A stretch of 64,000 nt of DNA from Podarcis tiliguerta. Its lineage: Eukaryota. Shown piece by piece: positions 1-64,000 of this stretch. The position numbers and the translations under genes are program-made. Each line of letters opens with the position of its first letter. Position 1 is the first letter of the stretch. The DNA is taken from NCBI GenBank assembly GCA_965153285.1, contig OZ229114.1; one strand, written 5' to 3'. The notes beneath the pieces were generated by a model. It searched no databases, was not told where the DNA came from, and saw nothing but the letters and a program-made list of their open reading frames with translations.

Positions 1-2293
1 AACCAATGTCGATGACCTGGTTAATGGGGTAGAAGTGGAAGGATCATTAGGCGCAAGTGATCATGCTCTTCTGAAGTTTACTATACAACGGAAAGGAGCA
101 GCCAAGCATACTAGGACTCAATTTCTTGACTTTAAGAAAGCCGACTTCATAAAACTTAGGGAAGTGCTGGGTGAGATCCCATGGACAGTAATACTAAAAG
201 GAAAGGGAGTTCATGATGGCTGGGAGTTTGTTAAGAGGGAGATAGTAAAAGCACAACTTCAGGCAATACCAATGAGACGGAAACATGGAAGGTGCCTAAA
301 GAAGCCAGGGTGGCTATCTAAAGAACTTCTAACTGAGTTAAGATTAAAAAAGGATGTGTACAAAAAATGGAAAAGGGGGGAAACCACCAAAGAGGAATTC
401 AAACAAATAGCCAGCACGTGTAGACACAAAGTCAGAAAAGCTAAAGCACAGAATGAACTCAGGCTTGCTAGAGAGGTTAAAAGCAACAAAAAAGGCTTTT
501 ATGGGTATGTTCGTAGCAAAAGGAAGAACAACGAAACAGTGGGGTCACTCAGAGGAGAAGATGGTGAAATGCAAACAGGGGACACAGAAAGGGCTGAACT
601 CCTCAGTGCCTTCTTTGCCTCAGTCTTCTCCGATAAAGAAAACAATGCCCGACCTGAAGAATTTGGAGCAAATGATTCAGCAGAGAAAACACAGCCCAGA
701 ATAACTAAGGAGATAGTACAAGAATACTTGGCTAGTTTAGATGTATTCAAGTCTCCAGGGCCAGATGAACTGCATCCGAGAGTATTAAAAGAACTGGCAG
801 ATGTGATCTCAGAACCACTGGCAATCATCTTTGAGAATTCCTGGAGAACAGGCGAAGTCCCGGCAGACTGGAGGAGGGCAAATGTTGTCCCTATTTTCAA
901 AAAGGGGAAAAGAGAGGACCCAAATAATTACCGCCCAGTCAGTCTGACATCAGTACCAGGGAAGATTCTGGAGCAGATCATTAAGCAAACAATCTGTGAG
1001 CACCTAGAAAGGAATGCTGTGATCACCAATAGTCAGCATGGATTTCTGAAAAATAAGTCATGTCAGACGAACCTGATCTCATTTTTTGACAGAATTACAA
1101 GCCTTGTAGATGAAGGGAACGCAGTGGATGTAGTCTACCTTGATTTCAGCAAGGCATTTGACAAGGTGCCCCATGATATTCTTGTAAAGAAGCTGGTAAA
1201 ATGCGGTCTTGACTATGCTACCACTCAGTGGATTTGTAACTGGCTGACTGACCGGACCCAAAGGGTGCTCATCAATGGTTCCTCTTCATCCTGGAGAAGA
1301 GTGACTAGTGGGGTGCCACAGGGTTCTGTCTTGGGCCCGGTCTTATTCAACATCTTTATCAACGACTTGGATGATGGACTCAAGGGCATCCTGATCAAAT
1401 TTGCAGATGACACCAAACTGGGAGGGGTGGCTAACACCCCAGAGGACAGGATCACACTTCAAAACGACCTTGACAGATTAGAGAACTGGGCAAAAACAAA
1501 CAAGATGAATTTTAACAGGGAGAAATGTAAAGTATTGCACTTGGGCAAAAAAAATGAGAGGCACAAATACAAGATGGGTGACACCTGGCTTGAGAGCAGT
1601 ACATGTGAAAAGGATCTAGGAGTCTTGGTTGACCACAAACTTGATATGAGCCAACAGTGTGACGCGGCAGCTAAAAAAGCCAATGCAATTCTGGGCTGCA
1701 TCAATAGGAGTATAGCATCTAGATCAAGGGAAGTTATAGTGCCACTGTATTCTGCTCTGGACAGACCTCACCTGGAGTACTGTGTCCAGTTCTGGGCACC
1801 ACAGTTCAAGAAGGACACTGACAAACTGGAACGTGTCCAGAGGAGGGCAACCAAAATGGTCAAAGGCCTGGAAACGATGCCTTATGAGGAACGGCTAAGG
1901 GAGCTGGGCATGTTTAGCCTGGAGAAGAGGAGGTTAAGGGGTGATATGATAGCCATGTTCAAATATATAAAAGGATGTCACATAGAGGAGGGAGAAAGGT
2001 TGTTTTCTGCTGCTCCAGAGAAGCGGACACGGAGCAATGGATCCAAACTACAAGAAAGAAGATTCCACCTAAACATTAGGAAGAACTTCCTGACAGTAAG
2101 AGCTGTTCGACAGTGGAATTTGCTGCCAAGGAGTGTGGTGGAGTCTTCTTCTTTGGAGGTCTTTAAGCAGAGGCTTGACAACCATATGTCAGGAGTGCTC
2201 TGATGGTGTTTCCTGCTTGGCAGGGGGTTGGACTCGATGGCCCTTGTGGTCTCTTCCAACTCTATGATTCTATGATTCTATGATTCTATGATT
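1..2293 (+). mobile_element. CR1 LINE, 3' ~2.3 kb (continues beyond left window edge), young copy
   Basis: Uninterrupted ORF2, a short 3' UTR (2204-2260) and the diagnostic CR1 terminal octamer repeat (ATTCTATG)n at ~2261-2293. Confidence 0.97.
2..2203 (+). CDS. CR1 ORF2 (C-terminal end of APE endonuclease + reverse transcriptase), 5'-partial
   Basis: The frame is open from base 2 ([21 protein letters not shown]; SDH = APE terminal motif). RT motifs [40 protein letters not shown] and FADD are present, with the CR1 C-terminus RRLRGDMI...HLNIRKNF. Stop codon at 2201-2203. Confidence 0.95.
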
Positions 2294-2426
2294 TATTTAT
2301 ATAGCTCCATCCATATTTAGAGAACAAGAGGCCAGCTCCTGGCCCAGAGGATTTACTATCTATAATTTTACACAGGGGAAACTACAGAGTAAGGCAAGAA
2401 CTGCTCCCCGCACCCCGTTAAACATA

Positions 2427-2641
2427 CAGTGGTACCTTGGGTTACAGACGCTTCAGGTTACAGACTCCACTAACCCAGAAATAGTACCTCGGGTTAAGAA
2501 CTTTACCTCAGGTTGAGAACAGAAATCGAATGGCGGCGGCAGGAGGCCCCATTAGCTAAAGTGGTACCTCAGGTTAAGAACAGTTTCAGGTTAAGAACAG
2601 ACCTCCAGAACGAATTAAGTTCTTAACCTGAGGTACCACTG
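2427..2641 (+). mobile_element. Tc1/mariner (Tigger/pogo-type) non-autonomous MITE
   Basis: TIRs CAGTGGTACCT..GGTT / AACC..AGGTACCACTG, flanked by TA on both sides. Same family as 11885, 14422 and 16455. Confidence 0.92.
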
Positions 2642-2665
2642 TACTTACATTTGGTTTCAGTAGAC

Positions 2666-3175
2666 TGTTGTCTGGGACTGGCTGGACACTAAGGAGTGGG
2701 GGCTGGATACTGATGAGTGGGAACTGGAAGAAGTGGGATTGGAGACAGACTTGGAAGAAAGGATCAGAGGTCTGGTGGAGCCTGTAACAGCCAGGAGATG
2801 AGACTTGAGAAGTTGCAGGATTGAAGAACAGGTGCAAGAGGAGGGAGAGATAGGTCAGGCTGGTGGTGAATCAAGGGCTTCCACACCTCCTCCTTCTCCT
2901 GCCCCAATCTTTCCTGCTCCACTGTCTCCCAGGACCAAGCAAGAATTGAAGAGGGAGTAGCACAAGCAGGTTACAAGCAAACACAGTCTTTGCCTGCTTG
3001 CATGGATAAGATACATAAGCTGAGGGTGGGGTGGGGTGGGGTGGGTCCTCTTTGTTGCTGCAACTGCCCCATCAGATAGCTGAGAGACATAGGACTCTCA
3101 GGTTTTCCTAACCTGTAAGTGTATTTCTGACAACAAAGAGTCTGCCCCATACTGGAGAGCAAGAATTATCTGATA
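2666..3175 (+). mobile_element. Probable degenerate solo LTR (Gypsy-like)
   Basis: Starts with TG. A purine-rich body is followed by a CTCCTCCTTCTCCTG pyrimidine tract and ends ...TCTGATA (~TGACA). This layout resembles squamate Gypsy LTRs as I recall them. No TSD confirmed. Confidence 0.45.
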
Positions 3176-6100
3176 AGATAGGAAAATGTAGATGAAAAAA
3201 GAAGCCTCAGGAGTTAAGACTGCTCACTAGATGTTTGGGGATCAACCTTCTTCCTGCTGCAAATACCACAGACCCTCTAGTTTACATTTCAACCACCTAA
3301 GAGCTTTTTCTTTTTTCTTTTTAGAGAACAGCAAGACAGACTGCTTTTCTTGTAAACTGACCAAATAGGCAGAAGATGTGGGGAAAGGATGGATTTTCTC
3401 ATCAAGATGTCTCTCTGTGGTGTTGCTTTTTTATCATATTGCAAAGGTTTCAGAAGAGAAAATCATTTGGATGAAGTCACTGGGAGAACCAGTGAAGAAA
3501 TAATTCTGCACATTTGGTTCTCCTGAAACAAGAGTTTGGCAATGTAATTCACAAGTCACCTTGCTTCTTGCAAGAATGGTAGCCTGTGTAATTTGTGCAA
3601 TTAGTCCGTTATGTCCCCTGATTAATCATGCTGCTCTAAGGTTATCATTTTGAATTCCTACAGCATATCAAACTTTTTTTTTTTTACCCAACTAAAACAT
3701 ACCTTGATGCAGTATAGACATAGCGTTTTTCAGAAGTGTAAATAATCTGTGTTTAGGTTTAGTGACAGATGAGAAGCATATCAGTTACAAGTGGGCCTCC
3801 CATACCATATTGGGGGGAGCTTTAGTGGACAGAAGCACTGACTTGCTATTATATTGCTTTAATAAAAAACCTAGTTCGAAACTTCATATTTATTCACACT
3901 TCTGTAAAACAGGCCATAATAAATCGCTTAATGACAGCTGTGATTTGTCATCAGAAAAAAAGAATGAGTTCAATATTCATTAATATGCGGTAGGTTACTA
4001 AGAGATAATCACATCCCTAGGCCCTACTGTCTAGAAAAGTTGAATGTCTCCTATTTTCCCATCAATATATGTGCAAAATAGTCACACAGCTCTTTTAATA
4101 TTTCTTTAAAATGTTTACTTTGATCAATGGCAAGTGTTGGTTGTAGGACTACAAATCAGAAGTGACATTTGCAAAAGTCTGTCTAGCTTATGACATATCG
4201 GACAACAATAAACATGATGTGTCAGTCTGATCTGCTTTATATTTAACACTACCAAAAAATATTTGCTCAGAGATAGCCAGTGCAACCTGCTTTATCCTTT
4301 GTTAATAAATCAGTTCTATGCCTACTACAAACCACTACAGTGTGAGGTATAATAATACTCCAACACAGAAAATATAACTCAAGTTATAGCTTTAGAGGAT
4401 TTTCAAACCCCAAAGAAGAGCTAACAATGGCAATCTTCCCTGTGATATTACTTTGTTATACAGATTTTGTTTTGACTTCTATATTAATAATTAAGGGATT
4501 CAAATGGAAAAATAAGATGGGGTTTGTTAGTTTGTTACTAGGTTATATATTCTTTTGTTTTTATATATTTTGTGTTTTTATATATACTAAACTGCCCTGT
4601 AATCCTCAAATGAAAAGTGGTATAGAAATTTAATAAATAAAGAAATAAAATCCCAAGTTTCCTTTTCTTAAAAAGAGAGGTGATTCTTCGTTAGTACTCT
4701 CCTAAGGAGAACCCTGCAGATGGCTCAGTGGATATACACATACTCTCATTTATAGCACAAAGTTGTGGTTTTCCTCAATCTAGAATCATTCATGCTCATC
4801 ATGTTGCTTTCAGTCTAGATTGATTTTAGATCCTGCTGTATACATGGGTGGTTTTGGTTATGAGATACACATGCAAAAGCCCTCCCTTTGATTTGGGTAC
4901 CCTTGCTTTTGTTCCCTGCATATCCCAGGTGAATGAAGAAGAAAGAGGTGATTGCGTTCTTGGTATATCCACCCACAACATCACTGTGCAGGTGTGGACA
5001 CACACACCATTGCCAAGACCACCTACATCTGTTTTTCATTGGACACACTGCTGTGTAATGTAGAATCAATCTGCAATGAGCTTTCCCCCACCTCGCCCCA
5101 GAATGAAACTAGTTTCTCAATAACTCTTTTGTAATGATAAAAAATATTCGATGTATCTAGACTGTGTGTAGACTACATAGAAAAAACATATACTCCGTTT
5201 CCATTGGTTCTAGAAATGTCAGGTGACACAGCCAATTAGCCACCCAAAATCTATACCTTCATCTGCTAAAAAAAAAGGCACCTCACATCTATTTTGGCTG
5301 TATTCTGCCCAGGAATCATAACCATCCCTCTGCATTGTGTCTTTGCAATGACACACTCAAATACAAACTTAAATAATTGCTCTGATTCAAGTGGCAACAA
5401 CACAGACACTTAGAGGAGTGATTCACTTGAGGGGACCTCAAGATGTAAAAGTGACCAACAGAAACTACCAACTTTTCATAATAGTATGGTAATCATGCTA
5501 TACTACCTGCCTACCTCAACTGGTGGTTAGGGAAGGTGGGAATGGGGGCTTTATGTGTTCTGTTCCTGTTGGTCTCAGAACAACTCCACAGACTGCAAGA
5601 CATCAGGCAGCGTTCACTTGAAACTAAGCCATGCAAGGCCCTTCTTGCATGCTTTCCCTTTTCCATAGGCTTAAGCTATGCTGCAAAGCTCCACAATGTC
5701 TCACATTGAAAAATTAGATTTTCCTCAATCAACAGGTGAATTGATGCCAATTTAAGAATAACAGTTGTAAGCAAATGCAAATACAGAAGCGAGTCGGGAA
5801 ATACACAATTCCCAGAGAGACTGTCATAAGTTTGAGACATATTATTACAGTAACAATTACTGTTGCTGTTGTTATTATTATTTGACTAATCAGCCATGCA
5901 TAGTTAGCACTATGTTATCCAGTTCCCATTTGACTGATCATAATCATGTTCAAATTGGATAAAGTAGTTCAACACCATCAGCCATTAGGCTAATGGCAAT
6001 TGGCAGCCTCAAAGTTCCCACCACCACCACCCATAAACTCCATTTCCAAAACACATTTTCTTTATTACTGATCAAGCGTTTATGAAGCTGAGAACCTCAT

Positions 6101-6944
6101 TACATCAGAATCCCTGATATCTATCTTTCCCCTCATCACAAATAGTTGGATGTGGGAGATGTTTTAGGAAGTTAACAGCAAATGCTAAATGCTGGGTAGG
6201 TAAGATATTAGCAGTTTCTTAGCTAATTAAAAGTCCTCCCGGACCCAGCTGTGCTCCTGGATGCTTTGTTTATGACTATGGCCAGTCATAAACTGCAACC
6301 CAGCCAGATGTGTGGGGTATAAATTGTAAAATTATTATGGTGCACCATAACATCATATTTAAGTGTATAAAAGGGACTATGCATTAGTGACTGGGAAACC
6401 AGAATGGGGTAGGATATTTATTTCAGTGTATGTTTGGACTCGCTAGCTGTGTTTTCTCCACTGTTTTCTATTATAGCAGCTGCAACAAATGTAAACAACT
6501 AATTAGAGCTCTTTACTAAGCAAAACACTCTCTTCTGGACAAAATAGATTGACAAGATTTCAAGCAGCATGGAACTGAGCATCAGCAATATATTTCTGTT
6601 CTTTTAATAAAAGGTCAGTCTCATTCCGGGGATGGGCTGCAAAGCAAGTGCTCTGAATCACCACCAGGGACCAATTTCTGTTTGCCAAAGGTGATGAGTT
6701 GGCATGTAACGACAACAAGCCGAAGGGCCATTTGCTCTACAGTACAATGCTTGGCATTTGAGCATTTTGGTCCTTTCATCACTTAAACCACAGTTAAGAG
6801 TTCTATATGGTAATCCATGCTACGCTGATGTGGTAAACCATATCAGGGATTACTGGGAGCCACTAGGCGAATCGGGGGAAGGGCGCTGTCATAGGATTTT
6901 TGTTCATAAAGAGCACATTTGGGCTCTATGACTTCCTGTGGGAC

Positions 6945-7072
6945 AGTCCTGCAACCTTCTGGATTTTGCTGGATCCCAACTCCCGTCATCCCAGACCATT
7001 GGACATGTTAACTGGGCTGATGGGAGTTGGAATCCAACAACATCTGGGAGGGCCAGAGATTCCCCATTCCTG
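6945..7072. mobile_element. Degenerate palindromic hAT-type MITE
   Basis: Internal inverted repeat GGATCCCAACTCCC...GGGAGTTGGAATCC and an ACATCTGG motif shared with the intact copies at 55623 and 63650. Confidence 0.6.
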
Positions 7073-8014
7073 ATTTACATCTGGCCTTTCATCCATCATG
7101 GAACTCAAGGCAGAATCTCCCATCAAGGCACTGACCAGATGCAAAACTGCTTTGTTTTAGCCAGTACCTTACCTCAAATGCTGAAACATCATATTGAGCT
7201 TGTTCTCATGACAAACCAGATTTCCTATTCACCATTAATGTACATTGAAATCAGACTAACTTTGCTCATGAACACAGTCTAAAAACAATCGTCCTTCAGT
7301 TTATTGTGACTTATCTAGTCCACTGCTGAACCACAGTCAGTGCTTAGAACTTCCCTAACCTCACATGAGATTGATGAAAAATGAGATACAACGTTGAGTT
7401 TTATCTCCATGGTGATTTCATCTCACTTCAATATTATTCATTCAGTGGTTTCTTGTGCATATTAAAGAAGAAGGGATACACGATGGAACCCTTAGGTATC
7501 ATGAATATCACAGAAATTAGCAATAGTCTCCCAGTGTACTGCCATAATACAGTGTCCCTCCTCCTGTTTCCAGACAGCTGATCTGGAATGATGTTAGAAC
7601 CAAAGCTTTCAAAAGCCGCAGAGAATTCCAGGACAATTCGTAGAACTGAACTTCTGTTTTTCTCCCAACATAGGTTGTCTCCCATCTATCAGGTGACCAA
7701 GACCGTCTCTTTGCAAGAGCCAGGCCTGAAATCAAACAAGATCATTTAGTTTTGTCTAAAACATATGGAAATATGCCTTGCCCAGGAAAGAAATATTAGC
7801 AACTGGCCAACAGATGTTATAATATATGGATCCAAGAGTGATGCCTTCTTCAGAAGCAGCTGCATAGCTCAAGATAGCCAAGACTACTGTCTCTTGAAGG
7901 CATTCACCATTCAATTTCATCCTTACGTGCTTCAAAACAAGCCACAATATTTATTTTCCATTGATCCAAGTTGGAGCACACATAAAAACTCCATGAGAAA
8001 CTCACAAGAGCTTT

Positions 8015-8250
8015 CAGACAGAGGGCCTTCTCGGTAGTGGCACCTGCCCTGTGGAGTGCCCTCCTACCAGATGTCAAAGAGAACAACAACAACTACCAGA
8101 CTTTTAGAAGACATCTGAAGGCAGCCCTGTTTAGGGAAGCTTTTAATGTTCGATGCATTACTGTATTTTAATATTTTGTTGAAAGCCGCCCAGAGTGGCT
8201 GGGGAAGCCCAGCCAGATGGGTGGGGTATAAATAAACTATTATTATTATT
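8015..8250 (+). mobile_element. L2 LINE 3' fragment
   Basis: Near-identical to the 3' end of the L2 at ~10780-11020 (AGAGGGCCTTCTCGGT...GAAGCCCAGCCAGATGGG), with a (TTA)n tail. Confidence 0.9.
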
Positions 8251-9157
8251 AAAATTCCATTAGCTCCTGAAGATGGATCATTATAATAGCTGCCCCACTT
8301 GCAAAAAAAGGTATCTCTTGCTAGTCTTAACTCCAATAGGAAATGAAGGTGACAAGGGATTACAAAAAAAGAAGAGAAGTCCTACAAGCAGGGGTTCCAT
8401 TTTTCTATCTAGGTGAGAAAAGCAAGCAAGAGCACAACTTGACTTGCTATGTGTACCAGGTTGGTAACATGTTGGGCAGATCTAGTGGTTGTCTTCAAGG
8501 GAAGTCCAAAGCTCTTCCTTATCATTAGAGGAGTATGCTCCAGGTCATTGCTTGGATTCGGCGTTGCTCACAAGAAATTACGTCAGGAAAATGTCAGATA
8601 AATCTCACATATGCAAAGCGTATAGGATTTGTGTTACATTTCATTCAACCGTGATGCAATTTCACAAAATTTTGAGCAGGCTTTGAGAAGCAGGATATAT
8701 ATCAGCTAGACAGTTTCAAGACAGGCAGAGATTAAAGACTGACTCTGGGCAAAGATAACATCGATTTGTAAACAGCTTTCTAACAAGTGAAGATGGCTCC
8801 TTTTCATGCAACACACTTTGCAGACATATGTATGATCTATCAGCAAGTAACCAAGATTTGTATTCTCAAACCACACTCTGTAGAGACAAAGATAAATCAT
8901 AGCAACCAGCATTTAAAAGATCTAAAGGATTTATTGACCACTCACATAGTATGGCTATCATGAATGGATGACTCAAACAGAAGTCAGCTACAATAGTCCC
9001 AAGTATGAGCAATAAGTCAAACCACTTAAGAAAAAAAATGAAATTGTAACTTTATCTGAGGCATGTCGCCCCAATTTTTAATATCAAATCCCAAAATACT
9101 CCATTTGTTTGAAGTCAACAATGTGTGGGCCAAATCTCCTTTATTTACTATACCATA

Positions 9158-9383
9158 GAGTCATATCTTGGGTTACAGACGCTTCAGGTTGTGCGTTTTC
9201 AGGTTGTGCACCGCGCCGAACCCAGAAGAACTGGAATGGGTTACTTCTGGGTTTCAGCACTCACACATGCGCAGAAACACCAAATTGCGATCTGCACGCA
9301 GACGCAGCACTGCGGGTTGCGAACAATGCGGGTTGTGAACATGCCTCCCGCATGGATCACGTTCACAACTCAAGCGTCTACTG
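9158..9383 (+). mobile_element. Tigger/mariner-type MITE, related subfamily
   Basis: Shares TTGGGTTACAGACGCTTCAGGTT with the 2427 family. Right end CAACTCAAGCGTCTACTG-TA; left TIR degenerate. Confidence 0.75.
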
Positions 9384-10315
9384 TACATGAGTCGGGCAAT
9401 TCATTACACTTGAGTGATATTTCCATGAACAGAATTTTTGCAGCTAATTAAAACACTTTGCTGTTTACTGCTAATGTTTTGATTTTACAGCAAATGGCCA
9501 TTTTCTATCTATATAATAAACACCATGCCAAATTTTCCTTGCCAAATATCAGTACAATATAGTTAGCGATATGTGCATTTGGCACGACTATTAATCAAAC
9601 TACGAGACAGAAAGGCATGCTGCTTTTCAATTGAAGCCTAGCTGGATTCGGTTAGTGCAAACACTACTGCAGTATAATTTGGAACATTTACAGAGGGTAG
9701 AGTTCATCTGACAGTTCCTTAAAAAGAATGGCTACTCCAAATACTTAGTATTTGACCCATTTCTTGTTTACAGTATAATTTTCAACAATTGAGTCAACAA
9801 CTACTATCCCAGTCCCTTAAATGGGGAGGAGTCATAGGTTAGACATGTGCCTTAAGGCCCATGGTTCATCCAGAAGGATCTCAAATAGCCGATCTCGACT
9901 GGGGGATAAAATGCTACCTGAGATATTTGGAGAGGCACTGCTGGTCAGGATTTTTTTTTTTTTTAAGGCATACATTTATCAATTCAAAGCAGAATTCTGT
10001 ATAATTAATCAGTCAGTGATGGTAAATCCGTAGAACAAATGTGGTACAGTGATTTGCTACAATGGCTAGTGTGGTTTGGATGGAGAGATCTTAAAAGTTA
10101 ATTAGGAGGATTGAAGTAAGTTGGGGCCAGATCTCTCACAAAGTTGTCATATTTAAAAAATAAACCCTTACTAATTTGCCACTAGAGTCTAAAACTTTAA
10201 AGCATTATGAAAACATCGGTTCCAAAGAATTCTGAGTGCAATTTTTTTGTTCAATACCACCCGTATTGATAAAATGAAAAAAAAAAAAGACTTATAAACA
10301 TCCTCTGAATCTGAA

Positions 10316-11022
10316 ATAACTGTGCCCCTGAAGGACCAGATGTGCAGCCTGGGAGTCATTTTGGACTCACAGCTGTCCATGGAGGCACAGGTTAAATCCG
10401 TGTCCAGGGCAGCTGTGTACCAGCTCCATCTGGTACGAAGGCTGAGACCCTATCTGCCTGCGGACTGCCTCGCCAGAGTGGTGCTACCTTTGAAGGTGAC
10501 CCGGAAACTACAACTAATCCAGAATGCAGCAGCCAGACTGGTGACTGGGAGCGGCCGCCGAGACCACATAACACCGGTCTTGAAAGACCTACATTGGCTC
10601 CCAGTACGTTTCCGAGCACAATTCAAAGTGTTGGTGCTGACCTTTAAAGCCCTAAACGGCCTTGGTCCAGTATACCTGAAGGAGCGTCTCCACCCCCATC
10701 GTTCTACCCGGACGCTGAGGTCCAGCACCTAGGGCCTTCTGGTGGTTCCCTCACTGCGAGAAGCCAAGTTACAGGGAACCAGGCAGAGGGCCTTCTCGGT
10801 ACTGGCGCCCCCCCTGTGGAACGCCCTCCCACCAGATGTCAAAGAGAACAACAACTACCAGACTTTTAGAAGACATTTGAAGGCAGCCCTGTTTAGGGAA
10901 GCTTTTAATGTTTGATGTATCACAGTATTTTCGTATTCTTTTGGAAGCTGCCCAGAGTGGCTGGGGAAGCCCAGCCAGATGGGCGGGGTATAAATAATAA
11001 ATTATTATTATATTATTATTAT
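10316..11022 (+). mobile_element. L2 LINE 3' fragment with internal deletion
   Basis: ORF 10322-10732 encodes the L2 RT C-terminus (SLGVILDSQLSM, LQLIQNAAARL, HITPVLKDLHWLPV, FKVLVLTFKALNGLGP). It lacks the SRLDYCN block present in the L2 at 35.9-37.2 kb. (TTA)n tail. Confidence 0.92.
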
Positions 11023-11884
11023 CATCTAAACTTATTTCTGATCTGCAGATATGTACATCCCTGTACCTGGTAGCAAATGAGGAAAAAATAATAGTGCAGT
11101 AGTCCTGAAATCTACTTAAACCCATCCAAGCTTTTACATTTTCTCTGCTAGTTTGTTGCCTCATTGGACCTTACTTCCTCTTCTTGATTCTTGCTACTGT
11201 GTTTATTGCAGTAAGTTAGTACCAATGATGGCAGGATCCTTTGATTATGTGCAATGTGCTATGAGGCAATTCTTAGAGACGTCCTGGCTGTAGGGCAAAA
11301 GGTCTATAAATCAAAGCCACTTTCGAAATGCAACTCAAAAGATTTATTGTCCATTTGTCAGAATTCAAATGCATTGCTTCCTACTAGTGCCACATACAAT
11401 TCAGTTGTCAGGGCCAACCCTGGCTATTTTACTGGCATGAGCAAAAAGACAGTCCCTACAACATTGTAGAAAATCATATTACCTTCCAGACATATTTATA
11501 TATTTCCAACTTTCATCAGTCTTTCCAATATACCACCTCTCCTTTCCATTTCAAAGGGAGCATCACCAGCCCCAGGTAGAATGATCAGTGGTCAGGGATT
11601 ATGAGATTGTAATCTAAAAAATCTGGAGGGCACCACGTTGGCTACCCATGTGCTACACAAATATAATCTTCTTTTCAATCTGTAACACACCTTAGTTCAG
11701 ATACAAGTTTTTAATGCTGCCTGGTGCAATCAGCACACGCCTCCCCACCCCCGCTATGTCAAAGTCTACAGTTCCCCAAAATGGCAAAATTATTCTGGCA
11801 CTTGAGACAGAAAAGCCCACAAGTGCCTTTCCCCAGCAGTAATAATACAATAATAAATAATGGGGGGGGGGTGCTGTATCTTTA

Positions 11885-12110
11885 CAGTGGTACCTCAGGT
11901 TACAGATGCTTTAGGTTACAGACTCCACTAACCCAGAAATAGTACCTTGGGTTAATATCTTTGCTTCAGGATGAGAACAGAAATCATGAGCTGGCGGTGT
12001 GGCGGCAGTGGGAGACCCCATTAGCTAAAGTGGTATCTCAGGTTAAGAACAGTTTCAGGTTAAGAGTGCACCTCCAGAACGAATTAAGTTCTTAACCCGA
12101 GGTACCACTG
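11885..12110 (+). mobile_element. Tigger/mariner-type MITE
   Basis: TA-CAGTGGTACCTC...GAGGTACCACTG-TA; same internal sequence as 2427-2641. Confidence 0.92.
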
Positions 12111-13629
12111 TACATACAAAATTGTTTGCTTAAGGCAACATCTACACTCTGCATAGTGGTAGGGCTGCCTAAAAAGTAAAAAGAAAAAACCAGGCCTAAC
12201 AGTGGAGCTCTCTATAGCATGTAGCCCTCCCAACCTGGCCTTGCTTCAGCACCATATATAAGCTTGGCTGTAGACATTTTGTTGTGTCTCTCTTACCATT
12301 CAAAGTACAGAAGCTGACCACATTGGTACTTGAATCTTACTTCAAACGATTGTAGATACCGAGACAGAGATTAATGTAATAATATTGCACTGGCCAGGAG
12401 AACCTGATTTGCTGAACTAGCTAGCAGGGAATCTTGAAATCTACGTAATAAAGGACCACTGATGCATCCACCCTCAAATCTATCCAAGTGAGTTGCTTGA
12501 AGGTTGAGCTACAGCTCTTGTAGAAGTTTAGATATGCTGATCACATTTTGACAATAGTGGCATCTAGGCAGAAGTCTACAAACCAGGTACTGTATATCCA
12601 GTTAACATGGAAAGTACTTCCTATAGACAACTCCAACCACAAACTTTCATGCAAACACATATATTAGTTTCGTTTCTGCAAACACATTCCTTTCATGCAA
12701 ACACATACATTGTTCCTTCAGTGAGAATATGGCATAACCCCTGTGAGCAGGCACATTTTTCTACTGGGCAGGCAAGCAACAAAATCATCATTTTTTTGCA
12801 AAATATCAAATACAGCTAAGCTACTATCAAGTACAAAGCATAGCCTTATCCTCTTTAAACCCATTCACTGTAGATCTCATTTAAAGCCTTTCTGGGGGGA
12901 AATGCCTTTGAACAATAGTTACTCTCAGCTCAACAAGTATTCTTTGCAAGCCATTGACAAAGAGCTGTCAACCATAACCTGACAGGCAATTCACTAGGAC
13001 TAATAGCTCTCACAAAACTGTGCAAGTTCCCACTTGCTTTAATAATTGTTGACACCCCTTGACAAGGGTATGCTAGTGACAAGAACAATTCTCTCTGTAT
13101 GGACACAGTTTACATCCAGATCAGCAGTCCCTTGCAATTCTTTGCATCAAAAGGCAAATAGCTATTTTTTACCCACATTGTATATTTGAACTAGAAGTAC
13201 TATAACTACTGGGCACAATAGACAGCAATCAAATACATGGCCCAGCAGTATTTATATGACCAATACATCATTCTTTTAAAATATGGTGCAAAAAGCCACA
13301 AGTATGGTATTAAATGCTTAAAACAAAATACAATGGACCCTGTCATGAATAGTCCTTCACTGAGTATGCTGTGAGCTCTGGGTCAATGTATTTGCTTTTA
13401 CAAAAGAATAAAAGGAATACTGCAACATTTTAACAATCAAGAATTTAAACTAGACCATTTTTAGACTGTGCTGTTGTTTACTTAAATGTTTTCTGGCTGT
13501 GTTTCAAGGAAGCGTCCAGAATAAATACAACCAAATACATCAAAACTGTTATTAAAGATAACAAAACAACTTCAACAACAGACAAAAAAAGGACAACAGA
13601 ATCTATTGCCCTACACAAGCTGTTTCTAT

Positions 13630-13964
13630 AGGACAGAGATGCCAGAGTCAGGGGCGTGACCTGCAGGTAATGATTATTTTGACTAGAAGAGATGAGTGGA
13701 AGCCTGCCAGTCCTGGGTGACAGGAGAAAGACTGAACTATGACTTTGGAGGTCTGGGAGGCTCATATTCTTGGAGAGGGCTATGCCCCACTTTGTCAAAC
13801 AGATGTGGCTCCACCACAAGCACATCTGGATGCCTGGGTGCAGAAGAGAACTTCCACATCTCCTCTCTCTGCACCCAATCCAGCAAATCACTGTTGGGGG
13901 GACTCAGTGCCCTCACAGCAGGAACTGCAACCATCACTATTGATGCACGCAACAGCTGTATGAC
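13630..13964 (-). mobile_element. Possible LTR fragment
   Basis: GC-richer island in AT-rich DNA whose minus strand begins TGTCA (+ strand ...TGACA at ~13964). No coding homology recognised; left boundary approximate. Confidence 0.3.
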
Positions 13965-14421
13965 AGAAACTGATATAGAAGTATAAGGAGGAGGAAGGAG
14001 GAGGAACAAGAACCAAAATCCAGGGAACGGTTAATGTACAGAGCCAACACATAACTAAGCCCAATTTCACAAGGGTTTGTAGACAATGGAAAGTGTATTC
14101 TTATTTTTTAAAAACCCTTAGCATTTTACTTTGAGCAGATATGACAGTCTTTCCCCCCATCATTTAAACTGATTTTTACTCCTTTAGTATATTAATATAA
14201 AAACTAGTTTTTCTTGCAAGCTGCTTGGGTTTGGTTTTTGTTTCTTTTAATGGATGTGTGTGTAGGACAGTCGCTCACAAAGAAAAAGAAAATATAAAGT
14301 CGGGTGTATATAATAATGTTAAGACTGAATTATTGTAATGCATTCTCTTTCTTTTTAATGAGATTATAAACTCTTGAGCTTCTAAATTTTGCTGGCTAAC
14401 TAACATTTTAAACCTTGTGTA

Positions 14422-14652
14422 CAGTGGTACCTCAGGTTACATACGCTTCAGGTTACATACACTCCACTAACCCAGAAATAGTACCTTGGGTTAAGAACTT
14501 TGCTTCAGGATGAGAACAGAAATCGTGCAGCGGCAGCGCAGCGGCAGCAGCAGGAGGCCCCATTAGCTAAAGTGATACTTCAAGTTAAGAACAGTTTCAG
14601 GTTAAGAACAGACCTCCAGAATGAATTAAGTACTTAACCCGAGGTACCACTG
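14422..14652 (+). mobile_element. Tigger/mariner-type MITE
   Basis: TA-CAGTGGTACCTC...GAGGTACCACTG-TA; same family as 2427. Confidence 0.92.
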
Positions 14653-14824
14653 TATTTTATGGTTGCACACCCCTTTGAGATCTACATGGTGAAAAGTGGG
14701 ATATAATTCTTTAACTAACTAAATAAATAAATGCAGGCCTGCTCCAGATAGTGCATAATTTGGCACTTTGGTTGCTGGTGGGAGCAGACGGCTGGCCACA
14801 TGTGTCACCACACCTCTGTTAAAA

Positions 14825-15150
14825 CATCTGCATTGGCTGTCCATATGCTACTGAGCCAGGTTAAAAACTCCTGAATTGATATCTGAGGTCCTGAACATTG
14901 TGGGTCCGAGGTGCCTTAAGGCCTGTTTGAGTCCTTACATCCCATCTCAAGCTCTGGGATCAGCACATATTTGACAAGCATCCTTGCTTCTGATGGCTTA
15001 AAAAAAAATTGTTCGCATGCTGCTTAAAATCTTGATTAGCTAGGCATTTTAATGATTGCTTTGTATTGCTTTGAAATAGTTTTTCATGTTTTACCATTTA
15101 CATATTGTTGAACACTGCCTTGATATTTTATGAGAGGTTGGTATACAAAA
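14825..15150 (+). mobile_element. Old degenerate L2 3' fragment
   Basis: CATCTGCATTGGCTGTCC (HLHWL) and ...TTAAGGCCTGTTTGAGTCC.. resemble the L2 ORF2 end. T-rich 3' UTR with an L2-like terminus near 15110-15150. Confidence 0.5.
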
Positions 15151-15830
15151 TACAGATTGAATGTGTTCCTGATTGAAACAGGTTCATGAATTTCTTTGAG
15201 TACAATCACCATAGCTGGGACATTACGGCAGTTGCTCTTGATGTGCAGCCAAGAGGCACTCTAAAACAAAGGGCATTGCTAATCTACCCTCGATCTCTAG
15301 CGGAAAGTATTCAGCTGTAACAATGTTAAGACATTAGCTATAACATTACATATGCACTTACAAATAATTAAATGGAGATCATCTTTAGGTGAGCTACCTC
15401 TCACCTTATCTTCTTCGGAACCAAGTCTTATCTTGTAATTAAAACAAATAAATATAACTAATGTAATGAAATCTTAAATCAACATTAAGGCCCATTGAGC
15501 AATTGCTTGATATAAACTGGGAGTCAAAACTGAGTGCTCCACAGTCCTGCTGTTCATCATGGAAGCCAAGAAGCATGTAGCAAGTGCTCAAGAAAAACCT
15601 AGCCATCCAGCTTCTTCAGAGGATTTGGGGGCCAGGTGGGATATTGCGTAATGTCCTCTGAATATTGAGGAGGCCTGGATCCATATATACTGGTACATAT
15701 ATTCAGTGGGCCACATCTATTTTTCGGTATGACTGAAAACCTTAACCCAAGACTGAAGTACGGTTAAAACAAACATACGGTTAAAACATATTTTAAAGGT
15801 TAGATTTTATATCACTTCTAAATTCACTTC

Positions 15831-15919
15831 TCTCCCATAATTTTACTATATTTTACCAACATGTTTACTTTCTTTTCTCCCATAATTTTACTATATTTTA
15901 CCAACATGTTTACTTTCTT
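15831..15919. repeat. Tandem duplication, 45-bp period, 2 copies
   Basis: TCTCCCATAATTTTACTATATTTTACCAACATGTTTACTTTCTT occurs identically at 15831 and 15876. Confidence 0.95.
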
Positions 15920-16454
15920 CTACACTACAAATTTCCAAAATATAATTTACAAAAGTATCAGAGCATTTTTCTTGGGGGGGGGGAATATAAGGCTATTCTC
16001 TCTTTCACTTTAACATTACTATGGGATAATTTGCAAGTAAAATAAGGTTTGGTTGACAAGGAACATTTTTCTTTTTGCTCTGATAGTCAACATGGGAAAT
16101 GTCTGTTACAACAAACAATACAGTAAATTAAAAAAATTTGAATCTGTTGGATTTAAAAGAGCAACACTAAGATATTCCTTTTTGCCAGAATATCTAGTTC
16201 AGAGATAACCTACAAGGTGTCCTCCAGATATTTTGGACTACAATTCCCATAAGCCTCCAATCAACATGGCTTATGGTCAGGAATGATGGGATCTCTTGCC
16301 CCCAAACACTTAGGAGTTCAAAAGTATAATCTTTGTATCCCCTTTTGTATGGTGCTAGAGCACCAAAGATTTTATAAGATTTAATTTTACATATCAAAAA
16401 GCCTGCACAGCAGAATATCCCAAATACCTATATGTTCTCTGGCAAGTAGAGATA

Positions 16455-16680
16455 CAGTGGTACCTTGGGTTAAGTACGTAATTCGTTCCGGAGGTCTGAT
16501 CTTAACCTGAAACTCTTCTTAACCTGAAGCACCACTTTAACTAATGGGGCCTCCTGCTGCCGCTGCGCCGCCAGAGCATGATTTCTGTTCTCATCCTGAA
16601 GCAAAGTTCTTAACCCGAGGTAATATTTCTGGGTTAGTGGAGTCTGTAACCTGAAGCGTATGTAACCTGAGGTACCACTG
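16455..16680 (-). mobile_element. Tigger/mariner-type MITE (opposite orientation)
   Basis: TA-CAGTGGTACCTT...GAGGTACCACTG-TA; the interior is the reverse complement of the 14422 copy. Confidence 0.92.
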
Positions 16681-18467
16681 TATCTTAGTTTTGCACCTTT
16701 GAAGCCACTAGAGGAAGCACAGAATTGCTGCAGACTAACCAACCAGTCTACCTGACACCTCGCCTCTTCTCATCAATCTTAACGGATCTTTCCTACTGGA
16801 AGCCAAGAAACTGCATTTCTTGCCAAGAAATTGCCAAGATCAGATATCACACTGAATAGTACTGAGAAGAACTGTGCCGTTTCTCAAGGCTGTTATTTAT
16901 TAAACTCAGAATTTGGCACAGATGGCATAAAAAGAGAATCAATACAAGAGAAAACTCTCAGAATTTAATCTAACAATCTCACAAGTAGAATGGGATTGTA
17001 TGTTTAAAAATATTCCGTCATTATTACCAAGGGCAAACCTTAAAGAAAACTACTTCAAGGTTCCATTTCAATGACACTTAACTCCACATTGACTGAGCAA
17101 AATTTACAGTTCAGGTATGTATTGCTAGTAGGGTAGAAGAACAAAAAGAGGTTTTATACAGATTTTTGGAGTAGAAACAAAGGAAAACAATTCTGGTCCA
17201 TAATACTGAACACAATATGGGAAACAACAGGCTATTTTATACCCAGAATGATCCTGTCTGACATAACAAATGTTGATCTTCAAGTTTATTGACAAGAGTC
17301 TGTATTGCTCAATTTTGGAAAAGTAAAAACACCCCACAATGACAGAATGGCTGAGGGAAATCGGGAGACTTATGCAGATAAAGGAGTCACATAATCGACA
17401 AACAAAATATAACAATTATCAAAGTAATTTTTTTGAAAGATGGCCCATGTTTATTCATTTTTTGAATGTTAAAGTAGCAGGTGATGTATCCTTGTAGCTT
17501 ATTTACATCAATTTAATTCTCTATTCTCTCTCTTATTCTTCATGATTATTTTATTAATTTTTCTACTATTTTATATAAATGTTAAATTTAATAAATTGCA
17601 TAAATGATAGATAAGAGAAATGGATTTGCATGAGCCACTGCAGTCTGGTATAGAAAAGTATTAAAGCATAATGCCAGTCCAAGACTGTTATCTAAAAACA
17701 AATAAATTAAAAATGAACATGACAATCCACAAACTAAGTAAAAAGAATTACCCTTTCTATTGTTGAGCAAAGCTGTTATTAGTGAAGGACTTTGAAATGT
17801 CTTTGAATCATGCTGCTGTGTTCTGGCTATCCCTGCCTGCTGCCCATGCTTGCCTCCAATTTCTCCAATTTTTTATTTGTCACTTTCCAGATGGCTGGAG
17901 GGATCAATTTGTTATGATTCAATGACGCTCTCAATAAGCACAGCCCATTCCACTCACCATCTCTACTGTTTGCAACAGTACAGTTCCTTGGGCTAGAGTT
18001 GTCATATGCTGACATCAGGGGTCTTATCAGACATCTGCTTAAATTAAGATATCCAAATGCCTGCTGATTAATTACCTTTTTCTGTGAATAAACAGGAGGA
18101 CCACGAGTTAATTAATGTACATGTTCAATTACCCTAAATTGGTGTCAGGTGCACTACGTATCAGAAACAGGGATAAATGCTTGACTGCTTTTAAATACAT
18201 ACAGAGCTACATAGTACAAACACAGGCTCCAGTCGGTAAAAATACAAGCTGCTACACATCATCTTTACTTGAAAAAAATTTAACAAAAATTAGAAGATAC
18301 CATCAAATTAGTTCACCAACATTATTTCATGGTAGGAGCAGGAACCTCTGTTGTAACGGATCTGCTGAATTATTTTAGTATGCAGACTCCCCTGCTGAGC
18401 ACCTGAGGGTCTCAGTTCTGCAACTCACCACCTGGCCTGGGGCAGGGACTGATGGGCTCCATAAAGG

Positions 18468-18492
18468 GCTGCTGCTGCTGCTGCTGCTGCTG
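18468..18492. repeat. (CTG)8 trinucleotide microsatellite
   Basis: GCTGCTGCTG... run; it produces the poly-Cys in the spurious ORF 18452-18706. Confidence 0.9.
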
Positions 18493-18519
18493 GGCAGAGA
18501 GGGCTCTGTTTTGCTTTTT

Positions 18520-18770
18520 GTTGTTTTTAAAATTGCTGTTATTTTTTACCTGTGTCATTTTAAACTGTGTTATTAATGCTGTATTCTTAGTTTTAGATTT
18601 TTATATATGTGGAAAATGGTTTCCATTTGGTTGTGGAGTTTTTTATGTGGTTTATTTGTTGTTTATGACTTTTGTAATTACGTATGTAAATCTTGTCATG
18701 TTGTAAGCCGCCTTGACCATTGTTGTTAACTGTGGAAAAGTGTCATACAAATAAAAAATGATGATGATGA
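18520..18770 (+). mobile_element. L2-type 3' UTR/tail fragment
   Basis: T-rich UTR ending TTGTAAGCCGCCTTGA...AATAAA followed by an (ATG)n tail. Confidence 0.55.
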
Positions 18771-21645
18771 GTATGCAAATCAGTTTCACACCAAACCACA
18801 TGAATAAAGTGTTGCATTGTTTGAATATAACTCTCTGTTCACTTCTAGCACATTTTAATTGTTCTTAATACTAAACAACTGGAAACATTATTTTTGATTT
18901 TAAACAAATCACAATTTCTTCTGGTCCAGACAAAATGACATGTAAACATTTGGGTTGTTTTTTTTTAAAGAAGTCAAAGTCACATTATGTTGTTTTTATG
19001 ATTTAGAATTTATTGCAGCAGTTTTGATTTTTCTATGCATCAGTAAAGTTTTAAGTACTACAGTTTTAAAATATTTTCATTTCATGAATTATGGCAAACT
19101 GAATGTACATATTCCATTACACGTCTTCTAGAAATATTTTAATATTCAGTGCGGCACAACAAAATCAAACTTCTTCCTATAAATTCAGAGTTTCTGTGCT
19201 TAAGATGCATGCTGTCTGGTCCTTTTCAACTGGCCTAAGGTCTGTCTCTCATCATACTACAACAGAAAACTTTTAAAGACTGCTTGAAGACTGAAGGCTG
19301 CAAGCAATTTGCCATTATACATTTGCAAACAATCTTTAGAGATCATTCCTGCTTTCTAAAGAAAGGAAAATAAAATCATTTTTCACTTCAAGTGCAATAC
19401 AGATAAAATGTTGAGGAAATGTGCAAATAAAAATAGAAACCTTATACCTCAAAATAGTTAACTTACGTACTATACAAACCTGTTCACTTGGCCTGAAACT
19501 GTATATAACCAATGAATGGAGGAGACACAAGATCACACCCACCATCCCGGCCCCAGCCTCTAAAAATCCACACCCCTGTGCACACAGAGCCCATAAAAAT
19601 ATGGTAATCATTGTCCAACAGCATGATTTTTTTAATGCTACATTAAAAAATAAAAGTATATCTAGCAAATTAAATTAGGTTTCAGTAATGCATATTATAC
19701 TTCAAAACTAACGAAGCTGAACACTTACGAATAATTCAGAGAAGATGAATTTTGAAATGTTAGATATTGAGAGATTCCTTTTTTTAAAAAAAAATAACCA
19801 CACTTTCCATAGCATCTGAATCCAGAGCTATGGCCCAGATCTGAAACCATGACACGGCACACACGCAATCTGAATGGCAATGCCCATCAACTTTTTGGGG
19901 GTGGCCTCAAGCATTTTATTGGGAGGGGCCGAAGGCACCTCAGCCCCTGGGAGTTGGCGCCTATGTCCAAGTTAGCCTGTGTTCAACTGTATGGTTCTGT
20001 GAGGTGTGAGAGATTAGAAAGTATAGAAAGTAGGAATGCTTTGCCTTTTGCAATTCCTTCGGACGAACTCAGAGCTGGAGTGACAATACAATTTTCAACT
20101 GCTGGCTTGTAATTTCTTATCAAGGCTAAGAAATTAATAGATTCATCTATTGCTCTCCCCCCCCACACATTTCCAGAAATTCTTAATGTACTCTGTGTTA
20201 ATTGATTACAATAGGAGTTCAAAAAAGAAACAGTGATGCTTCTTGCATTAAATGGCAAAAAGTGCTGTGCATGGTACACATCTATCAAAAGAGACAGCTG
20301 GCAATCTTGGTATCACATGCCAAAAAGCTTGTCAATGGATTCTCCGAATTACTCAACAGCATCCTTATATATTGGAGTGTGTCACAAATGTCTTGCATCA
20401 ACATACTACAACTCTTGTATAGTCAGCATGATCATCCAAGAAGGTGCAAAAATGCTGAATGCTGCATTTTAAAATGAACATCACTCCAAAAATAACAGTT
20501 TGCCTTCTCAGCAACTTCTCTGGGATATAAGATCACAAGATCTGCCATACCGATCCAAGCAAATGTCCGTCTTGCATCTTGTCTCTAGCAGTTCTCAAAC
20601 ATGACTATGAGCAGCTGATAGCCATTGTAAGTCAATGGAACTCCTCTGAATAGAGTTGCCATATAGATAACCAGATCCTGGGAACAGGGGGTGATTATCA
20701 ATACATTTTATGAGTTCATCTAACTTTTTAAAAGAAATCATCCACCTAGTGGTAAACGTCACATCTTGGGGCAGTGAATACTATAAGTATGAGGAAATGC
20801 ATCATTTTTGCCATATTGAACTTATGAGCAATATACTTCATTACATGACACCAGTCTCTCTTCTAGTCCCCATATACAACTAAGGGGAGCTCACAATCAC
20901 TATGTAATAAAATATACTCAAATACTTTTCTTTTTATTCATAACCTACTGTTATGGTCTCCTTCATAGTTTTCCCCATCCTTCCGATCTTTTCAGGGAAA
21001 ATATTCTGAAAACTTATATAATTTATGTGCCTTTCTCAGTTTTCTCTTCAGGTCTTCAGTATGATGGACAAACTGCACTTAAAAAAAAAAGGCTGAACTA
21101 TACACAGACCTGGGTTGCATTGTGTTAAGCCAAACTATGGGTTAGAACAAATGATTGGGTTTCAGCAGAGAAGATACTATGCTAGTGTGAGCTAAGCCAT
21201 ATTTTGCTTTAGCATTTTATCCAAACCACAAGCTACAGGCAGGGTTTGTTGTGAAGCATAAATTCAAAAACTATCCATGTTAAACTAAAAACTTCCAGAA
21301 AGAGCCTAGGTTTGTGAATAAAATTCAATTTGAAGTACAAATTCAACATGTCATCTCTGTCCTAAATCTTCAAAGTTTGGTTGAGTTCCAATGTCACATT
21401 CATTTCAGATCCAGTTCCTTCTGTTGGGTATTCCATTGATATAAAACAACATATTACCAAGGAAGTATTGCATCATGCAACTTTGATTTTAAAATGCAAC
21501 AATTAATTTCATGGATCTCCAATGTGATTGATTTTATTTCTGTGCTGCATTTCATACAAGTCCTTCATGTTAAGCTTTTTACTTTTATGCTAATAAAATC
21601 TAAAAAAAATAATGATGTCATGAAAATTGTCAGGTATTTCTTAAT

Positions 21646-22217
21646 CATAGCTGTCAACTTACAGATTTGAAAATAAGGGACCAGCAGCCAAAATAAGGGA
21701 CCTGCAGCCTCACCTGTTCCAGGCACTCCAGTCTTCCTGTCCTCCTGCAGTCTGGTCAAACTCATGCTGCTAGCTTCGAGAACACTGTCCAACCAACTTT
21801 GTAACCAGAGGTTCAACTGAACAGAATCTGAATCAAATGCACCACAAGGCCTATGCAGCCTCAACTTAAGATGGCTCCCCGGCCTGGCTTTGCACTGCAA
21901 AGTTTGCAGCAGCACGTGCAACAAAATGGCGCCCAGCATTCAAAAACCCCCTCAGCTTGCATTAACCAGCCACACACAAGGCATGCAAGCTCCACCCCCC
22001 CAGTCATTCTTAGACTTCTTATTGGGTGAGCAACACAGCCAAGCAACACAGTTGGAGCCTCCCTCCTCCCTGGCCAGCAGGGAGGGAGGGAGAGGAGCTG
22101 CTTCCTTTGAAATTTAAGGGACATCATTTAAGGGACATCCATCAATAAGGGACAGCAGTGGGACATGGTCTGGAATAAGGGACTGTCCCTTCAAATAAGG
22201 GGCACTTGACAGCTATG
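21646..22217. mobile_element. hAT non-autonomous DNA transposon (572 bp)
   Basis: 12-bp TIR CATAGCTGTCAA / TTGACAGCTATG. Perfect 8-bp TSD TTCTTAAT (21638-21645, 22218-22225). Multiple subterminal TAAGGGAC repeats at both ends. Confidence 0.93.
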
Positions 22218-23156
22218 TTCTTAATGCTTAGGGCATCCAATAACTGATTGTTTTATTATTTATGAAATTTGTTAGTCACTTTATCTTGCCCATACCGACT
22301 CACAACCAAACTTAACTATTAGTTTGTCAGCTCAACAAAGCTATTCATAAAGATGAAAGTCATGTAATGCAGAAATTGGTTTTTTAAAATTTATTTTTAT
22401 TTCTTGAATTGTTTTCATATTAAAAGAACTGACCTCTGGTTCTTATGCCACCAGATGTGTTGTCATTAAGGTACTCTTGAAGACACTGACTGTGTAAGAG
22501 CAAAGCTTTGTTCACAACACAGGATATAAATATTTATAACAACTCTACAGGTGACTGTCACAGTGTAACACCTACTGCACAATAAAGACTACAAAGCAAT
22601 TTTAAAAACCCATAAAAGAATGATGTTCTGTTCCTTAAATAAGTCTATTACATTTAGCAACTAATTAAACTGGAGCAGGCCAGATGCCACAGTATGAAAG
22701 TAGAACTTATATCACATTCAAAGAATCCTCAGGAAGAACACATAACCTATTCTTGAAGCCAGAAATATACACACAATGACTGAGAGTACAACCAAATATA
22801 ATGCTAAGTGATCTTAACAGAATTTTATTACAATATTTTCAAATCTCAGCTCCCCTGGACCATTCATTCCTATTCATAATGGCTCCTATTCCCGTAGAAC
22901 CTTTTGCATGTTCTAGAAAATTCCAACAACATATTGACAACTGCTAGGCGTGCTGGTAAACGTGGCCTTTTGTGAATCCTGGGTGCCATACTAGAGGAGT
23001 TATTCTAAGTGGCAGAAATTTATGCTTTTGGGCAGAATAAGTAGGTCACTGAAGCATGTCACCCTTCAAAGGACAGATGAGAACATGTGTCCCTCTAAAT
23101 GTTGTTGGATTACAACTCTCATTGGATTGGATATGATTAATTGGTATGTATATTAT

Positions 23157-23540
23157 GGGACACAGGTGGCACTGTGGTCTAAACCACTGAGTCTCTTGGG
23201 TTTGCTGATCAGAAGGTCAGTGGTTCAAATCCCCACAACAGGGTGAGCTCTCATTGCTCTGTCCCAGCTCCTGCCAACCTAGCAGTTCAAAAGCACGCCA
23301 GCGCAAGTATATAAATAAGTAGTGCTGTGGCAGGAAGGTAAACAGTGTTTCCGTGCACTCTGGTTTCTGTCACGTTGTCCCATTGTGCCAGTAGCAGTTT
23401 AGTCATGGTGGCCACATGACCCAGAAAGCTGTCTGTGTACAAACACTGGCTCCCTAGGCCTGAAAGCGAGATGAGTGCCGCAACCCCATAGTCGCCTTTG
23501 ACTGGACTTAACTGTCCAGGGGTCCTTTACCTTTACCTTT
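23157..23540 (+). mobile_element. Sauria SINE (Squam1-type), full length
   Basis: tRNA-like head GGGACACAGGTGGCACTGTGG...GGTTCAAATCCC, conserved body (GCTCCTGCCAACCTAGCAGTTC) and (ACCTTT)n tail. Confidence 0.93.
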
Positions 23541-23559
23541 GTTTTGGGGATTATGCTTG

Positions 23560-24690
23560 GTTTATCCTGTTCTTGTTACTGCCTGTTACATTTTTGCATT
23601 TTTAAAACAAATTAATATTCCCTGACAGGGACAAACTGTTAAAAGAGACTATACGGGAGGGAGAATGAAGGAGCACATGTCTTGCATTTTGGGCCTAGTT
23701 TGTGGCGCGAACCATCCTTCGATGAATATCCATCATGGCATCTGGGTTTTCATCTTGAGGTAGCAGGGAGGTATAAAGCTGTTCTGTGTGACCTGGGAAA
23801 TTATATAGTATAGGCAAGGTGAACCTAGCTTGTATATCTGTATAGTATTGGCGGGAGGTGGGGTGGGACATGTTCTGTTGTTTCCAGTTGCCCAGAGCAA
23901 CATGGGCATTTCCTCTCCTCATATGATGTCTTCTGAAAGTGGCCTTCCTTGATGGCTTAAGGGTGGGCCTGGCAGTGGGCTAGAGTGAAAGCCCTTTGCT
24001 GTTTTGGAATTTCAAGGTTGGTTATATATGGCAATTGGTAGGTGAGATGTGTTCTGGTTTCACTGATTAAAAATTTTGGTGACCTGGCTAAATCTGCTTG
24101 GTGTTCACTATCTTCCACACACTGTTTGATTGGGGTTTTTTTTTTTTTTTTTGCTTGTTCACACACACACCCCATGTTGAGTAAGATCTGCGTGATGAAG
24201 CCTAGAGTTGTTATTATGTCTAACACTGCACGTTACTATGTCATTTGGAAACTGCTCTTAATAGTTAAGGGATAAAGGCCACACGAGATTAAGGATAGCT
24301 CTCAGCCAGTAATTTAGTGTGGCAAGGCATACTCTAGCTTCGATTTTTACAAATCCAATTTTGAGACGTACGGTAGCATTGGAAGGTGTGTTCAGGCATT
24401 TGTAGAGCTTATCTTAAGAATTCAGATTGTACCAGTTCTAATGGTGCGCAATTGGTAAGGGGGCCTACTTGGGCACCATTCACAAGCTGCACAATGGCTT
24501 TGACCTCAGTCAGTTTGAGGGCTGCAGGTATATATTGCCCGCCTTTAGTCCTCACGTACCCGAGTATTGCATTTATGCTTCTCTGGGCATTCCCTGCAAC
24601 ATGATCACCCAGGGCTTTTCTACTTCCTGAGGAGTGAAGGTTTATACCCAAATGAGAGGTTTTCCACCCCTGCTCTAAAGCCAGTGGTGA
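23560..24690 (-). mobile_element. Degenerate non-LTR retrotransposon, RTE-X-like ORF2 C-terminal relic
   Basis: Minus-strand fragments NAQRSINAILGYVRTKGGQYIPAALKL...QLVNGAQ...LELVQSEFLR and PYITNLEIPKQQRAFTLAHCQA resemble the post-RT and C-terminal regions of RTE-X-type LINEs. Many stops and frameshifts; boundaries approximate. Confidence 0.65.
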
Positions 24691-26232
24691 TGGAATGCCA
24701 AATGACTGCTGTCAGGGAGGGGAGGAAATCTGATAAGAAAGGAAATGTTATGGAATCTTGTGTAAGAGGGCATGACTGGCTGGAACCCTGAACAGGAGCA
24801 CCCACTTTCTGTGACAGATCCCACTTGTATTCCTATTATTTTAATGGTGCAAATAGGCACTGGGTAATTCACATAAAAACCAAACTAGTGCCCAACCAGT
24901 GGGTGGCAAATACATTTTTTCATTTCAGCAGCCATTCTTTTAGAGCTCCATTTCAACAGTTGTAAAAAAATTAGGAAATTTCAAGGTGGGTGAAACAGTA
25001 ATGAATTGCTTCATGTCACTTTGGGCCAGCCCTATTGGACACCTTGCAAATTGATTGTTAGCCTCCTGTTATGCATTTGCCTGTCTACCGTGGTTACGAT
25101 GCTGTCAATTGGACTCAACTAATTATAGTGAACAAGTCTGTGACAAATAGCAAATTATCTCTTTCAGACTTCAAGCATTAACAGGAATGAATGACAGAAA
25201 ACCACCACTTTAAAATAAGAACATGTTCTCTCCAAAACCACAATCAAATTGAAAAGCTACTGGGTCATTTTAGATAAACATTGGAGTTCACAGATTTGTA
25301 TGCTATTACAAACAGCAAGAGACAAACATTTAGGATTATCACTTATTAATCTTGTCATTCAGAAATTCACAAAATAAAGCTGACAAGTAAATGTGCAGTG
25401 CTGAAGAAATACAAAATGGCAAAGCATACATTATATTCTTCTGCTTTTAATTATGTCTTGTCTCTGTTACTTCAAGAGACAATATAGGCAACTGACAGAC
25501 TTTGTCAGAATTGCCACCACCAAACAGATTTTGAAGTTGGCTCAGTAACGCAGAGAAATATATCCAATAGTCTGCTGCATTTCTAATGGTACACTAGAAA
25601 CAGAAATGAAAAGGTTTGTATATCTAGTGCATCAAATACCAAAACAGATTTTGAGTAACGGGAATACAAAATTCAGCAGATGTAACTCACTTAGATGTAA
25701 CTCACCCGAACAGGCACTACTAAAGCATCCAAGACTTATCAGTTGGAAGAGAAGTCTTGTAGCTGTGTGCCTATTCCCATGTGTAGATTCCACCTCCAAA
25801 GTTTGCTATCAGTTTGGAATTGAAATCCATCCAGCAACACACACACACACACAATTCTGGTCACTACTACAAGGCTTCTGTTCCAGACTAGCCGGAGTTC
25901 TGAAAAGCATCACTCCCCTAAAGAGTGGAAGTATGATGCAGTCATGTTACAGAAGGGAAGATAAACCTCTCGTGTCATGTGAATATTTCTCTGTATTAAG
26001 CAGATTCCAGGTAAGGTAATCAGAGTGACTGACTATGTGATGATGTAAACGAAGAGAGACGAAACAAACACTTACATAAGCTATGACGTATTCATGTTAA
26101 GGGTATTTGTTCAACTGGACAATCTTACCTTTCAAAAGAGTAGAAAAGCTAAAGGGGGGGGTGAGAGTTTGTTGCTATAAAGAAAGACTTAAATAATTAA
26201 TACCTTCTAGCAGCTGGGGGTGGGTGGGGGGA

Positions 26233-26258
26233 GGGAAGGAAGGAAGGAAGGAAGGAAG
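26233..26258. repeat. (GGAA)n microsatellite
   Basis: About 6 tandem GGAA units. Confidence 0.9.
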
Positions 26259-26999
26259 GGACTAAGGAGAAAGTGTGAGGTTTAAAGAAAATGAATGTGT
26301 GTCAAGTAAAAAATTATTCAGAATACAAAGAAATATAAAGCTGAGCACTAAAGTTGATAACAGAAGGACAATGCATAACTTGATGGTGAAAACTCACAGC
26401 CACTGTTCCAAAATGAACAAAACTATACACAGAGACTTCTTTTATTAAAAATGATTCTAAGGCCTTAGAATAAATTAAAATCTAATTGTTTATCAAAAAG
26501 ATGTACTGAACAGAAACTGATTTCCACAGAGAAAGGGTGTTGTTTTCCGGAAGGGAGGGTTTGTATTTGAAACTAATCAACCAAGAGATGCTTCATTACA
26601 AAAGAAAAATGCAGCATAACATCTTACTCTACTGAAAGGAAGAAAAATCAAAACTGTACTTCAAAGAACAACCTGGACATCTTTATGATGCTAATTAAAA
26701 TTGATTTGGCAAATGCAAGAGCATAGTTTGGGAGAATGGACTCTTTGTTCTTTTATTTAGTCTGCCTAACCTCCCAAAGCATTTAATTCTAATTAGATAG
26801 AACCAGAAAACTGAACTGGCAGGAAGAGTCATTGACATTTCATTAATGTCTGGTGTTCCATTAAGCTGTAGGAAAAACCGAAAGTAATAGCACTTAGTCC
26901 ATACCTTCCTTGAACATTTAAATGAGCTATTAAATGCAGTTAAAGTGTTTTTGAAAAGGATGCCAAGTGGTAAAACTTCCAGGATGCTTGATATAAACT

Positions 27000-27000
27000 A

Positions 27001-27033
<33 letters not shown>

Positions 27034-27054
27034 ATATATATATTATATATATAT
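27000..27054. repeat. Compound (TG)n/(TA)n microsatellite
   Basis: (TG)13 followed by imperfect (TA)n; left flank of the inverted repeat. Confidence 0.95.
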
Positions 27055-27134
27055 TTGCTTTCGTAGATTTTCACGGGTACAGGAATGCAGGTTTTGGTGT
27101 CCTCGGGTGTCTTCCCGTGTAAAAGTTGGGGTGT

Positions 27135-27180
27135 CTAGGCGACGTTTCGACGAGGTCTCACTCGTCATCTTCAGGCTGGT
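27135..27180 (-). ncRNA. Minimal hammerhead ribozyme-like motif (copy 2, mirror image)
   Basis: Exact reverse complement of copy 1 (core at 27174->27141). Same strand as the inferred host gene. Confidence 0.6.
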
Positions 27181-27260
27181 GCTTTCGGCTTCTTGTTACT
27201 GGAACAGAGGAACTCAAACACTAAGATCCTGCTCTGTTCCAGTAACAAGAAGCCGAAAGC

Positions 27261-27306
27261 ACCAGCCTGAAGATGACGAGTGAGACCTCGTCGAAACGTC
27301 GCCTAG
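27261..27306 (+). ncRNA. Minimal type I hammerhead ribozyme-like motif (copy 1)
   Basis: CTGAAGA (27267-73), extra T, stem II GACGAG/CTCGTC with a TGAGAC loop, GAAA (27293-96), then C-GTC with putative cleavage after C27300. Stem III is reduced to the palindrome ACGT; stem I is weak (2 clear pairs). Confidence 0.6.
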
Positions 27307-27354
27307 ACACCCCAACTTTTACACGGGAAGACACCCGAGGACACCAAAACCTGC

Positions 27355-27356
<2 letters not shown>

Positions 27357-27402
<46 letters not shown>
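27357..27402. repeat. (TA)n microsatellite
   Basis: About 23 perfect TA units immediately right of the inverted repeat. Confidence 0.95.
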
Positions 27403-27406
<4 letters not shown>

Positions 27407-27998
27407 GACATTTCCCTATACGGATTACAACTGAGCATCACTATCTCAATACCATAATAAACAGGTATTTGTGTCTGAACTCCTCATCTTCAGAACTGTT
27501 TGAATAAAAGCGAAACAGTACTGAAATTTGAAGACCTAAATACTTCATATACTATTGAAAAGGAATCATCATGCAAGACCTAACTGAATTCAACAAGTTT
27601 GCTTCATGTATTTCTAGGCACCTAATCCAAGAGCAAACCTCATGATAGCTCTATATTAAAAACCTAGAATGCATTCTAAATCCTTGCTTATTTCCCCTCA
27701 TCCAAGAGAAGTAATAGTATTATTCCCCAGTTCCCACAACCCTCAAACTCTGCTTTACAGTGCAATTTCTTCTTGTAAGTCTCCACTGTGTTCAGTGTGG
27801 CTTATTTTCATCATTCATCTTGTAGATACTATTTGGGAGATGCTACTGAAAATAAAATGTACTCTGGTACCCATAAGAGAAACAATACAGTACTATTAGT
27901 AATCAATACTAGGGGCTTAGGTATAACAGGGATGCCTCTCAATTAATGGACACATTGTTTGCTCCTGCTACTGGCATGCTGTATTCTGTTTTCTGTAG

Positions 27999-28001
<3 letters not shown>

Positions 28002-28030
<29 letters not shown>
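28002..28030. repeat. (TG)n microsatellite
   Basis: About 14 TG units. Confidence 0.95.
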
Positions 28031-28033
<3 letters not shown>

Positions 28034-28898
28034 ATGGGACTAAATGGCTGACATAATGGTTGACATTGGGCTAGGTAATTTGAACATCCATTAATGCCAG
28101 ATGATCTGCTTTATAAATCTCTCTTCCTGCTTTACATTTGATAATTAAAAAAAAAAATTAAAACAATCCTGTTGCAGCTGGTTAAAAATTCACATATGTT
28201 GGTGAAATCAATGGAGCAAAAAAATATAGTATGAATAATGGGGTTAAATGACTTTTGAAGGACAAGAACAGCTATTCTGTTTCGCAGCAGCTTCACAGAA
28301 ATCTCAGATTCCAGTTAATATGACTTTATAACCTTTTTTTTTTATAAAACCTAATGAGTGGACACTCAACATTAACTCAACTCTTTAGACAGGGATAACA
28401 TTATGAAGAGGACATTTTGCCATCATATGACTGCTAATAAAATTCCTTACAGGGACATTAATCTTTTCACCTCTGTTAAATCTTTCATTACTCAGAAATA
28501 ATAAGTACTGGGAGTAAAGGGGAGGGGGACATGCAGGGGGAAATATAGAAGTCGTTTAGAAAAGGATCTAAAATGTGTCTAAGGAAACATCAAAGCTATT
28601 ATTTAAATTTTAATGTATCATCTTAGATATTAAATACCACAATAAACATTATGATATTAGTTGTATGGAGTATTTCCTATCTTTTAAGAACCTTGTATTC
28701 AGAGAAAGATTCAGATCCAGCAGAGGGTTTTGCTGGGGAAATGCAGAGGTGTTTCAGTGCAGCCCCCAATGCCATATCCCCTACTGTTCCAGAGGATTTT
28801 CTATTCCTAAACAATAGCTTTTGAAGAGACACCAGGGGAAGAAAGGGTTGGCAAAAATTGCCTCTCTCCAAGTGGAGTTACCATGAGCAAAGTTGCAC

Positions 28899-28982
28899 TC
28901 TTGCCGATCGGAAGGTCAGCGGTTCGAATCTGCACAATGGGGTGAGCTCCTGTTGCTCTGTCCCAGCTTCTGCCAACCTAGA
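28899..28982 (+). mobile_element. Sauria SINE fragment
   Basis: CTTGCCGATCGGAAGGTCAGCGGTTCGAATC...GGGGTGAGCTCC...TGCCAACCTAG. Confidence 0.85.
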
Positions 28983-29007
28983 ACACACCAGAACACCATG
29001 ATGGAAG

Positions 29008-29210
29008 CCAGAGTGCACAGAAACACCGTTTACATTCTGCAGTGGTACCTAGTTATCTACTTGCACTGGTGTTCTTTTGAACTTCTAGATTGGCAGAAAG
29101 ATGGGACAAAGCAACGGGAGCTCACTGCATTGTGCAGATTCGAAACATCGACCTTCTAATCAGCAAGCCCAAGAGGCTCAGTGGTTTAGACCACAGCGTC
29201 ACCCGCTCCC
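29008..29210 (-). mobile_element. Sauria SINE 5' half (minus strand)
   Basis: The reverse complement starts GGGAGCGGGTGACGCTGTGGTCTAAACCACTGAGCC and matches the 23157 copy up to ...GTGCACTCT. No tail. Confidence 0.88.
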
Positions 29211-29933
29211 TATATGTATAGAACACACACAACACAAGCTTGAACTTAATGTTGATAAATTAAATTACCGAAAGGGTAATTTGTTGCTCTCATGGGTCAC
29301 ATAATCTGCCTGCCTGGGCAAGCCATAATATGGACTACCATAACCACATGAAAATGATGGCTTCCAGTGGAGAGTTGGCACCTACTTTGGTCCTCAGCTT
29401 TTTAGAGCAGGACAGCAGCTAACCTAAGGTTTGGATTAGCATATCTTATGAACCTGGTCTCTCTTCCTCAAGCATGACCTTTAACCATAGGACAATCTTT
29501 GGCTACAAATTTTATTTGAAGAGGAGAAATCTTAACCATGATCCTAAGTTCACATGACATGCTAAACCTTGGCTTGGCTGCTTCACTCCATTGACCTAAA
29601 AACTCTGGGGCGGAGCAAAGTAGCTGTTTATCCATGATATTGCTTTAGCATCAGAGAAACAATGGCTTCATCCTTGGGCTGTATTGGATAAACTGAAAGA
29701 ATCCAGTGGATACCTGTTTGAAACAATAATGCAGCATAAATCATAACAGATTACATTAATTTACTAGAGTCTGATACAGAATCTAATTTAAAATCAGAAT
29801 TATACTGCACTTCCCTTCTACTACATCAATTACGTCCATAAGAAATGCCTAGCTCTTACAAATTACAGCTGCTGATGCATTGGTTAAAAACCTTCCTGGC
29901 TGCTTCAAGTTTACTTAAGGTTGCAAGATGCAA

Positions 29934-30285
29934 GTTGGGTATGTTTAGCCTAGTAAAGAGAAGATTGCAAGGAGATATGATAGCCATTTTCAGATAACTA
30001 AAGGGCTGTCATATGGAGGATGGAGCAAGCCTGTTTTCTACTGCTCCGGAAGCTAGTACCAGAACCAATGAATTCAAGCTACAAAAAAGGAGATTTCAAC
30101 TAAATAATTGTGACAGCTGAACAGACTCCCATGAGATGTGGTGGACTCTCTTTCCTCTGAGGTTTTTGAGCAGAGGTTGGATGCAAGCCACCTGTGATAT
30201 ATGATCTAGTTGATACTCCAGCATTGCAGGGGGTTGGACTAGATTACTCTTGGTGTCCCTTCCGACTTACAGTTCTATGATTCTA
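29934..30285 (+). mobile_element. CR1 3' fragment
   Basis: GMFSLVKRRLQGDMIAIF-type coding relic, CR1 3' UTR (GCAGGGGGTTGGACTAG) and TTCTATGATTCTA tail. Confidence 0.9.
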
Positions 30286-31510
30286 AGTGCCATTTAGAAT
30301 TCCCCAAAAATTCACAAGTCTGTAAAGCAGCACAATGAACTGCTATTTAGAGGAAGGGGTGTATGAATTGAAATAGCAGAAGCTTCACTGCACATGCAAA
30401 ATTCACCATTCACTTTTCATGCCAACAATGGGGTCACAGTTGTAGAAAGTAGAAGGTGCCAGATGAGCAGAACAGGGATGAAACTTTGCCCCAAGTAATT
30501 AGTTGCATGGCATTTGAGCAAAATCTTTGAAAGCCAAGAATCAATTAAAACTGTCCCCCCCCCCCAAAAAAAACCCCTCAATATATTTCTGCCTGCATTT
30601 GATGTAAGCATTCCTGCTATGATTAACATGATTTCTCAGCACCTGCCTTAAAAAAAAAGTCACCCATATGCAAAGCTTTGTTGATTAAGCAATCAGTTAA
30701 TATTGAATGTCACTAAAGTCTCATTATCTCACCAAGTTGTCAAGACTGGATCAATTCCCATCCATCATCCTGAAAGACTACACTAAGCTTCACATCCAGA
30801 TTCATGCAACTGATACTGTAATTAAGCAGCAGCCTTAATGATCCAGTCAGACAAGCCAATACTGCAAGCAAGTCTAAACCCAATTCCTCAGGTCTAGCTT
30901 TATGAAAAGTTGAGCAACTGTAAATAAATATGGTATATCAGACATGATAAAAACATTCAGTGCCACAGAGATATACTCTGCTTCTATATACAGTTGTATG
31001 AAAATCATTACCATAATGAAAAACATGTCATCATCATCATTAATTGAATGAATAAATAATTATCTTTCTGTCCTGCCCTTCATTCAAAAGGCACCAAGGG
31101 TGACAAACATCAAAATATTACAATACAATTTAAAATAAAATAAAAATATGTTTTAAACAACTGAAAACCATCTAGAGACACCTAAATCAATCATAAAGCT
31201 CACAATTACTAATTTCAAGATTCCCATTACCAGTATCTTTCAGCCATTAAATGCCTGGGTGAATAGGGATGGCTTACTTTGTAAGTCGGTAATGGGGCAA
31301 ACAGACACACCACATCAGAGCAAGCATTCGATGGTAGCCCACTGCTGAGAAGCCCATCAGACTTTACTTTTTCTTTAGCATTAGCCGGTATCTCTCCCTT
31401 GCCTCTCAACCCCATTCCCTTGCCTCTGATCTCTTTTTGCTATAGTCTTTGGAATTGCCAGGACTTGTCATAGGAAGGCACAAGCCAATGTCCATTGGAA
31501 TTTTTGAACA

Positions 31511-31751
31511 CAGTGGTACCTTGGTTTGCAACCGTTTTGGATTACAACCGTTTTGGATTACAACTACGTCAAACCCAGAAGTGTGTGTCCCTTTTTTTGG
31601 ATTACAACCTTTTCTTTTCTTTTTTGGATTACAACCCTTTCTTTCTTTTCTTTGAGGCCCCATTGGTGAAAGCGTGCCTTGGGTTACAACCTGTTTTGGT
31701 TTACAACCAGACCTCCGGAACGGATTATGGTTGTAAACCAAGGTATCACTA
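31511..31751. mobile_element. Tigger/mariner-type MITE with internal GGATTACAACC repeats
   Basis: TIR CAGTGGTACCTTGGTTT / AAACCAAGGTATCACTA. At least 4 internal TTTTGGATTACAAC repeats. Confidence 0.85.
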
Positions 31752-32087
31752 TACTATGAGGAGGGTTCCAAAATAGCCCAAAGAAAGTGGTCTGAGTCTG
31801 GGGTCAGTTTGTTAGCCACTCCTTCGGGACCACTGATTTGGATAGGGAGAAGAAAAGATGGAAGGAAATGGGATCCTGCCAAGCATCTAAATCTAGCCGT
31901 GACTGGGTACTAGCACATTGCAGTGAGAAGTGCTTTATGCTTCTCTGCGTTCACCCTACAATCAGGACAGGTAACCATTTCTCCCTACCTTTTTGTATTT
32001 CATTAGTTTTACTTACCTCTACCTCTTGGAAGCCCTGAGCACAAAACTATTTCTAGGTGAACCTTTCCCACTCCTGGTTTATTTAGG

Positions 32088-32230
32088 CTGCATACAGACC
32101 ATAAATTTCAGGAATGTAACACCCTCCCGCAAAGAATCCTAGGAACTGCAGTTTACCCATCACAGAGTTACAATTTCTAGCACTCTTAAACTATAGTTCC
32201 CAGGATTCTTTGGTAGAGTGCTTTAAATCT
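32088..32230. mobile_element. Short palindromic MITE-like element
   Basis: AAAGAATCCTAGGAACTGCAGTTT / AAACTATAGTTCCCAGGATTCTTT inverted pair. Related to the element at 53738-54179. Confidence 0.55.
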
Positions 32231-33945
32231 TGGTCCAAACTGCACACAATAGTGTGCATGCAGTCTTAATCTCCTTTTGGTTCTGATGGACTTAACACCT
32301 GTCCCGGAACTCTCTGTATCTCCATGGTTTCTCCATAGGCAACGTGGGATAGGTAGTCACTTACAATTTCCTCTGATTTCTGTAGCAGCATTTCAAGTTG
32401 CATTGTTCTTTTATTCCTTGTCAGCCATTTTGTGCAAACATTATAATTATAATGAACTGTGATTACTGCTAATTCCCCAAGCACAAAGATAATATTTGCA
32501 GTTAATGGGCACTGCTAAATTTCCTAAAGATAAACCATGTAATAGTTGCATGTGCTGTGTGCAGTCATCTGTAAACTGCTCCATGAACAAACGTGTAAGT
32601 TAGAAGTTCATATGTAGGTGTGAAGAAACACAAGGGCAGTAGCAGATCATTGAATGCTCTCAAAACATTGCTGAGGTAAATACAGTCTCTCCCTTCTTCC
32701 ATTAGTCCTCTTTGAGGTTTTTTTGTTTCAGATCACATAAATATTTTGCCTTTCCTAAGCCCTCTTTGTTAATCATTTCCTTCTAGCCCTCCTGAATAAG
32801 AGTTCTTCCTGCAACAGCCACTTTTCCACAGGTATTTATAAATACTAAAACTTTAGTGCTAAACAAACGGAAAAACAGCTACTATCAATACCTTGGCAGA
32901 GTATTAATAGCAGACCCATTTCTTCATCCATATCAGAATTTCAGAAAGCCATGGGTCAAGTACAGACTAATCCACTCCAGGACTTTCTGTGGGCAAGCAG
33001 GACAGGGGAATTCTGCAAGGAAGAACATTGGTCTGCACGTAACTGTATGCAAAGCAGGAACTCTAAAGTAAAATTATACCAAGAGCAGTGCAAATCCAGA
33101 TTCTTATTTCTAAGAGCCACAGGATTCTGAACACAAATTTGTGTCCCCAATTAAAATTTTAAAAAATGTTTTGGTGTGAATAGATTGCTGCTGAAACAGA
33201 GCTTAGTGGGGAGTGAGTGAGGTTGTGGATGTGGTGGCAATATTTGTGGAGGCTTTTAAGTACAAGTGCATCTGTTGAACAGTTGGTAAGCTTGATAAGA
33301 GCAGAAGTGTGATTTTAACATTTATCCATTGTTAGGTAATTGGTTAAAAAAAAATACCATGATACTTCTGAAAAACATTATTTGCATGGCTTGCTGCACT
33401 GCTAAGCAGCCAAACTGGAGAATGACTTTTTAGTGAAGAAGTAGGTGAAAACACTGTTGCCAGACAAAGTGAGGAAGAGGTCTGTGAAAACACCAACAAC
33501 AGTCACATGAACAGTTTCATTTGATATATTTTGTCATGTCTTTGTAGCCCAGCAGGAAACAAGGGCAGGGTGACACAGAGAACAAGGATTAAACAAGACT
33601 ACCAAACTTGAACATAGTGACAAAGCACATGCAGCACAAACTGCAATTCACAAACAAAACCATGGTTTCAGATTCTGGTTCGTTGACATCAAACAAACTT
33701 TGGCTAGTGAGCCTAGCCAGGTTCAGACATACAAATATAACCTAGAGTTAAACCAAGCAAACTACGGTTTAGCTTTACATCTATGTGCAAGAACACCAGC
33801 ACTCTCCACACTGGGCCAACTAATTACACCACACTGGTGAAAAGTAGGTGAAATTTACAAATAGCCTGGGGGGGGTTCTACTTCACAGAATTGGGCAGGA
33901 TTCTGCTTTCTATAAATGAGATCACAAGAGAGAATAGTGAAAGAG

Positions 33946-33980
33946 AAGGAAGGAAGGAAGGAAGGAAGGAAGGAAGGAAG
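33946..33980. repeat. (GGAA)n microsatellite
   Basis: About 8 GAAG units. Confidence 0.9.
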
Positions 33981-33997
33981 TCTACCAGGTGTATAAC

Positions 33998-34130
33998 CAG
34001 TGCTTTTTTTCAGGAGGTACTCAATGATACGCAGTACCAGCACCTCTTTTTGTTGTTAAAAAGTGTGACACATAGTGTAACAACTTCATGGTGAGTACCA
34101 ACACCTATTTTTCTAGGGAAAAAAGGATTG
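33998..34130. mobile_element. Degenerate hAT-like MITE
   Basis: CAGTGCTTTTTTTC left end, repeated GTACC.GCACCT motifs, degenerate right end GAAAAAAGGATTG. Confidence 0.5.
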
Positions 34131-35289
34131 CGTATCTTATGTTAAATCTTAAAAACAAAGACAACTTAATTAACTGTAGGGAGGACACCAGTTTTAAGAA
34201 ATCAGTATCTTAACTCATTTTCAATTATTTTTCATATTTTTTGCTTCCCCAAAGCACTTTAGCAACTAAATTGTACCCAATGAATCTTTCATATGAGCTA
34301 TAGAACTTAAACATTATGCAGACCATACATAAGAGTTAAAGGAATAAGATTAGCTGCTGAGCATGACCTGCTGTGTATGTTTTTGCTTTGCAGCAGGGAG
34401 CACGAAGTCCATCTCAGCAGAAATAATCTGCTTGTCCAGAAATATTGCTAGGAAAATATACTCTGTTTTAATGAAGTGAAAGAATTGCTGGGCACAAACA
34501 TGGAAAGAGAACGAGAGCAAACAAAACCTAAGCTGAGGAAAGTCAACATGGCTTCTGAAAAAGGAAGGCATTGCCAAATACTCAGAATTCTTTTTGAGTA
34601 CATGAACAAATGTGCAGACAAAAAAAATGTTCTACAATGTTAGGTATGCAATTTTTTTGGTACAGAAAGTATTGATCTAATTTGTAGAGGGTTTTTTCTA
34701 TTCTAATCAATTCAAGAAGGAAGTTTCCAGCTGACAAGCAAGATTCTATTCTGCCTAGAAACAAGCAGAAGGTTCCTGAAGTTTTGGTTATTCCTTCAGA
34801 GAAGCTGAACAGCCGGTTCAAACTGGTTCTGTTATCTCTTCCTGTCAAGGTCATGCTGACTATAAGAACAAGCCAGAAGGAGCCCGAGTTTCACTTTCTA
34901 TCTGTCTTTTCTTCTGGTGTGGTGGTTTGTATATAGAATGCTTATGTTAAAGTTTTATTGTACGTAAATAAAATAGAGCTACTTTCATCTTAAAGTATAC
35001 ATCCAGAAAAGCTATTTTGGGTGGTATAAGGCTTGTTAATATCTAGCCTGGTTAAAAGGATGCTGTGCCCTTAGAAGGCTGCTGTGACAATTCTGAAAGA
35101 CACTTTAAGCTGCTCATCTCAATAGAAACTCGGGTGCCATTTCTGTGGCAGGTCTGAATGAGTTGTACATTATCTGGTCTAGTATTATGAGATCAGTTTC
35201 AGCTTCTAAGGCCTAGTGATGCAGGCAGGGTGCTTGTGGCCATTCAGTAAACTACATTCTCCATTGAACCTTATCCATCGTGTCTGATT

Positions 35290-37358
35290 GAGGCCCGTGA
35301 CGGAGCCTCAAGAACATCTTATAGGGTTTTTATGAAAACCTATGAGATGGCAGTGAAGGCCGCTAAGAAGTCCTACTTCTCAGCCTCCATTGCATCCGCT
35401 AGCTCTCGCCCGGCGCAATTATTTAGTATAATTAGGTCTTTAACGTCCCTTGAAGGACAGCCAAATTTAAATAACAATTCGACACACAGCTGTGAGGCAT
35501 TTGCGAGCTTTTTTTTGCGGAGAAGGTCCTGTTGCTCCGCCATGACCTCCCTGCCAATTTGGACACAATAAGGGAACTGGAGGCCCCTCGACTGTCCTCG
35601 GGTCCAGTATTGGACCACTTTGACCAGATATCCCCAGCCGATGTGGACAGACTCCTCCGAGCTGGAAAGCCCACCACCTGTCCTCTTGACCCGTGCCCGT
35701 CTTGGCTGATTAGAGTGTGTCCAGACGAGGTGCGGGCCCCCCTGGGTGATATCATCAATTTGTCCCTTGGCACTGGGATATTCCCAGGGGAACTGAAGGA
35801 GGCAGTGGTGCGCCCGCTCTTAAAGAAAACATCATTAGATCCTTTAGATCTATCCAATTACCGCCCAGTTTCTTCCATTCCTGGGTAAGGTGATTGAGAG
35901 AGCAGTTGCTGAACAGCTTGGTAGGTTTCTGGATGAAACATCGGCTCTCGTTCCATTCCAGTCCGGCTTCCGCGCTGGTCATGGGACCGAGACGGCTCTG
36001 GTCGCCCTAACAGATTATCTCCGCAGGCAGCTGGATAGAGGCGGGTCGGGGCTGCTGATTCTTCTAGACCTGTCAGCAGCCTTCGACATGGTTGATCACG
36101 AACTCCTGGACCACCGCCTTGCCGACGTGGGGATCCAGGGCACAGTCCTTCAATGGCTGCGCTCGTTTCTCTCTGGTCAGGGACAGAGGGTGGCGCTTGG
36201 GGGGTTAGGGTTATTGTCATTGCGCCACTCCCTGGTGTGTGGAGTGCCTCAGGGTGCAATTCTCTCTCCGATGCTTTTTAACATCTTTATGCGCCCCCTC
36301 GCCCAGCTTGTCCGGAGTTTTGGGCTGGGTTGCCATCAGTATGCTGATGACACCCAACTCTATCTGTTGATGGATGGCCATCCTGACTCGGCCCCAGATA
36401 CACTGACCAGATGCCTGGAAGCTGTGGCTGGATGGTTTCGTGGGAGCCGGTTGAAGTTAAATCCTTCGAAGACAGAGGTCCTCTGGCTGGGACAGGGCGA
36501 TATGGGATTGAGGGGGCAACTCCCATCTCTTGCGGGGGTGCAACTAGTGCCAGCATCGTCCGTTAAGAGTTTGGGTGTAATCTTCGATACCTCCCTCTCT
36601 ATGGAGGCGCAGATTACAGCTATAACAAAGGCGGCATTTTTTCATCTCCGCCAAGCTAAGCAGCTGGCTCCTTATCTCTCTCGCCCTGACCTAGCCACTG
36701 TGATCCACGTGACGGTCACCTCCAGACTGGATTATTGTAACTCGCTCTACGTGGGGCTGCCCTTGAGACTGACCCAGAAACTCCAGCGGATGCAGAATAC
36801 CGCAGCGAGACTCCTTATGGGGTCGTCGCTGCGAGATCACATTCATCCAGTGCTATACCAGCTGCACTGGCTCCCGGTGGAGTACAGGATCAGGTTTAAG
36901 GTGCTGGTTTTAACCTTTAAAGCCCTATACGGCCTAGGACCCTCGTACCTGCGGGACCGCCTCTCCTGGTATGCCCCACAGAGAAACCTACGGTCTGCAA
37001 ATAAAAACATCCTGAAGGTCCCAGGCCTCAGAGAGGTTAGGCTGGCCTCAACTAGAGCCAGAGCTTTCTCGGCTGTGGCACCAATCTGGTGGAACGCTCT
37101 GTCACAAGAGACTAGGGCCCTGCGGGACTTGACATCTTTCCGCAGGGCCTGTAAGACAGAGCTGTTCCACCAGGCCTTTGGTCAGGGCACAGCCTGACCC
37201 CCTCCTCTGGCAATCTGCACAGGGTCCTGCTTGCTGGTTGCCATCAATTTGTTTTTGATTGATTTTATGGTGAAAAGTTTTTAGACTGTTGGATTGTTTT
37301 TATCGTTGTTAGCCGCCCTGAGCCCAGCTTTGGCTGGGGAGGGCGGGGTATAAATAAA

Positions 37359-37389
<31 letters not shown>

Positions 37390-37390
37390 T
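35290..37390 (+). mobile_element. L2 LINE, 5'-truncated 2.1-kb copy
   Basis: Three successive ORF pieces (35332, 35532, 35890) encode L2 ORF2 (TTCPLDPCP, NYRPVS, FQSGFR.GHGTETAL, LDLSAAFD, GVPQGAILSP, YADDTQLY, SRLDYCN, LHWLPV). 3' UTR with TGTTAGCCGCCCTGAG and (TTA)n tail at 37360-37390. Confidence 0.96.
35332..37197 (+). pseudogene. L2 ORF2 reverse transcriptase, frameshifted
   Basis: Frameshifts near the T-run at ~35510-35517 and at ~35880. The downstream 435-codon segment (35890-37197) is open and contains YADD. Confidence 0.9.
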
Positions 37391-39739
37391 GAGTGAGCTA
37401 GCAGCAGTTGACTGGATGCTTGTTTAACCAGACTGTGTGACTAACTCTTTGGGAAGGAGTGGCACCAGCTACACTTAGAAGGGCTAGTATGACCACTCCT
37501 CAAAAAAATTAAATCACTCTGGACATAAATATTCCCTGTTCAGCTATAATCACACTTGGAAGAGATCTGGGCACATTCCGATCTGGATTCAGGACTGAAT
37601 CGCCCTTGGTTGCCTTGATGGATGAGCTTTATTGCCCTTGACATCCTGATGGAAGAGAACAGATGACTGCAAACCTGTTGCTTTTCCTTGATCTCTCATC
37701 TGCTCTGAGCAGCAGATCAAGTAAAAGACTAGGATCCACCAAGCTGTAGCCTGCACAAATATATCATGTTTACTAGCTCCTACTTTTTCTCTCAAAGGAT
37801 TTAAACTTTGGGGTCGAAATCCAAATATAGAGTTAGCATGCGTAAGTATACTGCTTTCAATAAACCTGAAATGTACATCAGATGTTGTGCCAGGAGTTTT
37901 AAAAGAATCTTGGGATTTATAGAGGTGAATTATTGAAAAGGTAACTGTAAAAAGTCCACGTATTTGAGAATATAGTAGAATCTATAGTGATGTGTACAAA
38001 CTATCTCAATTATTTGATTGCACAACATGAATTGTCTGCAAATAGGTATTGAAGTGATCTGGCCAAGACTCAGTAGGAAGTTTACAACATGGAACAGCTC
38101 CAATCGAATAGTCTCTGATATGGCAAGGCTCATACCTACTGTGCTCCCACTGCCCCATGGCACAATCATTGCATAGATTCTCAGTTTAACTAGTTGTCTG
38201 GTTCCTTCCCCACTGTTCCTATACTCACTCCTTACCTTCGTGTTTTCATACACGTTTTCACAGAATTCCAGAAACTGCAGCATATGCTGGTTTCAATACT
38301 GTATATATGCAAAAAAGAAACAACTAAAAAAATTTCAGTTGAATGGTTTGGATTCAGACAAAGCTAGTTATGCTATAGTTGTTCCCAACAAAATAAATGG
38401 AAAAACATGATTAACTAAATTCCAATTGAATCAGAAGCAGCTATGAAGGTGTTGGATACGTGACTGGAGGCAGCAATGCACTAGATGAAAGAACAAGTTC
38501 ATAGCTGGGAGTCCTCATTGTTCCACTGGAGTCCCAAGTGGCCTCTGAGCACTTATGCCTGGCTTAGGCTGCTTGGCCAGCCAAAACCACTTCTGGACCA
38601 GGATAGCCTGGCCTACTAACCTACTGTGGAAGATGGTCAGGAAGCAGCTGTCAGGCTAGAGAGTAGGTAGCCCATTGAATCGCTAGTCTTGGAAGTGCTG
38701 CAACTTGCTGCCAGTGAACTAAATGCATTAGTACTAACATGCAAAGCTGTAAATGACTAAAGTACCTAAAGTAGTGACTGCCCCCACCCCAACATCAACC
38801 ACTTCAGGTTTCACTACTGGCAGGTAAGGTCCTGTTGGTGGTGGTGCCCAGCTGGGACTGACCGATGACCAGGTATTGTGATGCTCACTTACAGAATGTC
38901 CTCTCTGGTGAGAGGCAAATTCTCCCCCATTATTAATGTATAAGAAGAATTTAGAAAAATTGCTGTTCACCCAGGCATTTGGTGGTTGAAATATATTGTT
39001 TGAGGCAACATTGAAAGTAGTTGTGAAAATATTTGGTGTGTTTTTAAATGTTTAAAGAGTTTTGGGAGGAAGGGCAGGATAGAAATCTAATACATAGTAA
39101 CAACAATGCCAGGATCTGAAACTGCTTCCTTGTTGCATTAAACAGGGGATTTACCCACTACCTGCTCTTAGAACTCACTCTAGTGAACTTAAATTGCCTT
39201 CTGTGAACTGCTCTGAGCATAATGTATTTGTGGAAAATGTGTTATATAAATAAACTAACTATAGCTAGTGGGAACTTCAAAAAGATGCTTGTGTTGAGCT
39301 CTCTCTCTCTACTTACTAGATATGACTTCTTAGCCTAGAGCAGCAGCACTTCACAGAACAGGAGGATGGATTTGATTCTACCCTTTATTCCTAAAATGAC
39401 CATCTCCAAACTGAGTCTCCTAAACTGTTCATTACAAATAGGAGCCTACTAACTTCTTGAAAATGGCTGGCTGGCTATGTTTGTGGCTAGTGGGTAAATT
39501 CTGTTTAACCAACTTTTCAAAAGAAGCAGCCCTTGCTGGTTTACTATTTAGACATTCCGAGCGCTCACACATTTATTTACTTATTTAAATATTTATAACT
39601 GCACTTCCATAAAAATGCAACAAGGCAGTATACACCAATCAAAAGTTAAACAGTAAAAACATTAGAAGATGATACGTGTTTTGCCAACAACATGTTAAAG
39701 AATCAGGGATGCTTCTGTTTACTGTTTCTGAGCAAAGGG

Positions 39740-39960
39740 GCACCATGTTTTCCTCTACAACCATCTAGGATCTCATCTGTTATCCATGACTTCCCAGATA
39801 AAATATCTAATTGTTTGGAGATTTAGCACCCTGGAGTGAATTTCATCAAATCCTGCTGATTTGAATTCATCCAAATAGGTTTAGCCTTTCCTGGTCTGCA
39901 GTCCGTGTTGTTAAAATTATATTAACCATCTGGTCACAATTCATCCTTTTCAAATGATAA
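39740..39960 (-). mobile_element. Old CR1 internal fragment
   Basis: The minus strand reads ...YLDEFKSAG.DEIHSRVL.., matching [17 protein letters not shown] in the CR1 at the left edge. Confidence 0.6.
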
Positions 39961-40442
39961 AACAAGATGAGGACAGGCATTCATTCATCTATTGTAAGCA
40001 AGGTCATATTCAAGGTATATCTAGGGTACTGGTTTATTTCACTTTTTTAAGCTAATATAAGCTTTTGATCGAGAATGCATGATTGTTTGGTGACATGCTA
40101 GCATAAATACACATTTTGTATGGTCCGTTTTTCCTCAATTAAAAGAGTTTGCATATTCCTTTGCATTCCTTTTTATTTTATAATTTTGTGACATGAGGGT
40201 ACATATATCAGCATTTCATGGAATGTTATTATATTTTATGTCTGGTTTTAATTGTTGTTAGCCACTTTCTAGTGCTGTATCACCACTACAAAGGTGGGAT
40301 CTAAATGCATATATACATTACACATAAAAACAAAGAGCAAGATGTTCCTTAAAACATTCAGGGCCCAGGTCATTCACATGTTTCATTGTACATTGTACAT
40401 GGATAGGAATTTAGTTCATCAGAATAATTCTTATCTGTAATG

Positions 40443-40490
40443 TGAATTTCAGTTACATTGAATTTCAGTTACATTGAATTTCAGTTACAT
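40443..40490. repeat. Minisatellite, 16 bp x 3 perfect copies
   Basis: TGAATTTCAGTTACAT repeated three times. Confidence 0.95.
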
Positions 40491-41876
40491 ACCTCTTTTG
40501 ATGTTTATTATGTTGAATTTTTAATTAAAAAAGGAACAGTTCAAGCATAGACCCACATATTCCTTTCTCTACTAAAGCTTTCATATTTGGCCTTCCCTTC
40601 ACGAGTTTCCATGGACCATTTAGACAATACAGACAGCTATAAACAGCCCAGAGTATGTCAAAGCAGTATAGAGAATCTTTTACATTTTAGCTAGCTGTGA
40701 AAGAACTGGGTGAAGTTAACAAAGAGCTTTACAATTTATTTATTTCTTGAATGAATAACTATAGTAGATAAGTTACTATTCAATTTCAGTTGCTAGGATA
40801 TGTTAACTTTGTCTTTTTTAAAAAGCCTTACTCTAAATAAGATTGCTATTCAGCTGCCTCATAAATATCAGTGCCTTCTACCCTATATTTAACTTTGGCA
40901 GTATTTTTGAAAAGCTTAGCTGGGGACAGTAAATCAACCTTTTCTGCAAGCCATCTTAACTTGTTCTACCTATCTATATTTTGAAGTCACCATTTCATTT
41001 AACTAGAGTACATTGTACAGTCCTGCTGACACAACATACAGTGGTATCTCTTCCAACAAGTTTCCAGAGCTTGTTTCCAGTACATTTATAATTAGAACAA
41101 GCATCATTCGTGTGCCTGCTAAGAGCAACTGCACGTATTATTTTTCATTATTTATACACCTAAAATCATTTGTCAAATGTGCATTTATCAGTACATGACC
41201 AATGTGCATAAAACTGTCACGTTGTTATTAGGAGTCAGGTTTAGGTCTTCAATGCAGCCTGCTACTGACATACTTTATAGTCTTTATCTTGGCTACAATT
41301 CCTGAAATATCTATTGCTAAAACCATGTCGGTCTGAGATTTCTGAGGGCACTGCATACACCCACATTGCATGTTCATCATGCTACTATAGACATACTACA
41401 ACATAAACATAATTAAAATCATAATTAAACTGCTGTACTTTCACTTAAAATTTTGTTAGACCTAATGGATTCATTGAGGCAAAGGTAAGCAGCCTGCACT
41501 TAAGCTGTGATTGGAAAAACCTCAACATGAGAACTGGAAAGGAAGTAGTGTGGCTATTTATTATTATTATTTTAACGGCAATTTAACAGGCAAAAGAGAT
41601 TGCAATTTCCATAACACTGCTGTTTAAATGCATGTTTGGAGAATAATCCAGAGCTTACCTCAAAAAAACAAAAAGTAGTGTGAAGGAGCCTGCAATCTTG
41701 CCAAATAATCAGGTTTCTCCTATGTAGTGAGCAGTATGGATGAACAAGAACTACAGCTCCATGGCAGATCGAACTGAATCCTGTGCGTGCTCATACACAT
41801 GCACACTGCTTTTTGAATTACAGTTGTTATTGTGAGAGCATGCAGAATGGGCTCAATCTATACAAAGGCTCCTTCC

Positions 41877-42640
41877 ATTTATTTTATTTATTTATTTGCA
41901 TTAATTAACCCGCCTTCTCCCTTAAGTGTTAGGGTGCAGCACATTACGACACAGTACATAAATAATCAAATTGTAAACAACAGCACGACCAATATAATAT
42001 CACTAAAAGCAGAATGAACAATCAAATATCCCCACAAGCTTTAGGGGAAAGGTGACTTGCATGCCTTCTAAATACATGCAGAGTTGGCACTAGGCAAACA
42101 TCTACAAAGTAAAAGTTACAAAGTCTGGGGCTACTGCAGAGAATGCCCTCTCACACGCCACCACCCCACAGATTTCTGAGGGTGATGGAATTGCCAACAA
42201 GGCAATAACCTCCTCTGCCAAGCTTAACTCTTACATCAGTCAAGAGGACAAGGCACTTTCAAGTATTTGCAATCCCAGTTGTTTAGGGTTTTGCATGTCA
42301 AAGACAAGACCTTAAATTGGGACTAGGATAGATAGAAAATGCAATTCTCTCAGAAGCAATGTAATATGAATTCTTCCAGCCAAACCAGTCAGTAGTCTAG
42401 TTGCCTTCTCCACTTCTTTCAACATTCTGAGTTGTTGTCTTCAAGGAAAGCCCCACATACAGCAATTGGCTGGGAGGACAGAAATTATATTTTGCCAATT
42501 CCATTTCTCAATATAGCACCCAGCAAACCTCTAGGACATTGTGGGAGGTGATGCTGAACTCCTCTCAGGAAATGCTGCCACTGGCCAAGAGGAAAGTCTG
42601 GATCCAACACTATGTGATCATAGTTTCCAACCAATGCAGA
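41877..42640 (-). mobile_element. Old degenerate L2 3' fragment
   Basis: Reverse-strand tail (TTTA)n with AACCCGCCTT. The minus strand contains an FKVLSLTCKTLN-like L2 motif at ~42280-42320. Confidence 0.7.
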
Positions 42641-44752
42641 CTGAACACTCACATTATACCAGTACTGCAACAGATGGTGTCTGAAAACAAGATTACACAA
42701 GTCATAGTGTATTGCCAGGAGGAAGAAAGAAGACGATCAACTCAGAATGCTGCTGGTTCTTGGCTCTGGTTTTATATTAATACAAATGCTTCTCCAAGAT
42801 TAAAAAGTATCAAGGTAACAGGTGATAATAACAAAACTGAGATGGAGTGATTTATATTTAATCCACTATCTGAAAGCATTGCAATGTGCAGGCACTGCTG
42901 TAGGTTCAACAGCATACTGTGGCACCCTACAGCAAATTCTTAAAAACAAACATGAATTTTGTAGTATTTCTATTTGGATTATTTTTTAAACATCCATGAC
43001 ACAATATCATAGCTACTCATGAGGAAAAGCAAGATATAAGCATTATTGTTATTTAAAGAGGGAGACAAAGCAAGAGGAACAAAACAGTTCACAAATATTA
43101 TTTGGTTTAATTCCTGTAGCACAGCCTTCCCCAAGCACAGCCTTCCAGACCAAACTCATAGTCTTCCCTGATTATTGACCATTCTGGCTAGTCTGAGCAG
43201 TTGCACTTCAACATCAGGACAGAACCAAGTCGGGAAAGGCTGCTCTTGCTAGACTCTTTAAATATCAGAAAGTTTCCATTATCTCTCCCCAAGAGTGGTA
43301 TTTCTCACCCTACATTCTGTATACATTAGTGCTTACAGATTCAGCCATCCCTTTTATACTTATAGAACCCTCCATGATTTGTTGTGTTATTCCTGATTTT
43401 CACATTTCTAATAATACCCATATTTCCACATAGCCATCATTCCAGTAAGAACCAATTCGCAAGTTGACATGGCTTGTTTGAACTGAACTGTGCTGGAGCT
43501 ACATCACTGCTCCACCACAAGCACAAGTTGGATCACACCTAAGCTACCGTAGGATAGGTGTGCATGGTGCACTAAATGAAAATTTCACTGCAAGTTCTGT
43601 TAGACACAAAGAGCCACCACTATCGTAGTTGAAGTGAAAGATTCAGTCCCAGTGTGATGATCTGTTAGCATTCCCATCTTCCATAGTTCAACTGAAGAGG
43701 TTTTTCCACTGATCTGGAGTGCCTGTTACTCCAGTTTAAAACCCACACCTACAACATATTATCTAAATCTACTCTTGAGCAATAGATCCAAATTGCTCTC
43801 TAAACATTGGGGAAAGTCAGATTTACTTTTGAGATTAAAAAAAGCTCAGAAAGAAATACTTTAATGAGCACAAGAAGGGATCAGTATTTAGGACATCAGT
43901 GTGCATTCTATGTCAGCCTGACCAAGTCGCTTCAGGAACATTTTGCATGAAAGATTAGGTATATATTTTAAAATGTCATTAGAAACAGACACATCATAAT
44001 CTGTGTGGTGTTGGTGGGGAGAAATACATATAGTTGATTTTCATCTACATCAAACCTCATTATTTTAAAAGGTACTACTTTAAAATTGTATAACCTTAGG
44101 CTGTATTAATATTTCACAGTTTAGCTAATTATTTTACCAGATGAAGAAACAAGTTGCAGTTCCAATCAGTTTGCTACTAATTTTTTGTCCATTTTTCTCA
44201 CAGATATCTTATTAAATAGCATTAAGGACAATTTGCTATTAAGGGTAGCTATTTCCTATCACCCCTGCACTGGGCTAGCTAAAATTATATATTTTCTTAA
44301 TATAATCCTCTTAAAAGTAAGAGGGGATCTCTTTGAAGCAAGTAAGGCAAAATTGAGGTTACTGTTCAAGAGACCTTGAATTACGCACTTTGAGAAAGAG
44401 GGCAAGGGCAAAGTTGCAATTTAAAGAGACTGAAATGAGGATTTAGCAAATCTAAGTATTTTCTTCAGTATCTGATACAAAATATTGTAAGCTGCCTTAG
44501 GGACTGACACTTCATATCAGATGTTCTCTAGTGCCGAGTAACTCCCGCCAGGAGTTTTCTTTTTTTGCATAGCTTACAAAGCAAGGAAAAAGATTCATAG
44601 TGCAAGGTCACACATCTACCATACAAAAAGAGCTGCTGTAAGAATGTCTTATATAAAAATAGTCAATGACTGCAAGCCCATGATGTACAGCAACTTAACT
44701 TTCAAGAAATCCAAACACTGTAGCAACTTTAAGTATTTCCAGTAATACTGAA

Positions 44753-44947
44753 GAGCCACGGCTTAGTGGTGGTGGATCTGCTTTGAATGCCTAAGTTCAC
44801 AGGATCAACCATTGGCATCTCCAGCTAGAACTGGGGATGGTCCTTGAACCTGTGACTCTGTAGAGTGGCTGCCAGCTAGTTTGTAGACATTGCTGAGCTA
44901 GGTGAATCAGGTGGGCTGACTAGATATGAGACAGCTTCCTATGTTCT
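44753..44947 (+). mobile_element. tRNA-derived SINE (Squam2-like)
   Basis: GGCTTAGTGG..CTGCTTTG..GGCATCTCCAG...GCTGCCAG...GTAGACA...GCAGCTTCCTATGTTC pattern. Confidence 0.75.
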
Positions 44948-47799
44948 CAAAATACTAGACTATATCCTAATACAGACAATCAGTCGCCTGGTTCCTATGA
45001 CACAGTAAACCAGGAGACATTCCCTGGATTAAACAGACATTCATTCATGAACCAGGCAATAAGGTTTAAGCTCCTCAAGCTTTGCTCTTTTCTTATTTCC
45101 ATTATTATTTTAAGGATATTATATCCAAAACACCCACTAACCTATATCGTAGGAGTATAGGGGCTTCTTGAAGTATCCTGCAATCAAGTAGGCCTGCGTT
45201 AAGCTAAATATCTACAAACAATATGACTTATCACATTAAAGTAGGGCAAAAAGTCTTGGTAATGTCAGTTTATTAGCCTCATCTAATGGCGACAACTAGC
45301 AACATCTATCACAGCAACTGGTGATCTTCAGGAAAACATTTCTCTACTGTGAACAATTTACTCTAATGTCAGTGAAGTGCCCTGCATACAGATTTATTGC
45401 AAGGCATAAGGAAGAAGGAAGATGCCTGTAGACATATTCTAGTTTATTGATATATAGACTGCAAATTCATTGAAGGAGAGAGGTGTATTTTTGTCCATAT
45501 TACTCAGAGAAGTGTCAAGTACATTGGTGGTGACAAATAAAATATTTGTAATAAATGTATCTGATTATACAGACCGAAATGTGAATATATCTCAAAGTTA
45601 TACTGGCTCCCTTTTGGTTGCAGCTGTTATGGACAGTTTTAGATATTTGTGATCTGCCCTTCACCCAAAAGGTTCTAGGGCACCAGACAACAAAGATTCA
45701 AAGCATGATTCACAAGAACTAAAATTAATATAACCCATGTCATAAAATTCAGAATACCAAAATTTACTTGTAGACACAGAGTTGTTTTTTGGAAAGATAT
45801 TATTGCTCTTTCCAAGGCCACAGAATGAGCAAGCAGATATGCTTGTGATGTCTCCAAGCAAAAGGATTCAGGTATAGAGCATGTATTTTCATACATCCAG
45901 AGTGCTTACACTTTGCAGATAAAGAGGGTAAGTCAAACTACAATTGGGAACAATAGCTAGTTCATGCTACTGTTTGCTTCCTGCATCATCCCGACAGAAT
46001 CACACAAAGTGCAAAACTTTGGCAGGCTAGGTGCTAAGAGGATATTCTCAGAATGGCAGTGGGGCAGAGCACCTTCGTAGCAACTGGTACCATCCCAGAA
46101 CCACAGCAGATAGTGACGTGTTTGTTCATACACAGAACAAACCAAAGAGTGATAGTTCTCTTCAGTAGCCAGTACAGGTAGTGAGCACGTGAGTTGCTCA
46201 GTTACTTATGTCTTCTTTGACACTGAAGCCTCTGTGTTTTTCAGCAGGAAATAAGAAGTGGACTGACTTTCAGCTCTCTCTTGCTAGGTAAACCAAACAG
46301 TAAGTCAGCTGTACAAAGACCTCAAAGTAGGCAACATCCTCCTTCAAGCTACCAAGCAACTCACTTTACATGTGCGACCCCAAACATAGCATATTGGAGG
46401 GGGGAAATCAATTAAACATATCAAGCATTCTTTGCAATCATAGTACCTTTCATCTAGATGTTCTACAGCTGCTCTTTATTAAGAAACCAAAACTTGAAAT
46501 TCTCACACATATTTACACATATGAAAACAAAATCACAATGGGAAAGTAACTGATGGAAACTGCAGCGATTCTCCATATTTAAATACGTCATCAAGAATGA
46601 AAGCGTAATACCTTGTTGACATCTTTTTATGTCTCTATAATGGTCATTAAAAAGTCTTCTTATATCAAGCACTAAACATCATGTAAAATTGTAGAAGTCT
46701 AACAATGCACTTTGCAGCCCCCCAGTGGTAAAGTAGAATTCGTAACTTTGACAGAATTCATATGTACCAGTTTTTATAGAATAGCACTCCTCAAACACCT
46801 ACAGACAAAACTCTCACATTTGCCAGAAGGAAATCATATGGGGGTTATTTTAAAGGAGATAAATAGAGGGACAACTGCCAGCTGCTCTATTTCTGTCCAT
46901 TGCTTGTAATCTATATTGCAATCAAACTGCATGCAGAACACAAAGATTATAGTAATTGGGCTGATGACCTCAGTGCCTTGTGCTCAAATAATCTATATTT
47001 CTGCTGGTTCTCAGAGTATAGTCCTCCAAGTTCCTGTGAATTAATGTTAATGTTTTGTCCTAAGCATACACAAACAGCAATGAGCAAACTTTCAAATCAT
47101 AACTATGATATTTACTGTCTTTAAGAAACAGTGACATTTTCAAAGCAGTGCTTAGTAAAGTTCTCACCACTTCTGTTTAACACTGAACAGTTGACATCCT
47201 AGAGAAAGATTCACAGCAGAAACGCAAAACAGAGAAAGGGAAATAATTTACTTTTTGAGATGCAAAGTGAACCACAGATGTCACCAGTAAAACTAGTTGG
47301 GTTAAAAACAGAAATTACTAATGCATACTATCAAAATAAATCTATGAATAACATGTTTCATCATAGAGGGAATACCAAAAGCCACCTGGGGTTATCTAAG
47401 CAGTTTAATGCTACAGAGACTATTATTATTTTCCCTGCCAAGTTTTCCTTTCTCTCTGACAACATTGCTTTCCATTGAAGCAACACCATATCAAGGGTGC
47501 AAAGTCTTAAATGTGTTTCATACTGAACCAAGGAGGAGTATTGCAAAGTGGAATGAATGGAAACTCCAGGGCCAAGTGGGCTCCCCCAGCTAAAATGAAA
47601 AACCAGTATTTTCTGTGTTAGGCAGGCTAAGTCAATGTTTTGGTGTCTTCAACTTTGCTGATGCAAGAACCGAAATACCAAGTTTCAGTGTGTACTACTG
47701 TACACACAACCGATCTTTCCCACCGATTCGAATACCCCCTTCAAATGAGCCCTTTGGCCAGAGGTCCACGCTCCTTTGTAGATCTGGAGCTCCATAAGG

Positions 47800-49150
47800 C
47801 GAATAAACATTCCGCCCCAGTGTCGCCTCCTCATTTGCAGCCACTGGCTGCCTTCCGCTCAGCCAAGCAATCCGTTTAAGCCCCGCCAGGGTCAGAGCGC
47901 CCGTCTGCGAAGAGCGATGCGTTCGAGGCACTTCACCTTCCCAGAGACTTCGCTCCTGGCCCAATCGCGGCAGAGCCAGCACGCCTGCCCAATTGCCCCC
48001 AACTCCAGCGGCTTCCCCTCGCCCTTCGCCTCACGACGCCTCAAACTTTCCCCGGCTCTTCTTTCCCTCAGGGATGCGTAACGGTGAGGGAGTCCCTCTT
48101 CCTCGCCGCCTCCCACCCCACCCTCTCTCTCCGAGGCAAGCGAGCTTCCTCGTCTCCACCTGCCGTTTCCAGGTGCAGCCAACGAAGCTTCCCTCACCAA
48201 CGGCAGCCCAAGCGAAGGAAACTCCTCCGGCGCGCCGCCACAGCCTCGTCAAGCGCAACAAGCCCGCCAGACACAACAAACGCTGCCGCCGGCGCCCTCG
48301 GAATCGCCCCGGGAAGGAAGCGCGGGCGACGAGGCGGCGCCCCTCACACCTGCGCGCAGCCTGGCATTGCTGGGAAGGAGGCGGCGAGGCGAGGAGGGAG
48401 GCAGGGAAACTTCACTTACCTTTGGCGGCGAGGAGACTGGCGACCCCGCACAGGAGCAGCGCCCACTCCCAGCACTGCCTCATCCTCTCGGCGACCCGGT
48501 CGAGCAGGACGCGCTTGCTTCTCCTCTTCCTCTTCCTCGGCTTTTATCACAGCCGTCTCCCTTCGTCGAGGCGGAGGAGGCTCCGGGCTGCGCCGCGTGG
48601 TCCCTCAGACCGCTCGCGTCGCTGGGCTGTGGCAGCGGAGGGAAAGGGAAGCGAGGAGAAGCTGGAGCAGCCGCGGCGTCTGCTAGAGGAGGATGACGGC
48701 TACTGCTCAGTCATTCGCAGGCTTTACTGCCAGGACCAAAGCAGCTCTCCGGCTTTCAGCGCGGGACTGCTGCAACGTCACGGGGAGGAGAGGCGTGAAT
48801 ATTCATGAGGAGGAGGGGCGGGGCGCGGGGGGGGGGGGAGAGAGAAGAGACGCGGGTGGAAGGAGGTTCGGCGCGCGCAAACTACGGCGAAGAAAAGCAC
48901 GCTTGCAGAAGGCTGCCACTTTCATTCCGCAGGAATAGCCTCAGAGTTGGGGGCTTCTGCCTTCTCTGGATGTTGCAGCCAGAAGGATCGGGTGCTGGCT
49001 GCCCCGGGCGAAGGTGTGGGCAGGCACCTCTTCCTGCTGCGCACCTACCTGCCTGCCTGCTGTCTCGGGTTGGTGCAGCGCGGAAGGTTGGCTACAGAGC
49101 AGCCACTTCATCCTCTCACTTGCTCACCTGAGTTCGCGCTCTCTCTCTTG
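47800..49150. promoter_or_regulatory. CpG island / promoter of minus-strand gene
   Basis: Abrupt GC- and CpG-rich island in otherwise CpG-poor DNA. GC box GGGGCGGGGC (~48815-48824), half-CRE ACGTCA (~48775), GCGCGCGCA (~48871). Contains the first exon and splice donor. Confidence 0.93.
48420..48483 (-). CDS. First coding exon (64 nt, phase-1) encoding a signal peptide of a secreted or type I membrane protein: MRQCWEWALLLCGVASLLAAK|G
   Basis: ATG at 48483-48481 with A at -3. Basic N-terminus plus hydrophobic core. Consensus donor AAG|GTAAGT at 48420/48419, inside the CpG island. Gene not identified; CD99L2/CD99-like is a tentative guess from recalled signal peptides. Confidence 0.82.
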
Positions 49151-52100
49151 GAGGAGAAGGCTGCAGCTCAGCTAGTCAAATCCCAGTGGCTGCTCCTTGC
49201 ACAATCTCGCACCCTTCTCGGCATTAATGGTTGCCACTGCCTTTGATTCCCTCCCTCCCTCCCTCTGAAATTAGGCTCTTGCTGCTCATATGTCCCCTTT
49301 CTTACGGAAGAGCAATAGAAAGGATGGGGCCCAGTTATGCAGAGGAAATGGGCAAAAAAAGAGGCAGGGACTGCCTGCTCACTCGCCCGCTCTCTCTGAA
49401 CAGCATGTTGGCGAGGGATTGGGTTTTCACTGGGCTCACTCTCCACTGCTGTGCCACCCAACAGGAGCGCACAGGTGGGCAGATGAAGTTGAGGTGACTG
49501 CTTTTTCCATGACCAGCCCCTAAGCAACCTCTTTACTGAGTATCCATCCAGATTTGTTTGCCCAAAGCTTACACAAGAGGCTAGACCATGGCTGCAGGGA
49601 TGCTATAGGACAATAAACATTTATCCTGATTTACTTGCACTGTGTTTGTATTTCATGTTACCCATTTGTTCACCCCACACTTATCATTGCATTCCTGTGT
49701 CACTTTCCTGGCTGCAAAAAGTCTTTTTTTTTTTTAAGTGGGTTTGTTGCAATAGGGTGGCAGAGCAGTTTAATCACATAAATTGTGGAAACCTAAATTA
49801 CCAGTATACACTTGAATCCCTCCTGCAAAATACTGACAGACTGGAGGTGACCCTGTGTGATGTAATGCCCAGAGAGGGAAGGTGGACAAGTGGACAGAAG
49901 CATCTGCTTGTGCTGACTCTTAAGGTTTTCTGCTGTTACCGAGAAAGCATGAGAGAGATGAGTTAACTACCCTGTGGTTTTTTGTGGGTGGGTGGTTGGT
50001 GGTGGTTTTTTTTTTTGTTTGTTTGTTTTTTGCACATTCCATTCCCACCCACCCCCAAGAGCAGGAGGTGTTGCCAATGGTTCTAGGGTGCTCCCTAGCT
50101 GGTGACATCCCTCCTTATCCACTTTCTGCTGCAGGGCAGAAGAAGGGATGCCTGTTATTTGCTATTTGACCACCTTCACTAACCAGTAACAGTGCTAAGT
50201 GGCTGTTTGACTTTCAAAATAAAAGTGGCATTATTAAACACACTTTAAAGAAAACAAAAATATGCTTAATTTAATGTAGGTGCTTAACTTAATGTAGGAG
50301 TCACCAATGTGATACCTATGGGTGCAGTGATGTCCCTGAAATCTTCCCCTGGTGCCCATGAAACCTCTAAGCCTTCCATTCACGCAACCCTTGGTCATGA
50401 GGTGTTCCTTGATCTCTTTTGAAAAGTACATAGAGTTGAAGGAGGGATTTAGAATAAGAATTCTTGTTCCCACTTCCCCTTTCAGTTCTATGCGCTTTTC
50501 AAGATTCCAGTTAATTCTATTGGATATGACCTAAATCCTTTGGGTTTTTTTGCTTAAGTGCAGGTGTACTTTCTGTCTGTCTTGGGGGGGGGGGGATTGG
50601 GGGATGGGAGAGACATGACCCAAAGGGGTGGAACTCACAGCACTCACTCAAAAATCGAAATGTGCACATGGACTTAAAAAGGCTGGCAACTGTAGTTTGT
50701 CCAGATGGTGTGGAGAGCAAAGTGCCAAACATTCACAATCTATTCCTCCAGAACAATGGAACAGGGATATTTCAAGCTTCTTTTGTGTGTTCTTCATACT
50801 TTACACATATGAAATAGAAGTAGAACTTCCATGGGAACTGGTTCACATATGTTTGTACATATAACCTGATAACTCAACACTTGGTACAGCGTGATATAGT
50901 AGAGATCTTTATGATCTCATACGCGCATGAGGATACATTCACATGTGTGTAGAATTTGCCTCATTACTAATTTTCTTTCACTCCCTTCTGAAGCACTGAG
51001 GAACTGGGGCAAATTGTGCATATACTTTTCACATATGAATGCCTGCATAATGAAGGAATGGATGCCTGCACAAGAGGAAACAGGATTACACCCACAAGCC
51101 CTGCCCCATAATCAGTGCTGGTGTGAAATAAATTATGCAGTAGCAGGCATAATCCCCCTTTCCCACTGCATGAACATGTGATGACCATTCCTGATTGGGG
51201 GAAAGCTGGGCAAATCATATCCCATTTATATTGTGCATGCAACAGTTATGAACATTCCTAGGTTTACCAGCCTTTGGTTTAACCCTATTTAGAACAGAAA
51301 CAGGTTTTCTTTTTAACTTGAGAACAGCTGAGATATGATTTTGATTTTTGCGTGGTCTGTGTTTTCCTTGAATATAATTGTTAATTATTACATTTATACC
51401 TTGCCTATTATCTGTTATGTTATTCAAGGCAGCTTATATGATTCTCCCAGACTGTCTCCTATCCAGGCAGACTCCGGCCTCTTTAGCTTCACAGGGTTAT
51501 TGCATCATGTGCCCTCAGGCCATGCCCTGGGAATCATTTTGCTTCTTTTTTGCCACAAATACAGTGGTCCCAGCCACTGTGTTTTCGAATTTGCAAAACA
51601 AGGGTCCATACATGTTCAGGATTGCTTCACAATTAAAGATATAACTTCGTTCATTGTGTTAAGTGATGGGAGTGTCACTCCTGCTTAGGAACATAAGAAG
51701 TATCTTTCCAGATGGAGCCAGTCCACTCTTTGCATGAGTTCCAGCAACCAGCCCTAGCTGGTCACTCAGAAATTGATCACTGGTTCATTAGTGCACCATT
51801 GGCAGATGTCTTCAGTCCACCATCCCTGTTCTAAAGCCCAGCCTTTCTGAGCATGTGCAGAATGCCTTTCTTCACTACTGTGCCTACCCTCAGTGACTAC
51901 CCTTTAGCTCTCTCACCACTCCTGGGAAGGAGTCTTTCAGTGTCTTCACACCATTCCATTTGTCCTCAAGGATAAAGCATTTCTTGAAACCCTGTCTTGA
52001 AACTCCCTGCTCAGAGAAATATGTGCCATCATGCCTGTACCAACGAACTATGTGCACTATGCATTTATGATAAATTACTGCTCCTGCTTGCTGACTAAAC

Positions 52101-52766
52101 ACACAGCCCACTATCCCATTTGTTTTACTGCATGCTTTGTCCACCCTGTGCTGCCCGTTGGCCCCTTGCCAGACTCTTCATCCAAGCATCATTTTGCCTG
52201 GCAGATGACTGCCGTGAGCACCTCGTTAACTCATTCAACTCCCCAGATTTGTCACAAATCATTTGCCCCTAAATGGCTGAATCCCTATAAACAGGAGGTG
52301 CCTCCCTGCTTGCTTTCTTCTGTAATGGCTGTTAACAGCTGATTCCACAGCATTCCCACCTGCTGTCCCACTCAAAACTGGCCAATGCTCAACGGAAAGC
52401 CAAAGCGATTAGCAAAGCGATTAGCTATTTCTCCAAGGCCAGAACACAAATCTGCAGTGATGATCTGCATATCCAAATTCTAATTGACACACTGGCACTT
52501 GGGACAGCAATCAACTTTTTAACATACGAAAAAGCATTTCAGTGGGGTTTCTAGATCTGAGGAATCCCCTGCAAAAGTGTGGGGAAATGCACAGAAAAAT
52601 GCACAACAATTTTCAGAGGAATAGAGAAATTATCCTCCTGCAGAAAAGCAACCCAAGGGTCATGCAACAATTTAATAAATTTGTTAACATAAAATTTATG
52701 CTTTTTTTTTTTAAGTGTTTAAGGTGTCATATGGGTTAGGGTTAAGTTGTTATTCTACTTGCATGC

Positions 52767-53148
52767 CATAGAATTGTAGAGTTGGAAGGGACCCTGAGGG
52801 TCATCATGCAGGTATCTCAGCTGAAGCATCCATGACAGATGCCCATCCAACTTCTGCTCAAAAACCTCCAAAGAAGGAGAGGCCATCACCTCCCAAGGGA
52901 GACTGTTCCACTGTCAAATACCTCTTAGTGTAAGATAGTTCATTTTGATGTTAAGTTGGAATCTACTTTCTTGTAACTTGAAGCCATAGGTTTGGGTCCT
53001 AGCCTCTGAAGCAAGATAAAGCAAGTTTGCTTCATCTTCCACATGACAGCCCTTTAGATAGTTGAAGATGGCTATTGTATCTCCTCTCAGTCTTCTCTTA
53101 TCCAGGCTAAACATACCCAACTCTCTCAATGGTTCCTCATATGGCTTG
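52767..53148 (-). mobile_element. CR1 3' fragment
   Basis: ORF 52914-53186(-) contains [34 protein letters not shown]; CR1 3' end at CATAGAATTGTAGAGTTGGAAGGGACC. Confidence 0.92.
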
Positions 53149-53292
53149 TCCCAAAAGACAGGGACAAATGCAACATTGTTGCACATTCTTAGAGAAGAAA
53201 AGGTGAAGCCTCACCTTACTTTCTTAGAGGAACCTGGGATCCTCTTTATTTTCTTTGTACACACCATGAATAGTATCCAGCTAAGTCCTAAT

Positions 53293-53631
53293 CTGTGGGT
53301 TAAACCACAGAGCCTAGGGCTTGCTGATCAGAAGGTTGGCGGTTCGAATCCCCATGACGGGGTGAGCTCCCATTGTTCGGTCCCTGCTCCTGCCCACCTA
53401 GCAGTTCAAAAGCATGAAGTGCAAGTAGATAAATAGGTACTGCTCTGGCAGGAAGGTAAACGGAGTTTCCGTGCGCTGCTCTGGTTCATCAGAAGCAGCT
53501 TAGTCATGCTGGCCACATGAGCCGGAAGCTGTACACCGGCTCCCTTGGCCAATAAAGCGAGATGTGCGCCGCAACCCCAGAGTCATCCGCGACTGGACCT
53601 AATGGTCAGGGGTCCCTTTACCTTTACCTTT
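53293..53631 (+). mobile_element. Sauria SINE, slightly 5'-truncated, with TSD
   Basis: B-box GGTTCGAATCCC and (ACCTTT)n tail. 12-bp TSD TAAGTCCTAATC at 53282-53293 and 53631-53642. Confidence 0.94.
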
Positions 53632-53737
53632 AAGTCCTAATCAGAGGAGACTCATTGATTTTAATGTGTCTAAGTTAGCCATAACTATTCATTTTAATGG
53701 GTGCAATATGAGTAAGACTAGCTTTGGATATAAGTCC

Positions 53738-54179
53738 ATACATTTAAAGCCCATTACTGTCCCCCTTCCCAGAAACCTGAGAATCCCCATGACAGGGTGA
53801 GCTCCCGTTCCTTGGTCCCTGCTCCTGCCAACCTAGCAGTTCGAAAGCACGTCAAAGTGCAAGTAGATAAATAGGTACCGCTCCGGCGGGAGGGTAAACG
53901 GCATTTCCGTGCACTGCTCTGGTTCGCCAGAAGTGGCTTAGTCATGCTGGTCACATGACCCGGAAGCTGTCTGCAGACAAACGCCAGCTCCCTTGGCCTA
54001 TAGAACGAGATGAGTGCCGCAACCCCAGAGCCATCTGTGACTGGACTGGTCAGGGGTACCTTTACCTTCCCCCTTCCCAGAAACCTGGGAACTGTAATTT
54101 GTTAAGGGTGTTTGGAGCAGTAAACAACAAGCAAACAACAGTTTCCAGGATTTGGGTGTGTGCGTGCTTTAAATGTATG
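53738..54179. mobile_element. Palindromic MITE interrupted by the Sauria SINE
   Basis: Terminal inverted match CATACATTTAAAGC / GCTTTAAATGTATG. Confidence 0.7.
53780..54067 (+). mobile_element. Sauria SINE, 5'-truncated, with 20-bp TSD
   Basis: Starts in the B-box (GAATCCCC) and has a TACCTTTACCT tail. TSD TCCCCCTTCCCAGAAACCTG at 53760-53779 and 54068-54087. Confidence 0.94.
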
Positions 54180-55622
54180 GCATATACACAACTATTATTT
54201 CCGCCCAACCTGCAGGAAAGCATTCATGGCAGCTCCAGAGCTTCCTTGCTTCCAATGGAGAGCATCCCAGATCTTCCTAGTATTCCCTGGTGCCTATACC
54301 ATCTCTGTGGGTTCCAGCAGGAGACTGGCAGGATGGATTCTGAATAAGACAGAAAAGCATGAGGAAGTACCATTTTGGCCTCATTTTTGACACATCCAAA
54401 ATGGTTGCTTGTAAAAAGAGAGGTATAGAAACTGTGTTTGGATGTAAGAGGTTGATCTGTGGCATGTAATATTCTGCAGTTATTGTAATCCTGGCCTTGT
54501 AGCATCACCCCTCCTCCACACCAAATTAGCATGCTTGTTCCATTTTACACCCAGAGGGAGGAATAAAAAGGCAACATATCTCTTCTTCACAGTTTTATGC
54601 ACCTTCTCTTTTTACAGATGGCTTACACGTGTTGAGGTTCTCCGTGCTAGTGTAACCTCTCCATTAAAGATCCCACTGTTGACAAGGAGAAAGGAATTCA
54701 TGAATTTACCATTCAGTCCATCCGTATCGTTTCTCATGATATTTATGCAGAGCAGGATGAGATGCTATTCTAGCACTGACCTTAGCCACTCTATTATCCT
54801 GGAAAATGTTGCTGCACCTGTTGCCAATTTTAAAATGAGCAGTGGGACTGTTCTAAAAACAAGCACACTACTCAGTTTCTCAGCTCTCCGTAACTCTCTC
54901 ACACATACTCACAGATTTACAAGACCATCAAAGGAAATATTTCATCACCCTGTGTTTGTGTGTGCACACCCCCCGCCCAAAGACAGAGTTAATTCCTCCT
55001 TTATTGGTAAGCTAAACTAAATGTAGCAAAATTACAAATCACTCAATGCTAGCAGAATGGATCAAATAAGCCCTAGGCCACAATCCTATGCACATTTACT
55101 TTGAAGTTAGTCCCGTTTGAACAGCATGTGATTTACTTTTGAGTAAACATCCATTGGGTTGGATGATGAAGCAAAAACAACACAGGATGTGGTGGGGTTA
55201 GTTTAAAACCAAGGTGGGACCAAGTTCAAAGCTGTCATTGATGGGAACTGGAGAGATAAATTTGGGATTCACAAGCAAGTCTGTTGAACTCCCACCACCA
55301 AGGGTATTGGATCAATTCTGCCTTAAAACCTACTCACTCCCTTCTGCAGAGCATAACTCCTTTAAGTATATTTAGCCCTACCTATGTCCTGTCAGTTGTT
55401 AAAACGAAATTGAGAGCAGTCTCCCCAAAAGCACATCCCTCCCCAACAGAAAGGACATTATCTTTTATTGGAATAATTTGTGACACATGGATAAAATGCC
55501 TCCCCACAAAACTACCCAAAGTGAAATGCATCTACAGCTATTTTCACCAACCTGCCCACTACATTTAGTATCAATAGATATTTAACATGCTGGGTTATGC
55601 TTGGCAGAGAGAGACCTTATGG

Positions 55623-55757
55623 CAGGCTTCCTCAACCTCGGCCATCCAGATGTTTTTGGTCTACAACTCCCATGATCCCTAGCTAGCAGGACCAGTGGTC
55701 AGGGATGATGGGAATTGTAGTCTCAAAACATCTGGAGGCCAAGGTTGAGGAAGCCTG
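55623..55757. mobile_element. hAT MITE (palindromic, 135 bp)
   Basis: TIR CAGGCTTCCTCAACCT / AGGTTGAGGAAGCCTG; 8-bp TSD CCTTATGG / CCTTACGG. Confidence 0.93.
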
Positions 55758-55964
55758 CCTTACGGTGTGGGTTCCTCCTGATTGTCCTACTTGTCATTGT
55801 GTCCTTAAGTCAACACCTCCGCTTTCTGACTATGCTGATGAGCTTCTTGACTTACTGAAACAGCTGAAGCCCTCCAGTTGGCAGTTTTTTTTGGGGGGGG
55901 GGCGTTACTCTAAGATATTTTATGCCCACAGTACTTCCTGTGTACCACATACTGTAGTTATTAG

Positions 55965-56130
55965 AAATAAAGGAAGCTGCCTAATACCGAGCCGGATAAT
56001 TGAGCCATCTATTGTCTATGGTGCCTCGCCAGGGTTTCGGACAGTGTCATCTCCCAGGCCTACCTGGAGATGTTGTAGATAGAACCAGCAGTTGCAAAGC
56101 AGTTGCTCTACCACTAAGCTGTGGTACATC
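55965..56130 (-). mobile_element. tRNA-derived SINE (Squam2-like), minus strand
   Basis: AGGAAGCTGCCT...CTACCTGGAGATG...TGCTCTACCACTAAGCT is the reverse complement of the family at 44753, 58663 and 60820. Confidence 0.75.
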
Positions 56131-56175
56131 CCCAAGAGTCCAAGATATGAGCTCCATCTCTGCGATAGTTTGGAG

Positions 56176-56360
56176 CAGGGGTTGTCAACCTGGACCCTAC
56201 TGCCCACTAGTGAGCGTTTCTGGATTCTAGGTGGGCAGTAGGGGTTCCATGGCACAAGCTGAATCCTCCTTCCATCGAGCACTGGTGGGCGGTAAGGAAA
56301 TTCTACCATCAAGAAAGATGCACTAGTGGACGGTAAGTATAAAAAGGTTGACTACCCCTG
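56176..56360. mobile_element. hAT (Charlie-like) MITE
   Basis: TIR CAGGGGTTGTCAACCT / AGGTTGACTACCCCTG; 8-bp TSD GTTTGGAG / GTTTAGAG. Confidence 0.92.
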
Positions 56361-57549
56361 GTTTAGAGGCTGGTGAGAGCCTATTATTGGGTTCTCTTCA
56401 TTTGCACAATCAGAGAATAGCACTCCACCACTTTTTGCAACATCACAAAATATGCTAATGTGCAGCTCTCAGAATGCATGCTGTTCCACTGATGTCCCTA
56501 AAAGTAGTGATGTAATTGCTTGTGCAATTAGACCAGCTGTGAGATATCAGAAGTTTCATGCTTTTATCCCCTAGTGCCGCATCCACAACTGTCATTATGG
56601 ACAGTATAGCAAAATACTTAATAAATAATTCTATGTGATTAATAAACTATAATGTCTTGAATTGGGTGACAGTCCTAAGAAGCAAAAATTTATTTGGATT
56701 CCCCACCTCCCTATAGTATTATGTTAATGGGCAATGTGGTTCAAGGCAGGCTATTCCTGGAAGATTTATTTCCCACTCAAGGGTCACTGGGTTACGTGAC
56801 TTCTACCACCTAAAAAGAGAAGAAAAAAATCCTCCACATGGAGAAGTGTGCAGTTTCGCTTTGATCCGACATGGCTCATTGCTTTTTTGAAATGGAAATT
56901 ATAAGAGGGAAAAGGTCACATTCCTGCCTTTACTTGGAGTTATTGACATAAGTCTGACATCAGTGGCAGTCAATCTAAAAAGCTCCTTTTTCTTTTTTTC
57001 TTTTTTTGCTAGAGGGGTGCATGTATGTGTGACACACACATACCAGTTATAGATTCGGCATATCTGTTGCAGGAATGGGTGTATCCTTAGAGATTGACAA
57101 CCTACTGAACATATTTGGGAATCACATAGTCAAGTTGAATTGTACAGTGTTGGTGTAAGCAAGAATTTCTATAATTTTTAAATAAATAAAATCTTTGAGA
57201 AGGTATACAATAATGAATTAGAAGCATTCAATCACATTTGATATAAAATAAATTTATACATTTAAAGCAAAAAGTATCACAATTTCTATCTGATAAAAAG
57301 GAACATTAATCGGTATCAAATTCTACAGCTTCTGATGTCCAGAATCTTTGAAATCTAAGGGCATGAGGTGATCAAACTTTCTCTAAATCACATGCATTGT
57401 GTAGAGGGATGGGGATATGTTTAGTTTTAGCTTTAATGTTGGTAAAGGCAATAGATACCCAATATTGAGTCATACTTAGAACAGGCTTGTTTAAATCAAT
57501 GGACTAGCTGAGTAAGACTAGCACTGCTATTTCCCATAGTGAGAAATCA

Positions 57550-57790
57550 CAAAGTGACAGAGCACACATTTTGTATGCATAAAGTCACAGGTTCAATCCC
57601 TGGCCTCTCCAGTAGTACAGATGCGGGAAAACTCTGCTTGAGGTCTAGACTACTCTTCACCACCCTGGTGTCCTCCATATATTTTGGGCTATCAGCCTCA
57701 CCCCACTGTAGTCCAAAAATGTCTGGAAGACACCGAGTTGGAGTAGACAATTCTGGGCTAGGTGGACTAATGGTACTGCTTGGTTTACAT
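57550..57790 (+). mobile_element. tRNA-derived SINE (Squam2-like), degenerate
   Basis: CAGGTTCAATCCCTGGCCTCTCCAG ... GTAGACAATTCTGGGCTAGGTGGACTAATGGT. Confidence 0.65.
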
Positions 57791-58662
57791 CATAAAATCC
57801 CATGCCAATTGTTATTTCCAAAGACAATGCCCACTATGTCCCAATATATTAATCTTCTCGTCATCATTCACAAAATGCAACTGAAAACATTCATCTATTT
57901 CCAGAGCTTTAATTTGATCAAACTAAGTAAATTTAAACAAAAATAGTATATAGAGGACATTTTGATGACTTTATGCTTTTGTGTCATCATTAAACAGTAA
58001 TTGTCACCGATAATTTTGTCATGTGCAGTGCAATCCTGTTGCATGTTTGCTTAGAAATAAGTACTATTATGTTCAATGGGACTTTCTTCCAGTTAAGAGT
58101 GCATAGGAATTCCATATCAGTGAATTGTAGTGTAATCGTAATGATATTCGCTTGGAAGTAAGTGCCCCTTAAATAATTGGAACACACTCCCAAGTACTAC
58201 ATGGGTACTGGTCTTACATACATACATGATTTATGTTCAAGAAAGTGCCTCAAATTATTAATAATTATTTTCAATGTAGAATGGAAGAAGGCTTGCCATT
58301 TTATTGCTGGCACAAACTGAAAGCTGATTTAGAAACTTTTATTCAGATTGATTCATCCCAAAATCTAGATAGGAATTCCATATCCAACAACATTTCTGAA
58401 TATGCACTGGGGATGCATGATTTACATTTACAAACAACAACATCTACTAATAAACATAGTATGCTGATTGAGAATGCAAGGATGCTGCTTTTAAGATATC
58501 TTTGTAAATCCTCTGCATGCAATCCTTGTTTATTTACATATATTTACAGTAAAAAATGTGATCAAGCCTCAGTAAAATTCATACCCAAAGGGATACAATC
58601 CTGCATTTAGATTCAAAGGATAGTAGAGGCTGTAAGGCTGATCCATCCCTACAATCTAAAAC

Positions 58663-58850
58663 AGGACTATTGTTCAGTGGTAGAGCACCGTACATACTTT
58701 GCATACAAAACATCCCAGGTACAATCCCTAGTATTTTCAGATAGGACTATAAAAGGTCCTTGTTTTTTCTAAGCCTGAAGAGCTGCTGCCGGTGAATGTA
58801 CACAACACTGAACTATATTGACCGATGCTCTGACTTTATATAAGCAGCTT
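58663..58850 (+). mobile_element. tRNA-derived SINE (Squam2-like)
   Basis: TCAGTGGTAGAGCA..CCCAGGTACAATCCC..GAGCTGCTGCC..TATAAGCAGCTT. Confidence 0.75.
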
Positions 58851-60819
58851 TTGGTGCTTACAATATGGCCAGTACAGTTGAGTAGAAGGAATCCACAGAG
58901 TTCAATAACCCTGGAAATAAAGCAACTGGAAGGCAAAGATTGAGCAATGGCTACCAAACCAGGAACAGGTGGTACATTTTACTGAGGAGGCAGAGATTCC
59001 AAGGATTGTGGACAAAACCACTCATATAATTAGAGGAGGGGGACAGATGTGGGTGGATCTGCCAGGCAAACAACAGATTTTGAGTGTTCTCAGGGATATA
59101 GGAATCAGAGCAAAACTTATACTTTAGTACAACTTTCACTGTTGAAAAATTCATCTTCTCAGTAAACTCTGAAAACTGATGCCCTGTCTACTAGAATGCA
59201 CTAATCAAGCTGTAGACTACATTAGGCACTATTCAAATTAATAATAACTGCTCAATTGTATATGATGCCATTTCAGAAGCTCAGTGTTGCATAGGCTCTA
59301 TCTGAGAGTTTCTGTGGCACTGCAAAGGGACAACATGTCTCTTTCTTGATATCTTCTCCGAATTTTTCTTTACATCTACCTATCTGTTTACTTTCCTAAC
59401 ATATGCTTCTGAAAAAAAGACTTACTTGGCCTTAACAAGTTGCCATCTGTCCATTGACTTCTAATAGTCTTTTAAAAATGCAGATCATGTTGTTTAGAAC
59501 CCAGAGACAGAGGTTTTATATTTGCTAATGACAATAAGTGAAGTTCTGTCTAATACAAAAAGGAATAAGCAGACAGATCACCTTTTTATATAAACGTCCT
59601 TTGACATTCAGCATAACACAAAAGAAAAGAAACTGATAGAAACAACTGCCTAATCTTTTAACAGCTGTCTGTTATCTCTGCTTCCAGACATTCAGCTACC
59701 AAATCATCACAATATTTTTCAGGTGTCAATGTGCATTTTCTCCTAGCATTTCTCAGATGTTTGATGCTGTGAGACCAGAACATGGTGCATAAGAATATTT
59801 TTCCTAAGCAACAGATGTTGAACAATACTCTACCTTACTCCTTGGTGTAATCATTGGCTTTTCTTCTGCTACAACCTGCCAACTTTCTCTACACTTGGTT
59901 CTCTGGGGAAAATGTCAGAAAAGTTTTCCAGCAGAACATAAAGATTGTAAGAGAATGATGTTTCATTTTCCATTTACACTTTTTTGGTTTTGTTTTTTCT
60001 TGTAACAAATATGTAAGCTTCTATGGTAAGCTTATTGGTGTCATTTAGCCCCAAGGAATTAACATACTAGGTGATAGCTGATACCTGAGCTCTACACAAA
60101 TTAGAGCTAATAGCAAGTACCTGTACAATGGGCAGTCTGTGAACTCCGGTGTGGACTAACCTGATCTGTTCCTCCCAGACTAATGTGTGGGTTGAAATAA
60201 CTTGTTTTGCAATAAAATACACAATAACAGGTTACTTTAAAAACAAAATGGAATGGACGTGATGAATGAACTTAAAACAAAATTGACATGAACTGGGTAT
60301 ATAGACTGATCTACCCATCTCTAATTTCAGGCAGCAATTGAATATAGAACAGTAGTACTGCAGGGGGTTTTGCTACTGCAGTTGGGATGACATATCTATT
60401 CAAACATGTTTATCTGAAATGCCTGCATTCAGGTTCCAAAGCTGCCCAGTTGAATCATTATATTCCCCTAACAATGTAAACTGTTCTGACCTTGCAGTCA
60501 TGGGGGATACAATAGGAACACTGATCAAAAACCCTCCTTTTCAAAAAGCACATTTCCTTCACTGAGAAGAGCCATCTATTTTTGGTCTTGTTTATGTTTA
60601 CAAGAAGGAGATGAAGTTGTGTTGGTGAAGTTGTTCTAATCACAATAAGGCAATGGCTACTTCCAAACACTGGAATTGGTTGCTGAAGATGTTCTTCTCA
60701 TCTACCCATTTTCCACTGCAAGATCTACTAATTTTCAGTGTCAAGGTTTGCCAGCAGTGGAACCCACCCAATGGAACTTCCATTAAGGGAAATTTGTCTA
60801 GTCCCCTCTCCACTGTGAG

Positions 60820-61002
60820 TGATAGCTCAGTCATATGGTGCATGCTTTGCATACAGATTGCTCCAGATTCAATCCTTGGTATCTCAGGGCAGGGTTGTAA
60901 AATATGCCTATAGAAATCCTGAACAGCAGCCAGTCAGTGCAGACAACACAGAGCTAAATAGACTAATAGTCTGACCCAGCAGAAGGCAACTTCCTCTGTT
61001 CT
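60820..61002 (+). mobile_element. tRNA-derived SINE (Squam2-like)
   Basis: TAGCTCAGT..ATGCTTTGCATACAG..TTCAATCC..CAGTCAGTGCAGACAA..AAGGCAACTTCCTCTGTTC. Confidence 0.75.
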
Positions 61003-63061
61003 CATTGTCAACTTATAAAACCTATTGGTTTATGCAGATGGTTGCTTGCCAATGCAGGCTGAAATCCCCCAAATTTAAGTTGCTGCTTTTTTGTTTTCTA
61101 TTTAATTGGTTTCAGGCTGTGTTTATGTAAATCGAACCTATCTTTACTTATATACTGTAGATTGTTTTATATGCCCAAATTGTGTGAGGAAAGTATCTAA
61201 AATATGGCTGGAGACTCCAGCCATGTTTAAATATAGTTGGGGACAATTTTGATATTTTGCAGATACAATCATACACACAATTGGTTGTGGAAAAAATGAG
61301 TAGTGATACACAACAATTAATTCACAACCCTTCCAAAATGGAGGAGGGGGTATAAAAGAGTGGAAACTAACAGGGAAGAAGAAATGTGTCTTCATACAGC
61401 AATGACTTTCTGTTTCTAGTAAAACCTGAGATCCTACAAATCAAGCACAGTAAAATGCCTAAAATAAATGGCTGACAACTGCAGCTCATCTCCTCGTGGC
61501 AGGTGATCATATGCCACCAAAGCACCACAAATAACAAGGCAGTGGAGGCAGATAAAATTCCAAGGGTGGAATTTTTTTAAAATAACTTCTTGTTTTCTGC
61601 AACCAGGACAGTGTAAAGGAATCCTTGAGGAGAAATTCCATATGGCCAATAAAAATGGTTCTGCCTGCCTGTATTGGTTCACTATCTTAACTGAGAATTT
61701 GCAGTGTGCTTATAATAAACACACAGCACAATGAAAGCTTGAAATGGAGACAAAATTGGGATAAAATACTACTGTGCACATAATTTAGATCATGGTACCA
61801 ACTTAGGGCCAAGGTCAGCTGGCTGGTTAGTTTGTATTATCTCATGTACTCTGTAATCATTTTTCCCCCTATGCATTTTAAATAACTATATTGTACTTTT
61901 ATTATTTTATTAGTTTGTTTTATAATTCATTGTTGATAAATGGTAGAGTGCAACACCAGTGATGTGGGGAAACCTTTTATAAACACATTTGAACAACAAC
62001 AACTTTGCAAGTACATTTAGGATACTTTATCAGTAAATTTCATTGACAAAAATAGGCACTTGCATCACCCCAGTACTTACACCAATAATCAATGCTTGGG
62101 CCATGCTCACTGTACATTGCTAAAGGCTCAGTTATATCCACTGTGTGCCATAATAATTTGCACTGATAAGTTTAATATGTAGAAATACAAATTTCCAACC
62201 TGTTAGCACCATTTCAGAAGACCAGCATGTGGAGCAGCAAGCTTTGGATGCAGGTGCCAAAGCCTCCTTCTTCCTCTTCTGGACATGTTTTGTTTTGCCA
62301 TTCCAAACCATAACACTGGACCTTGTAGTGCATGGTGGATAACTATGATGAGGATGAGGCCATGGCAGCTTCCATGAAGGCAGAACAATTGGTAACTTTT
62401 TTCAGGGAGCTCCCAGCTGGAGGTCACAACCTTACCACCATCCTTGAACCCAGAGGGTGAGGCTCCTTCCATACCGCCATCTCCGCAGCAACGTAGAATT
62501 CAAATGTTGCAAAACAAGGTAAGAGTCCTTGAACAAACCTGCCAGCTACTTCAGGTGGTGTAGAAGGACTCAACACATTGCATGTTTTGTCAGCCCACAT
62601 AAGGCTTCTGATGGTTTTAATTTCCTGCTGAGACAGCATCTTCTTATAGCTACTGTAATAAGGCAGAGCTTCAGCCAGCAGGACTTGCTTGGAGCTGTCC
62701 AAGGTCCTGTTTATGTCTGCTCTCTTCATAACAGCTTTTGACTGAATTGTTCTTGCATTTCTACCTGCACTGATGTGGTCCAAAGGAAAGTAGAGCAATA
62801 CAATTGGTACCTGCTTGGCTGAGGGATTTGCCAGAAGGAGGTGTACAATATGCCATCCAACTGTCTTAGGGACTCCACTCCAGATCTGTGTAGCGTTTAC
62901 TGCTTAACCTTTTGTTCCACTGAAGTTATCCTGCAAGGCAATGGAGGTTTAGCCTATCTCCTAGATGGGCTACCTTCCCAGGCCACCCCCCCCCCCCACA
63001 TGCTCTCCACTTCCCTTTATAGCACATGAAGTAAATGCCTTCCCTTTATAGCACATGAAGT

Positions 63062-63294
63062 GCAGTGTGGTGTAGTGGTTAAGAGCGGGGAACCGGGTTT
63101 GCGTCTCCGCTCCTCCACATGCAGCTGCTGGGTGACCTTGGGCCAGTCACACTTCTTTGAAGTCTCTCAGCCCCACTCACCTCACAGAGTGTTTGTTGTG
63201 GGGGAGGAAGGGAAAGAAGAATGTTAGCCGCTTTGAGACTCCTTAAAGGGAGTGAAAGGTGGGATATCAAATCCAAACTCTTCTTCTTCTTCTT
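63062..63294 (+). mobile_element. tRNA-derived SINE with L2-type 3' end and (CTT)n tail (Squam3/POMSINE-like)
   Basis: A-box TGGTGTAGTGG, body GCTGGGTGACCTTGGGCCAGTCAC, 3' TGTTAGCCGCTTTGAG, (CTT)5 tail. The head looks internally deleted. Confidence 0.85.
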
Positions 63295-63649
63295 GACCAT
63301 CGGACCCACTATTGGTCTTATTTGCTCAATCTGCCGAAGGCTGTTGTCACATACAGGGGAAGTGTCTAACTCACTGAGGGCCTGAGACCCATCATCGAAT
63401 GCCCTGTAAAGCTCCAGCACATGAAGAACTCAGTGCACCTTACTGAAAAAGACATTTTTCAAAGTGAGAATTGAATGCACAGCCTCAGTACTGCACCATT
63501 CTATATCATAAGTATTACATCAATGGAGTTCCTTTTCAAAGTCTTCCCATGACTACAAATTGCCCTATTTTCATGCATATTTGTTGCCACTTCCCAGCCA
63601 TATCGGTTTCCTGATGACAAACCAGGCCAGCTTTTAGATGCTGTTAGAC

Positions 63650-63758
63650 CAGGCATAGGCAAACTCAGCCCACCATTCCTGATCACTGGTCTTGTTAGCT
63701 AGGGATGATGGGAGTTGTAGTCCCAAAACATCTGGAGGGCCAAGTTTGCCTATGCCTG
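63650..63758. mobile_element. hAT MITE with internal deletion
   Basis: TIR CAGGCATAGGCAAACT / AGTTTGCCTATGCCTG; perfect 8-bp TSD TGTTAGAC (63642-49, 63759-66). Confidence 0.93.
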
Positions 63759-64000
63759 TGTTAGACTATAACTTCCATCATCAGTGCTTTGTTGTAATCC
63801 AAAACATTTGAAGCATCTTGAATGTGGAAAGCTGGTCCAAATAATTCTCAACTCAATAATTTTGGGAGGAAATATAAGTTATCATTTATGTTGAGATAAT
63901 GGAAAGAGAAGAGTGGAGTGGAGACTATATGACTCCAACTCCCATTTTGACTCAGCGAGTATATGAATAAAATGCATTATTTCAACTATAAAGCAGCAAT

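Follow-up and report, generated by a model that had tools for sequence, protein, structure and literature searches.

The fold-back at 27055-27357 of the window (the whole stretch of lizard DNA that was analyzed, 64 kb in length) is in all likelihood a very young, dead-on-arrival insertion of a truncated Penelope-like element (PLE). The family to which it would belong is an abundant one of the Penelope/Poseidon type, related to Poseidon_Ac but different from it. The insertion consists of two partial copies placed head to head, and each of them carries a minimal hammerhead motif. A fold-back with mirror-image hammerheads is an arrangement already present in the literature, and nothing new is added to it here. 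The sequence-only reading had proposed a recent PLE-derived insertion with inverted partial copies. This proposal agrees with the published features of PLEs, as the motif, the ORF start, the termini, the tail, the (TA)n target, and the truncated twin all match them. Dead PLE fragments number in the thousands in a lizard genome, and this one is of little import alone. It provides a textbook link between the genomic anatomy of PLEs (inverted twin, one-sided tail, and (TA)n target) and the biochemistry in vitro of Poseidon_Ac (PAc), a PLE of the Penelope/Poseidon clade from Anolis carolinensis (Frangieh et al. 2024, PMC11167929).

Anatomy of the Fold-Back

Exact arms around a short spacer had been claimed from the sequence, and both the repeat search and the direct string test bear this out. 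The arms, 27084-27209 and 27232-27357, are 126 nt long each and 100% reverse-complementary, and the gap between them is 22 nt (27210-27231). The limits of the whole unit are 27055-27357 (303 nt). The 29 extra nucleotides at 27055-27083, a tail whose boundary with the (TA)n is ambiguous by 1-5 nt, belong to the left copy and are absent from the right copy. In the sense direction, the minus-strand copy runs from 27209 to 27055 (155 nt), and the plus-strand copy runs from the start of the spacer at 27210 to 27357 (148 nt). The features of the locus are as follows:

27001-27054, no strand: left target flank, (TG)13.5 and then an imperfect (TA)n microsatellite
27055-27083, minus strand: 29-nt tail found in the minus-strand copy only, ORF nucleotides +86 to +114
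27055-27168, minus strand: PLE ORF start, 38 open codons from the ATG at 27168-27166
27084-27209, minus strand: left arm, the PLE copy on the minus strand (antisense as read on the plus strand), spanning element positions -41 to +85 counted from the ORF ATG
27141-27174, minus strand: minimal hammerhead motif in the minus-strand copy, CUGAAGA-U-helix II of 6 bp-GAAAC-GUC
27208-27209, no strand: AG dinucleotide, 2-nt microhomology at the junction of the copies
27210-27231, plus strand: spacer, belonging to the plus-strand copy (element positions -63 to -42)
27232-27357, plus strand: right arm, the PLE copy on the plus strand from element position -41 to +85, without the tail
27267-27300, plus strand: minimal hammerhead motif in the plus-strand copy, with the cut predicted after C27300
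about 27357/27358 to 27403/27404, no strand: right target flank, (TA)23.5

The unit had been labeled an inverted pLTR, which is slightly loose: the label is right for the last 41-65 nt of the pLTR, but the rest of each arm is the first 85-114 nt of the ORF. There is no reverse transcriptase (RT) or GIY-YIG sequence in the fragment, which holds the first 38 ORF codons only; these 38 codons are open and represent the start of the PLE ORF.

PLE insertions are known to be highly 5'-truncated, often with an inverted 5'-truncated copy alongside, to carry a 30-40-bp tail, frequently at one end only, and to be biased towards microsatellites, with (TA)n being the target of Naiads (Craig et al. 2021). 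The locus shows the same traits. Its head-to-head inverted copies are 5'-truncated at -41 and about -65, and the 29-nt tail is present on the left only. The outer ends at +114 and +85 match two RT start sites: the tail ends at the counterpart of the downstream internal RT start site of Poseidon_Ac, and the right arm ends where the upstream one is expected. The hammerhead motif lies at the pLTR-ORF junction, and the target is a (TA)n microsatellite of the kind that also flanks paralogous copies. The insertion sits within the microsatellite, and no target-site duplication can be read there. The (TA)23.5 of the right flank is the sole (TA)n tract of at least 20 nt in the 64-kb window.

A 221-nt contig of reads from X16 reads continuously through upstream sequence, the AG dinucleotide, the spacer, the arm, and the tail. 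Therefore, the spacer is the family's own sequence and not foreign filler. Both copies can accommodate the AG at 27208-27209, which is thus a 2-nt microhomology at their junction. In the DNA runs, the only departure of the window from the prevalent family letter is at 27223 in the spacer, where the window has A and most family copies have G.

No further copies of the unit were found by BLASTN against the window, and there is no PLE RT ORF among the window ORFs of at least 110 aa. Several other features of the window can be noted. A second microsatellite, (TG)14.5 at 28002-28030, lies 1 kb downstream of the insertion and resembles 27001-27027. An uninterrupted ORF of 722 aa at 35-2203 (plus strand) encodes a LINE reverse transcriptase; by eye, it is CR1-like, judging by the FADDTKL motif and the CR1-type C-terminus, and it is possibly young. 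Adjacent ORFs of 118 and 435 aa at 35532-37197 (plus strand) encode another LINE reverse transcriptase, L2-like by eye (YADDTQL), and the split of the ORF suggests a frameshift or a stop. About 20 kb downstream of the insertion, a CpG island at 47751-49250 (GC 0.61-0.67, CpG observed/expected 0.63-0.92) is probably the promoter or first exon of a host gene, and the long GC-rich ORFs located there are probably compositional.

Hammerhead Motifs

The hammerhead motif reported in each arm by the sequence-only reading was found at both sites. It has the form CTGAAGA-T-GACGAG-TGAGAC-CTCGTC-GAAAC-GTC and occupies 27267-27300 on the plus strand and 27174-27141 on the minus strand; the predicted cut in the minus-strand copy is after the complement of G27141. 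The search used a minimal-hammerhead descriptor modeled on the published one: a CUGANGA box, 0-1 extra nt, a helix II with 4 bp or more and G10.1-C11.1 as its closing pair, GAAA, a palindromic stretch of 0-4 nt, and UH. In both strands of the 64-kb window, this descriptor matches these two sites only. It had no matches in 200 randomized windows (first-order Markov, preserving dinucleotide frequencies), and the possibility of a chance motif was rejected on these grounds.

Both arms contain the catalytic boxes C3-U4-G5-A6-N7-G8-A9 (CUGAAGA) and G12-A13-A14 (GAAA). Helix II comprises 6 bp (GACGAG/CUCGUC) with a 6-nt loop and the closing pair G10.1-C11.1, and an unpaired U lies between A9 and G10.1. 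The pair A15.1-U16.1, the palindromic 15.2-16.2 positions, and a cleavable H17 are present in GAA-ACGU-C, where the ACGU palindrome can pair in trans. Helix I has two clear pairs only, G1.1-C2.1 and C1.2-G2.2, as had been noted from the sequence before. The ATG of the ORF is located inside the motif, at 27273 on the plus strand and 27168 on the minus strand, and overlaps A9, the extra U, and G10.1; the predicted cut is 25 nt after the ATG.

A scan with Rfam hammerhead models had been suggested as a check of the motif. None of the families Hammerhead_1, Hammerhead_3, Hammerhead_II, HH9, and HH10 gave a match at the gathering score, and none matched at E<=10 either, with the full hairpin or with a single arm. 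This may be explained by a motif without a closed helix III and with a helix I of 2 bp. Sub-threshold matches to Rfam miRNA and SRP families were rejected as generic hairpin look-alikes; they are far under the threshold, and the miRNA ones occur on both strands. Scans of metagenome and viral contig collections for the exact 34-nt motif returned no loci.

The motifs are probably non-functional at this locus. Each transcript would contain one sense motif, whereas a ribozyme of this type needs a second copy or the protein of the element to form helix III; in particular, the PAc hammerhead cleaves only with the protein present (PMC11167929). Moreover, in both possible transcripts the perfect antisense arm is transcribed before the ribozyme arm, and the 126-bp hairpin is approximately ten times more stable than any ribozyme fold. 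The folding energy of the whole unit is -269 and -273 kcal/mol, compared with -26 kcal/mol for one copy. Masking of the ribozyme by its own antisense, one of the suggestions made from the sequence, is consistent with these energies and with the signature of double-stranded RNA (dsRNA) editing in the RNA of the family. The other suggestion, an escape by co-transcriptional folding, is unlikely given the order in which the arms are transcribed. A dimer forced into the ribozyme fold has -22.1 kcal/mol, and the minimum free energy of the unconstrained dimer is -29.4 kcal/mol, so the dimer ribozyme is not the preferred fold. The lower stability of the forced dimer, together with the hairpin, the antisense-first order, and the single sense motif, makes self-cleavage at the locus unlikely. 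In the RNA run, where the reads are of family level, no pile-up of read ends was observed at 27300/27301.

ORF Start and Its Relatives

The frame from the ATG is open to the end of each copy. The plus-strand copy ends 85 nt into the ORF, and the minus-strand copy ends 114 nt in, i.e., after 38 codons. A phmmer search with the 38-aa query against 1.84 billion representatives revealed one real relative, P0002 (189 aa), which originates from a single Logan contig of 2989 nt. Another match, P0001, was rejected as repetitive and spurious. The 38-aa ORF start is 68% identical to P0002 over residues 1-38 (BLASTP E 2e-14). In the follow-up with P0002, the word search returned P0002 alone, the protein atlas gave no usable match, and a PDB sequence search yielded nothing relevant.

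The arms and P0002 were compared with Poseidon_Ac by eye, using the consensus printed in File S1 of the paper. Residues 33-81 of P0002 align with residues 34-82 of PAc without gaps, with 26 of 49 identities (about 53%) as aligned by eye, and the residues common to both proteins include LYGE..FQ.TR..EKL, LC...FL..CRD...IP, and KTP by the same alignment. The predicted protein P0002 is probably the N-terminal part of the ORF of a PLE from a related family. The short ORF start at the locus is thus homologous, via P0002, to an N-terminus of the PLE type, which favors the PLE origin claimed earlier. On the by-eye alignment, nucleotide +114 of the ORF corresponds to PAc nucleotides 115-117, inside the published start site at 111-118.

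Abundance of the Family, Other Copies, and the Empty Site

The reads show a very abundant family: the word depth of the flanks is about 15-16 in the DNA runs X1 and X2, and the summed depth of the element is 25,000-300,000. The depth in reads rises toward the 3' end of the element, which fits 5' truncation. Loose ends of reads indicate that many paralogous copies abut (TA)n at differing truncation points, and loose ends in X16 and X23 show that the family extends upstream into further unique sequence. Two other fold-back joints are present in X1, 27110>27316 (depth 45) and 27175>27267 (depth 14). Head-to-head copies that turn at different points thus recur in the genome. The contigs of X1 break in the microsatellites, and no independent read among them bridges the flanks into the arms.

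The flanks in X2, a sample with another species label, are approximately 0.9% divergent. A 1198-nt contig from X2 covers 26700-26989 and 27413-27799 with 35 nt between these segments, whereas 423 nt separate them in the window. This contig is an empty-site allele: it lacks the 303-bp insertion and has a shorter microsatellite. Consequently, the insertion is young and either lineage-specific or polymorphic, and a young age agrees with the perfect identity of the arms and the single off-family position at 27223. The apparent absence from another sample makes the insertion a possible presence/absence marker.

RNA Reads and Editing

The RNA depth on the flanks is zero in the RNA run X23. The X23 reads that match the unit are of family level and come from other family copies in another sample, not from this locus. 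Over 27070-27330, these reads contain T>C changes only when the first mate is on the plus strand and A>G changes only when it is on the minus strand. Such strand-specific changes were found at more than 30 sites, and the DNA contigs lack them. By the usual library convention, they are consistent with A-to-G changes on RNA transcribed in both directions, i.e., with the ADAR hyper-editing signature of dsRNA.

A lizard Penelope element has been found to be massively edited, at more than 40,000 sites (Porath et al. 2017, PMC5625713). Penelope elements are also top editing targets in Xenopus tropicalis. As in the hyper-edited inverted repeats of Porath et al., the family RNA here shows strand-consistent A-to-G clusters; the evidence in this case is at the family level, from another sample and not from this locus. 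A transcript of the present unit, if made, would be expected to form a long dsRNA hairpin and to serve as an ADAR substrate. The locus is an example of why PLE fold-backs contribute so heavily to the edited dsRNA of lizards.

Possible Mechanism of Insertion

The PAc enzyme cuts AT-rich DNA and extends both strands; it begins reverse transcription at either of two internal sites, 111-118 nt into the ORF, which are separated by the optional 30-40-bp tail (PMC11167929). The structure of the locus would most likely result from a similar sequence of events. The GIY-YIG endonuclease would nick both strands of the (TA)n microsatellite. The left top-strand 3'-OH would prime cDNA synthesis at about +114, which includes the tail, and this synthesis would stop at -41; the right bottom-strand 3'-OH would prime cDNA at +85, without the tail, and here synthesis would stop at about -65. 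The 3' ends of the cDNAs would then anneal via the 2-nt AG/CT microhomology, and each would be extended on the other, giving the head-to-head fold-back. Twin priming with the AG/CT join would explain the fold-back, the sense orientation of the spacer, and the one-sided tail. The hammerhead motifs would be a mere part of the copied pLTR-ORF junction.

Snap-back self-priming of a single cDNA was also considered and rejected. It predicts identical outer ends, yet the tail is present on one arm only; the model is also disfavored by the spacer, which is the sense sequence of the right copy.

There is an even chance, in our estimation, that the locus preserves a clean in vivo trace of a PLE performing double-strand ("twin") target-primed reverse transcription, with one start at +114 with the tail, the other at +85 without it, and a 2-nt microhomology join. 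If this is true, asymmetric twins collected genome-wide could be used to test in vivo the PAc model with two start sites and both strands, which so far rests on in vitro data. Twin priming would also explain the fact that the tail of PLEs is usually found at one end only.

Alternative Explanations

The sequence-only reading had left room for a non-autonomous ribozyme-bearing family, i.e., an animal non-LTR retrozyme or a SINE-like derivative of PLE pLTRs in place of a truncated autonomous PLE. This alternative now appears very unlikely. Animal non-LTR retrozymes form head-to-tail tandems of short units with a type I hammerhead in each; such tandems are absent, and no direct repeat of the unit occurs in the window. 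The arms are colinear from the pLTR to the PLE ORF start, which is open in all 38 codons and matches P0002, and the unit ends at the RT start-site positions of an autonomous element. The depth gradient rising to the 3' end fits 5' truncation, and the loose ends in X16 and X23 continue upstream into unique sequence. In favor of a retrozyme, the piece is extremely abundant in reads, and metagenome and viral scans and the word search yielded no full-length parent. A preprint of 2026 argues that animal retrozymes derive from PLE pLTRs.

An assembly artifact, in which the fold-back or the whole insertion arose from a microsatellite gap bridged via a repeat copy or from a chimeric palindromic read, seems highly improbable. 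Tandem and inverted PLE structures do trouble assemblies (Craig et al. 2021), no X1 contig spans the flanks into the arms, and X2 has the site without the insertion. Nevertheless, the arms end at two distinct natural termini, with and without the tail, which a palindrome artifact would not produce. In addition, the spacer is genuine family sequence joined through a 2-nt microhomology, independent short-read contigs contain further fold-back junctions that turn at other points, and the flanks are single-copy and colinear. Finally, it is very unlikely that the hairpin has been co-opted by the host, e.g., to supply small RNAs or to act as a regulated self-cleaving switch. Were it transcribed, the perfect 126-bp hairpin would serve as a substrate for Dicer or ADAR, and there are the sub-threshold Rfam matches to miRNA hairpins, but these matches lie far below the gathering scores and on both strands, as for any long hairpin. 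The absence of the insertion from another sample means that it is not conserved, the flanks have zero RNA depth in X23, and the cut site is not marked by an excess of read ends; for PAc, RNA-seq reads ending at the cut were likewise absent (PMC11167929). A truncated, dead-on-arrival PLE insertion remains the preferred explanation of the unit.

Comparison with Known Systems

Minimal hammerheads were defined in the flanking repeats of PLEs by Cervera and de la Pena (2014, PMC4209133). They have a long helix II and a short helix I, a conserved G10.1-C11.1 pair, an unpaired nucleotide between A9 and G10.1, and palindromic 15.2-16.2 positions implying action as a dimer; their activity in vitro is very low, and dual motifs occur on opposite strands 100-700 bp apart. 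The motifs described here share with those of metazoan PLEs all core nucleotides, the unpaired nucleotide between A9 and G10.1, the G10.1-C11.1 pair, the long helix II, the palindromic 15.2-16.2 positions, and the presence of twin opposite-strand motifs within 100-700 bp. In contrast, helix I, which usually has 4-5 bp, is shorter here and comes close to that of the Drosophila virilis variant, which has 2 bp.

The proposed mechanism also has a counterpart outside PLEs. Twin priming by L1, which leads to inversion with 5' truncation in LINE-1 insertions, was reportedly described by Ostertag and Kazazian in 2001. In both cases, two cDNAs would be primed from both target strands and joined by microhomology to give an inverted 5'-truncated product. 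Unlike in L1, where a poly(A) tail or an internal annealing site is used, both primings here would start at internal RNA sites. The copies overlap almost fully and form a fold-back, whereas an inversion/deletion results in L1, and the enzyme would be a PLE RT with a GIY-YIG endonuclease.

One of the closest known systems is PAc. The Poseidon_Ac consensus (Repbase; PMC11167929, File S1) has the same CTGAGGATG...GAAACGTC layout as the locus, and it reads ...CTGAGG-ATG-...-GAAACGTC. In PAc, the ORF has its start codon where helix II begins, and the cut follows 26 nt downstream (PMC11167929). Similarly, the hammerhead of the present family extends across the pLTR-ORF junction and has the ATG at the helix II base, so that the cut lies about 25-26 nt downstream in both elements. 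They also share the minimal helix III GAAAC-GUC, an AT-rich target, extension of both DNA strands (conditional here on the mechanism proposed above), copies that terminate about 85 and 114 nt after the ORF start, where the interval between the two ends forms a tail of about 30 nt, and a homologous ORF N-terminus, the latter via P0002 (26/49 identities by eye). As for the differences, the RT/EN body is absent from the copy studied here. Helix II is GCCUGC/GUGGGC in PAc and GACGAG/CUCGUC here; by eye, four of the six pairs are different, and pairing is retained in all six. Helix I has two clear pairs here and three in PAc (by eye). Loop 2 is one nucleotide shorter here than in PAc, and the ORF therefore reads the GAAAC box in another frame. 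The differences in helix II and loop 2 suggest that the locus represents a separate PLE family from PAc that is built to the same design.
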